From Ruditapes philippinarum (taxonomy: Eukaryota): DNA of 64,000 bases. Position 1 is the first letter of the stretch. Each line of letters begins with the position of its first letter. The translations under genes and the position numbers were made by a program. Location of the stretch: assembly GCF_026571515.1 (NCBI RefSeq), contig NW_026859463.1, positions 1 to 64,000 of the forward strand. The letters are read 5' to 3'. Below the pieces are notes generated by a model. It made no database searches. It was not told where the DNA came from and saw nothing but the letters and a program-made list of their open reading frames with translations. Shown in pieces: positions 1 to 64,000 of the stretch.

Positions 1-2306
1 GACTATCCAGTGTTTATTTTAGGATTCGAAAAACAAGGGGATTTGTAACGAAAAGTGAGAATTTATTACATTTGTTGAACTCTTTTCTCTTTTTTTTTGT
101 CAATGTGTAATTGTCCACTTCGCTGGAAATACAACAAAATAGAAAAAAAACATAGAATAGACACTGACTATCGTCTTTAATTTTCCAAAGTCATATTATT
201 TTACGATGTTTGCAAATGAAAAAAGATATTTCGCCAATTCAGCACTTTCTAGACTATTTTCATAGTGCAAGCCGTGATTCATGCAAATGTATTGATTTTT
301 CCTGACGGATGCATAGTTCTCATTGAAGAACCTGTACTAATCTTCTTATGGGCCGGCGGGTGAATTTTGTTTCACCACGTTTAATACAATTATTTGTGTA
401 CTGATAATCTGTTATGATTTTCATTTTTTCGTCTTCGCAGTTGTTTACTGATAAAGTTTAAGGACCCTGTAACTAATCAATTCAACTGTCTTGACTTCCA
501 AAATTGAGTTTTTGACATTTTAAGAATTATGTCTTTTTGAAAGATTCCACTAATTCCCGATAAAATTTACATTTATAAAACATAAAATCAAAGTTAAACA
601 ATGGACAATTGCATAATAAAAAGACTGTCCAGAACTTACAATATACTTATAGACAATGTAAATGTTAAATTACACTCCGCTTTCCATATAACAGATTCGT
701 CGCCATCTTGGATTTATGACCAGGTTTAAACTGAATACAATAATAGGACACAAATTCGACTTTTTCATTTATTTTCACATATATTTCTTTCAGCTTCTAT
801 AACGAATACAAATATCTCGATAACCTATAGAATATTTCAAATCATTATATGCATCGATTCCTTTCTTTAAATTCAACATTTACTGTGGCATATTTCAACC
901 CTCTAATAAAGCTTACTACAAATATAAACGGTCTCATTTTCAAAGTTGTGTTCTAGCAAAACCCGTGGCATGAACATCTAAGTTCACTTCTGATATTACA
1001 TCAGACTATTTTGCTTCGGGTTGCATTTATCAATTTATCAAACGTTTTTCATTCATCCAATATTATCTCAAAATCAGTTCATTTTGATTTGGACGGAATT
1101 AATTCAAGTAATATTGCAAGTTCTAAAAAGTAAAGAACAAGGTTATTGTTTACCTTGGATATTGGCAAGTGGTCAAGAGTCTTATGATAGCGATCTTGAT
1201 TTAAGTTTTCAATTGGTATATCGTCAGTGATCAAAAGTTCCAAGAGTTCAGGACAAAATAATTTGTTATAACGGTAAATAAATTTATTTAAACTAGCAGA
1301 AAAAAACAACAAATAAAACAACAACAAAACAACAACAACAAACAACTTAATATACAGATTTATCAGGTTGTGAGGGCGTTATTTAGGACACCAAACGTCT
1401 TCGTATACCCACTTGTTAAACAGAAAAAAGTCAAGTAGCAGTAAAATAAGCTTATTTGAAATAAAACGCCTCAGCACAAACACGAACAAAACATATTTTT
1501 TTTAATGTAACACTAATTTTTCAGTGTGGTTATTTTGACAGTTGCAATAAGCAGTAACCATGGAAACTGCCCGTTTTAAAAAAAAAAATAGCACATCAAC
1601 ATCAATTTGTATTTCTAGTTTTTGAAATCACCATACAATTTTACCTTACTATTCTCTGATTATTTTGCTCGATATATATGATTACTAATAGAATTGATGT
1701 TTATTTGATTCTATGTGATTCTATGTTTGTGTCCTTCTTAAAGTCTATGCTTTGTCATTGATTTGAATATATAAAATGTAATATACAAGTATTTTTTTCT
1801 TTACATAGATAACTTTGATTATTGAATGATAAGTATTTACCATTACACGATATAATTTATTTTACAATACTATATTCATTAATATATTAGATAATATACC
1901 CGACTGTAGATGGAAGATATATTCCATTGTGACATACCTTTATAAGTGATAATCATCTTCTTAACAAATGAAAGTCTAAAGTAAATGTTATTTTTATTTA
2001 CTTCTTTATTTCTTAAGGTATCTACTTCTAACTTCTAATATATTTTCTTTATTATGTGTGACAAGATTCATAAATTTAGCATGAATATTTCCAGAAATAT
2101 TTCCTGCTTGAAAAATTGATATTTTTTTTGCTCTAACTTCTTTATTTATGAAATAATTTACTTCTAACTTTATACAATATCATGACAAGCTTCATAACTC
2201 AAGCATAACTATTTTTAGAATCATTATCCCCTCATACACAGAATTGTCATAACTTAATTCAAAATTCAAAATATGTTTCTTATCAACTATAGTGGCAGAT
2301 TTGCAA

Positions 2307-2639
2307 TTTTGCGCGTTGCGTTGTCGATAGCAAACACGAAACCTATATCGTCTTTTCGTGTTGTCACTAGCAACAACTTGACAAAGCGCTATCGTCTTGT
2401 CATCCTGTCTCAAACGAAGCACATCCAACGGCGTGTTGTCGCCTTGTCACCCTGTCGCTTCGCTTATTAGCCAAGCCTTCGATTTTAACCGAGCAACAAT
2501 GTGACATCTCGACAACAAGCCGCACGACAACGCTCTGTTTGGCGAACATCGTTAGCGAAAGGCCGACAAGATGAAAGTCCGACAACGCGCTGTTTGGCGC
2601 TTTGTCGTGTTGTCGCTATCGCCAACACGACGCACAAAA
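2307..2639. mobile_element. Foldback/MITE-like non-autonomous element with internal TTGTCG/CGACAA repeats
   Basis: The left end TTTTGCGCGTTGCGTTGTCGATAGCAAACACGA is an imperfect reverse complement of the right end TCGTGTTGTCGCTATCGCCAACACGACGCACAAAA. It forms a GC-rich island in AT-rich flanks. Confidence 0.7.
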
Positions 2640-4307
2640 ACTTAGAGAAAAAATATTACAGAATGAACATGAACAGGACTTTCTTGAAAGAAGATGAATG
2701 AACATGAACAATTATGTAGACGTTAAATAAAGAAAACTATTAAAAATGCTATTGGCATGAGACTCCACGACATTGTGATTATCAGTCCTGCCCTCTACCT
2801 ATTGAGCTATTCAGGAAACAGATACTTAACACTTTTGAAATTAGGTCTAAATACATTACAATTATTATTATAAATGATATCCTCAACATACTTCAGGTAT
2901 TTTTCTTTGTTATAACTTACATCACGCATGCGTAACAGTGTTAATAACTCTAGCATCTTTTTTCAAAGAGATATTTTCTCTTTGAAATCCGAAACTTCAA
3001 ATACTTTTTGCTCTTATAATTTTTAAATGATGGGATTGTGTTCAGATTTTATTTTTTGATCTTTTCCATGAAAGCATCGAAAAGTCTGTTTATCTTTTAA
3101 TGACATGGTCATTATGAAGAACAAATATATTTGAGTGTTTTCTTACACCCGCTACGTCATTCCATCTTTCAATCTATGCATCCTTCCTTCATTATCAGTG
3201 TCTGCTTATTATCCTGGTAACAGTTGCACACAGTCAATTCAAATTTGACATTTGGTTATATCATACAAAAATGCATATCAACTTCAAATTTGACCATGGT
3301 TCGATGCAATTGGCAGAATAAGGCCCCTTTTACTTTGAGAAAAATAAGAAATTTTCTGTTTCAGTCCATTATCTCCCCAATAGTTCGTCTTGCTTTATTG
3401 TGTCAAGTATTTACATTCCTTTCACTTTCAGCTCTAATGTTTACCAATTTGAATAATAAGCATCAATTATGCTTTGAATCCATTTTTATTATTTTTAAAC
3501 ATTATTTTGCCCCTTCTCAAGAAGAAAAATAGTATTAATAACGGAGGCATGATATGCTTTTAATATGAAAGTATTTTTCACCATTATTTTTATTTTGAGT
3601 TGTGATTAAAATATCACAAACAATATCAACAACGAAAGGCGGTGATAAATGAACGCAACCCATACACGACCCAGCAAAAAGAACCAGCGGCAAGGAGCCC
3701 AGGCGGACCCCAAACAAAAACAGGACATGGCCCAATACAGCACGGACAGGTCATTCACTAAAATGATAAATAATTTGTAACTGATAAGGAATTAAAAAAA
3801 ACAAATGATTGCACAACAGGACCACAGAGTCAAAGGGCACATGAGATAGTGGGATGGGGGGGGAGTTAATCAAAGAAATAAAAACTAGGGGCAAAGGGGA
3901 AGATACTTACCGTAGACAAGACAACAACAAGAGACACACGCAAGAGTGTCACCAAAACAGTATGAACCAACATAGACATACATCTGAGGAACACAGAGGG
4001 CGCAGCCTTGGAACGGTCAGGAGCAAACTAATGACTGCCGGGGAGTTTAAACCGGTTAATGGTGCACCAAACCTCGCTCTTAGCCCAATAATGTTTCTAT
4101 AAGCGAGACAGTGTTAATAAAATGAATCCCCGCCAAGCGAAATTCTAACAGATGTTATGGTTACAAAAGGTTAAATAAGTAAAACACCACAATGATCATG
4201 TACAAACATATAAAAGTAAACCCAATGACCATAACAAAAGTACTCAATGTCCTTAAGGAAGACAGAGCAACAAGAAAATCACCTACAAGGGCCCGACGAA
4301 GCAAGGC

Positions 4308-4373
4308 AGAAGACGAACATTAAGACAATTCAGACCCAAAGGGCTTAAAGAACTGTCCATCATAGAGTCTCCC
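4308..4373 (-). ncRNA. SECIS-like element (type II shape) at the end of the Naiad ORF
   Basis: Minus strand reads GGGAGAC-TCT-ATGAT-GGACAGTTC-TTT-AA-GCCC-TTT-GGGT-CT-GAATTGTCT-TAAT-GTTC-GTCTTCT. This gives a 7-bp helix I, AUGA, a 9-bp helix II, unpaired AA and an apical mini-helix. The 3' quartet strand is TAAT rather than canonical NGAN. Confidence 0.7.
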
Positions 4374-6135
4374 ACTTGGTCCGTCAGATGTAATCAACAG
4401 AGGAAAGCGTAGTGTTAAACTGTCAAAGGGTTGAACACGAAGCATGTATTATGTTTTAAAATAGTAGGGTCATAACCTCTTTTAATAAAACGCTTAATGA
4501 TTTTAGTAAAAACAGCAGAAAGATTACCATGACCCAAAATCTTACGAAGTTTGTAAATCACATCGCCATAAAACCAGACTGGCAAATCCCTTGTTGCAGA
4601 CGAGTTTTTAAATCATTATTGAATTTTGAAATTAGATCAAAATTACGATTTAAAATTTAGTAAAATATTTCCTTAATTTATGATAACCCTTTTTTAGAAG
4701 CCTGCTGGTAATAAAAATATTCCGCTCGTTGAAATCCTTTACGTTGATACAAGCTCTAGCGAATCTAATTAACTGAGTAACATATACCCCGTAATATGTT
4801 GCATGGGGTAGGTTTCCATCTAAATTTGGATAATTAACTATACAAAAGTCAAAGTCATCTCGTTTGTCATAGATTTTTGTGTGAATAGAATTGTTGTTGA
4901 TAGTTATATTAAGATCCAAAAATGGTGTACTATAATTTCAAGAGTTCGTTTTATTAAGTTTTAGTTTATGCGGATAAATGTCAGACACCATTAGGTCAAA
5001 ATAAGAATTATCTAAATTAAGAATATCTGGAAGTATTATTAAATGCGACTATAACATCTTGTTGTTTATCTTCAGACAGACTCACAAAGTCTCTTTCATA
5101 GCAGTACAAAAACAAATCGGCGACCTGGGATGCACAATTAGTACCCATAGGAATTCCTATGATCTGTTTGAATAGGGTATTATCAAACCTGACATAAATG
5201 TTGTCTAGAAGAAAAGAGAGTGCTCTACAAACTTCGTCACAGGTCCACATAGTATAATGTTTAACAATACCGTTAGCAATAAAAAGCTTTGTTACAATAA
5301 CATGCTAGAAATGCAACCATTTCCGTGCAAAAGTTTTCTGAATTAAAAAAAACTAGTTTATCATTGATTAATTTATGTGGCAAAGTTGTATAAAGTGTAG
5401 AAAAATCGTATGTACTGACAGTTGAACTTTGAAAGTTCTTAATTTTGAATTTATCCAAGATTTCAACAGCATTTTTAATAAACCAAAAAAGATGTTCGTC
5501 TGTGTTTTCATAGACTTTATCACAACATCTAATTGCATGTGTTTTTATGGCAGTCAAACAAGACGTCAATAAAAAATAGAAAGTTTACTTGTAGTGCAAG
5601 ATGTAGGATTAGCAATTAATCTGGCTTTGAAAGGTTGTTTATGTAATATAGAATCCAATACATCATAGGTAGATAGTGTTCCTTTTAATTAATTTGGACT
5701 TTAAGCCGGTGCTAGGGGCGTGGTCGATAGTTTGCACTTGAGTGTACCGTCCATGAACAGACTCAATCAAACCGAGCCTGCAACATTTTCAATTTTGCCG
5801 TGTTGGCCTTTCTTTGGGGATTTTTATTTCTCTCTATTTAAGATTTGAAATATTAGTAATATGATTGTTTTCAATGACTTTTTCGGAGGCAGAGGTTTTA
5901 GAGTACGCATTAGTACTATTTAGTTTCTTATGCAAAACGATAACGTAATGGATTTGTCATACAATTATTATAATATTATTAGCTGCCTTACCCGCTGGCA
6001 CCAAAACACATTTTGAATGAAAAGCTAGAATATCCCTTTTCAGATGTCTTAAAGTAAGTCTTGGTTTAGATGGCAAAAGATGTTCATTTCCACAATAAAA
6101 ATTAATACGTGAATCAATAATCTTAAAGATGTTAC
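4345..6135 (-). pseudogene. Naiad reverse transcriptase region (frameshifted; in-frame TGA at Cys position 5957-5959)
   Basis: Built from ORF-track fragments 4650-4919, 5017-5250 and 5273-5569 plus manual translation: ...KCVLVPAGKAANNIIIIV*QIHY...; C-terminus ...GYDPTILKHNTCFVFNP...GDSMMDSS. Confidence 0.85.
5706..5836. repeat. 131-bp fragment of a local repeat family inserted in the Naiad RT
   Basis: Flanked by TTTAAG direct repeats (5700-5705, 5837-5842). Removing it restores ...SNLKVQIN.... It is the reverse complement of the repeat at about 45885-46017. Confidence 0.8.
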
Positions 6136-6171
6136 GTATGATAAAAGAAATTCAATTGATATGATTACAGT

Positions 6172-9100
6172 CTATATAAACTCTTCTGAAAATTGCCCTC
6201 CATGAAATACTTCCAGCAGATTGTAACCAGAAGCTCCTCGTTTAGTCATGCAGACTGCAAGGTGATATTTACCCGGACACCATCGTACATCCTTTACTTC
6301 ATTCCTGGACAAAGATTCATTGATGGCGGCTATGTCAACCCGCAGGCGCTTGTCATCAACTAACTTGGTGGAATGTATAGCATCAATGACACTTTTGTTG
6401 GACTGTCACTTTGCATTTGGAATTCTTCTTCAAAGCCTCTTACAACAAGACGGGCTTTTGTCTGTTCATGTTTTGTTGTTATGACCCACCTTGTTGATAA
6501 TGTATTTTGGCCACAATCTTTGACTTCTACGTATGTACCGAATTCTTTCAATTTCTGTAATTCTGCAAGTTTTGCCTCTGAGACATTATTGTTAACTTTA
6601 CAGTTCTCCAACACTAGGTTCACATTGTCATTCAACAGTTCCAGTCAACTTGATCCAGATTGACACTCTTCTTCTCTTTACTGATGTCTTCCATAACATT
6701 ATTCCAGTGTTTGTTCTTCCCTGTTGCCTTTCCAAGAACTTTTGCATGTATCCAAACATCAGTGTTTTGTGTTTTATACTGAATATTATCATTGGGTTTC
6801 AGGAACTTTCTATCTTGTGTCTGTCTATCTCTGTCAGACCCGACAATTGGTATCTCTCTTCTAGCCTTGTTTGTAAATTATTATCAGAACTTCTTGCAGG
6901 TAGTTCTTCAGAAATCCATTGTTGATCATCTGTGTTTGTCAATTCTTGCTGAACCTTGGCCCCTCCGTCTGCAACTGAACTTTGATCATGGTATTCTCTA
7001 TCCGACAAATTGTTAACTTTTTGTAGTCTATTTGGAGATACACGCACAAAAACTCTTTCGTGTCGCACAAACACTATTTTCCCATCTTGGACAACTACCT
7101 TTCCTGGTCCAAGCCAGCATTCTCGACCCTCTCTTTTGTAACAAAACACGGTCTCCATGTTCAAACACTTGTTCTAAAGCTCTTACCTTATTTCTGAGTG
7201 CTCTTCTTACTCTTTCATCAGCTTCAGACTGTATAAAAGTCCTTCGAGTTGCATGCAAAACATTTAAGTGCTTTGTAAAAGCTTAACTGCTAGTTGTTCC
7301 TTGTAAAGCTGGCAAGTTTTCGCTCATGATGTTTGGAATGTTGGGGTTCTGGCCAAAGACAAGTTGATGGCTGCTGTTTGCAAATAATTCCTCTCCATAT
7401 TTGCCCATGATAAAAGTGTCTGCAAATTTACCTTTTCATAATCTGCATGGAGCTTGGTCAGCATCATATCGTTAATTGTATGCACTCTTTCACACAATCC
7501 ATTTTGAAATGGACTGTCAGCTGCAATTGTACATAGCTGAATGTTTACAATGGAAGTAATTTCCCTTACCTCATCCGAATTGAACTCCCCTCCGTTGTCT
7601 GTCATCAAAGATCCCATCACGTCCAAATCGCCCAACCCATTCTTTCATTAAAGCATCTAAGATATTGCATGGCTTCTTTCTGTCTACCAAAGCGGACAAA
7701 GTGTATCTTGACCACATGTCTATGATGTGTAATAATCCAGCGCCCATTCCATTGTTTTTAGGTCCATTTGCAAACTTTTCGTTGAACCTGGAGGCCATTG
7801 GCATACCTATCACTGGCCTTGAAGGAGTCTTGGCATAAAGTTTACAAAGTTCACATATGCTTACAATCTGGTCAAGATCTGCTTCATACTCGGCTTTCCA
7901 TATTCAAGCGTCCTTTAAAAGTGATGCCAATCTTTTCTTTGGAGGATGAGCAAATTGTCGGTGCAGTTTCACAAGAGGTTTGCGTCTCTCTTGTGTTTTC
8001 AAATTCTCAAGGACAATTGCATACACCTTTTCCACTGGAACTTTCACTGTTTTATCTATTGGAATGCAGTAATGGCCTGATGTTGTTAAGTTTAGTGCTA
8101 CCTCTGTCCACATAATGGTCGCTGTATCATTCTCAAGATCCATCTTTATTGCTGCTTTCTTCATTGCAGTACGAGAGGGTAGTAGAGTAATATCTGACTC
8201 TACAACATCAGTGGTTATGGCCACTGCCTTTCCAGCAACTACAGCAGGTATGCAAAACTCACCTTTTGATTTCAGGCATGTTCACCCTCCAAATTTAAAC
8301 ACTCTCTGACCTTCTGATTGTAACACTTTCTCTATGTCTGTATTGTCCAAAGATTCTAAGTAATTGTCCATCCAACTTCTTCCACATACTGTACTACTGC
8401 TACAAGCACTGTAGAGGACCGCACAGTTTCGAGCATCAATCCCTAGTCGTCTGATCTCATCTGTATCATACCCAGCAAAATGAACAGCGTGGTCTTCAAC
8501 TGCATTGACTCTCTTCTCTTCATATCTTCCCAGCTATCCGGGCATACAGGCAACAAATGACAAAAAGACCCACATGATTTGCATGTCAGTGGTCTACCAT
8601 CTGGTCCTGTGGGATTAATGTTCTGTGTCGATCCCTTCTTTCGATTTTCAGTGGCAAACTCCCCTCTAAGATTCTCTCTGAGTTTTCCCCACTTCCAACC
8701 CCCCCTGTTTTACCACTGTAATTACCATGATAGCCGCTCCGTTTTGTTTACCCCGCTGCGAGCAGGACCTTTTAGTTTGCCGCCAAAAAGCTGGTTCTAG
8801 CTTGATACTTGTCTGGATACTTGATAATTCTGTATCATTGCCCTTAAATTTCTTCAGTGACTTCTTGGCTTCCTCGTTAAGTGTCATGTTATTATCATAG
8901 TTCATGCCTGTAAGGACTAACAATTGCTCTTCATTTGAAATATTAGCCTTCCGTATCTCACTAAGCAATGTCATTTTCTTCTTCTCTATCTTTCTATATT
9001 TGGAATCAAACATAGCCACATATTCAGTTATTGATTGTCCTTCTAACCTTTTGAAATCTTCAAAATCCTCAACTTTTTCCAGGCTATTATCAGTAAGATC

Positions 9101-9344
9101 ATCCTTAGCAAGAAGCGAATAAGAACATTCAAACCACCATAGCCCTTCAACTCGTCCAATGAAAGTTGATCAAATACTTTTTCTCGAATTTGTGATTCGT
9201 CATTTTCAGGAAGTGTCAATGCGACAGCATTACCTTTTTTTCTTTGCTTAAGTCAGTAATTTCTTGCCATGCCAAAAGTTCCTGCTTAAATCTCTCATAG
9301 TTTTTCCCTTTTCCTAAAACGGGAGGATTAATCCTGGTTGTCAT
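6172..9344 (-). pseudogene. Copia gag-pol, fragmented
   Basis: ATG at 9344 (MTTRINPP...) to TAG at 6172-6174, with many frameshifts. ORF-track fragments: 8666-9019, 7904-8224, 7571-7813, 7324-7635, 6799-7164, 6360-6635. Confidence 0.8.
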
Positions 9345-9426
9345 GCTGAATTCCAGGCTTGGAAGCAAAATTATTTGTTAAAACACTGTAAAACAATGAT
9401 TTCCACCGAGAATATCTCGATACGCA

Positions 9427-9436
9427 TCTGCTTCCA
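9427..9436 (-). promoter_or_regulatory. Primer-binding site, tRNA-iMet-like
   Basis: TGGAAGCAGA lies 2 nt after the LTR end, one mismatch from TGGTAGCAGA. Confidence 0.6.
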
Positions 9437-9438
9437 CT

Positions 9439-9644
9439 TGTTAACACCCACACCAGATATAATACGCCAACACCACTGCATAGTTTACACTTTATTATGA
9501 CTGCACAATAATCATTAAACAGATCATAATACTCTTGACGTCGCTAAGCAAGAACTCACCATGTCATGACGTCACAAAGACGTCACTTAAAGTTGTTTGT
9601 AAAAGAAGAGTATTCAACAAGAGATGTAAAACATGAAATTAACA
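9439..9644 (-). repeat. Copia 5' LTR (206 bp)
   Basis: Has TGTTAA...TTAACA terminal inverted ends and an internal AATAAA. It abuts the Naiad linker on one side and the PBS on the other. Confidence 0.8.
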
Positions 9645-9985
9645 CAATTATATCAAAATTACCAGTGATTATATGGCCAAACTCTGAATTACAGAATTTA
9701 GAAGTATTGCAGTCTCAGGTTGTTGGAGTATTAGACTGAATATCTATGTCAGAAACCACTTTGTTGTAATTTAATGTAATATTTCTAACAGGTTTCTTAT
9801 ATTTATGGCAAATAATTGGTATCTCGGAGTTTTTGAAGTATAAAGGAACTGAATTAGTGACACGTTTAATACGAAAAATACTTGGTTAATCGATGAAATC
9901 GATACCTTTAATAAGAAAGGTTACTTTTAGAAAATGCCTGTCGTGGTCAGAAGTGTTGTCGATATGAGGTTTTAAAATATGATAA
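9645..9985 (-). pseudogene. Naiad linker domain with CxC motif (TGA at first Cys, 9715-9717)
   Basis: Manual translation: HFLKVTFLIKGIDFID*PSIF..VPLYFKNSEIPIICHKYKKPVRNITLNYNKVVSDIDIQSNTPTT*DCNTSKFCNSEFGHIITGNFDII. Confidence 0.8.
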
Positions 9986-11489
9986 ACAACATCATCAAGG
10001 AAAGGCGGCGTTCAATGAACGCAACCCCCACCCGACCCAGTAACAAGAGTCAGTGGCAAGGAGCACAGGAGGACCCCAAACAAAAACAGGACAGGGCACA
10101 CATGAGAACATGGGCAGGCGAACCACTGAAATCATAAATAATAAGTGACTGATAAGACGTGCTGAGTATAACTTTGAATAAGATAAGCTGCTGTATATAA
10201 AGGATCTGTTTGAATAACCATATTATCTGCGTCCGCGTTTAAGATTTTCAGAGATGATAATGAAAGGGAAGTAAGATGTGATAACATTGCGTGTTTACCA
10301 GAGCGTTTTTAAGATAATATTTAAGTCGTTGACAGACAGGGTAATTTTAGATTATTCGTTTGATGTTGCCATTTCTACGTACTCCGTGGGATCGGGAATT
10401 ACGTTTACGAGTACAATGTATTCAGAATAGAAAAATATCAATGTTTGGATCTTTAGAGATGTTACCTTGTTGAAAAATATTGTCATTTAGGCCACGTGGG
10501 AAAGGCGTTTTGTAAGTTCTTGATCCATTTTAATTCTGCTAAGTGTCTAAACTAGCAGAAGCATCAGAATCATAAATTATTTGTCCCACTGGGTTGAATT
10601 GTAACATTTTTTAAATGAATGGCGATCTTTACGAAAATGTTGATATAGAAAAGTTGTAAAGTTTGTGCGATTTTTCGTCATTTATAAAAATGTTTCACGG
10701 AATCGAATTTTTAAGAGAACGTTTTCCTGTCTAACCAACATACTGTATGCCACACCCAGGGGTTGTTTTCAAATTAAAACATAAACAAAATGAGCTGCCT
10801 TTCAGTTAATATATGTATTTAAAATAATATTAAGTTCTCCCATTTACATAAGAGGTTATTGTAGACCTGTGCGATAAAAAGTTACAACATATGCACCTCT
10901 TAGAATTACACTTATTTATAGACTATAGATACACTCTAGATTTATGAGGATAATTTGTATGAGTGATATCATATTTCCTTAGAATGGTATGTTTTATAGG
11001 AGAAATCCTAATGCGTAATGAATTATGGAAGATATTAGGAGTTTTCTAGATCCCCTGGAAAATAAAATGAATTTAAAAATATAAACCCGTTTAAAACGAA
11101 AAAAAATGACGGGGTTGGTGTTCAAACTTAGGTGTTCAAAAGATTTCTAAAACTTTTAACAAATGTTAGCCCTTTGAAGTACTGGGAAAAGGTGGAATAA
11201 AATGTGTATTGTTCCTTTTTTAAGTTATTCAAAAATCATGTTTTAGTTATTTAAAATTTTTTCCGTGTTAATTTGGGGACCAAGTTAAATAAAAGACTAA
11301 AATTTAGGCCACAGTGTACACAGAAAACCCCAACAAAAAGGGAAGATTAAGAAAAAAAGGGTAAAGAAAATATAAAAAAGAACATTAGTCTTTTGAAGGT
11401 TGGACTGAAAGGGGGCACCAACACCCGAACGCCCCAAAAATCCCTTGAGGGTGAAAAATTTAAAAATTGATTTGGGATTTTAACCCGGG

Positions 11490-11817
11490 GGACTTTTTAC
11501 AGCCGCCACACGGCACAAACAACACAGTTGTGAGCATAACATATGACAAACAAGATCAACAAGGAAAGGCGGCGCTCAATGAACGCAACCTACACACGAC
11601 CCAGCAACAAGAACCAGCGGCAAGGAGCCCATGCGGACCCCAAACAAAATTAGGACAGGGCACAAGACAGCACGGACAGGCCAATCACTAAAATGATAAA
11701 TAATTTGTTACTGATAAGGAATTCAAAGATAACAAACAAATGATTGAACGATAGGCCAACAAAGTCAAAGGGGACAGGGGAAGGGGATGGGGGGTTAGTC
11801 AAAGAAATAAAAACTAA
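11490..11817 (-). repeat. Additional copy of the Naiad 3'-terminal (pLTR-like) segment
   Basis: Closely matches 3610-3887 (GAACGCAACC..CACGACCCAGCAA..GAACCAGCGGCAAGGAGCCC..CAAAGAAATAAAAACTA). Confidence 0.8.
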
Positions 11818-14812
11818 TGAACTATTTGTCAATTCAAATAGACAAAGAAGTTTACTTTCTTTTAAAGGAAGAAATGAAAAATGAGCAGAAATCGGTATTT
11901 CTTTTTAAAGAACATAACTAATATACATTTTCTTTATCTTTGCACATTGTAAGAACATCAAAATAATACCTTTAGATACAAAAAAAGTGATAAAAACTAA
12001 TTTAAACGGCATTATTAGAACATTTAGAATAAAATTATCTTATTACGTTTTCTCTTGTATCTATAAGAGGATATGTGAAGGAAATAATAAGTGAGTATCC
12101 TGAAACTCGTATATGCCTTGTTTGAATTAATACAAATTGCAGACACGCGTAAAATAATTCACAGGAGGTCGAGAACTTCGACTGACCGATAGATTATGGC
12201 GTGAGTTAACCCTCATCTCAGCTTTAATGGATCTTACTGGTTAATTAGCTAGACAGATTCGAGCGTTTGATTGTAAATATGCGGGGCTATGTTCTGACTG
12301 TTTAAATTTTATAACACCTTTATATTATGCTATTACAGAGGGCTACAGGATCTGTTTAATTTATCGATTCATTTCATTGAAGAAAAGATAGATACAAAAT
12401 ACTTTAAGCAAAGGCCAGTATACAGTAAAATGTGTAGATGATATGTATTATATTATATGAATGAAAAAAAGAGATATGACAAGTTTCTTATGAGAGTTAT
12501 TTTCTTCTATTAATCTTTTTTACATTTACATTTTACGCTTTTCATGAACACATATATACATAATCTGATTTTGACAATATTGACAAAAGGGCTTTTATAA
12601 TTACAAACTGTATCTTTATTTCATTCTAATGCTTGTGATCAATAAAATAAATGATAGAGGTAAACTAAGTTGTGTTATAAAAACAATTTAATGTTGTTTC
12701 AATATTTGTTTTCAGATATGTAAAAGAACAACAACACAAAACAACAGACGTGATAGACGAAATCAACTAGATATCACACAGTACATGGATTTTAGGATTT
12801 TGAACGATAATTTCATTGATTGTCTGACAAACTTCATTTCATCATGCTTTGCTTATTTATTTTTAGCAATTAACAAACATATCCTGAACAATAGGTTACA
12901 CATGTATCTTACTAAGTACGAATTAAAAAAAAAAAATAAGCGACGACCGAATTTTTGTTTTGTTTTTTTTTTAAACGCTGAAAAAGAAGATATTACATGA
13001 TTTAATAGGTGATGTTTGATTTCTTTTCAATAAATACAGATTTGTTTTTATCGATTGAAACTAGAGTGAAAATAGATATTTCGCGACTAGTGAATTATCA
13101 GAACTTTCATGCCACAACCTGTATTTACAGAAAAAAAAACTTGAATTTTTTGTTTATTGTATACATTTTTCTTTTCTTCGGCATTAAAAGACTACCCTAT
13201 AATTATGTGATTTGGCTGACTTTAGAAGAATGTAATTCGGCAAGACACCAGTGGCAATATGGAAATAATTTCACTGCAGTGAAAAATAAATTAAACGGAG
13301 ACACTCATTTTTATGTAATAAATATTTCTCAATATTTCAGAATTTATATTAAGGATATTCAAGAATATAATGAAAAGAGGATATGAAGTTTTATTTATAA
13401 TAACTTGTTTTATTTCATCGAGTGATACGGAAAAAAAATAGTTCACCAGTTGTTGTAGACACAAATAATTTGATAATAATGAAAATAAATCCCGTAATTT
13501 TGGAAAAATAATGAATTTTCTGTTTAGTATAGTTTTCTCTGTTTTGAAATGATTACAGTGATTACATTCATTTTTTATTTACTTTAACATGTATATTGAC
13601 GAAAGTAGTTACGACACCAGTGATAAGTACGGAAAATATGTTACATTGCAGTAAAAGTAAACTTATACATAGAAAAATACGGAAAATGAAAATACACATT
13701 TCATTTCATCAATTCTTCTGAATATTTTTTTTCGAAAGTGTATGATAAATAAAACATATACTTAACACTACATTAATACCTTATAATTAAATTCAACATA
13801 TGCTTATCGATTTTTTAAAAGATTTTCTATTTAACTCAAATAATCAAACGTGTACGGTTAGTTATGTGATCAACATATTTATGTTCTTAACAGTAAGATG
13901 AATAATTTACAGATGTATGTAATACGTTATATAGCCCATTTTTTTATTGTATGCAAATTAGTATTGGATGTATTTTTTTTCTCTCTACTATACATTCTCA
14001 AACAATAGTATGAAAACATGAACCTAAAAATAATCAGATATTTGAGTAATTTTTTAACCCTACTATTTCATATTTAAAAAAAAAATATTGAACGTCTACA
14101 ATTATAAGGTTTTTGTAATCCGTGTAAATGACTGTAATACTGACTGATTAAAAAGTGGAGAAATATTCTTCTGTGTGTTTTCATCAAATAACTCTTAACA
14201 ACCATTTCCAACATTATACTTAGAAAATAAATCCATTTCAAATGAAAGTGGTGTATCATATATCCGAAGAACGGACAGGTACATGCCGTTTCGTCTGAGG
14301 TTTAAAAGATAGGGGAATTATTTTTCCTATGTCAGCTCTCTACTATCTCTCTCTCTCTCTCTCTGCATGTAAATGTGTTGCTGAAAAAGCGCCTATAGGT
14401 CGACCCTCGGAAAAAGGACATCTGGAATTCCCTTTTTTATTCTGGAACGCATTAATAGTGGGTAAATTTAATATATCTATTTTCTTGCCAAAAAATACAC
14501 CTAAAATGCTTGTACGAAATATATGCGATATCAATTTGCCCTAAAACCAAACTGTGCATGTCCAACACAATTGCTTATTCAAAATAACATTTTTCCCCGG
14601 AACATTTTTTTTCTCTCTTTCGTTCATTATTCGTGTGTATTAGATAAAAGTTACAATATTCGTAACATTTATTTTACAATCCATCAACATATTTCATAAG
14701 CGTGTTTAATATATAAGAGACTCATAGTCACAACTATCAATAATTAATAAATAGATAAAATGAAAAGGTATTCTATTTAAATACATGAATAATATGCTTT
14801 TTTGTTTAATAT

Positions 14813-16300
14813 ATAACTAAATCGAAAAACACGATCCTGCTTGCATCAATTGTTATAACACTGGTATTACTGATATCGAAATTCCAAACATACAGATTAC
14901 TATGTAGTCAAATGTTATATGCAAAGGGAAATAAACTGCAGACTGTTTACAAATTTTCCGATGTATCCCAGCAATATGAAGACAAGCTTTTCCAAAGTCT
15001 CAACTTCAGTTTAAACGAGTTTTATGCAACGGATCTCACTACATACCCTGAGCAGGCTAATAAACTCTCTCCCCTGTTGACAAAAAGAAAAGATGTCATT
15101 GCCGAACCTCAGATAATTCATATGAACATATTTAGTACTCTTCTAAAGGGATATAAATATGCAATGTTGTTCGATTATTCTCCATCAGAAAATAAACGTG
15201 ATGCTGCAATTGTTGTCGGTGAAGCAACTCTGTTGAGAAGGTTCAATATAGATGTTATAATTGCTTGTTCAACCGGACATTGTAGAAAACATTTAAATAA
15301 CGCAGAGAAATTAAGTAAGAACTACACAAATACCGAACTTGTGATTCTTTTGCATAGGGGGTGGTAACATAATAGGATATCATGCCGAGGATAAGTGGAG
15401 ATTTGAAGAAATTCCCCATTTCGAAACATTCAATATAATCATGTTTCCACAGAGTATTTTTCACCGAGGAGATACATAACATATTGAGTTATGCAAAAAA
15501 ATATATTCATCCCACCCTAGTTTAACGTTCATATGGAGGAATTCTATATCGTACAAATTAGGTAAAACATTGTTCCCAGACGTTCGATCTTTGCTTTCCC
15601 CAGATATTGCCTTTCAAATAGGACCGGTCAAACGATTTATGGATCCGATTCAAGACATACTGTGGATAAAGCGAACCGATGCTGAAGCACCTGTCTACAA
15701 GGCGCCAAATTCTGCGGGAATTTACAGCATGGATATAGGAGATTGAAAACAGTAGAAAACACAAAAAGGTACTTCTCCAATGGAAGACTCGTATTTGATC
15801 ACAGTTAATGGCATAATGTTCCTCTCGAGGGGATGAGTTGTGGCAACAGATCGTCTTCACGGCTTAATTATATACTGAAACAAAAAAGAAACTTTCTCCA
15901 AGTTTAAATGTAGATATGTTAGTACAGTTTTTCAATCATTTCGAAACTCGATTTTTTACGTTGAATAAACATATCGGGCTTTTAAACGGGGATTAGCTGA
16001 CCGATTTTGCAAACAAAACGAGTTTTACAAGCTACTACATGTATATATGTGTGTACATCTAAGTGGTACCCTTGGACAACTGGCACATACTTTGCGAAAG
16101 TTTCTTTTTTGGTTCAGTATATGTGAATATGAATATTCCTCTTGTATTCATTGATAATAAGCAGCTTAAGTTATCAAATTATCATAATACATGGACGCAT
16201 AGTCTTGAACATTTAATATTTGCTTCTTCTAGCGAAGATGCTGTCGTTCAGGCATCATATCTTTTAAAAAAAACTTGATAAAGAATTGCCTCAAATTACA
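14813..16300 (+). pseudogene. Polysaccharide pyruvyl transferase family (EpsI/EpsO/Pvg1-like) pseudogene with N-terminal signal-anchor
   Basis: Motifs in order: ENK.D.AI..GE, (H)GGGN, FPQSI, PDIAF, RTDAE, V.TDRLHG, IP.VFIDN..KL..YHNTWT. The N-terminus is hydrophobic (ILLASIVITLVLLI). There is a frameshift at about 15357, four in-frame stops and a MITE insertion. Confidence 0.85.
15873..16119. mobile_element. Tc1/mariner-type MITE (247 bp)
   Basis: TIRs are TACTGAAACAAAAAAGAAACTTTC / GAAAGTTTCTTTTTTGGTTCAGTA, with a TA duplication. It interrupts the pyruvyl-transferase reading frame just after TDRLHG. Confidence 0.85.
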
Positions 16301-16614
16301 GGATATAACAACAATACTGTTTATTATCATATCATAACTATGTGAAAATTATGCACCAGAAATATATAACAACAAAACTTCGGCGTATTTACGGACATTT
16401 AATATTATGAACTGAAATGATTTTTAAGAAGATGAAATGCTATAACAGAAAATTACATTAAATTCTAAAATGATTGTTATCTTTATCATCAATGTTATTT
16501 TTACATTCACTTGATGGTTTATGATTATATGATTCTATCATCATGCTAATCATACTTTAATACAATATTATGTTTCGATATGCGTTTATTTTCTTGCCTT
16601 TAAAAGCACATTTT

Positions 16615-18650
16615 GTTTGCAGCTCCAAGAGCAAGTTCACAGGTTCATGATTCAAATGACCAGTATGATATCAATGATATTGAGTATTCTTTATTCAATT
16701 CTGAAATAATTACTAATGAAATATTATATGCTGTTCAAAACTTAAATGTTTATAAGGCAACAGATGGGATATTAATTCCTGAACATTTAGATATAGAATA
16801 AACGCATAGCTTCATTTTTTGTTGAAACTTTTTATAGGTTATTTAAAACAAGGTAATTCCAGAAAAAATGGTCTTTGTCTATTATTATTTCTGTAAACAA
16901 AAAGGGATAGAAAAACTCCCCCAACAACTACAGAAGTATTGCCTAAATATATATTATAAGTAAAATTTATTTATTCATTATTACTAAACGTGTTACATTT
17001 TATGTTGAAGCATTTTAACTTTTAACAGAATCACAGCAGGATTAAAGTCTGGATACTCAAAAACTGACAATGCCTTCATTGTATCCACAATTATAAATAA
17101 GTACTTGAATCAGAAAAAGAAACCTATATATGTTGCTTTTATTGACTTCCAGAAAGCTTTTGATATATTGTTTTCTTTTCTTCGTCAAAATAATATTTCA
17201 GGCAATCTCTATCGATCAATTATTTCAGTGTATCGGCTTGTGTTAAAGCACAAGATGGTCTCACTGATATTTTTAGATACCCTATAGGCCTAAAACAAGT
17301 GCCTACCTTAAGCCCCGTTCTGTTCTGTCTATTTATAGATGAGATTTACACATTTTTGTCGTAATAATGTTAAAGGGATACAGTTATACCCTGATATAAC
17401 TGAAATATTTATGCTTCTTTTTTTGCAGACGATCAGACACTGTAGTTGGTCTGCACAAACAATTGAATTTACTTTATGACTTTATGCATTCTGTACTGAT
17501 TTTAAGATATATGTAAATGTTTAAAAAACTTAAATAGTCGTTTTCAAACGAGGCGGTAGAATAACTGCTAGATAATCTTGGGTTTATGATAACATAAATG
17601 TTGTTATAGTTAATGAGTTTTCATATGTTGGTTTGTATTTTACTAATGGCTTATGTTTATACAAAATGGCAGAGGGCAAGGCGATTAAAGCTAAGAAAGT
17701 ATCTAATAATATAGTCAGATCGTTAAATAATTTAGGATGTAAACCCTATCAAACATTCTCCAACATATTTGATGTTAAGGTTAGTCCAGTATTATTGTAT
17801 GGCTGCGAAATATGGGGAACGGGTAACATATCTTGCACTGAAAATATCAATAAATATGCATGTAAACGATTTCTTTATGTAAAGAGAACATCTTGCAATG
17901 ATTCAGTTTTAGGGGATTTGGGTCGTTACCCTATGTATATACTGGTTTATAAACGTATTGTGAAATTTTGTGAAAATTTGTGAAATATCGCATACGTATT
18001 ATTAATATGCACACTTCTAGATATGTTAAAATTTGTTATAATATGTTAAGATATTTTGATAACATTGGTCATAAAGATTAAGTAACTGTAGTTAGAACTA
18101 ACTTGTATCAAAACGGTTTTGGATATATTTGGGAAATGCAATGTGTGGATCAGCCAATTTTATTTTTGTCCAGTATATGTCAATAGATTAAAAGACCAGT
18201 ATGTTCAAAATTGGATGTCAAAATGTTCATTAAATGTGAAATGGATGTTTTATATTCATGTTAAAAATAGTATTAACCTGCAAAATATGTTAATGGTCTG
18301 GATATTAAAAATAAGATGTGTTTTAGCAAACTTTTGTTCTTCATCTCATTGTTTTTTTAAACTGTTTTTTTTTTTTTAACCTGGGCGATTTAGTTGTTTA
18401 GATATTGCTCAATTTGTGAATTTGTACAAGAAAATTAGTACCATTTTGTACTTATTTGTCCACTTTAGTCTAATATAAGACACACGTACATCTATCACAC
18501 GTACATGTATGATTATTTCTGGAAATATTCTCCATATATAAACTATTATAATATGATGTCAACTCAAGATGTTGGTACAATAAAGAATTTAGCAACTTTT
18601 CTATATATAGCGCTTAAAGAACGTGATAAATTTTTGTCTATGCTAAGATC
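16615..18650 (+). mobile_element. Degenerate non-LTR retrotransposon (RTE-X-like), 5'-truncated
   Basis: Fragments PNNYR, YVAFIDFQKAFD, LSPVLFCLFID, FADD, FDVKVSPVLLYGCEIWG and LGDLGRYP, plus a C-terminal Cys/His remnant (YHFVLICP). Confidence 0.8.
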
Positions 18651-18914
18651 ATTAGTTTTTTTTTACTTTTTTGACAAATTTAGCGCTAAAAGAACACATT
18701 TTATTTTCTTCTTCTTCAATCCTTAAGTATTTACTTTAAACAAAAAAAGCCACCGGAAAATCTTTGCACCACCGGGATTGTGGCAAACTTCACTACCATT
18801 TATACTTGCCCTAAACCCTTAAAAAATCATTTCATATGATATATTTCAGGTTAATTATAAATAATTGACTTCATTTAATGCTGTTTTTAATTTTTTTCGT
18901 ATCAAAAATTTTAT

Positions 18915-19300
18915 TTTAAATAATTTGTCCGGGCGGAATTTTATGTATTCCGCCCGGAATTATGCTGTCCGGGCGGAATTATTTAAATTCCAATTGGAAT
19001 TTTTTCCAACATTTTTATTTATACAACGGGATTTTCAATTTTTCTGAAATTGTTGAAATACATAAACACATGCTTAATATGTATAAGTATGCATTTTCTT
19101 GTTGACAACGTGTATTTAAGCATTTTTTGGAAATTCTGATCGGATTTTTTCCATTAAATTTAACTGGAAAAAAATCCGATTGGAATAAACCCCATCTGGA
19201 CATTATTCCAATTGGAGTTTTTTTTTCAATATTTTTAATTGGAAATAGATCCTATTGGAATTAATTCCAAATTAAAAGGAATGAACATGATTTCAATTGG
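18915..19300. repeat. Degenerate palindromic repeat cluster (TCCGGGCGGAAT / TTCCAATTGGAA)
   Basis: Contains the CCGGGCGGAAT..ATTCCGCCCGG hairpin and recurring CCAATTGG palindromes. Confidence 0.5.
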
Positions 19301-19630
19301 AGGTTAATATGTATATAATATTATAAATATTATTTGATATATTTCTCAATTTCTATTGATAAAATATTTTATTTCAGTATGTTAATGAATTGTCTTCTAT
19401 GTCTTCTATGTGATATATATTGTTAAAATTTAGATAATGTAGCCATAATATGGTGATCTTACATAAAAAGAATATCATAATTTGTTTCAAATATAATAAT
19501 GATTTTTTCGTATTTAGTGCAAATCTGAAATAAAATTCAATAATCAATAAGAGGATTTTTTTCTTTTTCATCAATTGTGATGAGCCGGACATTTAATTAT
19601 TTAATGGAATAATTGCAAGTTCTTTTAAAC

Positions 19631-19850
19631 TACAGTGCAATCTCCGAATTCCGGAACTTCTGAAATCCGGAAACTTCTATAAACCGAACAATTTTTTCGG
19701 TCCCGATTTTTCCCTTCTATTTTCTATTAATATAATACTTCTGAATTCCGGAACTTCTAAATTCTGAATTCCGGACGATATTTTCGTAAAATTAGAGTCA
19801 AATCAATACAATTTTACCTCCAAAAACCGGAAATATCCAAAGGTGTGAAA
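19631..19850. mobile_element. Tc1/pogo-type MITE terminus
   Basis: Starts TACAGTG, followed by repeated GAATTCCGGAAC subterminal motifs. The partner end was not found. Confidence 0.5.
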
Positions 19851-20419
19851 TACATTGTAAATCGAGAGTGTTTACCCTGCAGGAAGATTTAATCTCCCTG
19901 TTCGGTATAGATGGATACCGAAAATAAGCTATTGTCGCGAAAATAAGATCGCGGCTACGAAAATAAGTGCATTTATCTGTTGAAATAATTATGTAAAATA
20001 TATATTTATGCATTCATTGAATGATTTTACAGCAAATTAAAATTTCAGAACCAAACAAATATTTAAAAAGTGAAGTTTGAGCCGAAAATACTTTTCGTGC
20101 GAAAATATTTTAAAGCGAAAATAATATCGGGTCTACGAAAATAAGATTTATTTTTGATAAAATGTATTGAAAACGTATTTTTGTTGTTATTAAATGATTT
20201 GTATGAATGAAATAATAAAGAATGGAGTATTTTGTAATGAAATATTAGACGTTTGTGCGGCATATATAGTAATTTCCCAAATAGTATATAAATAGTATAG
20301 AAAGAAGGCATGCGAAAATAACCCAAGATGGCGATTACGAAAATAAGATCATAACTAAGTCTTATAAAATTGTATTACTTGCAAATAAGATTGTAAGAAT
20401 TGAATTAAATCTTCACTTA

Positions 20420-23322
20420 TAAAAGAAATAGCGATGGTATTGTTGTGTATCTTAGGAATAATGTTAAAGATGGTATTTCAATAGTAAAAAATATACATGA
20501 CACAATTGTAACCAGTTAGTGTTTTTGGTCTTTTCGTTTATTTTAACCTTTTCGCATTTTAATTGGAGTTGTATATTACTTCCCTTTGATTGTAAATTTG
20601 AAGGATTATTCAAGCATTGGGTTTCCCGCTGTTTTTAAATATAATTGCTGTCATGTGACATTGTGACCACTCTCAGGTCAGATTTCATTGTGAGAAGTTG
20701 TAGAATTATACATTTCTTCTTTACATTTATCTCTATTTTAATTATTATTGATTATTCCTGGAAATTGAGGATTTAGGTTAGTTGGTTTTGTTTTGCTTCA
20801 GATTTGTATCTTTTGAGTCACAAATGAGCAATGCTTTATTTGAATTAAGTCATTATTTGAGTTAACATGTATATTTGACATGTACATTGTAATCAAGATG
20901 GCTGCCTATATATCTAATAATTTGGTAATTGGTGCAACCACTATTTACTATCCTTTATTATCACAAATGTTATTTAACCATTTACAGTTAGAGCACTGTG
21001 TGAGCCAGAAGAATTGATGAGCTGATGAGATTGATATAAGTTGTTTGTATTCTTGTATGTATGAAGACCTGATCCACAATTGGTAAATATGCTATTCTGT
21101 ACATTGTTTATATAAATTCATTTTAGGTTATTAATATGATTGTTCTTACTTATTTTGACTTAAGGCTAGGGCTGACTTGACCACAAGAGTATTTAAAGTA
21201 TGACTATTGATATATTCATTGAAATCATTTATAGACAGACATATATGATATGTTAATCTTTATTTATTGCAATATGATATAATAGTTATTGTTTATTTAC
21301 AGGGCTTTGAAAATATATACAGAATAGAACCAAATCAGGTGTTGTTATATCAGAACCCAGGTCTACTGAATTATTGCTGGCTGGGGCCAGTTAGGTCCAA
21401 TTCTTATTATTAGGGCTGGAGCCCACCTGGTCACACAATTATTTGGTTAAAATTTGATAAATATTTCTTTAATAATGCTTCTGACATTTACCTAGCTGCA
21501 GTTTATTTATGGGGAGAAAATTCACCCATTGTAAATTTGATAGATATAGATTTGTTCGACTGTTTACAAAATGATATGGAACATTTTAAGTCGAAAGGCA
21601 CGGTGTTAGTTTCAGGAGATTGTAATGCAAGGACATCATGCAAACATGACTATATATTATGTGATCAATTTGTGCCCGACATCGACTCAGATGATTATTT
21701 TATTGATACACCCTTGCCAAGATTTTCAATGGACAAGGGGAGTAACTCATATGGTAATAGATTAATTGACATGTGTAAAGCTACCTCCCTTAGAATAGCA
21801 AACGGCCGCTTAGGTGACGATTTCGGGAAAGGTGTTTTTACATGCTATAATTATAATGGTGCTAGCTTAATAGATTATTTATTATTGTGTGAAAAAGATT
21901 TTGAAATGATAAACAATTTTCATGTATGTAATTTTAATGAATTCAGCGACCATGCAGCCTTAAATTTTGACATTTTGTGTAACTCGGTTAACGCAAATGG
22001 TTCAAAAGTATTTAATTACGAGTATATTAAATGGAGTGATAATGATAAAGAATTATATCGTTCTGGAATTATAGCAAAATTGCCTGTTTTAAATGATATA
22101 TTATTGAAATGTAATGTAAATGATGTAAATAGTGTAAATAATACGGTGAATTTATTCACAAGTGCTGTGAGAGAAGTGGCAGATCCTCTTTTTTTAAAAC
22201 ATGGTTGTACATTTCCAAGATTTGATGTTACTGAAATTGATTATTCCTGTAAATGGTTTGATTTAGATTGTAGGGAAACAAAACAATTGTACAAAAATGC
22301 ATTAAAACAGTTTAATATGTCACGCACAGAGACTGATAGATTAGAATTAGTTCAACGTAAAGCTAGGTATAAATATGTTGTTAAGAAAAAACGTCGTTCT
22401 TTTAAATGGCAACAAACTAAAAAATTTGAAAATTTAAAAAAGAGTAAACCACGTGATTTTTGGCGCTATTTTAAAAAGAAACAGGGACGTAATAATTGTG
22501 AAATACCTTTGCACGATTTTAAAACATATTTTGAAACTATGTTCTCTCAAGTAAATTTTTCCTTGAATGAAAGAGCAGAAGATTTTAACAATGTCCATGA
22601 TTTTAATGATTTTAACCCTGTTTTTTTCTGAATTAGATGGAAATATTACTTTACAGGAAGTACTTAAGGCAATTTTTATGCTTAAAAGAAATAAAACGAA
22701 AGGGGAAAATAATCTTTTAAACGGATATTTTGTAGAAGCAAGCGATATTTTGTATGGAGATATAACAGAGCTATTTAACAATATTTTAGAACCTTGCGTT
22801 TTTCCGAAACCTGGACGAGAGGTTGTATAATACCATTTCATAAAAATAGAAATAAAGAAAATGTACAAAATTACAGAGGAATAACTTTATTAAGTCATAC
22901 TGGTAAATTGTTTACTAGTATTTTAAATCAAAGAATAACTAAATGGTGTGATGAAAATAATGTTATCTCTGATGCGCAGTTTGGTTTTAAAAAGGTAGTT
23001 CGACTACAGAAGCTGTTTTTATATTGCATTCTATAATTGAAAAATATTTGAACCAGAATAAAAGATTGTATTGTGCTTTTATTTATTTAAAACGCTGTTT
23101 GGTTCTATATACAGGAATGCACTTTGGTTTAAGATGTATTATGCTGGTTTGAATGGTAAATTATTAAGAATAATAAGAAGTATGTATAGCTCTGTTAAAT
23201 CTTGTGTTAAGTCCTGTGGTAACTATTCTGATTTTTTTTTGATATTTTGATTGGATTACGTCAAGGGGAGATAATTTCCCCACTTATGTTTTCCTTGTTT
23301 ATTGAAGACCTAGAACTTTTGT
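20420..23322 (+). mobile_element. Non-LTR retrotransposon ORF2 remnant (APE endonuclease + partial RT, RTE-X-like), split by a solo LTR
   Basis: Endonuclease motifs GDCNART, NSYGNRLID.C, LRIANGR, SLIDYLL and SDH are in ORF 21537-22631. RT motifs NYRGITLLS, QFGF and GLRQGEIISPLMFSLFIEDL follow. Truncated before the YADD motif. Confidence 0.85.
20507..21435. mobile_element. Solo LTR (929 bp), Gypsy-like
   Basis: Ends are TGTAACCAG...CTGGTCACA with a 4-bp CAAT TSD (20503-20506, 21436-21439). Removal restores the LINE frame KNIHDTIIWLKFD. Confidence 0.85.
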
Positions 23323-23526
23323 TTGTGTGTGTTTCACTATCAACAGAAAAATGAAAATTGGGCGTAAAACTTCCTTGTTATCTGTTCGCACCTACAAAAT
23401 ACACAATATCGAGATTGACTTGCCCCAAGGTCATAACAATTTAAAGAATTTTCACACGTGTCATTCTCAATTTGCCTATTATAAACGCAGATGCATTCAT
23501 ATGGCAGCGGACAAAAACAATAAACA

Positions 23527-23725
23527 TAATTCATTCATTCATTCATTCATTCATTCATTCATTCATTCATTCATTTATTTATTCATTCATTCACTGACTG
23601 ACTGACTGACAGACCTACCGACCGACCGACCTACGGCCGCCCTCCCACTCTACTGAACCCCATCCACCCACTCATTCACTCACTCAATTTCTCACTCACT
23701 CACTTACTCATTCATTCATTCATTT
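23527..23725. repeat. Compound tetranucleotide microsatellite (ATTC/CTGA/CCGA/ACTC)
   Basis: Directly visible. Confidence 0.9.
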
Positions 23726-23814
23726 GATGATTACCTTATATTTCTTTGACCGTAACAATCATTTGGCTGTAAAATTGGGCGGGGTTTAGCTTATGCTGTT
23801 CTTATTTTCAATTA

Positions 23815-24963
23815 CCAATGAATAAAGGAATTCTCATTCGGCTAAAAAATTGATAGGATTGCAAAATGAATCAATGACATATCTGATTAACCCCCAATGT
23901 ATGTTCTCACCCCAAAACCTTGGAAAAACATTATGATCACAGGTCATAAATTACTAAACATGTTACATAACAGAAGTTCAGGTCGATCAATTAAGATTCC
24001 TTACCCTTTAATCAGATTGAGATTGCATTGCATGGTGTGAATAACACAAATGACCCTCTTTGGATATATCACACACACAAAAATTGTGGACCATTAAGCC
24101 GTAAATTTACAAGCAGTTTATGAAGGGAATTAGCTCTAAAAAGATTATTTCTTTGTTTAGTTCATTAAATAATTAATTTAACGCTGTTTACATTCAGGAA
24201 AATAAATTGTATAAAATCATACCGACCATTTAAATTTGTGAAAAACTGCTGATCAGCTAAATATTTATTCAAATTTATTTAAGGCCGTAAAACTTCTATT
24301 CTATATGTTCGGCAAATTTACTCTCTTTACATGCAGGCGAGAAAATGCTGACCATAAAGATAAATAGAGAAAATTGATATTTTGCCGTGAAATAGTTATT
24401 CATTTTATATTGTCTGCAAAGCTAATATATTGTATTAAGTCATGTCAACGATTAAATGTAGTAAAAAAAAATAACATGCTGATGAATTTAATATTAAGTC
24501 CGTAAAACTATTCTTTTATATGGTCAGCAAATTTAACCTTCATTCATGCGAGCAAATGCTGACCACTAAAATATAAAGTGAAAATGCTGATAAGGTAGAT
24601 ATATAGAGAAAATTGATATTTTGCAATAAAATTGTTATTTATTTTATACTGTCTGCAATGAATAAAGGAATTATCATTCGGCTAATAAATTGATTGTACT
24701 GCAAAATGACATTGACATATCTGATTGGCCCCAAAAACTTGTGAAAGCATTATTATCACATGACATTAATTACTTAACATATTACGTATCAGAAGTTCAG
24801 ATCAATCAATTAATTTTTATTACCCTTTAATCAGATTGAGATTCCATTGCATGGTGTGAAAAACAAAAATGACCCTCTTTTGATATATCACACAAAAATA
24901 AATAGAATGTGGACCATTTAGCCGTTAATTTTGCATACACTTTATGAAGAAAATTAGCTCTTA
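23815..24963. repeat. Diverged tandem duplication (about 840-bp spacing) running into a gap
   Basis: CAATGAATAAAGGAATT.TCATTCGGCTAA occurs at about 23816 and 24656. 24280-24420 resembles 24495-24657. Confidence 0.75.
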
Positions 24964-25197
24964 NNNNNNNNNNNNNNNNNNNNNNNNNNNNNNNNNNNNN
25001 NNNNNNNNNNNNNNNNNNNNNNNNNNNNNNNNNNNNNNNNNNNNNNNNNNNNNNNNNNNNNNNNNNNNNNNNNNNNNNNNNNNNNNNNNNNNNNNNNNNN
25101 NNNNNNNNNNNNNNNNNNNNNNNNNNNNNNNNNNNNNNNNNNNNNNNNNNNNNNNNNNNNNNNNNNNNNNNNNNNNNNNNNNNNNNNNNNNNNNNNN
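24964..25197. other. Assembly gap (N run)
   Basis: Run of Ns. Confidence 1.
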
Positions 25198-25663
25198 TGG
25201 TATTGACACATATATGTTATATATGTATGTCAATCAATGTCTTACATTAGAATGTTTGAGGCTGCACTATGTACACAAGTGGATCTGTAATAATTATCAT
25301 GTCCGATTTATAGTGTATGGAACCATTGATATTATAAGTAAAAATGTCCCGTCGTCAAAAAAAGGGGAGATTACGACAACTTAACTTCTTTACGACAGAA
25401 CTCCTTTACCGCAGCAACCCTTTAATGAAGAACAAGAGCTTGCGATAATCTGGCTTATTTGTTAATGGTCAGCCGCTTTATAATTTATCGACAACATATT
25501 TGATCTACACCTTAAGGCATATAACTTAAATGGCCCCCTGTAGCGCTGAATGCCATATAATTCGAAAACTCGTAGAAGCTGTCTTTATCTGATAGCTGTC
25601 ATTCAGGCGCTTTAACTACCTTACTCTTGAAAATCATAAATATCAGGCATCCGAAGGTGCTGT

Positions 25664-26645
25664 TGTGGCAGGGTCTTATTAAGTGGTCTAAGCCCTATTC
25701 ATTATTTATTTAGTTATCTTCAACCTTGGTTTTATCTCCATTCTGATTGGTTGATAAAACTACTGACTCAAGTAGAGCGCGGTGTTTGATAATTGTGGAA
25801 GACATGTTGATTTATTTTGGAATGGAAATGTTTTAACTATTTGTGGGTTACTTTGGTATGTATTTTATTTGTTTAATGTATTCATATATGCAGTATACTT
25901 TATTCTTCATGTGGAGTTGTTAGCATTTAAGTAAATGCTTTCTGTAAGCGTCTGTGACATATTTTGTTTATTGACATAAAGCGATTGTACATGTACTTCA
26001 AAATAGCAGTATTTACTCTAACAATTATTAATAATAATATAACATCTGAACAGTGTCACATTCCTGAAACCTGTGCACATGATTCTTATTTTGATTGCAG
26101 TTTAACAGTTGAAGGGTATACACAGTTCACGGGAGAGATTGTTGTTTGTGTGAGCAGGTCCATTACTTGGTAAGTTTATAAACAATGTATTTGTGTATTG
26201 TATTTATGATGTAAATACCCTTTTTGTATAAATTGAGTATTTTATGTTCAGCATAGAATATTGAGATATATGGATAATGTTGATTATATTAAGTGATGGA
26301 TGATTAATGGACCACTTGGCACACCAGAGTATTTTGATATACATTGTATGTATATTACTGCTTCTTGATTATGTATATGTAACATTGTTGTTGTAATATT
26401 ATGTACATAATAGTTTTCAGGCTTTAGACAGTATTGTATTATTTGTCATTTGATTTTATTGTGTATTTGCAGGTCACTGACTATTAGACTATTCTACTTT
26501 ATTCGACTGCTGTATACTGTGTACTATTATGATAGACTGTAGTGTATTTTAACTTGAACAGTGACACATTTACAATTTAAAGAAAATAAAAGAAGAACCC
26601 AGAAATACTTGGTTTCGTTTATTTGTTAAAACAACCATAGTTACA
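25664..26645 (+). repeat. Gypsy 5' LTR
   Basis: TGTGGCAGGG...ATAGTTACA; about 98% identical to 35660-36641 by manual comparison. Confidence 0.95.
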
Positions 26646-26647
26646 AA

Positions 26648-26659
26648 TGGCGCCCAACG
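26648..26659 (+). promoter_or_regulatory. Primer-binding site (tRNA-Lys CTT type)
   Basis: TGGCGCCCAACG lies 2 nt after the 5' LTR. Confidence 0.85.
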
Positions 26660-28974
26660 GAGTTTAAATTTTGTGTCACTAAATGTAAGTGAAGGATTTT
26701 AATATTTTTATTATTTGGATTTATATTTGAAGTGCTGTGAACTGATAAGAAGATTTCAACTAACAGTGTTAAACTTGATTTGTTATTAAATCAGGTCATT
26801 TTTGTTACATTAATTGTGGATTTTACATACACTTCTAAGGGCGACATATCACAAGTTTTCATATTAATTCCGAGGACGGAATTCCACAGGCGGGAAGAAG
26901 AAGAAGGAAGCGTTTGGTGAGAAATCCAGTTATTTATGTCAATTCATCATGATAAATTGATGTCGAAAATTTTTCAATACATTTAAAGAAAGAAAAATTT
27001 GTACAACTGCTGTTTTCAAGGACATTTTCATATATGTGTATATTGATATATACAGTGCCATACCGTCAGTTTCTACCTTGTCGACTGTGAAGGTCATCAT
27101 AACAGAGGATCTTACCATTATATACATGTACACGGAAGAAGACAAACACTTTGAGGGACATCTTTAATGCTACTACCATTAGAGGACTTAAATCATTTCA
27201 TACATTCGGAAGAGGTCAACTACAACTCATTAGTGCATAAGAATACAAGACTTTTCAACTGAAAGATTTTATTTAGGACATTTGTGTGCTAGTGGTCAAG
27301 TCATATACAAACAGTATAACAGTGCAACATAGTTAAACATTGGTATCATAGATGTAATAGGTTTCCTGAGTGTGTGAGTACATAGATTTTAAATTTATAA
27401 ACAAGAATTGTGGTAATTAACTTATTTTTGTCTAAAAATTTTGATTTGATCCAGATAATCTGATTTATTAACATATTAAATCTGTATTGGATTTAAAAAA
27501 AAAAAAAAAAAAAAAAAATGCCACAATTTTTTGTTATAAATTCATATTTTGATTGATATTGTATATGTAAGTGAGGTCATTTCACTTGCACAATCCCTGC
27601 ATTTTTAATAACTCCCAAATTAATTTAACATCCTGATATAATAATTTCAATTTAATACCTCTACATACTGCTGTTTTGAAGTTATTGACATATTGATTCA
27701 GAATATCTTGATATATATAAAAAGAAGTATTTCATACCATCCCTAGTAAGAACAAAGAATACTGCTTATTTATTGTATATCAAAGGTATATTTACTTTTG
27801 TGGATATTTGAGATCAATATCGTAATACTTGTCTTCAAGTCTATTGGTTTGTTTACATTTGTTTGCTGGCAGCCATTTTGTAATATCTGACCTAGCATTT
27901 TCATTGGCTGTTTTGATTGGAATTTGTGGTTCACCTTGCATATTAATTAGCCCGCCATAATTGAAGCTTTCTCATTGGTTGACATGGACTGACCTGATGG
28001 ACTACTTTTTGTGTAGTTTCTATTAATAGTAGTCAATACACTTGAAATTACTACACAGGAACAGGAAGTGACTGTAAAGCACATTTGTTTACAAGTCAGT
28101 TCTTTGAATTTGTGTTATTCTAGAGTGTTTGTTTGTAGTATTTAAAGGTAATTATTAATTTTACAGTAAAGGGTAAGTTATATTTTCATTTCAATATTGC
28201 TGTTTGGTTGATTATTACATAAAATTTAATTATTAAACAAGATATAAAAATTTAATTAGTTTTATTTTGTGCAACTGTGGATTTGACATAAGCACATATA
28301 GGAAAGTTTATATAAATATTACAAGGTTTTGCTTGATTTTTGATAACATTGAAGATTAAATATTCATTTATAGCTTGTTATTTCTGATAAAATTGGCCTT
28401 TTTGTGAATTAAAAAAAAAAATCTTTAGAAGAAATTGATTATTATTTGTGTCATGTAGAACTCATTGAACCGTTAAAGGTGTAAATTTACTAAGTATATA
28501 CTGGTATTAATTAGTGTTAGTATAAAAGTTACACTTTAATTTTTATAAGAATATTTTAAATAATTTTGTTTACCTCACTTGATAGAAAGAGAAACTTAAA
28601 ATTTATTATATTTGAATTAAATTTTTGAATTGAACTTTGAATATTTTCGCAAATATAACTTTATACTGATAATAAGATATAAGTTATAATTAAAATATTT
28701 TTTTTATTTTTGTATTTTGACAGGAACAGGATACTATTATTTAGATAATTAAATTTTTCATCTTTGAATGCATTGAATTATTAAGGATTAGTTGTTTATA
28801 AATTTTGAAATGATCTTAATAAATTAAATTGTAAACTCAAGGTATTGAAAACAATTGATTAGTTTTTTAGTATGAACTTTAGTTAAGTGGATAAAAAGAA
28901 CTTAAGTTAAGTGAATTAATTTTTTTTTATTATTTTAAGTCAAAGTCATTCATTACTTGCAATGAGTTGATTAA

Positions 28975-29940
28975 AGTGATTAATGAAGTTGTGAAGTGAA
29001 CTGAATAGAACTGATTACTGAAGTTGTGATTATATGTGAAATGAACTGAATACTGAAGTTGTTAAGGTGAACTGAATAGAACTGATTACTGAAGTTGTGA
29101 TTACATGTGAAGTGAACTGAATAGAACTGATTACTGATGTTATGATGTGAAAGGAATTGAATGATTATTGCTGTGATGTGAACTGAATTGAATGATTATT
29201 GATGTGATGCGAACTGAATTGAATTGATTATTGAAGTTGTGGATTGTGACATGAACTGAATTGATTTCTTAAGTGAAGTGAATGAATTAAAGTGATCACT
29301 TAAGATAGTGAAAAGGATTTAGATGAATACTTAAGTGAGTGAAGTAGGTGGACATTGATACTTTAATTGAGTGAAGAGGATATTTATACTTAAGTGAATC
29401 GACATTAGGTGAACTGAATACTTAAGTGAATAATTCAATACTTAAGTTGAGTGACATGGATATTTATACTTAAGTGGATTGACATTACATGGAGTGAATA
29501 CTTAAGTTAAGTGAAGTGAAAAGTTAAATGAAGTGAACTGGATATTTATATTACACATTTCGGATACTTAGATAAAGTGAAGTGGACACTTAAATGAGCT
29601 TTTGGATAGAACTTAACTGAGGAAGTTGACATTTATACTTAAGTGAATTACTTAAGAAAAGGAAAGTGAAAGAGAAGTGGAAGAAGAGTTTGATACTTAA
29701 GTGAATTACTTATGTAAAGGAAGATACTTATGTAAATTAAGCTGAATTGAGTGCAACTTAAGTAAATTATTAACAGAAGAGACTTACATTATTGAAACGA
29801 TCTGCGTTGAATGACACTTAAGTGAACAATTTAAGTTACAGAAGAGACTTACTTTATTGAACCAAACAGAGTTGAGCGACACTTAAGCAAATTACTTAAG
29901 TTGAGGGAGATACTTGAGTTAAGTGGACTTAGTGAACTTT
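28975..29940 (+). repeat. Tandem/minisatellite array in the Gypsy 5' leader
   Basis: GTGAACTGAATAGAACTGATTACTGAAGTT units, followed by repeated palindromic ACTTAAGT motifs. Confidence 0.85.
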
Positions 29941-30019
29941 TATAGTGATTTTAGTGAATTTTATTTTTCGAGTGGATTTTATTGAAAAGAAAGGAATTAG
30001 CAACTATATATTCACAAAT

Positions 30020-31110
30020 ATGGCTACAGGAAAAGATGGAAAAGCTGCTGATAGTATTTCAGAGGAAGAAAAGCAAATCTTAGAAGTTTTTCACAAATTG
30101 TCCTTAAAACCAGAGAAAATTGAAAGTCCTGAGGATTTAATTGCTTTTGCGGACCAGATTAAACTGTTGAAATCTGCATCATCTACGAAATCAGTACCAG
30201 CAGAAGAAACATTTTCATCAAAAGGCAGTTATCATTTTCCAAAACTATCAACTTTCTATAGAGAAGATAACAAGGGGGATGTCAGTTGGGAAACTTTTAG
30301 ATTTAAAGTAGATGCATTGATGGCTGAAAAATACTTTACAGATGAACAAATTTTACTTGGAATTAGAAGATCAGTGAAAGTTGTTAGAAGATTAGGCACA
30401 GGGGTGACAATACAAGAAGTTATGATTAAACTTTCAAGCACTTTTGGTAACATCGAGACGAGAGAAAGCATCCTTAGAAAATTCTATTCTATAAAACAGT
30501 CTTCAGATTCAGTGTTGGTGTTTAGCTCAAAATTGGAGGAAATATTTTCAACTTAAAGGCATTGAAGAAAACTAATGATGAAATCTTGAAACAAGTTATA
30601 TATCAAGGATTGAGACCAGAAATCAAACACTTAGCTGCATATAAATGTGATGCAATTGATGATTATGATGAATTCAAAATTGAGCTACGAAAGATTGAGG
30701 CTGAACTTAAGTCAGAGACAGAAGGAAGTCATAAGAAGTGTAATGCAGCTATCAATATAGAAAAGAAAGAGTCATCAGAGATGTCAGAAATAAAAAAATT
30801 ATTGAAGAAACGCAATGACAGGATTGACACCATCGAGAAAGATAGAAAACAAGATACATATCCTCAATATCAACATCAATTTCCTAGAGGTTACAGAGGT
30901 CAAGGTAAAGGATTTAATCAAAGATACATGTATGGTAGAGGCAGAGCTGAATTACGACTATCTAAACCAACTGGTAGAGGTACCTTTCAACCAACATGCT
31001 TCAATTGTAATTGGAAAGGACATTTAGCCAAGAATTGTCCTTCAAACATTCCAACCTGCTACAAATGCAACGAAAAGGGACATATCGCCAGAACTTGCCC
31101 AATAGACTAG
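30020..31110 (+). pseudogene. Gypsy gag (PNMA-like capsid, two CCHC zinc knuckles), one frameshift near 30556
   Basis: FPKLSTF..KGDVSWETFRF, IRRS..VVRRLG, CFNCNWKGHLAKNC, CYKCNEKGHIARTC. Confidence 0.85.
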
Positions 31111-34100
31111 GTGCTTTTGTTATAGGATCAAATGAAAGCACATGTGATGATGACAAAGATCCTAAATTAGTTGGACATACAAATGAGGTGAAAATTAATC
31201 TTGGTGGAATAGAAACTACAGCACTCTTAGACACAGGAAGTTGTATCAGTGCAATATCAAAGTCTTTTTATGATAAACATTTACAAAGTGTACACGTTAA
31301 ACCGCTATCGGATCTTCTTCAAATAGAATGTGCAGATGGTAACCAGCTCCCTTATGAAGGATATGTAGAAATCAACATGACAGTTACTCGAGGACTACCA
31401 AATGTGACAACACATACTTGTTTATTTCTGATTACACCAGACACAAGATTCTCTTTCAAAACCCCAGTCATCATCGGAACCAATATTTTAACAGAACTCC
31501 TCGAAGAATGTAAACAGAATTTTAGCGATCAATATCTTCAAAGAGCAAATTTATATACACAATGGTATCTATCCTTCAGATGTATTTCGCTGAGAGAAAA
31601 AGAGTTGAAGAAACATAAAAACAGAATAGCAATCATCAAATCAGCAGAAACCAAAAACATTATTCTTGGACCAAACGAATCAAAAGTTATTTTAGGAGAA
31701 ACAGATAAAGAGTTAGACTTTAACTTCACGTCAGCAATGATTCATGAATCAGAAGATAGCAGTTTACCAAGCTACGTAGATATTACTCCGGGTGTGATCG
31801 ATTACCATTACAACAAGAATAGACCAATTCATGTTTCCCTGTCAAATTTAACAACTCACAGTGTGATTATTTCACCAAGATCTGTTCTCTGTGAACTTCA
31901 ACCTATTAAGATAGAAGAAGATTTAATGAAAGATATAGAACAACAAGATGATGTAAAGAATATTATGGAAAAAATCACAATAGATGACAACAATAAACTT
32001 ACTGAACAACAAACTGAACAAATTCAAGAATTACTACAGAAACATATACACACCTTCTCCAAAGATGACTCGGATATAGGCAACTGTCCAAAAGTTAAAC
32101 ATCGAATAGACCTTATTGATGACATACCGTTTAAACAACCTCATAGACGAATTCCTCCAAACCTGGTAGAAGAAGTAAGAAATCATTTACAGCAACTCCT
32201 CAACACAGGAATCATAAGGAAATCTAAGTCACCCTGGGCATCTAATACTGTGTTAGTACGAAAGAAGAATGGTTCATTGAGGATGTGTGTTGACTTTCAA
32301 CAATTAAACAACAAATCCGTCAAAGATTCTTATGCATTACCACGTATTGAAGAGGTTTTTGATGTACGATACGGGTCAAAATTTTTTCTACATTGGATAT
32401 GAAATCGGGTTATTACCAGGTAGAAGTTGAAGAAATACACAAAGAAAGAACGGCATTTACGGTAGGACCTTTAGGATTTTTTTGAGTATGTAAAGATGCC
32501 ATTCGGACTATCAAATTCACCAGCAACGTATCAACGTCTAATGGAAGAGGTACTTGGCGATTACAACATGACCATATGCGTAATATATTTAGATGATCTG
32601 ATTATTTTCTCGGAAACTTATGAACAACATTTGGAAAGGATTGATATAATACTTACCCGTCTACATGAGAACAACTTAAAGCGTTCTCCAGAGAAATGTC
32701 ATTTTTTCCAAGATCGTGTACAATTTTTAGGACATGTAGTGAGTCCTGATGGAATTGAAACAGACCCAGCCAAAATTGAAAAGATTAGAAATTGGAAGAC
32801 ACCTACCAACGCTGATGAACTTAGATCATTTATTTCATTTTGTGGATATTACAGAAGATTTTTCAAGAACTTTTCAAAGATAACCAAACCATTAACAGAT
32901 CTTTTGCCAGGCACTTCATCAAAGAAAAAGAAGAAATCAGTGAAAGAATGGACATGGACGGATACAGAACAACACATTTTTGATGATCTTAGAGAAAAGC
33001 TGACTCAACCACCAGTATTAGCATATCCAGATTTTAAAAGACCGTTCGAGTTACACACGGATGCGAGTGGTGTTGGTCTTGGAGCTATTCTTTATCAAGA
33101 TGGTAGAGTTATATCATATGCCAGCAGATCATTGACCAAATCAGAGAAGAATTATTCAGCCTTCAAGTTAGAGTTTTTGGCGTTGAAGTGGGCCGTAACC
33201 GAGAAATTTAAAGACTATCTTGCAATACAACACTTTACGGTTCTTACCGACAACAACCCCTTGACTTACATACTCACATCAGCAAAATTAGACGCAACAG
33301 GACATAGATGGGCATCAGCATTGGGTGAATTTAACTTTGATATCAAGTATAGAGCTGGTTATAAAAACATTGATGCAGACGTTATGAGCAGACTTCCTGG
33401 AATAGACAAAACAGATGGAGATACTTTTATAATGGACAACTCAGCAGTGAAAGCCATATGCAACTTAACAACTACCACTCCTATGATTGAGATTTTAGCT
33501 GCTTTTAACATTGATAGTGTAGAAGTGACAGAAGACATTGGAAAACCTTTAGCACAGATTGAATATAGAGAAATTAGAAAACAACAAAGAGCAGATCCTT
33601 TAATAGAGAGATGGAGAAGAGCTACAATTGATAATAACTTGCCAGATAAAAGCCAATGCCATACTAAAGAAGATTTCTACATGAGAAAACATTTCAGTTC
33701 TTTTAAGATGAAAAGAGGCATACTTTATAGAGAATGGAAGACAGACAAAGAACACTCATATCACTTAGTACTACCTAGACAATACAGAAATGAGGTTTTA
33801 ACAGGACTACACAACCATATAGGACACCCTGGAAGAGACAGAACTGTATCATTATTAAGAGAGAGATATTTTTGGCCAGGCATGTCAAACGATGTTGAAA
33901 ACTGGGTATCGAATTGCAAAAGATGTCAAAGAAGGAAGTCAAATGTAAACACCAGATCAGAACTTGTCAGCATTGTCATAACCTACCCTTTAGAACTGGT
34001 TTCAATGGATTACCTTACATTAGAGTCATCAAAAGGATATGGGAATATTTTAGTCATAACAGACCACTTTACAAAATATGCACTTGCTATTCCTACAAGA

Positions 34101-34649
34101 AATCAAACAGCCAAAACAACAGCAGAAGCTTTATTTAACAACTTTATTGTACACTATGGAATACCAACTAAACTACACACAGACCAAGGAGCTAACTTTG
34201 AATCAGAATTAATTAAAGAACTTTGTCAGATAATGGGAATAAAGAAGACAAGAACAACTCCTTATCACGCTATGGGTAACGGATGCACTGAGCGATGGAA
34301 TAAAACCTTACTAAGCATGTTAGGAACTTTGGAACCAACGCAGAAACCAAATTGGAAAGATTACATCCCATCATTAACATATGCATACAACTGTACAAGA
34401 CATGAGAGTACCAAAATATCACCTTTCGAGTTAATGTTTGGTAGGACTCCTAAACTTCCTATAGATTCAGCATTTGAAACAGTAATGGATGAAGCTGAGA
34501 CATCAAACAAGACACCCATAGACTATTTGGAAAACCTAAAGAAACAGATGAAAGAAACTCAGGAAATTGCCTTAAAACATGCTGATATTTCAAGAGGTAA
34601 ACAGAAGACACAATATGACAAGGAGGCAAAGATGACGAAAACACATTAG
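31011..34649 (+). pseudogene. Gypsy pol (protease, RT, RNase H, integrase), frameshifts near 32390 and 32480
   Basis: LLDTGS, SPWAS, LRMCVD, MPFGL, YLDD, LHTDAS, TDNNPL, H..IGHPG..C..C, LVSMD, HTDQGANFES, GNGCTERWN. It is in the -1 frame relative to the gag end. Confidence 0.9.
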
Positions 34650-35645
34650 ATATTACTGACGAAGAAACTCGAGAAAACATACAAACATCAAATAGTCCTG
34701 AAGAAGCTCAAGAAGACGTACAAATATCAAATAGTCCTGAAGAAGAAAATCAAGAAGACAAACAAACTAGTCCTGAAGAAGAAACTGAAAATGTGGCTCC
34801 AGTAAACAAAGAGGAATCCCAAGATAAAGTAGTTATTCCAAAAGTAAGATCAGTTGACCAAAGACCAGAACAACTATATGAGCCAAACCTAAAAGATCTA
34901 ACAGAGGGAAAAGACCACAGAAATACAAGGATTTTCATATGTTCAGTATGAACATGGACACAAGACCAAGAGACAAAAAATAGAATCACTGGAAATTCTC
35001 ATGAAATCAGGGATATTTACCAGTCCATCAACTAATCAATTCAATTGGAATAGTTCCTGTAATTATGATTGCGTTTAATCATAATGATTTACTTTTCAAG
35101 AACTTCATGATTTTGCTTCTTGACTTATGGTATTGAAGATTACTTGACTTGAAATAGAACATTTCATTATTTTTGAGATAATTGATTTTAATGATATTTT
35201 TATACTTAGTTTTATTTTAGATTTTTGTATGACTGAGATTTGTGGAAATTAATGTTTTCCTTAAGTAACATTAATTTTTTTTCAAAGATTAAGATCTTTC
35301 ATGAAGATTTAAGATTTTTGAGCTGGAGTAGTTTGTAACTGATTTAATATTCAATATTTGGATATACATTTTTTTAAACTATTGTTTTTCAAAAGAAGTA
35401 ATCTTTTTTTTTATTTTATTGTGAGGTCACAATTTTTTTGAGGGGGAGAAAATGTAAAGATTAATTGATGATTTTTTTAAAGTAAGTGAATAGACTGGCA
35501 ATATTGAAATGATTATATAAATGACCTTGTAGTGTAGATGTATGTTACCATACTTACTATGTATTTATAGTTGTAGTGACATAAATAGTTGTATTTATGA
35601 ATGTAAGGACTTTGACATTTGACAAATGACGAGACGTCATTTACC

Positions 35646-35657
35646 AGAGAGGGGGAG
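35646..35657 (+). promoter_or_regulatory. Polypurine tract
   Basis: AGAGAGGGGGAG lies just before the 3' LTR. Confidence 0.85.
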
Positions 35658-35659
35658 TG

Positions 35660-36641
35660 TGTGGCAGGGTCTTATTTAGTGGTCTAAGCCCTATTCATTA
35701 TTTATTTAGTTATCTTCAACCTTGGTTTTATCTCCATTCTGATTGGTTGATAAAACTACTGACTCAAGTAGAGCGCAGTGTTTGATAATTGTGGAAGACA
35801 TGTTGATTTATTTTGGAATGGAAATGTTTTAACTATTTGTGAGTTACTTTGGTATGTATTTTATTTGTTTAATGTATTCATATATGCAGTATACTTTATT
35901 CTTCGTGTGGAGTTGTTAGCATTTAAGTAAATGCTTTCTGTAAGCGTCTGTGACTCATTTTATTTATTGACATAAAGCGATTGTACATGTACTTCAAAAT
36001 AGCAGTATTTACTCTAACAATTATTAATAATAATATAACATCTTAACAGTGTCACATTCCTGAAACCTGTGCACATGATTCTTATTTTGATTGCAGTTTA
36101 ACAGTTGAAGGGTATACACAGTTCACGGGAGAGATTGTTGTTTTGTGTGAGCAGGTCCATAACTTAGTAAGTTTATAACAATGTATTTGTGTATTGTATT
36201 TATGATGTAAATACCTTTTTTGTATAAATTGAGTATTTTATGTTCAGCATAGAATATTGAGATATATGGATAATGTTGATTATATTAAGTGATGGATGAT
36301 TAATGGACCACTTGGCACACCAGAGTATTTTGATATACATTGTATGTATATTACTACTTCTTGATTATGTATATGTAACATTGTTGTTGTAATATTATGT
36401 ACATAATAGTTTTCAGGCTTTAGACAGTATTGTATTATTTGTCATTTGATTTTATTGTGTATTTGCAGGTCACTGACTATTAGACTATTCTACTTTATTC
36501 GACTGCTGTATACTGTGTACTATTATGATAGACTGTAGTGTATTTGACCTTGAACAGTGACACATTTACAATTTAAAGAAAATAAAAGAAGAACCCAGAA
36601 ATACTTGGTTTCGTTTATTTGTTAAAACAACCATAGTTACA
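35660..36641 (+). repeat. Gypsy 3' LTR
   Basis: Direct repeat of 25664-26645. Confidence 0.95.
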
Positions 36642-39018
36642 CTGTCTTAATCTGATAGGGGTCATAAGGCGCTTTGACCGCATTATCTCGATCAGAACAA
36701 GCGTCTACAAGATAAAGAATCAGGATTAACATTTCAAAGTTATCACTTGAAATACAAATGACCATAATTGCGGTATTGCATTGGTAGAATACTCGACGAA
36801 TATTAGGAATATACAGAACGTATACGGTGTTTCGGTTTTATCTATGATAAGAAACTAAACATGTAAACAAATATTAATTAATTGCTTGGAGTCGTTGAGA
36901 TTTTTTTAAATATTTTAAGTAAAATACCATCTAAAATAAGTAAATTCATAGATAAAATAAAAACACTACTAACTGAACTAGATGACTGGACTAAAGCATA
37001 TTGTTTCATAATAATTGGCTCATTTAGAATAACACAGTTGATGTGATTGTTGTTGTTATTGTTGTAGCAGCTGCTACATCAGTTAAATTAGGTTAGGTTT
37101 ATAATGTCTAAACTGCTATTTCCATGCAGGCATGCATTTTTAAGCACACAATATTTAAGCCCTCCTGTGTGAATTAGCAAATCAAGCCATTAGTAATTAA
37201 GAAATTATTTTCTTTCTTTTTGAGATATCAGAATTACAGCATAAATGCCTCTTATAATTTCCTTCGACATGTACTAGTTTTTCATATTTTTTCAGACCAT
37301 GCAGTTACTAAAGCCCGGGTTTGAGTACAGGACCTTACCTTATACTGGTTATAACTTATGTCTAGTTTGAAACTTCAGCTATTGACGGCAACGACTCCCA
37401 ATGCTCGGGCAATATTAGGTAGATATTTTGATGTATATCAGGAGAAAATTTCTCTAATTACCTATTATTATGGGCCTCATTGGACTTAGATAGTGTTGAT
37501 GTTCAAAGTTGAAGACAGTATATAATTCATCAAGAACAATGGAATCCAGAATTAAGCCTCAAATGTGACTAATTTGCTATAGAACAAAGAATACGAAAAT
37601 TCACCAGACCGACACCTTAAACGTTAACTATATCGTGTGTAACGACGGGAATATTGATTTCAACTAAATTATATATATTTTTTCGATTGCGCATATGAAC
37701 TTTTTATTATGCAGACACCACTTTTACAGTAGAATTGCATTGTTGTATGCAATAATTAAGCATATATTTTCATAGTCACTTTGCAAATATTCGATGATCG
37801 GTAACTATTTGTCGGTAATTATCGGATTCTGAAGTAAACCATACGGATTTCAATGTATGGTACAACGGTATGTGTATAAAGTAGAATTACAAGTAGAATA
37901 ACAAGCATATCATTTGCTTTACAAGCCTCGATGACAAGGTGTAAGTTTTTCAGTCAGTTGCAAATTGAAGACTGTTTGTTCGTTAAAGTGATTTTTTATG
38001 TTTTCTTTTATGATATTTTTTGTATTTTGCAAAACTTGACCATTTAACAAAAATATGAAATAAAAAAGTGCTAGAAATGAATTATCAACATATGTAACAT
38101 ATAGTTAAAAGATATAATAAAAATCAATTGATGAAAACTACAAACCTGATTTGTCAAAGATTCGAACTTACGCCTACTAGGTAACAATTTCGTCATACTT
38201 ACCACTAGGCCATCGAGCAGTATTAATTGATATATACATGTTATTATACTTACAATAAAATCGTTAACATTAATCATAATAAGTTATGAAATCTAAAGAA
38301 ACACCTACCGAAAATTAATGAGTCTCGGGTATATATTGCCAAACAACACTTGCTTAATTAAGAAAGATAACAGTTTCTTGACAAAATTGCGTAGCAAGTT
38401 TGCTTCAAATATGATGTTTTATTATAACATAACATAAATTTATTGCATAAAACTCTTTTACAAAGTGTATAGCAAGACAAATAGAATTGTGGTGAGTACA
38501 TGAAAACGTGTTTATGAATTAACATTACTCAGCTTATTGTTCCTCTTTTCTTTATACTCTAACCATTAAACTGATATTTTCTTTTATTTATGATGATACA
38601 ATCATATTTCTATCCGGCGACTTGATGCTTTAGCATCAAAACTCTACCTGTATCATATTGTATTTGCATATAGTACATTCCCATGTTGTAATGCCATGTA
38701 CCTTGAGAGAAAATAAAAGAGATCTGTTCTGTTCTGTAGTAAAACATGTAGACATTCAGATAAACAAATAAACTCTTAAATGAACACATCCACTCAACCA
38801 GTGCAAAGTGCACATGTAGTGATTTTCACAATAATTATATATTTAAAGCTAAATTTATTTGTTAAAGTACATATAGAAAAGAGAGATCATAAAGTAGGGA
38901 ATCACGATGTAATAAAACGAAAAGCTATTCTTACGAACCAAATTTTACTATAAAATATTATATAAGTTAAGGTTTATTAGTACGGACTAACAAAAATAAA
39001 TTGTTTAGGCGCAGCGAG

Positions 39019-39227
39019 NNNNNNNNNNNNNNNNNNNNNNNNNNNNNNNNNNNNNNNNNNNNNNNNNNNNNNNNNNNNNNNNNNNNNNNNNNNNNNNNNN
39101 NNNNNNNNNNNNNNNNNNNNNNNNNNNNNNNNNNNNNNNNNNNNNNNNNNNNNNNNNNNNNNNNNNNNNNNNNNNNNNNNNNNNNNNNNNNNNNNNNNNN
39201 NNNNNNNNNNNNNNNNNNNNNNNNNNN
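39019..39227. other. Assembly gap (N run)
   Basis: Run of Ns. Confidence 1.
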
Positions 39228-39714
39228 TTTTCATTTATTACTTTGCGTGCACGACTAAAATTATCTGCGCGTTTTCAAAGACGTAAATAATTTAAAGCCA
39301 TTATACTTGAAATTGTGCATAAGAATAAACAAAACATGGCATTGATTAAGTTAATATCTTAAACTAATTACAATACATGCACACCACTAATAATTCTTAA
39401 TTGATAGGCGTGGTCGAGATCTACTAATTGACCAGTCGCGAAAGGCAGCGCGTGATCACCTGACTTCATTGGACAACCTCTAAAACGGTCAAAATTATCT
39501 GATTGGTAGCATATCCACGGTCCAGCGATACCCGTCTTAAGGGGCGTCGCAAATGAGAGCAACGAGGCAGTAAATAATTCTTAATTGGGACTTAAAGGAT
39601 ATTTTATATTTCTTTCCGGTTGCGAGGGTAAACAAACACAAACACACCAAATAAAGGATGTTAGGGAAAATAAACTTGCTATAACAAATGCAAATTACTT
39701 TTCCCTAAAGGTTC

Positions 39715-40875
39715 TTAATAAGGTTTAGTTGTTCTGAAGGTGACAAATTATTATCAGAAAATGATGGCGAATAGAAAGACTGATATTTCCTACAACTATA
39801 TTGCCGGTCCCGTGGAAAACGCACATTTAAACAACCTCAAAAGTAATATTTCCGCCATTGCTCTGGTCTTTGGTTGATAACGAATAATTCACAGTGCAAT
39901 TTTATATTGCAGTCAATAAACAGTTTAAATATTTTCTTTATTTTAAATATAATGTGATATTCGTAAACGTCATTAACGAAGTTTTTCAGTATTCGATGCA
40001 TTGAAATCACGTTTATCTATTTTGCATCGAAATCATGTTTATTTATTTTAGTTTATAAAAATGTACAAAGATACGCATTTTTATAGACTAAATGTAATGA
40101 AACAAAGTATTTCAAAGAATATGGCATACATTCAAAAATAAAAACGCCATCATCTTCAAAATAACCGGGTTTATAGGAATGCGTTTATTTTACACTATTT
40201 ATGATATATTCTGTTTAAAAGAAAGAGACAATCATTATTTATATTACACAAATATATATGTACATTAGTACTTTTTCCTATATACCATATACACCATCAG
40301 GTTATTCGAAAGCATCTTAGATCTGCCCCTTAATGCTTTCTAATAAAAACTGTTAACCTATGCAGCTTTTCCTGCAATAAAAGACATCAAAAACGCTTTC
40401 TTTTATCTAATCCTGTCACCTTAAAAAAGCACTTTAAATACCTTACACGCGTTTGAACGACACTGTAGAAAGAACAAAGTTCAAGCTGAGTACAATAACA
40501 ATATAAAGAAGACAATTTGTCCGCTTACCCCAGATACAGTTGAAACGTTACAAATGATATTATTTTTACTTTTTAATCATTCTACACCTTTTCCAGAAAA
40601 ATGACCGCATATCTTGACTAGTATTAAATAATTTCACTTCGAAGCTAAACATTCACCCAGTGTAATTTGTTGGTATTTTTGTTAATAAAGTGAAATTATG
40701 TTCTTTTTTTTTTCATTTTCAAGTTGAGCTGGTTTCACTATATATATCTAAAAAAAAGTTAAAATGGTCACCGGCAAACAGCTGATATTAGAAAATGTTA
40801 ATGATAAATTCAGACTCAAATATAAAAAATCTCTGTCCCGCTCTTTTTAAAAAATGCATGTTACAGGTAAGTTCC
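39715..40875. repeat. Diverged non-coding duplication; inverted copy at about 56650-57915
   Basis: Colinear reverse-complement matches, e.g. AGCATCTTAGATCTGCCCCT (40311) vs AGGGGCAGATCTAAGATGCT (57189), and CCCAGATACAGTTGAAAC vs GTTTCAACTGTATCTGGG. Confidence 0.8.
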
Positions 40876-41254
40876 TATTAAATACGATTAAAAGGGAATA
40901 TTTTGTAATATTTTTAAAACAGACACGAAAGATACCTAAATTGAAAGAGAAGGAGAAATGTTATAAGTTTGAAATCAATTGGTCAAGACTGTTGGATTAT
41001 TTTATCAAAGGGACCGTTTTCACATTTATATGTTCATAAGAATTTTGAATATGATTTTTCAGTTTTTAGTTTAATCTTGGTAGTTAAATCAAAATTATTT
41101 TTGCAACATTGCAACGTGTATTCATTGTGGTAAAAATATCGTCTGCAAGCATTATTCCTTAAATATATCAATAATAATTAAAGTCGCTAATAATTTGTCT
41201 GCTTATTACCGATAACAAACGGGTATCGCTGAGATCTTGTGTTTTGGCATAGCA

Positions 41255-43143
41255 AGTCTTTCAGAGGATGAGATTAAAATGCTCATAAGTCAGTTACAAA
41301 CTAAATCTTGTGAGCTTGACATTCTGCCCACCAAAGTATTGAAATAATTTCTCAATGAATTTTTGCCTATGATTACCCAGCTTGTGAATCTTTCTCTGAC
41401 GCAAGGTGTTTTTCCAGCTAAATGCAATAGTCAGGCCTCTGTTGAAAAAATCTGGTCTTGAACTCACATTTGCCAACTATCGACCCGTCAGCAACTTGTC
41501 ATTCTTGTCCAAATTGATTGAAAAAGCCGCCCTTCATCGACTAAACAAACATGTAAACGGAAACGATCTCCTTCCAACGAATCAGTCGGCCTATCGTCAG
41601 TTTCACTCCTGTGAGTCAGCCCTTCTTAGACTCGTAAACGACATTCTTGGTGCAATGGAGCATCAAGAGGTCACTGCACTGATAGCTCTAGATTTAAGTG
41701 CTGCTTTTGATACTGTTGACCATAACATACTGTTAAATGTTCTTGAAAGTCAATATGGCGTCTTTGGATCTGCGCTGGAATGGATATATTCATATTTGAG
41801 GCCGCGTAGCTGTCGAGTGAGTGTTAACTCGAATGTGTCATCAGAACGGGAACTTGACTGTAGTGTCCCCCAGGGAAGCTGTTTGGGCCCTTGGCTCTAC
41901 TTGACGTACGCAGGAACTATCTTTGACATTGTACCTCCCTCCATTTCCGTGCACGGATTTGCCGACGACCACGTTGCGAATAAACGTTTTAAACCATCAC
42001 CTACCGCAGAAGCAAGCGCAATTCGGGACCTCCAGGACTGTGCAGTGCATATAAATGAGTGGATGAACAGCAACAAGTTAAAAATGAACAATTCAAAGAC
42101 AGAGTTTATTCTTTTCGGAAGTCGTCCCACAGCTGAATAAGTGTAACACCAAAGAAATCAATATATGTGGTAATGTTATTAAATCACAAACATTGTATAC
42201 GGTATCTTGGTGTTTTTTTTGGATGAGTCTCTAAATTTCAAAGATCACATTAAAAGAAAGTGTAGAACTGCTATGTTAAACTATTTCAAGATCAAGAGCA
42301 TTCGAAAGTATCTGACAAAGGAAGCCGCTGAAACACTTGTTTTTATCTTTAGTAATATCCCCATTTAGATTATTGCAACATCATTCTGTACGGCATATCT
42401 CAAAATGAATTAGCCAAACTTCAACGTATTCAAAAATGTGTGTGCCAAACTGGTGTTAGGTCGTTCCAAGTATGATAGTTTCTAAACAGGCATTATTCGA
42501 TCTGCACTGGCTTCCGATTAAAGCACGAATCAGTTTCAAGATACTGACATACATGTATAACTGTTCGGTAGGAAACGCACCATCATATTTAATAGAGCTT
42601 TTGTCTCATCAAGTGTCAAAACGAACCTTAAGATCATCTGAATCCTCAGTTGGTTGTTATGTTGTTCCTTTTTTAATAAGAAGAGGACTTTTTCTGACAG
42701 AGCTTTTAGCACGATAGGACCAAAATTGTGGAATGAACTACCTATTAATATGAGAAAATGTGAATCTGTTGAAATTTTCAAAAGACAACTGAAATCATTT
42801 TACTTCAAGGACTTTTTTGCACTTTTTTAAGTGACGCTGAAGGCATTGTCTGTTCCTAATTGTTTTGTGCATGTTTGTATATTTCTAGTGTTTTTATTAT
42901 TTTCATTGTATAATAATATAATAAAGTCTAGCCCATGTGTTATCGTGTGCAGGGGGTGCAGGGGTGTAGATTGTTACATGTTGGTGGGGATTGACCCAAT
43001 CACTGTGACCGTCGCACTGCTGGGAGTATTGTGTATGGTAGCACTGGGAGTAGCACATATAAGGTATATAGCTGTACAACGCCATTGAATATGTATTTTA
43101 TATGTAGAAATAGGCGTTAAATCAAGTTTTCAAGTTTCAAAGT
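41255..43143 (+). mobile_element. CR1/L2-group LINE, 5'-truncated, with 3' UTR and tandem tail
   Basis: Motifs SCELDILPT, NYRPVSNLSFLSK, LDLSAAFDTVDH, VPQGSCLGP, FADD, NNSKTEF and LHWLPI. The 3' end reads CAACGCCATTGA..AGGCGTT..AAGTTTTCAAGTTTCAAAGTT. Confidence 0.85.
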
Positions 43144-43144
43144 T

Positions 43145-44560
43145 CTGAAGATATCTCATATTGTAGAGAAATAGATATACAATGCATTCAAAGCTATTTC
43201 TTCTTTATTTATCCGTATTAGTTTCTACACATATATGACTGATACGCGGCGTATGAAAACTGTGTTTTTCACGTGTTTCAACGGCAACAATGTCTGTGAA
43301 ATATTCACTATATTGCAGGAATAATGTATACTTCAAGATCAATAAATGCTATTATAGATTGCTCTGTCCGTTTGTCTGTTATAATAGATATAAGTTACAT
43401 GTGTGTCGAACAATTCAAATAAAATATCTTTTTTTCATAATTTCAATAAATAATTTTTTTAATTAATTGTTAAGATGTTTTTTATGAAACATATACTATA
43501 TTGTTTAACATATGTACTCTAAGATAAATGAATGTTTTATTAGATATATCTGTCCGTTTATCCATGCTAGTGTCCAGAATTACATTAATAATTGTAAAAA
43601 CGCGCGCTGCAAATAAAAACGCTTTTCATGATGTTTTATTATCACGCAGGACGTTATTTACAAATGCATAAGTTATTCAATATATTGTAGACACGAATGT
43701 ATATGTCAAGATACTGAAATACATCTTAACACAACTCTGCCAGTTTGTCTGCTATAATACACATACATACATAGTTCAGGAAAGTCGGACAATGCATATA
43801 AAATCGATGTATATCATATTTTTTTGATTATCAAGTTTGCCATTATTTATTAAGATATCGTCATGAAAGATATACCATATTGTAGGAAAATCTAAAAACT
43901 TAAAGACAACTAAAGGCAACACTAAAATATTTGTCCGTTTAAGCGTGAAAGTGTCCAGAAATACATTCATAACGAGAGGCGACTCGCGCGGCTAATAAAT
44001 AAAAACAGTGTTTTTCTTGATATTCAATTCTTACACAGGACGTTAGTTTCAATGTTTCTACATATCAAGATATTTACTATATTTTAGGGACGAATATATA
44101 TTTCAAGAATCAGAAATTTATGCTGAAACAACTCTGTCCGTTTGTCTTCTAAAATAGCCACACTCACATACATAAATTTTAGAAAAGTCGGACAATTCAG
44201 ACAAAATCGGTGAATTTCATAGTTTTCAATAATCAAGTTTGACTTTATTTGTTAAAATGTCTTTTTGAAACATATTCCATATTGTAGGGACACAAGTATT
44301 CTTTAAGATAAATAAATGCGATTATAAATATATCTGTCCGTTGTTCTATGCTTCAGCTCAGAAATACAGGGATTATTCGGACAATACAAGCAACTCGGTG
44401 TTTCATAAATTTTAATTTGTATGTGTGGATTTATTCATAAAATTATCTTCATGAAACATAAATTATATTGTAGGGAAACATATATACATTTTGATAAATG
44501 AATGCATTCCTAGATATATCTCTCCGTTTTCTATGATAGTATATAATAATACATTTTTAA
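43145..44560. repeat. Degenerate satellite, about 190-bp monomer, about 8 units
   Basis: TATTGTAG(G) and CTGTCCGTTT motifs recur at about 43159, 43311, 43498, 43683, 43878, 44078, 44280 and 44466. Confidence 0.7.
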
Positions 44561-44670
44561 ATAAAACAACAATAATATTATAATTTGTTGATCAATGTAT
44601 TTTTTTTTGGAGCCACATAATTATGACATATTAGTAGAATATAAATATTATTAAAGGAGCTTCGCTCATT

Positions 44671-44846
44671 NNNNNNNNNNNNNNNNNNNNNNNNNNNNNN
44701 NNNNNNNNNNNNNNNNNNNNNNNNNNNNNNNNNNNNNNNNNNNNNNNNNNNNNNNNNNNNNNNNNNNNNNNNNNNNNNNNNNNNNNNNNNNNNNNNNNNN
44801 NNNNNNNNNNNNNNNNNNNNNNNNNNNNNNNNNNNNNNNNNNNNNN
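44671..44846. other. Assembly gap (N run)
   Basis: Run of Ns. Confidence 1.
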
Positions 44847-45240
44847 AGTAATGATTATAAAAATTATAATCGCATCATGGATTTTTCTTCTTCTTGCTTA
44901 TTATTATTATTATTGTTATTATTTTTATTATTAACAAAGTAAAATAATAATCATAAAGTAATAATAATAATAATAAATAATAATAATAATAATTATAATA
45001 ATCATAGTCAACATCATCCGTGTCACAACAGAACTACCACCATCATCAATAAAAAAAAATAATAATGGTAATAATAATAAAAAAATAAATAATAATAATC
45101 ATAATTATTATTATAATGATAATCGCATTATGGAATTTTCTTCTTCTTGCTTAATATTATTATTATTATTATAATTATTATCATTATTATTATTATTATT
45201 ATTAAAATTATTACTTGATTAGTATTTTAATCATTATTAA
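44847..45240. repeat. (AAT)n/(ATT)n low-complexity region with a duplicated spacer
   Basis: AAT and ATT runs; ATCGCAT.ATGGA.TTTTCTTCTTCTTGCTTA occurs twice. Confidence 0.85.
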
Positions 45241-45244
45241 ATAG

Positions 45245-45680
45245 GTGCCGGTGTCTTTTTGCCACGCCGGTTTTTGGCAAATTCAACCTCTATTTTTACG
45301 CGCTTTAAAAAAATGAAAACTATCTTAAATTGTCATATTTACTAAAAGTTTTCAAAGTAAATATGTTTTGTTTTTCTATCTTTAATACTTTTTTTGTAAA
45401 AATGCATTTAAAGTTTGAATTTGCCATGGCAAAGTGTTCTTTGCCATGGCAAATACTTTGATTTTTCCTTCATTTGCCATGGCAAATTTCCCATGGCAAT
45501 TATTTTTTGAAAACATCACAAAACATTCTAAAACTTATCCTATGACATGTTCTTGGTGCTATTGTTATGTTTTTATTGCAATATCTAATTTTTTTCATTT
45601 TGCCATGGCAAATTTTTGCCAAAGAAATGCCAAAAGAAATTATCAATATTTTGTTTTTCTTTGAAACAAATTTTCATTTA
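45245..45680. repeat. Repeat carrying multiple TTGCCATGGCAA palindromes (MITE-like)
   Basis: The palindrome occurs at about 45421, 45441, 45474 and 45600. Confidence 0.6.
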
Positions 45681-45884
45681 ATTTATACATGGGAGAAGAC
45701 ATTTTAAGGAATAGAATTCTTTTCAATTTCATAGTTTACGCAAGGAATATCATTTCTTGCAACCACGGGTCGTGTTAATGAAATATATGACATTTTAAAA
45801 TGACAATAATTATGAGATCAAGGATCAAATATTATTATTTACGCTAAATAATAATAAAAAAGCTTGAGAAGTAGTTTAATTACA

Positions 45885-46150
45885 TAGAGAAATAAGAATC
45901 CCTAGAGAAAGCCCAGACGGCAAAATTGAAAATGTTGCAGGCTCGGTTTGATTGAGCCTGTTCATGGACGGTACTGGTAAGTGCAAGTTACCGTCCACGT
46001 CCCTAGCACCGGCTTAAGCAGTATTCGATATTTTAACATGAACTGCTAAAATTTAGAATTTTTGAAACATCTGCATATGTTTCCATATGGTGGTTATCAT
46101 GGAACCTTCAATGTGACCACGTTAGTACCATTCCATGAAAAGCGGAATAT
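45885..46150 (+). repeat. Copy of the local repeat family also at 5706-5836, 47440-47830 and 48010-48460
   Basis: GAAAATGTTGCAGGCTCGGTTTGATTGAGCCTGTTCATGGACGGTAC...CCCTAGCACCGGCTTAAGCAG. Confidence 0.8.
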
Positions 46151-47242
46151 TACAATAAACTTATAATAAACATAAATAACAGACTTTACTTGTTAACTAT
46201 ATCTAACTTTTAAAGACCATCATTATGTATAAATATGTGTTGCAATTACATTTTTAGTTTCTGGTTTCTTCTAGTTTAATGTAGTCTGCATGATAAGGAC
46301 TGCTAAGGAAGGACCTTACAATCCTCAAAAGGAAATGATAGGAGATGCATTGGTACAAATGTTATGGAGGGCAACCCTTTATAACGCTTGCTATTTGTAA
46401 AAGATTTCGTTAACGCAAACCAGATATCAACCTCGAGCAAATATGGACGTTTCGCCCCTAAACCCACTCGGGCATTTAACAACGGCTAGTCCCAAAAGTG
46501 CGTAAAATCTTGGTATAATGAGTAATGGGTAAATTTATTTGCTATTCAAAGAAAAATAAAGTCAATTTTTGTAAAATGTTGTAGTAGTATAACAAAATAG
46601 TCTGTGGAATGTTTTAATTTTCAATTTTATTCTGATGTACTATATTTACCTAGATTGGCAAGAGTGTAGAATTAAGTCGCCCATCATCAATTTACGGGAA
46701 TCAAAACACGGCGCGAAATATATCATTTGTTTAGGATTCTATCAATTAAGATAGAAATATTCTAGTTGAAGCGAAAATGGAAAAGTTATCGCCCCTTAAA
46801 GAGTACTCAACATTTACATTAAATCAAAACACATATTTTCCATCGATAATTTCTATAAACTTTTTCTGTAAAATATGATAAACAAGTCCAACAAGGAAAG
46901 AATGGTTAATTATTATTAATTGTTTGCGGTGGTTCCCTCGTCATGTAATTTCGTGGATATGCATATTGAAAATGTAAGCCACAATTGATTCAAGAATTAA
47001 TATAGGGCCGGGAATTATATTTGAATATTCAAAACACTACCGAATACGAACATTCGAAAAAAAATAAAGAATTGTTGTATTTTTTGTACTTTCAAATTAC
47101 AATCAAGATCGTAAATTAAACCCTTGACCTTTGTAATTTACCTGTTAAAAGTTAATAATGTAAACTTTTCCGATTTTAATTATCTTATTTTATTGTTTTC
47201 TGTGCTATAATATCTAGGGGCGTGAGGGATGTTGCACTTATT

Positions 47243-48557
47243 CATTATCCCTCATGTATAGACTCACTCAAACTGAGTCTGCAAATTTCATGTATTTTGC
47301 TGTGATTAATGCTTCCGACGGATCACTTTGTTTGCATGATTTTTGTTCGATCAATCAATAATTGTTTTCAAATTGTAAAAAGAAAAATGAATTTGCACGT
47401 ATTAATCGGCACGTTATGAAAGCACGGAAAGTGTCATCCCTAAAGGCCAAACACGTCAAACTTGAAAATGTTGCAGGCACGGTTTGATTGACCCTGTTTA
47501 TGGACGGTACTGCCAAGTGCAAACTATCGTCTACGCCCCCTAGCACCGCCTTAAGCAGAATTCAACATATTAACATGAAATGGTGAAAATTTGAATTTAG
47601 AAACATCCGCAGATGTGTTCAAACGGCGGGTATCATGAAACCTTCAATGTGACACAGAAGTGCCATTCATGAAAAGCGGCGTATTGTCCCAAGGTAATAA
47701 AACGGTTATGAGCCTGCATATCACAGATAAGACGTCAAGGACATTAATTAAAAAGCAGGCAACATATCTTGAGGGTTATTCAACATTTTTCGAGAAGAAA
47801 TAATTGAACCATCAATCTAGAAAAAGTCACATAGTTTAAACTAAAAATACCACAACAAAAATTGTCGTCCTGAAGGATATTTAATGGTCGAAAATATAGG
47901 CATCTTTGATTTAATGTACGGGACGACTTTTAACAGCCTCCACACGGCACAAAACAACGCTGATGAGGCGATAAAAATAATAAATAAATAATCCCTAGAG
48001 AAAATAATAATCTCTAAAGAAAGCACCAACAAGTTGAAAAATGTTGCAGGTTCGGTTTGACTGAGCCTGTTCAAGGACAGCACTGTCCAAATGCAAAACT
48101 ACTGTCCAGGCCGCTAGCACCCTCTAAAACAGAATTCAACATTTTAACATTAAATGGTAAACATGAATTTAGAAACATCCATGTGTTTCAAACGGCCATT
48201 ATCATTGAACCCTCAATGTGACAGAAGGGTCATTCCATGAAAGACGAAGTATGGTCCCCAAGTATAAAGCGTGTGCCTTAAACGAGAAAACAATGGCGAA
48301 ACTAAACAAACTGGAATTTTGAAAGGGATCACAGGTTAAAAAACCCTGCATATCACAGATAAGACGTCAAAAGACAAAGTTAAAAGCAGGCAAAATAGCC
48401 CAAGAGTTGATTCAACATTAGTTCAAGTAGGAATATTGGAACCAGTATCCAACTAGAAAATAAAAATAAGTTTAGCTTTCAGTTTATTCGATAATAATGT
48501 TTCTGGGCTAAATTTGCAGACTCTGTTTGATTGAGTATGTACACGAGGCGGATAATG
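47243..48557. mobile_element. About 1.3-kb TIR/foldback-like element with an internal tandem duplication
   Basis: 47243-47288 is an imperfect reverse complement of 48510-48557. Internal units lie at 47440-47830 and 48010-48460. Confidence 0.55.
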
Positions 48558-49639
48558 TTAAAAAATGATTTAAAATTATCAATAATCATACTTACATTTA
48601 CATCATTCAAGCGACCACTTGACTGACAGTAATATCATTAGTGTCGTAATTGTCGCTATGGAAATATCGCATTGTCGACTATCGCCTTCCGGTACTTTAA
48701 TATATTCGAAAGATTTCAGATGAAAATCTATGTGATGTTGACATTTAAAGATGTATAAAATGTAAAAAGTAATTGTTTATTATTTATATAAAAAGCAAAT
48801 TATATTCATATACAAAAATATGTACAAAAATAATTTTTGTAATGGAAAAATCATAAGGGTGACTATGTTAAAAAACAGTCTGTGAATACAAAAAAATTCC
48901 TTATATTTAACTGTCATTGGTTTCATAAGTTTTCTCGACAAAAAAAGATAGTTTATTAATAAATCTAACTGGTCAGTACTGTCCATTATATACTATTTAA
49001 AATATGCACCTCAATTAGACACACTGCCCCTGTAATTCGCCTATGTAAACCTGACACGTTTTAAAAAGTCTTACACCCTGATTTTGGTCTTAACATATTT
49101 GGCAAGTAACTACACGCGACGTCACAGCATATAAATTAATCTGAGTAAATAACACGAAGTATGTGTGGATCTAGAAAAAGTCGTTGGCGTCTTTGATGTT
49201 TACGCAAAAGCATTCGCACATATACAGAATAAAATTCATTTAAACTGGATCATTTAATGTACAATTCATCTGTTTTAGCGATTGTATTTTTTATAGTTTT
49301 GTGTACTTACGACATTAATAGCAAAGACTTTTTTTAATTAATACGAGCAAACTGACATTTTTATAAGCACTAATTATTGAGTTGCCTGGGTTCCCATACT
49401 TACTCGATTATGTCAAGTATTCTTAAGAACGATCAAGTGTGTATATGCGACCGACATTTGTGACAGTAAATTGCGGACATAGAATCAAGATTCTTAAATA
49501 TTGCCTAAATATTGCAAACGGATTTAATCTGTCACTAACCTGATTATCTGTTCTGTATGTATATACATTAATTTCACGAAAATAGGCCGGAAGATAGCAG
49601 ACACATGTTTGTAATATATAGAACAGAGACAGGGTGAAG

Positions 49640-49745
49640 AAGTATTTGTTGGGATAAAATTTCGTCGGATCTTAAATTCGTGGATTGGCCTACCCACGAA
49701 ACCACGAAAAATTCGTGCCCCACGAATAATAATGATTCTACAGTA
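49640..49745. mobile_element. Tc1/mariner-type MITE right terminus
   Basis: ...CCACGAAAAATTCGTGCCCCACGAATAATAATGATTCTACAGTA. Confidence 0.55.
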
Positions 49746-51989
49746 GGGTTTTTTATATTTACATTGTAAAAAAAATACAAAATTTATGTGTAGAAAAAAA
49801 ATTCATGTATATCTAATATAAGTTTTCAGCAATTTCCACTACAGAAGTTTAAACGGATCAGCATATTCTACAATTACCACTTCTCTCCTGATAGACATAA
49901 GTGAGACAACTTGTGTTTCAATCTTGAAGAGTACATCTATCTTGCGTATATATCCATTAAATTCTTTTTCGCTGGAAAGACGCGTATTTTTGTGGTGGCT
50001 GTTGTTGTTTGGTTCTTTTTTTTCTTTTTGTTTGTTGTTGTTTTTGTTGTTTGTTTTTTTTTGTTGTTTTTTTGTTTGTTTGTTTTTGTTTTTTTTGGGG
50101 TGGGTGGGGGGTGAAAGAAAACATGCCCAAAGTCTCGTAATTACCGACTACCTGCTGTAGGTTTGTTAGGGATAACGAATAACCAATGCTAGTAGGTACC
50201 AATTTGTACGCTCCTTGTACTATACACCTTTATTTTTTATCAATATATATTGGGTCAATTTTGGTACTTGGTAAACCCCGCAGCGTTTTATTTCGTAAAA
50301 ACAGTAAATAAATATGATGAGATAAACAAGCATTGCTGGTAGCTAAGACTATACTTAGATTCTGTGTGTATTATATATCCAAAGTGATTTTAGCTCAACA
50401 CTGCTGATGTAGAGAGTATAAATGATATTTGCCGTAAAAATTACTTATTTCAGTTTTGCAATAGTTAAGTAAAATATACATCTTGGAAATGCTTTGAGGC
50501 TTTCATGCATATATTTACCTACTGATGAGTATATAGTCAGCAGATTTTAACGTTACCGTGCATTATGCTGACCAGGCAAACGTGGCACGGGTTATGCCAG
50601 AATCTGCTGACCAGTTAAACATGTTGTAAAATCTGTTGACCAGTAACAGTGAAAAACAGTTTAAAGGAAATATTTAATTATGACTGAATCTTATTTATAC
50701 AATAAGTTAGTAAAATAAAGATTCTACATCTCGCAGACCAATTAAAACACACTTACTGAGCCAACTATAACATATATAAAAATGCTTAAGTGCGTTTACC
50801 GTATTTTGTTCTTATAATATAGCAGGTTTAGTTACTGTTCTTCATCGAAAAACGACATGACACAGGTTACAACCTAATAGACAATTTGCTGATGAGATAA
50901 AACTACTGTAAATTGCTGACCTGCCTTACATTATCTAGATCTATATATAGAGAAACTTATGTTCATGTGCTCACTTTCTAGTACCATCGCACTATCGTGT
51001 TGCGCCAATTATTTTCGCATGTTGCACTCATTTATCGGCATCACACTATCGCATTATCGCCTGCGCATCGCTTGTCCCCATCGGCACTGTCGCTTTCATT
51101 TATTCGCACTGTTTATTGTGTCATTTCTTTCGCACTTGTCTATTGTTGCCCTACTGGCTTATAAAGGTTAACCATCGATAGCCCTTACGTCATTTCACAT
51201 TAGTAATATTTGCATAGCGTCACAGTCGTGATACGTATGTTACCACTGTCATCAGACGTTTCTTACGAAACACACAAGCATCGTCGCTGTATGTAGTACA
51301 AAAGTCGATGGGCAACACATGCCTGATTGATCTTATTTTGAATAAACAAAATCATTGATCCACTACGAGATGAGGCGGTTTGCTAAAAGTCCGATTTACA
51401 CCTCTCTGTCAAGTTTACGAGCCATATGCAAACCTACAATTACAGTACTTGTTATGACGTTGTTGAATGTGAAGAAATTCTGAAAATTCATAACCGCAAT
51501 CTCTAGTTGAAAGCATCAAACATGACTTTGTTTGTTTTATGTGTTAGTTAATAGTGTTCGTGATAAATGCATGCCGAAAATGATAATTCTTATCTAGATG
51601 TGCGTTATACCCCGTAGCTAATCACCCTTTATTTGAATGTAAGTATTTTATTCTACATAATTCTACAATCTATGCAGTTTAAGAATATTCTCTCAACTGA
51701 TAAATAAAATATATCTAAACCCAAATATAGATATATGACAGTACGTTTTTATTGCGGTTTTCATACAAATACAATTCCGGCCAAGTGCACGTACAGCACA
51801 GATTTTCAAGCACCTCAGAAACAGAGACCGCATAGCATCACGCGTATCTTTCATCCGAAAAACGACCCCACAGTTATCACTAACAGCAAACATTAATATC
51901 CACTTGACTAGAATACTTATATTAGGGTTTCTTTCATTAATATTCACAGTTCTGCCATAACTACGTTGAGTGATTATTTTGATTCGACA

Positions 51990-52400
51990 ATTATCTCGCT
52001 CGCGCCCCCGCGGAGACAAAGTTATTATTTTTAAACACTTAACCGCACCTCGCTAATAAGCGATGTTTTCGTTTCGCGCCTCCCCATTTTAACTTTGTTA
52101 ATTTTCGGACTCTTCGCTTGCGGGAATCGCCGGGACGGAAACACCGATAAAAGCATGGCGCGCGCGAAGTTTTAATTTATTAAACTTCGCCCTGCGCCTC
52201 GCTTAATTAAGGTGTTTTCATCCGCGACCCCCGTTTTTATTTCTTCAAATCTCGCTCCCGCGCCCCCCGCGGGCGTCGAATTATATTTGTTATAATCCTC
52301 GCTTCCTCTCACCCGCGGACGAATTTTCATTATTAAACTTCCCCGCGCCCTCTCCTTCAATCTCGCACGAAGTGTATCTCCCCTCAATATCTTCGCGCGT
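51990..52400. repeat. CpG-rich degenerate tandem repeat island
   Basis: Recurring TCTCGCTC.CGC.CCCCGCGG and TTATTAAACTTC.CCC.GCGCC units; high CpG relative to flanks. Confidence 0.5.
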
Positions 52401-54926
52401 AAGGTCCGATAATATCAGAACTTTCTGATTATACTTATAGTTTTTCAAACAAACTGTTTATCACTGCTTCAATTATCTACTCAGCATAAGTATTTTCCTC
52501 AATATCTAAACAATAGTTTATGACCTTAAGTAACATAAATAAATATGAACTATTTTAGAAATATTTTTAAATTTTGAAATGATTTTTATACCGAGACAAT
52601 AGTTTCGAGGTATTATTTTTTTTTTTCACTTTGCGCCCTGCCAGTTTAAGTGTTCAATTGTCGACATTTTCGCTTCGGTGTCGCCCGGGCGTAAATCACG
52701 ATACACAATCCAGCCACCAATAAAATCGTTGAAAGATTTGGTTTTAGTTCAAATGACAGCTTAATAAGTATGACGAACTCAGGTTTGCATCACATTGAAT
52801 TAAATTTTAACACGCGTTGTTAGTTTAATAACCTTTTAAGTCGATCTCTTCCTCAAGAGCGCCGCTGTGGGCGTTGCGTTATTACAACGACACACTAGCA
52901 AACGAGTATTAGACTGACATTTGAACAAAATACTAATTTTACGATTAAATAGTGAAAACATATATGAAATTTAATGAAAACAAACACGAAAATTTCATCT
53001 GACTGAAAACAAAATTCTCTGGAATTTAACAATAATTCTGGATCATTTCATTCTAATACTGAATGTACTTGTTATAATTAACCGATTTTTTGATGATTGA
53101 CTCAATATTTTCCCAATTTTTATTCCCCCGGTGTTATGGGAAAAATACCCTAATGTATTTGAAATAAGTGTATGATGATGTACCAAATTTAAACAAAAGG
53201 GAGTAAACGTAGCTGGTGTCATTTAATGTTTGTTTAATTTTAATGATAGCTTCAGCATAAGCTTTGCAAGATTGATGACTATATAATCCAAGATGCTAAA
53301 GTAAAAGAAGTTACCCCCAACATGTGCTCTTTCACAGGGCAGAATATACGTGAAATTAAATGTATCCCGACGGGTGTCAACAAATTTCTCCTGATTTGTC
53401 TTGGCTGGCTTGGAGGGGGAGGGTTCCACCTTGTCAACTTTTTGAGATCGGGGCTTCTTTTCGGTACATTTTTGTCCGTCATCCAATTAAGAAAATAGTA
53501 CACCAGCGCAAGGGTCTAGCGAGTAAAAATAATATCTTTATAACAACAATTAACATTATTACGTGTAGTAGAGAATATTACAATATTAGCATTGCCAACT
53601 TGTAAATCGTACCTTGTAAAAATCTTTCTGGCTGTTAACCAGCCTTTAACGTTAAGATTGTCGTATAAAAACCAAAAAAGACATCGTCACTATTAATTAT
53701 GCTTGTCAACCGCTCGATATTTAAACATGAAAAATGCCTACACTGACTAAGACTAACGAAACGCAAATCCTAATAACTTAAAGCTTAATTGACTAGCAGA
53801 TTCAAAATATAAAATCGCCATTATTGCTGTATATCTTACAAAGTCGGAGACGTCAAAGACCGACCAAATTCGCCTACTATGCTTAGTGCTAGAACCACCA
53901 GCATGGGCCGTGTCTTTCCTTATCCGATAATTGATCATTGTTCGTTGTGCATTGTCATATGATATTAAATAATTGACAGTGACAGAGACCTTATACTAAC
54001 TTATGCAGAATTTATTTAAATTAATAATAACAAACAGCCTCCGAACTGTTACAGCAAAATCTACAAGAAAAATGTAAAATCAACATATTTGCTTATAGAA
54101 TTATTGCTATGTGTGTCGAACAGTCATTCAATCTAATCTCAAATAATCAACAAAAACGTTCTATATATCTATGTTTATATCTATATATCATTTTATTCCA
54201 GCATTTTGGTGGCCAGTAATTTGCCTGTGTTAAACATACCGTCGGTTTGACTATTATATAATAATTCTAGTGACATACAACTGTGAGCGAGCCACCGATT
54301 CAATAGATTGTCTCGTTTAAAGTTCATATTACTAAACAACTATCTATTTGAAATTGTCACCTAGTGAAGCGTAAATCCGACCTTTGTAAAAACTTTGAAT
54401 TATGATACGACTGACACGTGATTTGCCCTAGTATTACTTATTATTTCAATTTTAAGAGATCAATTGCATTGCGAAAAACCGCCTTGATTAAAGACTTTTC
54501 AGTATAAATCTTTGTTAAAGATGTTTATTCAAATATATGAACTGATCTACATATCCTAAACATTTTAAGATTTGAGTGTTATCTTAAAACACTAATGGTT
54601 ACAGTTGCAGGCGGCTTGTCCCCTAATTAACTGATGAACTCTGCACTATCATGAAAAACGTCACCGATATCACTCTACGTGAATGCCATTCCATTTATCT
54701 TAATGCACATATACTGTTTTCCTACCGAATGTGATTTAATTTCCATGAACACGATAATTTTATGACAATAAACTCTACACACTAATAACTAAAACAGTCA
54801 TGAAAAAAACACCGATTCTATCTACTAGTCTATACGAGCACTATATTCCCTGCTGTCTGAACTATAGGCACAGAACGCGGACAGATATATTTATGATTCA
54901 TTTATTTATTTAAAGGAATACATTTA

Positions 54927-55130
54927 GCCGCGTTACGAAAAAACCACATAGTGGTTTGCGACCAGATCCCTCAGTCTGATCAGGATCATCTGTTCGCTTA
55001 CACTCTGTTACCAAGTGGAGAACTGACAGCGGAAAAGCAATGGATATCCTGCAGACGCCGCGAATGCTCAGGCTGTCTGATCCATGCTGTCGGCAACCGC
55101 ATTATGTTGGTTTGTCACCGTGACGCGGAC
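54927..55130. mobile_element. Palindromic MITE (second, distorted copy at about 61585-61818)
   Basis: Inverted ends GCCGCGTTACGAAAAAACCACATAGTGGTTTGCGACC ... GTCGGCAACCGCATTATGTTGGTTTGTCACCGTGACGCGG. Confidence 0.65.
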
Positions 55131-56649
55131 TTCTATAATGTCTCCCTACAAACGATACTTGTTTACTAACAAGAATATCACTTTGACACACAATAAAAGC
55201 AACTCTGATTATTAATGGAATTTTTTAAAAATACACCGATGTTTTAATCCTGCAATTGGCCGGACTCTTTTTTAAACGTTGGTCAGTTACTACGCTTCTA
55301 ATAGCAGAACACAACAGACAGCAGTTGTTTCATGTCTAAATTTCGATTTGAAATATATTCGTCCCTAAAATATAGTAATATCTATGTGGAGGAAACATAT
55401 CGTAACTAAACGTCCTGCGTCAGAAAAGCACTGTCTGTTAGTAGCCCGCGCGGTTTGATCCCAGATTAAACTGACACTAATCACGCTATAAAACAGACCA
55501 GATCTATTATATCTAGGATCGCTTTTATCTTCTCTTTAAGTTTTATACCTGTCCCTCACAGAATACTGATATTATAGATTTCATGAAGAATCTAAATATA
55601 ATGGGCAAACTTGATAATACCAAAAATATTACCATAGCACCGATTTATTAACATTGTCCTACATTTCTGAATGTAGTTATGTAGCTTATTAAGTATTAGC
55701 CAGATAAACTGACATATAGCTGTATAAGATAAGCATTGAATAAGTCTTAAACTCGCGTTGAGACACCATACATCTCGTCCTCAATACCAATATATTGCTG
55801 AACACTAATTTGCCATCATAAGCGTCATCCTGCGTAAGAAAATAGAGCCGACTTTTTCTAATTAAATTAATGTAAACTTCTGGACACCTCAGCTGCACCC
55901 AATAATACGCGTACATAGATAGTCTGTTAATAATCACATCTATTCTATCCTTAAAGTAGACATGTTCCCATACCATACGATATAGGTTTTATTAAAGAAT
56001 CATTAAACCAAATAAAGTCAAAACTTGCATAATTGAACACATTATGAAAAGAGGGGCTTTATTTGAATGTGTGCGACACTACATGTAAATTATAATCTAG
56101 TATTAACAGTACCAAACGGATAGAGCCCAATCTATAAATGCATTTATTTGCTTTAGTATACATTCGTCCTAACAGATATATGTAATATTAAAAAATTTAC
56201 GTTTAAAAGTAATAACATAAAGCTCAAAAACACATTTTTCATACGCCCGCGGAGCAGCATCAATAGGTGCTTAGAAACTAAAACGGCAAAACGAAGAGAA
56301 ATCACTTTGAAATCTCATTTTAAAATATATATTTCTTCTACCAATATGAATATCTTCAGAACTGTTGACGAGATGCCTAAAGTTTACAGAGAACACAAGA
56401 TTTCAGCGATACAGACTTGTTTGTTGGGACATCAGCTAGCAGACGAAGTTTTACGACAACATATGAATCACTCTGATCGGAATCATAGTGCTTTAATGGC
56501 ATCATATATTGATGATCCAGGATCAGATCGATATTTTTACGACAATGGAATAAGTTTATAAATGTAAACGTATAAGCAAGTAACGGTAGAATATACTCAA
56601 AGATGCAAAATAAATCACATGGTCCACGGCACGTTGTGTAAAATCGATC

Positions 56650-57915
56650 GAACTTTACCTTCTAACTTCCACATTTTTACAGCATTTTTTTATAATATAC
56701 TTTAGTCTAGATTGAAATTATCCTTAAACAATTGTTTAATATCAACTAGATTTGCCGGAGTCATTCAATTCTAACCATTTTATTAAATATATTTTACAAA
56801 TCACAGCTCAACCTTAAAATGGAAACAATGAACATTACTTTCACTTTAAGTAACAAAAAATGACCACACACACTTACGAAGAGTGAATTTAAGCTATCCA
56901 GTATTAATTAAAATATACTGGTCAGGATATGCTGTTCATTTACTATGAACGATGTTATGAATGATTAAACGTAATTAAACTATTTGTAATGTTTCAACTG
57001 TATCTGGGAAAACGGACAAATTGTCTTCCGTTTAAACTATCTTGCCACAAAGCGGACTTTGTTCCTTCTCAACAGTATCAACGCGTGTAAGTTATTTAAA
57101 GCGCTTAGGTGACTGAAAGCGTCTTTGATGTCCGAGATTTATTTCAGGAAACTTTTCAGGAGTTAACTGTTTTTATCAGAAAGCATATAGGGGCAGATCT
57201 AAGATGCTTGCGAATCACCTGACGTAATAAGTACTTAAAACATATATGTAGATAAAGAATGATTGTAGGAAAATGTGATTTTATTTCTTTAAATAATTAT
57301 ATATCATAAATAATGTAAACAAACGCATTCTCACTAACCCGGTAATTTTAATGAAGACGGTGATCTTTATTTTTAAATTAATGTCATATTCTCTGAAATA
57401 TTTTGTTTCAATACATTTAGTCTAGAAATACGTAACTTTATACATTTTTATATTCTGTGTATTCAATGTCACTTATGTACATTGATCAAATTCAATAAAT
57501 AAACATGATTTCCATGCAAAATAGATAAACGTGGTTTTAATGCATCGAATACTAACAGATTTCGTTAGTGACGTTTACGAATATCACATTATATTTAAAA
57601 TAAAGAAAATATTTCAGCTGTTTCTGGACTACAATGAAAATTGCACTGTGAAATATCCGTTATCAACTCAAAGGAATGTATATTTACATATATTGCATTT
57701 GTTTACAAATGTAGAGTAATAATGATTAGGAATATTGAAAATGTATTAAATTTTGGGAGCAATAGCGAAAATATTTATTTTGAGATTGGTTCAATGTGCG
57801 TTTTCAACTTGGAAAGCACGGGACCTGCATTATTTTTGTATGAAATATCAGTATTTCTATTCGCCATTACTTTATGGAAAATAATATGAAAGATTCAGAA
57901 CAACTACACCTTAAA
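56650..57915. repeat. Inverted diverged copy of 39715-40875
   Basis: See the partner feature at 39715-40875. Confidence 0.8.
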
Positions 57916-59164
57916 GGCACATTATGCGTCAAAAATGAATACTTTTTAACTTATTTAAAAAGAGCAAACATGAACTTTATTAAATTAAAATAATGGTTTT
58001 AAAGCATGTTAGATGCTAATAACACGAAAAAGTAGCGATGAATGTGACGTAATATGCAAACAAAGTAGTATTACAGTAGGGTGAACGTGTCAGTTTACAC
58101 GCAAAACGCACGTTACACGCTATACGAACGCACGTTACACGATATTCGAACGCACGTTATACGCACGCAAAACGAAACGAAATACGCAGACGCACGCAAA
58201 ACGATATACGCTAAACGAAATACGCTAAACGATATACGCACGCTAAAACGCACGCAAAATGAAAACGTTTCTAAACGTTTATTAAAACATCGTAATCATT
58301 TTAGGTTTTTAACAAATTTAGCTACATGTAGATCGTTTAGCGATAAATTTTGATTATATACTGTACTGCAGTACAGTATGGTAGCTAGAAATGTATTTTA
58401 AACGAGTTTATGTAAGAACTGAAATGCACTCAACCTAGCACCGAAATTAATTTTTGTCACAGCCTCAACAAATGATTTTTAGAAATATTTATAAGCTATC
58501 GTGCGCTAATATCGAAAGTAAAATAGTTAGGATAACGTGTTCCTTTTTATGCGCAATCAAATAAAGAACTATCCTTTGCATTCACTACGTAATCTCTACG
58601 TAATAGTCCAACATGGCCGACATTGAATTATGCATTGCAAATTTTTATAAATATACAGTGCTAACAATTAAATTCAGATGGATTTATAAGGCATATCTAT
58701 ACATTAAGTGAGGCTGCATCATAAACAATCGAACTATATAATCTTGAGTGTAAAATAAAGGAATAAACTATTTTGACAGAAGTCACGAAAACAGATTAAA
58801 AACACAGGATTCTACCACGGATAACATTAAGGAAAATGGATAACATTACGGGAAAAGCTTCCAGAATCAGGAATGATTAATTGCTGGCACAATACGTAGA
58901 TCTTAGTTGATGTCCTGTATGTTTCATTAGGACACCGCATGATTTATCTTGTCTTGTCGCCAGTAAAATCTTCTCAAAACGAAAGTGAAAGTAGAAATAA
59001 ACAGTCCAGTGAAATCACAAAAAAAAGGTAAAATTTCTAGGGCATTACAATATATGAGTATATATAAATATATATATTTGAGCCCGGGACCCCTTGAATA
59101 CAGTGTCGAAGCTGACTATACCGGCTAAGCTATCAGTCCGCTTGCATACTCCTCCTGTCAATAG

Positions 59165-59478
59165 TTTTTTTGTTTTTTGTTTTGGGTTTTACGTCACATC
59201 GACACAGAAATGGGTTTCATTTTTTTGGGACGTTCCAGTTTTTACTGGTGGAGGAAAACCCCCGGGGTGCTTTCCGTGATTTTTTTCAGGCACAAAACGG
59301 GCACCTGAGTAAAAACCCCCGACTTTCCCCCTAACCCTACCCTGGAAAAGCTTCCTCCATAAAAGGGAACCCCAAAAAGTTCCCTGTGGGGTTTCCGAAC
59401 CCACAGCGGTGGGGGGGAATTTGGTTTTTAAAGGGAAAACGCCCCTTAAACCCAACCGGGCCCCGGGACGCCCCCCCC
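59165..59478 (-). mobile_element. tRNA-derived SINE (sequence distorted by homopolymer errors)
   Basis: Reverse-complement B-box-like GGGTTCGGAAACCCC near 59390, a GC-rich head at about 59470, and an A-rich tail (T-rich on +) at 59165-59190. Confidence 0.5.
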
Positions 59479-62400
59479 GTCAAAGTAAACCCGTTCTTAG
59501 CTTTTAGAAATGAAAAAATCGGGTTTTTACAGTTTTCCTTTTTGGGGATTCCATATACCACCCCAGTAAGGGTTCCCCTGAAGGGAAGGGAACACTTCCT
59601 TACTGATAGGGGGATCTAAAAAACCTCATTTGTCGGGATTATAGGACATTTCCCATCCCTTTTTTTTAATTTTTAATAAAAGGGTTAAATTTTTTTTCCA
59701 TATCAATCAAACAGTTTGAAAATTGTTACTCAATATTTTTGGTAATATGTTCCCTTACTAATTGGGTTTCATTTTTCAGGAGGTTAAAATAAGGTAAAAT
59801 CCCCCCCTTTTTTAAAGATGTAAGGGTTTTTTGCTTGAAAAAAAAGGGCATCATAAAAAAATTTACCCTATTTTTCTTCTTTGTCAAAAAAATTCCCAAG
59901 GGGGTTTTCTTTTTTTTAGTCAATTAGTTTGTAGTTGTACTTGATGGTATAACATTTTTTTGGCTTTACTTGCCCAGGGGGTTTATAAATAGGAAAACTT
60001 CCCCAAAATTTTTTAAAAAGGTTTTAGTGGGGTAAAGTTTTTTAAAAGGCATTATAGAAAGTTAGCCATTATTTTTTAATTTTCAAAATTTTTTTTTGGG
60101 TTTTTAAAAGGTTTTGATGTAGGTATTACTTAATATAAAAATTTACTATGTTGTTTAAACAAAATTTTAAATTCTTTTTACCATGGGGTTTTATAATCAG
60201 GAAAATTTTACCCCCCATTTTTAATGAATTAGTGTGTAAGCTTGTATATTTATACCAAAAATAGTAAATAAGCCAAAATTTTTTTTAATATTAAAGAAAA
60301 TTTATAGAGAATTTTTTACTTTAATCAATTAGATATGCTTTTAAATTAATAAAAATAAAATTTATTTTTGACTTATTTTTTCTGTTTAAATGTCCTAGGC
60401 TGTTATAAAAAGGGGAAAAATCCCCTTTTTGTAGTAAATTTTATGTTCAAAATCTTAAGACAGAAAGGGGTATCTCGGGAAAAATTTGCAAAAAAACTAT
60501 AATATATTGTAATGAATTTTTTTGGGATTTCCCTTTTATTTTTAGAAATTAGTTTACGTTTTTTAAATTTTAATATGATAGTTTAAATTTTGTTCCTCTT
60601 TTAGCTTTTTTTAAAAATTCCCGGGGCTCTATAATTAGGTAAAATTTTTCATACTTTTAGTAAATTTAGTGATTTTCTAACATTAAGGCATTTTTAGGAG
60701 TTTTTGCCCAAAATTTCTCATTTTTTAAATAAAATTTTTTAAAGGACTACCTTATTTTAGCAATTAAATATTTTTGTTTTATTAATAAAAAGATTATGTT
60801 TTTAAAAAAAATTTCTGTATCATTTCAAAGGGGTTAATTTTAAAGGGAAAAAATTCCCCAGTTTTATAAACCCATTTTATGGGGCACGCTTTTTTTAATT
60901 TTGGGGGTCCACTTTAAAAAATTTACTTTTAACTTTTAAATATTTTTTCATGGACAGTTATTGAAAATTTTTCTTTTAAGTCATTTTTTTTAAAGTTTTT
61001 AAATTAATAAAGTTTTTTTGGGTTTGAGTACCCAATTTTACATTACTTTTCTTTAAGGATCGTATTAAGCTCTTTTTAATGAACTGACCTACCTATGAAG
61101 CAAAAAATTTGTATTGTGGGAAAATTAAAAAATAAAAATAAATTTTGAAATTGTACAGGCCCCAAAAATTTTAAAAAGTATCCCAAAAGGGGTTTTTTTG
61201 TAAATTTAAATAAATAATGGGTGATATTTAAGTATATTATAGTTAAAATTTTATAAATTTTTTGGGGTTTTAAAAAACTTACTTGAGGAAGTTTTAAAAA
61301 AGTGACTTGGGGCTACAGCATACCTAGGCCCGAGAAAAATCTTCAAGGAAAATTTTATGGTTATATATGGATAGGTTTTTACTTTTTTTGTTAGAAAAAA
61401 GGCCCACACAGGCTCCCTCTCGGGTATCTTAAAAGGGGGGTTTTTGTTTAAATAATGGTTACGGATTTATAAATTTTTTAAAGTGATTTTTTGATTTAAA
61501 ATACAGAATAAAAAAAAAAAAAAGCTATAATGTTTATCAAAGTGGGTTTTTAATATGGGCCTCATTTTAAGATTAAAATATATTTAGGGCCCGGGGGACG
61601 ATAAAAAACCCAAAATAATAGGTTTGCGAAACCCGGGATTGTTACAGACCAAACCTGCGCATCTGTTCGCTTTAAAAGTGTCCTACTTGTTATTTCGGTT
61701 TTTAAGTGAACAGCATGGATTTCCCGATCAGGGCTGCGCGGGGTATGGGAGGCTGGCTTTGGTCCCTGCTGGGGCCCCCCTACCACTTTTGTTGGTTTTT
61801 GTCGTGGGCGGGCTCATTTAACTTTTAAAAATTTTAAAAACAACTGGCTCGGGGGAAAAAAGGATTTACAATTTTATTAAAATTTCTAAAATAAAAATTG
61901 TAACTGTTTTTTTTTGTACATAAAGGGGAAAATTGCTATATCATTGTATTCTCTTTTTTTTTGATTAGACTGGTTGAAAATTTCATAGAAATCCCTAATC
62001 AAAGGGATCATTTTTTTAACAAAACATAAATTTATTAAAATTTACAAGTAATAACCCAAAACATCAATATTGGGTTCAGACAGAAACTTAAACAAAAAAA
62101 AGGGTTTTAAAAACCCCAAAGGGCCCCAAAACAAAAATGTAGTCTATGCTTTTGATAAAGAAACTGACAGATAGGGGAAATTTTTTAAAAGGGGGGCTTT
62201 TTGCCGGTCTGTTGTGATTTAAAATGTCTAAAAAAGTACATCAAAGGGGATATTTTAGCCACCATAGGGAAATTTATCTTTTGAAAAAAAAACTAGCTAT
62301 TTTTATTTGTACAAAATATAGAAATAATACAATGGGATAATTAGTTTAAAAATTCACTATACATGTAAAAAAATAATTTAAAAATATTCCAAAAAATGTC

Positions 62401-62624
62401 GGTACAAGGGCCCCTGGTACGGGATTTAGAGGGGGGCGGGTTCGAGACCATTCAGGATCACTTTTTTCTAACCCCCGTGACTGAAAATAAAATTTGTATA
62501 CCCCGGTAGAAATTAAATCCCCAATGCTAAGTAACCCCGGGGAAAATTTGAAGAAATATTTGCACACACAGTTTGGGTTTTTTTTAACCCGGGGTTTTAG
62601 TATTTTAACAAGTAAAAAGTGTAA

Positions 62625-62707
62625 GCCCGGCCCCGAATAGCTGGAGGAACTTAAGAGCCGCGGAATGGTATTCCGAAATTTTCAGGGTTCGAGTCCCTGC
62701 CAGGCTT
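62625..62707 (+). mobile_element. tRNA-derived SINE head
   Basis: A-box-like TAGCTGGAGG and B-box GGTTCGAGTCCC; no clean cloverleaf. Confidence 0.4.
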
Positions 62708-64000
62708 TTTAAAATATCAAAAATAAATCTGTCAAGGGAAAAATAGGGGGGAAAAATTTTCTAAAAATAAATTTTTCACCCCCAAATAGGATTCGGATCG
62801 GGGTTTGGGACAGTCTTTTATAAAAGTCAGATTGGAAAATTGTAAAGGGGTGGGGGGGCTTTGTCTGTTACCATTTAATTTATTTTTGACGAACTTCATA
62901 TTTTTAAATATATATTTGGTACGCATATAAAAAGCCTGTTTTCTAATTTAATATCAAAAAAAGTTGCCCAAATTTAAATTTGTAACTAAATTAAATATGC
63001 GTATGTAAACTAGGGGTTTTTTAAAAATAATTTAAACTTTTGGCCCTTTTAAAACATGTAGAAAACTGACCAGTATTCTTCCCCGAGGGGCACAAACTTT
63101 AAAAAATTTTTAAAGTAAACCCTCACAATAATATTCTTTATATAATATTTTATTTTTTGACCCGGGGGCAAAAGAAAAATTCTTACATGTTTAAGAAAAA
63201 AAGAAATTTTTCAACCCAAAATTTTCTATCTAAGATATTCTTTTACTTTTGAAATTTTTAAAAAGGGCGCAAAAACAAAGGTACTTTAAACCCCTTAGAC
63301 GGGAAAGCAGACGCAGCTAAATAAGAAACGCACGCTTTCCCGAAAGAAAGATAAACGAAAAACCCATACACGGGGAAAAAGGAAAAAAAAGTTTTAAAAG
63401 CTGAAAACGAAAGCACGCTTTTAGGGAAAAGGGGTTTCAAACAAACGCACTTTTTCCCCGCTATACGCACGGGACGTTTCACGAAAAAAGGACGCACGAA
63501 AAAAAGGGTTTTTTTTGACAACCGAAACGTTCACCCTACTGTATGACTTCCCCTTTCAAAAAAACTTTAAAAAATTATAACAGAACTTATTGCCAAAAAA
63601 GCAACAGAAAACACACCCGGTTTTTCAGGGTTTTTGGGCCCTGGTTAACACTTTTGGGTTTCTATAAAAAATACACTGGAAAAATAAAAAAAAACTTTTT
63701 TAAAAAAATTAAAAAATTAAAAAATTACGGAGATATAATGGGCCTTTTAAAAGCCTATGGGGAAAAGTAATTTGCATTTGTTTCAGCAAACCCCCCCCCC
63801 CCCCCCCAACATTTTTTTTGTCCGGATTTTCGGATTATTAAAAATGCCTGGTTCTCTCATTTTTCGATACCCCTTAAATCACTGGACCGTGGACCCGAAA
63901 TTTGGTCGTTTTAGAGGGTTTTTCCCCACTAAATTTACGTTTTATCACACGCCCCACGCCCGCCCCTTTTTCCCACTGGGCCCAAATTTGTAGATCTTGG

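Follow-up and report, generated by a model that had tools for sequence, protein, structure and literature searches.

The window, that is, the whole stretch of 64,000 nucleotides analysed here (Ruditapes philippinarum contig NW_026859463.1, positions 1 to 64,000), carries on its minus strand a near full-length Penelope-like element that extends from about 11073 to 3609. The copy is dead: insertions at 5706-5836, about 6138-9644 and 9976-10152 split its coding region, which is also interrupted by frameshifts and stops. The ORF starts with a 5' piece (10153..11073) that contains the N-terminal GIY-YIG endonuclease and UGA codons at 10804-10802 and 10771-10769. There follow a piece with the CxC motif (9645..9975; UGA 9717-9715), a piece with the DKA motif (5837..6137), where UGA 5959-5957 takes the place of a conserved cysteine eight residues after DKA, and the frameshifted remains of the reverse transcriptase (RT; 4397..5705). 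Alignment with family copies places a fifth in-frame UGA (codon 866, 4938..4940) at a serine site of the RT after YLDD; over 5705-3609 the element matches the intact copy L048 at 89.8%. A terminal UGA (4394..4396), read as the stop, is found 20 nt before helix I of a hairpin at 4308..4373, and the rest of the 3' untranslated region (3609..4307) reaches the 3' end shared by the family. All these features are on the minus strand. Upstream of the element, a similarly oriented related copy is represented by part of its 3' end (11541..11816, 79% to the 3' end of L048); this is possibly a pseudo-LTR, by analogy with Craig et al. 2021 (PMC8557442, cited, like all papers below, for the passages drawn on here).

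The insertion at 6138-9644 (minus strand) resembles a decayed LTR-retrotransposon gag-pol region, with zinc-knuckle-, protease- and integrase-like motifs visible by eye; neither terminal repeats nor an informative Pfam match were found in it. The one at 5706-5836 is a 131-bp mobile repeat with a short TTTAAG duplication, present also at 45886-46012, 47442-47548 and 47996-48121 and matched 57 times across the examined loci, several times within Naiad copies. The short insertion at 9976-10152 includes a Naiad 3'-end fragment (10098-9975, 89% to L048).

A first search of the genome returned 2,547 candidate copies. In L048 a single frame of 1,065 codons is open if TGA is read through. As read from its motifs, the translation comprises an N-terminal GIY-YIG endonuclease preceded by CX2-5CxxC, a C-terminal RT and, between the two, UDC (CxC), GPKY (GxKF/Y) and DKA; the marks of Naiad elements were defined by Craig et al. 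2021 (PMC8557442). Pfam gave no match to the Naiad protein, and no Rfam hammerhead ribozyme was matched at E up to 2 in L048, L031 or L039. Family copies have a common 3' end and variable 5' ends (5' truncation), and L031 and L045 each hold two same-strand copies in partial tandem. By eye, Naiad_Mmer comes close in its protein N-terminus as well as at its 3' end. Judged by its sequence, the hairpin belongs, as the SECIS, to a selenoprotein-coding Naiad retrotransposon from the published Naiad_Mmer lineage.

The hairpin has type-2 geometry. From its base upwards it is built of helix I (4373-4367/4314-4308), an internal loop, the core, helix II (4358-4350/4331-4323), an AA bulge and an apical mini-helix (4344-4341/4337-4334). 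The 5' core strand is A-UGAU (4359..4363, AUGA 4363-4360), and the 3' core strand (4319..4322) is UAAU, with an A at 4321 where other SECIS carry G. The unpaired apical AA (4345..4346) stands 12-13 nt above the core; the family has AAA (4347-4345), of which the window copy lacks the first A. An earlier, sequence-only reading of this DNA had named the same elements, and all are in place on the minus strand, helix II with 9 bp. The mini-helix that it gave as GCCC/GGGT is indeed present in the window copy, but the fourth pair (G·U) stems from a private change at 4334: the 29 other aligned copies have three pairs and a G·A.

The named structure is also the minimum-energy fold (-21.8 kcal/mol, z -3.10), and none of 200 shuffles was equally stable; for the plus strand of the region z is -1.75. 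Together with its flanks (101 nt), the hairpin is predicted to rest on a longer basal stem that continues helix I (4387-4374 with 4307-4293, in all 4293..4387; z -3.76), and similar arms are found in the relatives L152 and L153. Rfam SECIS_1 matches 4371-4310 with 29.9 bits (E 0.0038) and is the sole notable Rfam match within 3000-6200. Against a gathering score of 35, the window copy thus has 29.9 bits, family A 33.0 and family B 35.6 and 32.4; most of the scanned copies with A in the core are below the cut-off (29.9-33.0), and L123 attains 35.6.

Among 11 aligned hairpins, several of them close kin, so that independent events are fewer than cells, 90.4% of cells are paired and 15 of 20 pairs have changed on both sides. 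None of 500 shuffles reaches the observed pairing, slid alignments stay at 40-50%, and RNAalifold recovers the same helices with 19 pairs. The covariation that the sequence-only reading had suggested looking for is there, and with the SECIS_1 match and the fold it bears out the idea of a SECIS homologue belonging to a retroelement. In the best 130 of 35,290 candidates, the 5' (R)UGA core strand is kept in 128-130 copies at each position, with the G and A of UGA invariant (130/130); UGA, spacing and AAA are near-invariant across family copies. One older lineage with A in the core tolerates an A·C mismatch in helix II, so selection on the hairpin may be loose.

What the hairpin does not have is the tandem G·A/A·G of the 3' core strand. 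The sequence-only reading took TAAT for a G>A decay of this single copy, which every genome count rules out: the A is the family state, and the family consensus itself lacks NGAN. All 29 copies nearest to the window, a set picked for this closeness, carry TAAT. Genome-wide, exact 16-mer matches (n=1,281) have A in 1,243, G in 5, T in 29 and C in 4; a two-arm pattern gives A 1,153 to G 6, an older TTGCC variant A 382 to G 9, and a 3'-anchored pattern TAAT 1,617 to TGAT 17 (n=1,634; about 99% A), very old copies being under-counted in all of these because the matches are exact. Among the exact 16-mer matches, T is commoner at this position than either G or C.

Copies with G in the core occur within A1, A2 and B and in older diverged families, and those inside A1, A2 and B look like back-mutations. 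The two A1-like ones that we examined, L053 and L054, are short and 5'-truncated. The sequence-only reading had proposed to score a hairpin restored to TGAT; natural G-core copies offer this comparison with no sequence altered, and they reach 35.1-41.6 bits at four of five scanned loci (L052 gave no match) against 33.0 for intact A-core copies. A search with the SECIS_1 profile yielded six G-core copies only, all of the same Naiad families (best 130 of 35,290 candidates). A third hairpin type, in L189 and L190, has an A core as well, possibly through an independent G-to-A change; the ORF part of L189 is 74-82% similar to families A and B.

Outside these families, every relative examined from another source (L152-L158, L181, L184, Mmer and Scon) retains GA on the 3' core strand. 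The covered Cys sites are TGA in L152, L153, L155, L181 and L184, except site 430 of L153. In L180-L186 (CBDDTI010000448.1, CBDDTI010000653.1), intact Sec-type Naiads stand in tandem arrays; they have five internal UGAs, and their SECIS is canonical (42-43 bits). The record is titled as a bacterial MAG and likely represents eukaryotic contamination.

The hairpin is located 3' of the stop of an ORF whose in-frame UGAs fall at Cys-homologous sites. In a set of 120 homologous proteins, the residue at TGA codons 130, 141, 430 and 568 is Cys in 23/23, 25/25, 68/72 and 85/95 cases, respectively. The exceptions are almost all W, most likely because gene callers have read TGA as Trp. The window copy keeps the four Cys-site TGAs together with the TGA at codon 866 and the terminal one. 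In covering copies of family A the four sites are TGA in 4/5, 5/5, 8/8 and 19/19, and in those of family B in 1/1, 1/1, 4/4 and 3/5; codon 866 is TGA in 43 of 60 A1 copies and in 6 of 6 A2 copies, and TCA in 25 of 26 B copies. No UGA-to-Cys reversion has spread in the copies examined. Two tRNA-Sec genes of the Ruditapes philippinarum genome exceed the Rfam cut-off. Rfam scans of L048, L031 and L039 gave no second SECIS, nor did a descriptor scan that recovers both controls.

At the terminal codon, 87 of 89 family-A copies have TGA, and family B has TGA 21 times, TAA 7 times and TGG once (n=29); L152, L154 and L158 have TAG or TAA in its place. Given these replacements, the terminal TGA behaves as a stop. 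The sequence-only reading had let the hairpin overlap the last RT codons, its 5' arm encoding GDSMMDSS. This does not hold in the window family because the frame ends upstream, at TGA 4396-4394; in the window copy a private TAA (4417-4415, GGA in the family) precedes even this one. GDSMMDSS is in frame only if TGA 4396-4394 is read through, and the window copy, with TAA changed to TTA at 4347, has no stop after it. We also rejected the terminal UGA as a Sec codon followed by a translated GDSMMDSS tail, considering the TAA and TAG of sister lineages and a peptide unlike that of relatives until DSMM. The figure of 51-111 nt from UGA to AUGA is a minimum spacing. A further reason for the rejection is that the terminal UGA is 30 nt from AUGA, compared to those 51-111 nt (PMC3753652).

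Dual use of the sequence nevertheless fits sister families. In L181 and L184 the reading frame runs through helix I up to the core UGA, and relatives from databases end in DSMM-x-P-T (F-N-C-T-P-V-G-R-A-S-D-S-M-M-A-P-T), of which the window family matches DSMM only. Compared by eye with Mmer and L153, this partial match is due to an extra T that shifts the frame and a one-base loss downstream that restores it; the extra T precedes the D-C codons and creates the stop of the window family. The stretch from DSMM to TAA is homologous to the 5' arm of the hairpin, with AUGA corresponding to the Met codons and AAA to the old stop, and the frame has been truncated ahead of the hairpin by stops at differing places in differing lineages. 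With W or an interrupted ORF at sites 141 and 430, the DSMM-ended proteins seem to be Sec-type as well, and DSMM may therefore have arisen merely as a consequence of the RNA sequence; in these families, known here as proteins alone, the SECIS arm is likely coding. Database Naiad proteins in clusters P0003, P0006 and P0013, with frames that end in DSMM-x-P-T, have W at UGA sites or are broken exactly there. The SECIS might have originated from the last codons of Cys-coding Naiads. No closer DSMM-type family was seen in the Ruditapes philippinarum genome among the best 150 of 2,463 candidates; in the passages of Craig et al. 2021 drawn on here (PMC8557442), the motif stands at the 3' end in Mmer only, and the overlap of SECIS and stop was already known for Naiad_Mmer.

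We then asked how the ORF evolves in lineages with an A core, using 89 copies of family A, after removal of 24 duplicates and of 10 rows that were mosaic, of low identity or from another family, and 29 copies of family B, after removal of one A/B mosaic. Variants present in at least three copies comprise 32 synonymous and 11 non-synonymous changes in family A (pN/pS 0.09, compared to 0.52 for singletons) and 18 and 10 in family B (0.14 compared to 0.74); shared and singleton variants differ with p 4e-7 and p 1e-4, respectively (Fisher). All pN/pS values come from simple counting without transition correction, on data with possible allelic duplicates and recombination among lineages. Between A1 and A2, 70 of 268 synonymous and 33 of 1,025 non-synonymous sites differ (pN/pS 0.12). 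The A core and UGA866 are present in A1 as well as in A2, and the two hairpins have diverged at the pace of their flanking sequence. Even downstream of codon 866, in the 43 copies with UGA at this codon, shared changes are 9 synonymous to 4 non-synonymous and singletons 38 to 69 (p 0.03). These patterns in the sequences show purifying selection on the ORF of A-core lineages.

Families A and B are separated by dS 1.23 and dN 0.095 over 422 codons. Their hairpin tracts, in contrast, are identical at 156 of 160 bases, compared to 28-35 of 40 in most flanking bins, a peak that is absent in outgroups. The ORF of L266 and L267 is 86-88% similar to B and 76-77% to A, and their hairpin is different, with a G core. 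On the simplest reading, B would have captured the A-core tract from A, the direction resting on two copies. L090 was considered as a direct ancestor of B and set aside, as it is only about 79% similar overall and L266 and L267 fit better.

Ten copies (L227, L228, L230, L231, L235, L239, L251, L216, L220 and L248) form a truncated, non-autonomous Naiad derivative, eight of them with a common 5' breakpoint. Its ORF shows deletions and a stop, helix I contains a mismatch, and AAA has become AAT; such decay of both ORF and SECIS is expected when translation no longer matters. Its pN/pS is 0.24 compared to 0.12 (p 0.07), a difference that is not significant, and we rejected it as a neutral control. 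The derivative would bring SECIS-like hairpins to new sites.

We now propose that in intact copies the hairpin is a functional, possibly weaker, non-canonical 3'-UTR SECIS that recodes four to five UGAs, a reading to which we give about two chances in three. The family has spread with the A core while conserving a UGA-bearing protein, so the altered signal likely still works. In our mapping, the 5' UGA would supply G1b and A2b, and the 3' GA would supply G2n and A1n. A change of G to A at 2n would then place A·A at position 2b·2n of the kink-turn, giving a core of G·A and A·A in place of G·A and A·G. This A·A may be isosteric enough with A·G to keep the kink-turn, as in Kt-23. SBP2 or SBP2L would bind the A-core hairpin, perhaps more weakly; once SBP2 is bound, the four to five in-frame UGAs would be recoded as selenocysteine, and the ribosome would reach the RT through them.

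Precedents exist for such a kink-turn. Two k-turns, Kt-23 of Thelohania solenopsae and SAM-I G2nA, have A at 2n, so that 2b·2n is A·A in them too (Huang and Lilley 2014, PMC3985660). Both fold as k-turns, and Kt-23, a natural example, binds L7Ae, of the same family as the RNA-binding domain of SBP2. They belong, however, to rRNA or a riboswitch and have a 3-nt bulge instead of the SECIS internal loop, and SBP2 is stricter than L7Ae or Snu13p (PMC1874613). The same source reports that in SBP2 SELEX every winner had the G of the A.G pair, even when selected from a fixed U. According to PMC2761289, every eukaryotic SECIS conserves the tandem GA pairs, which SBP2 and L30 need for binding; PMC3706390 likewise calls them universal and required, and SECISearch3 discards cores without GA-AG (PMC3753652). 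Also counting against a working A core are the GA of all examined outside relatives, the Rfam scores of most scanned A-core copies, the A·C mismatch in the older lineage and the fact that copying in trans does occur, as the non-autonomous derivative demonstrates.

A wider scenario includes this recoding and has, in our estimate, an even chance of being right. An A-core SECIS would drive processive insertion of up to five Sec, one of them in the RT catalytic domain. Its A·A core would have persisted through more than 25% synonymous divergence, and, through recombination, been captured by a second family in place of a canonical G-core hairpin, this second family then amplifying.

The requirement for the GA tandem in the literature (PMC2761289, PMC1874613) also speaks for a less probable alternative. 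Here the UGAs of the ORF would be recoded through another, unrecognised RNA signal, or through near-cognate decoding or some other route that needs no SECIS; the hairpin would have a different role, for example in binding RT or RNP at the 3' end. Loss of SBP2 reduces mammalian Sec insertion without abolishing it (PMC8704476), and the long extra basal stem predicted beneath the hairpin and the near identity of its tract in families A and B are compatible with such a role. However, UGA, spacing and AAA stay near-invariant, whereas the derivative has AAT and a mismatch in helix I. Moreover, the absence of spreading Cys codons in the copies examined and the lack of any other SECIS-like signal in L048, L031 and L039 or in the descriptor scan argue against it, and four or five serial UGAs would make plain leakage negligible.

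We consider it improbable that the A-core SECIS is dead and its families are copied in trans by a rarer Naiad protein that has a G core or codes for Cys. The genome does contain 17 G-core matches, a truncated derivative with a damaged ORF was evidently amplified in trans, and the genome searches score best candidates only and leave out Cys-type Naiads. Yet RNAs that are copied passively should lack purifying selection on their ORF, which three comparisons detect. In addition, G-core copies turn up here and there in A1, A2, B and old families, L053 and L054 are short and 5'-truncated, G is rarer than T at the core site (5 vs 29), and the six found with SECIS_1 among the best 130 of 35,290 candidates are of the same families.

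Very improbable, finally, is a G function restored by A-to-I RNA editing at 4321, or unassembled G-core masters giving A-core progeny by a site-specific change: the core A does sit in a double-stranded hairpin in UA context and ADAR activity occurs in molluscs, but inosine lacks the 2-amino group that the sheared G·A pair uses, and in four presumed RNA runs G appears only in one divergent contig (depth 5.7 of 87.4, X3), the deepest contigs across the core site carrying A, likewise in X1 and X2 among the matches listed. These runs consist of contigs, two of them on record as RNA, and give no strand, level or editing rate; as contigs drop rare variants, low-level editing is compatible with contigs that show A only.

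Selenoprotein Naiads with a stop-adjacent SECIS have already been published (Craig 2021, PMC8557442), in the one paper on them that the literature searches turned up. Naiad_Mmer (Mercenaria mercenaria) and Naiad_Scon likewise combine an N-terminal GIY-YIG with a C-terminal RT, and share with the window family the UGAs at the first CCHH Cys, at the Cys before GIY-YIG and at the Cys eight residues after DKA, as well as a SECIS just past the UGA stop that overlaps the first non-UGA stop. By eye, the Mmer 3' end is colinear with the window hairpin, with the same 37-nt spacing between core strands. Scon has a UGA also at an unconstrained site in RT6(D), and the window family has a further one at the CxC motif, which is Cys in the Mmer-like L153. 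The 3' core strand is TGAT in Mmer and GGAT in Scon, in contrast to the TAAT fixed here. The mussel Naiads of the same study are not flagged as selenoproteins in the passages drawn on.

Compared to eukaryotic SECIS at large (RF00031 SECIS_1; core UGAN/KGAW, Mariotti et al. 2013, PMC3753652), the window hairpin has the same helices, loop, AUGA, AA, mini-helix, site 3' of the stop and covarying stems. It departs from them in its 3' core UAAU, where an A·G sheared pair becomes A·A, and SECISearch3 would filter it out. In the literature searched, we came across neither a natural nor a tested GA-to-AA change in the 3' SECIS core; primary mutagenesis papers, which may hold such data, were outside this search.

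Tandem G·A pairs are treated as the single invariant of eukaryotic SECIS, and search tools filter on them. A retrotransposon keeps a dated record of working templates, so about 1,600 A-core copies along with a selected, UGA-riddled ORF amount to an unusual natural experiment. With relatives in databases apparently fragmented or read with W at UGA sites, selenoprotein Naiads seem to be more widely distributed than the four families published so far. Should the A core work, the minimal SBP2 site would be redefined and a tolerance of SBP2 or SBP2L suggested in the host mollusc; searches filtered on GA would be missing selenoproteins. Definitions of SECIS, searches for mollusc selenoproteins and models of SBP2 recognition would then need revising.

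Follow-up and report, generated by a model that had tools for sequence, protein, structure and literature searches.

The window, a stretch of 64,000 nucleotides from the clam Ruditapes philippinarum, contains at 3612-11816 on the minus strand a dead copy of a Naiad Penelope-like retrotransposon (PLE), broken by three insertions. Matching to the family unit places the copy itself at 3612-11535 (-), followed by a pseudo-LTR that reaches 11816; the span of 4308-9985 given in a preliminary description was too short. The features are listed below in the reading direction of the element, with unit positions and nucleotide identities where these were determined.

11542..11816, minus strand: pseudo-LTR, aligned to unit positions 3988-4244 (78% identity)
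10153..11535, minus strand: decayed 5' part with leader, CX2-5CxxC motif and GIY-YIG endonuclease region, unit 1-1365 (83%)
10802..10804, minus strand: S1, TGA at the Cys immediately before the GIY motif
10769..10771, minus strand: S2, TGA at the Cys immediately after GIY
9976..10152, minus strand: same-family insert, a 3'-terminal fragment of another copy, of which 9978-10098 corresponds to unit 4124-4244 (90%)
9645..9975, minus strand: linker region with the CxC motif, unit 1363-1693 (95.8%)
9715..9717, minus strand: S3, TGA at the first Cys of CxC
6138..9644, minus strand: foreign insert, a copia-like retroelement fragment whose ORFs include a CCHC knuckle and segments resembling integrase and RVT_2 (Pfam matches weak)
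5837..6137, minus strand: DKA-motif region, unit 1860-2157 (92.7%)
5957..5959, minus strand: S4, TGA at the Cys of DKA+8
5706..5836, minus strand: 131-nt dispersed repeat inserted in the copy, not at this point in about 28 other copies
4397..5705, minus strand: decayed reverse transcriptase (RT) part of the ORF, unit 2152 onward (89.5%)
4938..4940, minus strand: S5, TGA at a non-Cys site
4394..4396, minus strand: S6, terminal TGA, 30 nt ahead of the SECIS AUGA core
4306..4375, minus strand: SECIS hairpin; helices I and II have 9 and 10 bp, AUGA is at 4363-4360, the apical loop is AAA and the 3' core is UAAU, not NGAN
3612..4305, minus strand: 3' untranslated tail, an unbroken match up to the unit end at position 4244

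By its alignment, the pseudo-LTR belongs to a second, partial copy of the family arranged in tandem upstream, whose 3' tail it forms; the same tandem layout recurs at several loci, where the units repeat about every 4.23-4.26 kb. The stretch 9976..10152 is missing at the corresponding point of other copies, and the 131-nt repeat was also found at several other loci. The copia-like insert has taken the place of 166 nt of Naiad sequence, the GxKF/Y motif among them, so that unit positions 1694-1859 have no counterpart within the window. The copy differs from young copies by 7-17% and contains TAA/TAG stops and frameshifts. Codon alignment to near-intact copies placed several frameshifts within 4308-9985, together with three in-frame stops other than TGA, namely TAA at 9888, 5687 and 4417; none of the three stands at a Cys codon, in agreement with the earlier remark that the other decay stops are mostly TAA at non-Cys sites. 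The copy is dead, but the endonuclease said to be missing is present in decayed form: the GIY-YIG part lies at about 10153-11230, past the 177-nt insert, and its translations retain remnants of C..RC.CC and YVG.TG. Naiads tend to insert at (TA)n microsatellites; neither end of the window copy, the one copy inspected for this feature, has (TA)n.

Active members of the family measure about 4.25 kb and carry a single ORF of ~1057 codons with an N-terminal GIY-YIG endonuclease, a CxC linker and a reverse transcriptase; the young copies are 98-99% alike, and TGA is the sole stop type in their ORF. The family is a young, high-copy Naiad of the clam type. In near-intact copies the GIY-YIG motif (FVY...YVGQTG..R..EH...E...N) stands upstream of the RT in one frame, and the endonuclease region has zinc-finger-like motifs upstream (C-NSKR-C-GC-C) and around YVG (U/C-x4-C...H...H), the CCHH residues being assigned from our reading of the text of Craig et al. 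2021. Linker and RT motifs in the copies are U-D-C, GPKY and PADKAANN, with DKA in place of DKG, and intact copies have DFSTLYTT, GIPMGTNCA and RY.DD. The spacing from DFSTLYTT to GIPMG, taken as a test for the fingers insertion of PLE and telomerase, is about 75 residues. Exact words counted genome-wide number 1074 for the 3' part of the unit and 138 for the 5' part, in keeping with 5' truncation. An Rfam scan of nine full loci (E up to 1) returned SECIS_1 plus one unrelated weak match only, and no canonical hammerhead ribozyme. The protein was unrecognised by Pfam and PDB sequence searches; its predicted structure is poor (pLDDT 59), and the best fold matches are telomerase RTs, at weak scores (E 1.7e-3 and worse). 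The putative RT and endonuclease assignments rest on the motifs, the published description and this weak telomerase RT fold match.

In a six-frame genome search with a Cys-type relative, 19 of the 23 best full-span copies were free of stops save two or three TGAs, and no Cys-type family of this clade was among the best matches. None of the nine full-length copies read was both frameshift-free and without an extra stop. Against relatives, dN/dS is 0.09-0.16, alike in the RT part and the endonuclease-linker part, and the aligned parts of the relatives used contain no TAA or TAG. The young copies form two subfamilies separated by 14 fixed differences in the RT part, 13 of them at third codon positions (P about 1e-5); 11 are synonymous and three non-synonymous. 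Both subfamilies have amplified, with copies 98.9-99.2% alike within them.

The preliminary description had reported in-frame TGAs at S3 (TPTT*DC) and S4 (NNIIIIV*QIHY), and both were found in frame on the minus strand at the coordinates it gave. It predicted TGA, not TGC or TGT, at these columns across the genome, and this is what the copies contain: S3 is TGA in 21/21 copies, and all 138 genomic occurrences of the exact word have TGA, none TGT/TGC; S4 is TGA in 28/28 copies, with no TGY word genome-wide. In the window copy S4 is preceded by one additional Ile codon relative to intact copies, where the Cys is eight residues after DKA. Two further sites behave in the same way, S1 with TGA in 12/13 copies and S2, on our reading of the published motif text the first Cys of the CCHH finger, in 13/13. 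Among 80 metagenomic relatives, S1-S4 are occupied by TGA or TGT/TGC only (TGA/Cys 17/17, 19/15, 20/36 and 34/30), the 36 Cys-bearing relatives at S3 reading C-x-C. Distant Naiads have Cys at all four columns, C-x-C and DKA+8 included, which bears out the motif assignments originally proposed.

S5 lies between the YxDD motif and FLDL; one young subfamily has TGA there, the other TCA (Ser). A first tally gave 16 copies with TGA and 17 with TCA; the subfamily alignment gave 14 vs 17, with 14 linked diagnostic columns, and relatives have mostly Ser and never TGA. This TGA/Ser polymorphism separates the two subfamilies and is new here. Of the family's Sec codons four are fixed and the fifth is polymorphic, so the two first noted were correct as sites but fell short of the total. 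S6 is TGA in 32/34 copies, one relative (L041) has TAG at this codon, and S6 probably acts as the real stop of the ORF; the same argument was made for the terminal UGA of Naiad-Mmer (Craig et al. 2021, PMC8557442).

The SECIS-shaped hairpin noticed at the end of the ORF was recovered by both Rfam and folding. In the window copy, SECIS_1 matches 4310-4371(-) at 29.9 bits (E 0.0083), and the 70 nt of 4306-4375 fold into helix I, an internal loop with AUGA, helix II and the AAA apical loop, with z = -4.3 vs shuffles (range -3.5 to -4.3). Young copies score 33.0 bits at the same place in every copy, under the gathering score of 35, and 12/20 relatives have a match, one of them over that score at 38.8 bits. 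The fold is conserved with covariation across relatives: 89% of alignment cells are paired vs 35-50% when partners are slid, and compensatory changes occur in 14/19 pairs, or 19/19 on a wider alignment. The SECIS model matches 23/29 TGA-bearing relatives vs 0/22 all-Cys relatives. The ancestral selenoprotein RT that had been proposed is thus supported by the TGA census and the conserved SECIS, its decoding being predicted.

The core itself is non-canonical: the hairpin has AUGA and an apical AAA but lacks the 3' GA. UAAU was read in 26/26 family copies, and genome-wide the UAAU word occurs 1074 times and UGAU three times, whereas all 27 relatives have NGAN. To our knowledge, every accepted SECIS element has a 3' GA in its core, and a SECIS with AA for this otherwise invariant dinucleotide in >1000 copies is new here. 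The rest of the unit yielded no canonical SECIS, this hairpin being the only one found. The change is common to both young subfamilies and to the older window copy, and so predates them.

Naiads with multiple UGAs and a SECIS were first described in 2021 from clams and spiders, with Sec sites in the published clam and spider elements at the pre-GIY, CCHH and DKA+8 cysteines, the last being reported for every published Sec Naiad (Craig et al. 2021, PMC8557442). What the preliminary description stated of this literature agrees with it, and the phenomenon is known, as had been said. The family, suspected to be undescribed, lives in a different host from its closest named relative, the Mercenaria mercenaria family Naiad_Mmer, and is separate from it on protein sequence, the two RT parts being 78% identical in amino acids. 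The two share in-frame UGAs at DKA+8, at the Cys ahead of GIY and at the first Cys of CCHH, and each has a SECIS overlapping the first stop that is not UGA, with one further UGA shortly before it. The differences are at the first Cys of CxC (TGA here, TGC in Naiad_Mmer), in the number of Sec codons (four or five vs three), in the SECIS core (5' AUGA vs GUGA, 3' UAAU vs UGAU) and in the terminal UGA, which here comes five codons earlier. A metagenome locus (L040) has a UGA 7 nt ahead of its hairpin, fitting the published description of Naiad_Mmer, and probably encodes the protein P0002, whose 90% cluster includes M. mercenaria XP_053391481.1. Naiad_Scon of Sinonovacula constricta has four UGAs, one at a weakly constrained RT6(D) residue, which S5 resembles. 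It is set apart by its published description, with the SECIS 1-21 bp past a UAA/UAG stop and no Sec reported at CxC. Sec at the CxC motif is new here.

The spider elements Naiad_Smim and Naiad_Sdum are also multi-Sec with their own SECIS, but have their extra Sec sites in the CX2-5CxxC finger, which in the present family is all Cys (C-NSKR-C-GC-C). Selenoprotein P likewise has several UGAs in one ORF, decoded processively, although it is a host gene and not that of a retrotransposon. Vertebrate Selenoprotein P has two SECIS elements, vs the one found in the unit here. The spider Sec Naiads were judged to be of independent origin, and very many UGAs in bivalve Selenoprotein P are mentioned in the discussion of the same study (Craig et al. 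2021, PMC8557442).

On this sequence evidence, the family's single gene very probably needs four or five UGAs to be read as selenocysteine. The simplest doubt, that the two original TGAs arose privately during the decay of this one copy and that the hairpin matches by chance, could draw on the divergence, TAA/TAG stops and frameshifts of the window copy, but the TGAs and the hairpin are common to all copies and many relatives; the copy census rules out private decay for the TGAs, and we give the whole reading practically no weight. That the UGAs are passed without Sec, for instance by near-cognate readthrough, or are not passed while another element's protein moves the copies in trans, is highly improbable. 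PLE biology is poorly known and decoding is here inferred from sequence, which leaves some room for it, yet UGA swaps with Cys codons alone at four sites, and a covarying SECIS accompanies the UGAs and is missing from all-Cys relatives. The codon-phase-specific conservation behind the UGAs also points to translation of the ORF of this lineage itself, and a donor in the form of a Cys-type family of the clade did not appear among the best six-frame matches.

A more serious, though still unlikely, alternative is that a selenoprotein was once encoded, but recoding was lost through the G-to-A change in the SECIS core, leaving the copies in the genome as relics unable to make the protein. The near-universal UAAU of the family against NGAN in all 27 relatives, the Rfam score under the gathering score and the lack of a canonical SECIS elsewhere in the unit speak for it. 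Sec decoding as such has against it that a single SECIS serving four or five UGAs is a demanding arrangement. Against loss of function, UAAU is older than both subfamilies, and since that change the RT ORF has gained its 14 fixed differences, nearly all at third positions and mostly synonymous, after which both subfamilies amplified. The core may also tolerate the substitution: in the Kt-23 k-turn of Thelohania solenopsae, adenine replaces the usual guanine at 2n and is compatible with k-turn folding and L7Ae-family binding (PMC3985660). Mapped onto Kt-23, UAAU would likewise place an A.A pair at 2b.2n; Kt-23 is a ribosomal RNA element and the hairpin a putative SECIS, so this mapping is suggested by analogy, and SBP2 would have to tolerate the pair.

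We lean, by a small degree and from sequence comparison, towards a natural SECIS with 3' AA that is functional and would support processive decoding of 4-5 UGAs in a recently active retrotransposon, with one Sec codon at a serine position and one at the first Cys of a CDGSH-like CxC, within a large marine Naiad clade showing repeated Cys/Sec flips at each of four cysteines. In the proposed mechanism, the UGAs would be decoded by the host's tRNA-Sec, SBP2 and eEFSec, recruited by the single hairpin, which starts 18 nt past the last sense codon; the host genome has two tRNA-Sec genes (78.8 bits vs a cut-off of 47). The sixth UGA, 30 nt ahead of the core, would be too near for recoding and would end the protein. 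This protein would nick DNA and then reverse transcribe its own RNA, which would produce the tandem pseudo-LTR arrangement and the 5'-truncated copies. Transposition of the family would thereby be tied to selenium supply and to the Sec-decoding capacity of the host.

The genome of Ruditapes philippinarum (1.41 Gb, 15,874 contigs) was searched for the Naiad family represented in the window, and a first look returned more than 5000 candidate copies. A unit of about 4.25 kb was delimited in nine full-length loci (L031-L039), where a partial tandem copy often precedes it. When TGA is read as selenocysteine (Sec, U), a single frame of about 1057 codons spans long stretches of these loci; none of the nine is wholly without a frameshift or an extra stop. 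The frame starts with MNNLNRNN and continues, in order, with C-NSKR-C-GC-C, a GIY-YIG region (FVY...YVGQTG..R..EH), a KR-rich stretch, U-D-C, GPKY, PADKAANN and the reverse transcriptase (RT) motifs. It ends in ...AFLF-TGA, and a TAA follows 15 codons downstream, within the hairpin. In the whole genome, exact words from the 3' end number 1074 and those from the CxC region 138, an approximately eightfold excess that is expected from 5' truncation. A family of about 2.9 kb without an endonuclease was considered and dropped, as the upstream flanks are homologous among copies. Every statement on the family is based on natural copies, on counts or on comparisons between pairs of sequences.

No Pfam family was found for the four pieces of the ORF or for relatives, and a PDB sequence-profile search with the protein returned nothing meaningful. 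A model of the RT piece, built from a 10-row alignment, was of low confidence (pLDDT 59), and its Foldseek matches, to telomerase RTs, were weak; this weak preference may be taken as no more than a hint to the fold of the RT part.

The copy in the window lies on the minus strand and was compared with a full-length unit of 4244 positions from another locus.

Layout of the window copy (parts belonging to the family were mapped against the full unit)
11542-11816 (-): pseudo-LTR, the tail of a partial copy upstream
10153-11535 (-): leader and endonuclease region, unit positions 1-1365
9976-10152 (-): inserted 177-nt 3' fragment of another copy
9645-9975 (-): CxC linker
6138-9644 (-): foreign retroelement fragment, 3.5 kb, in place of 166 nt of the unit
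5837-6137 (-): DKA region
5706-5836 (-): dispersed repeat, 131 nt
3612-5705 (-): RT, SECIS and 3' tail

The preliminary description had held that this copy lacks the endonuclease and had set its 5' limit at 9985. Both points have to be corrected: the mapping places unit positions 1-1365 in the window copy, so the endonuclease part is retained, and 9985 is the edge of an insertion. The inserted 177-nt fragment is the 3' terminus of the same Naiad family and resembles an extreme 5'-truncated insertion. In the foreign fragment a CCHC knuckle lies within a gag-like part; an integrase-like part and the beginning of a copia-type RT are also present, and the Pfam matches are weak (rve, E 0.088; RVT_2, E 0.035). 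The 131-nt repeat, which sits in the RT part, is SINE-like; further copies were seen in loci L002, L009, L010, L013, L021, L028 and L030, and in L002 it directly adjoins a Naiad 3' part.

Codon-by-codon alignment to near-intact copies separated the stops of the window copy into two groups. Private TAA or TAG stops lie at 11158, 10733, 9888, 5687 and 4417, accompanied by indels. Six TGAs are common to the window copy and the family (10802-10804, 10769-10771, 9715-9717, 5957-5959, 4938-4940 and 4394-4396). The two that the preliminary description had named are among them and were confirmed, at 9717-9715 (-) in the context TPTT*DC and at 5959-5957 (-) in the context NNIIIIV*QIHY.

The family-wide TGA sites were numbered S1 to S6 and read in the copies of this genome; S1-S4 were also read in 80 related loci at 40-79% identity obtained by a metagenome scan (hereafter relatives).

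State of the TGA sites in the genome and in the relatives
S1, Cys before GIY: TGA in 12/13 copies read; relatives TGA 17, Cys 17
S2, Cys after GIY: TGA in 13/13 copies read; relatives TGA 19, Cys 15
S3, first Cys of CxC: TGA in 21/21 copies read; relatives TGA 20, Cys 36
S4, DKA+8: TGA in 28/28 copies read; relatives TGA 34, Cys 30
S6, terminal codon: TGA in 32/34 copies read

Had most copies carried TGC or TGT, the TGAs of the window would have been private mutations, as the preliminary description itself pointed out. The whole genome holds 138 exact S3 24-mers with TGA versus 0 with TGT or TGC, and no exact S4 24-mer with TGY. As an independent check, a six-frame genome search was run with a Cys-type relative from a different organism as query, and two or three TGAs were the sole stops in 19 of the 23 best full-span copies. 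The refuting case was not borne out. The reading of this element as a Sec-coding Naiad was right in substance.

Among the relatives, S1-S4 hold TGA or a Cys codon and nothing else. In distant Naiads each of the four sites is Cys; in the nearer clade the state varies from lineage to lineage. Against the relatives, dN/dS is 0.09-0.16 both for the endonuclease-linker part and for the RT part, which is encoded downstream of all four UGAs; no TAA or TAG occurs in the relatives' aligned stretches of these two parts. The intermediate relatives L068 and L073 carry TGA at CxC and Cys at DKA+8, with a SECIS match still present, so Sec at CxC is not tied to Sec at DKA+8. Predicted proteins from ENA assemblies (P0043, P0110, P0138 and others) have W at S3 and S4, which fits a gene caller taking TGA as Trp; the predictions P0001 and P0053 have C at S4. 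Some of the relatives' protein clusters have thousands of members (up to 4545) on contigs of Mb size, and judging by these cluster sizes Sec-type Naiads seem to be very abundant in other genomes. Two Naiad RT pieces (P0080, P0111) were deposited as proteins of 'Candidatus Thiodiazotropha' MAGs and are probably DNA of the host clam binned along with the symbiont.

A SECIS-shaped hairpin at the end of the ORF had also been proposed, and it was borne out by profile, fold and covariation. The one meaningful Rfam RNA match in 3500-10500 was SECIS_1 at 4310-4371 (-) (29.9 bits, E 0.0083; gathering score 35). On its own, the 70-nt segment 4306-4375 forms a lower helix of 9 bp and an upper helix of 10 bp, separated by an internal loop (8+8 nt) that contains AUGA and capped by an apical loop with AAA; its z-score against shuffles is -4.3. 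Every young copy has the SECIS_1 match at this position, with 33.0 bits. Rfam at gathering thresholds gave no match on the nine full-length loci, where the SECIS is visible at E-value thresholds only. SECIS_1 was recovered at the same place in 12 of 20 relatives that have at least one TGA among the four sites or belong to the same near clade, reaching 38.8 bits, above the gathering score, in the metagenomic relative L040; none of 15 relatives with Cys at every readable site had a match. In a 16-sequence alignment with a hand-defined structure, 89% of cells pair; a shift of the 3' partners by 1-3 columns lowers this to 35-50%. Both sides have changed in 14 of the 19 pairs. A model built from this alignment found eight additional hairpins, and with 28 sequences all 19 pairs show compensatory change. 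Where the 3' end was covered, the model matched 23/29 TGA-bearing loci versus 0/22 all-Cys loci, a count in which the loci are not phylogenetically independent and the model itself derives from the TGA-bearing clade. The relatives L041 (1687-1755) and L066 (941-1009) have the 5' core UUGA, with U in a position that is usually A or G. Two tRNA-Sec genes are present in the host genome.

On its 3' side, the internal loop departs from the canonical form: this side reads NGAN in 27/27 relatives and UAAU in this genome's family. UAAU was found in 26/26 copies read, the old window copy likewise, and exact genome words number 1074 with UAAU versus 3 with UGAU. A second, canonical SECIS in the unit was considered and dropped, as a purpose-made scan of the whole unit found none with a 3' GA elsewhere. 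Both subfamilies and the old window copy share the A, so the G-to-A change is older than all of them. Since that change, 14 differences have been fixed between the subfamilies in the RT ORF, 13 at third codon positions and 11 synonymous; about 22% synonymous would be expected by chance (P ~1e-5 for 11/14). As these changes are mostly synonymous, we infer that the UAAU hairpin would still support translation through the UGAs. SBP2 binds the SECIS via an L7Ae-type domain. A structural precedent may be seen in Kt-23 of Thelohania solenopsae, which has an adenine at k-turn position 2n and retains L7Ae binding (PMC3985660); the mapping from SECIS to k-turn is our own.

The two subfamilies are marked by S5, an RT site at 4938-4940 in the window. 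A first tally gave 16 copies with TGA and 17 with TCA, and the subfamily alignment 14 versus 17, with the older window copy reading TGA and counted among the 14. Along 1.45 kb, 14 fixed differences are linked to the two states, and copies are 98.9-99.2% alike within a subfamily and 98.1% between the two. In the relatives the S5 column holds Ser, Thr or Asn, never Cys and never TGA. The subfamily with a UGA at this non-Cys residue has amplified as well as its sister, which argues for readthrough of UGA; equal amplification without readthrough would be difficult to account for. The S6 UGA lies 30 nt upstream of the AUGA core, L041 has UAG at this codon, and by the argument of Craig et al. 2021 (PMC8557442) a UGA so near the SECIS acts as a stop. 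We take the S6 UGA to be the true terminator of the ORF.

That the phenomenon is known, as the preliminary description stated, agrees with the literature: Sec-coding transposons have so far been reported in one paper on four families (Craig et al. 2021, PMC8557442), and a literature search found no later paper on them. The Naiads of two clams and two spiders have three or four UGAs and each family its own SECIS; in the clams the UGAs are at the pre-GIY Cys, the first CCHH Cys and DKA+8, and Naiad_Scon has a fourth at the weakly constrained RT6(D) residue (PMC8557442). By the paper's description, S1, S2 and S4 of the present family are the published clam sites and S5 resembles the RT6(D) UGA of Naiad_Scon; the CxC Sec is absent from the published Naiad sites. 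L040 fits the description of Naiad-Mmer (UGA 7 nt before the hairpin) and probably encodes P0002, a predicted protein whose 90% cluster includes a Mercenaria mercenaria protein. Its RT part is only 78% identical to that of the window's family, and its S3 codon is TGC, so this family is a relative separate from Naiad-Mmer. On sequence comparison, the novel points are this family as such, Sec at the CxC site, the Sec/Ser polymorphism between subfamilies, a non-canonical SECIS core fixed in a family whose ORF shows continued selection, and how widely Cys and Sec toggle across marine relatives.

The window locus adds to the known Sec-coding transposons a young, abundant family, of which the 1.4-Gb genome holds over 1000 3' ends, and two new kinds of Sec site, one in the CxC motif and one at a non-Cys residue that divides two subfamilies. 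Taken with the evidence that selection on the ORF has continued, the fixed AA core calls into question the rule that a SECIS cannot do without its GA. The many toggles between Cys and Sec that metagenomic relatives show at the four sites form a natural series on the advantage of Sec over Cys in zinc- or iron-binding motifs. Such ORFs are truncated at the UGAs by gene callers or entered with Trp. The thousands of scattered SECIS-bearing 3' fragments would be raw material for new host selenoproteins, a source suggested by Craig et al. 2021 (PMC8557442).
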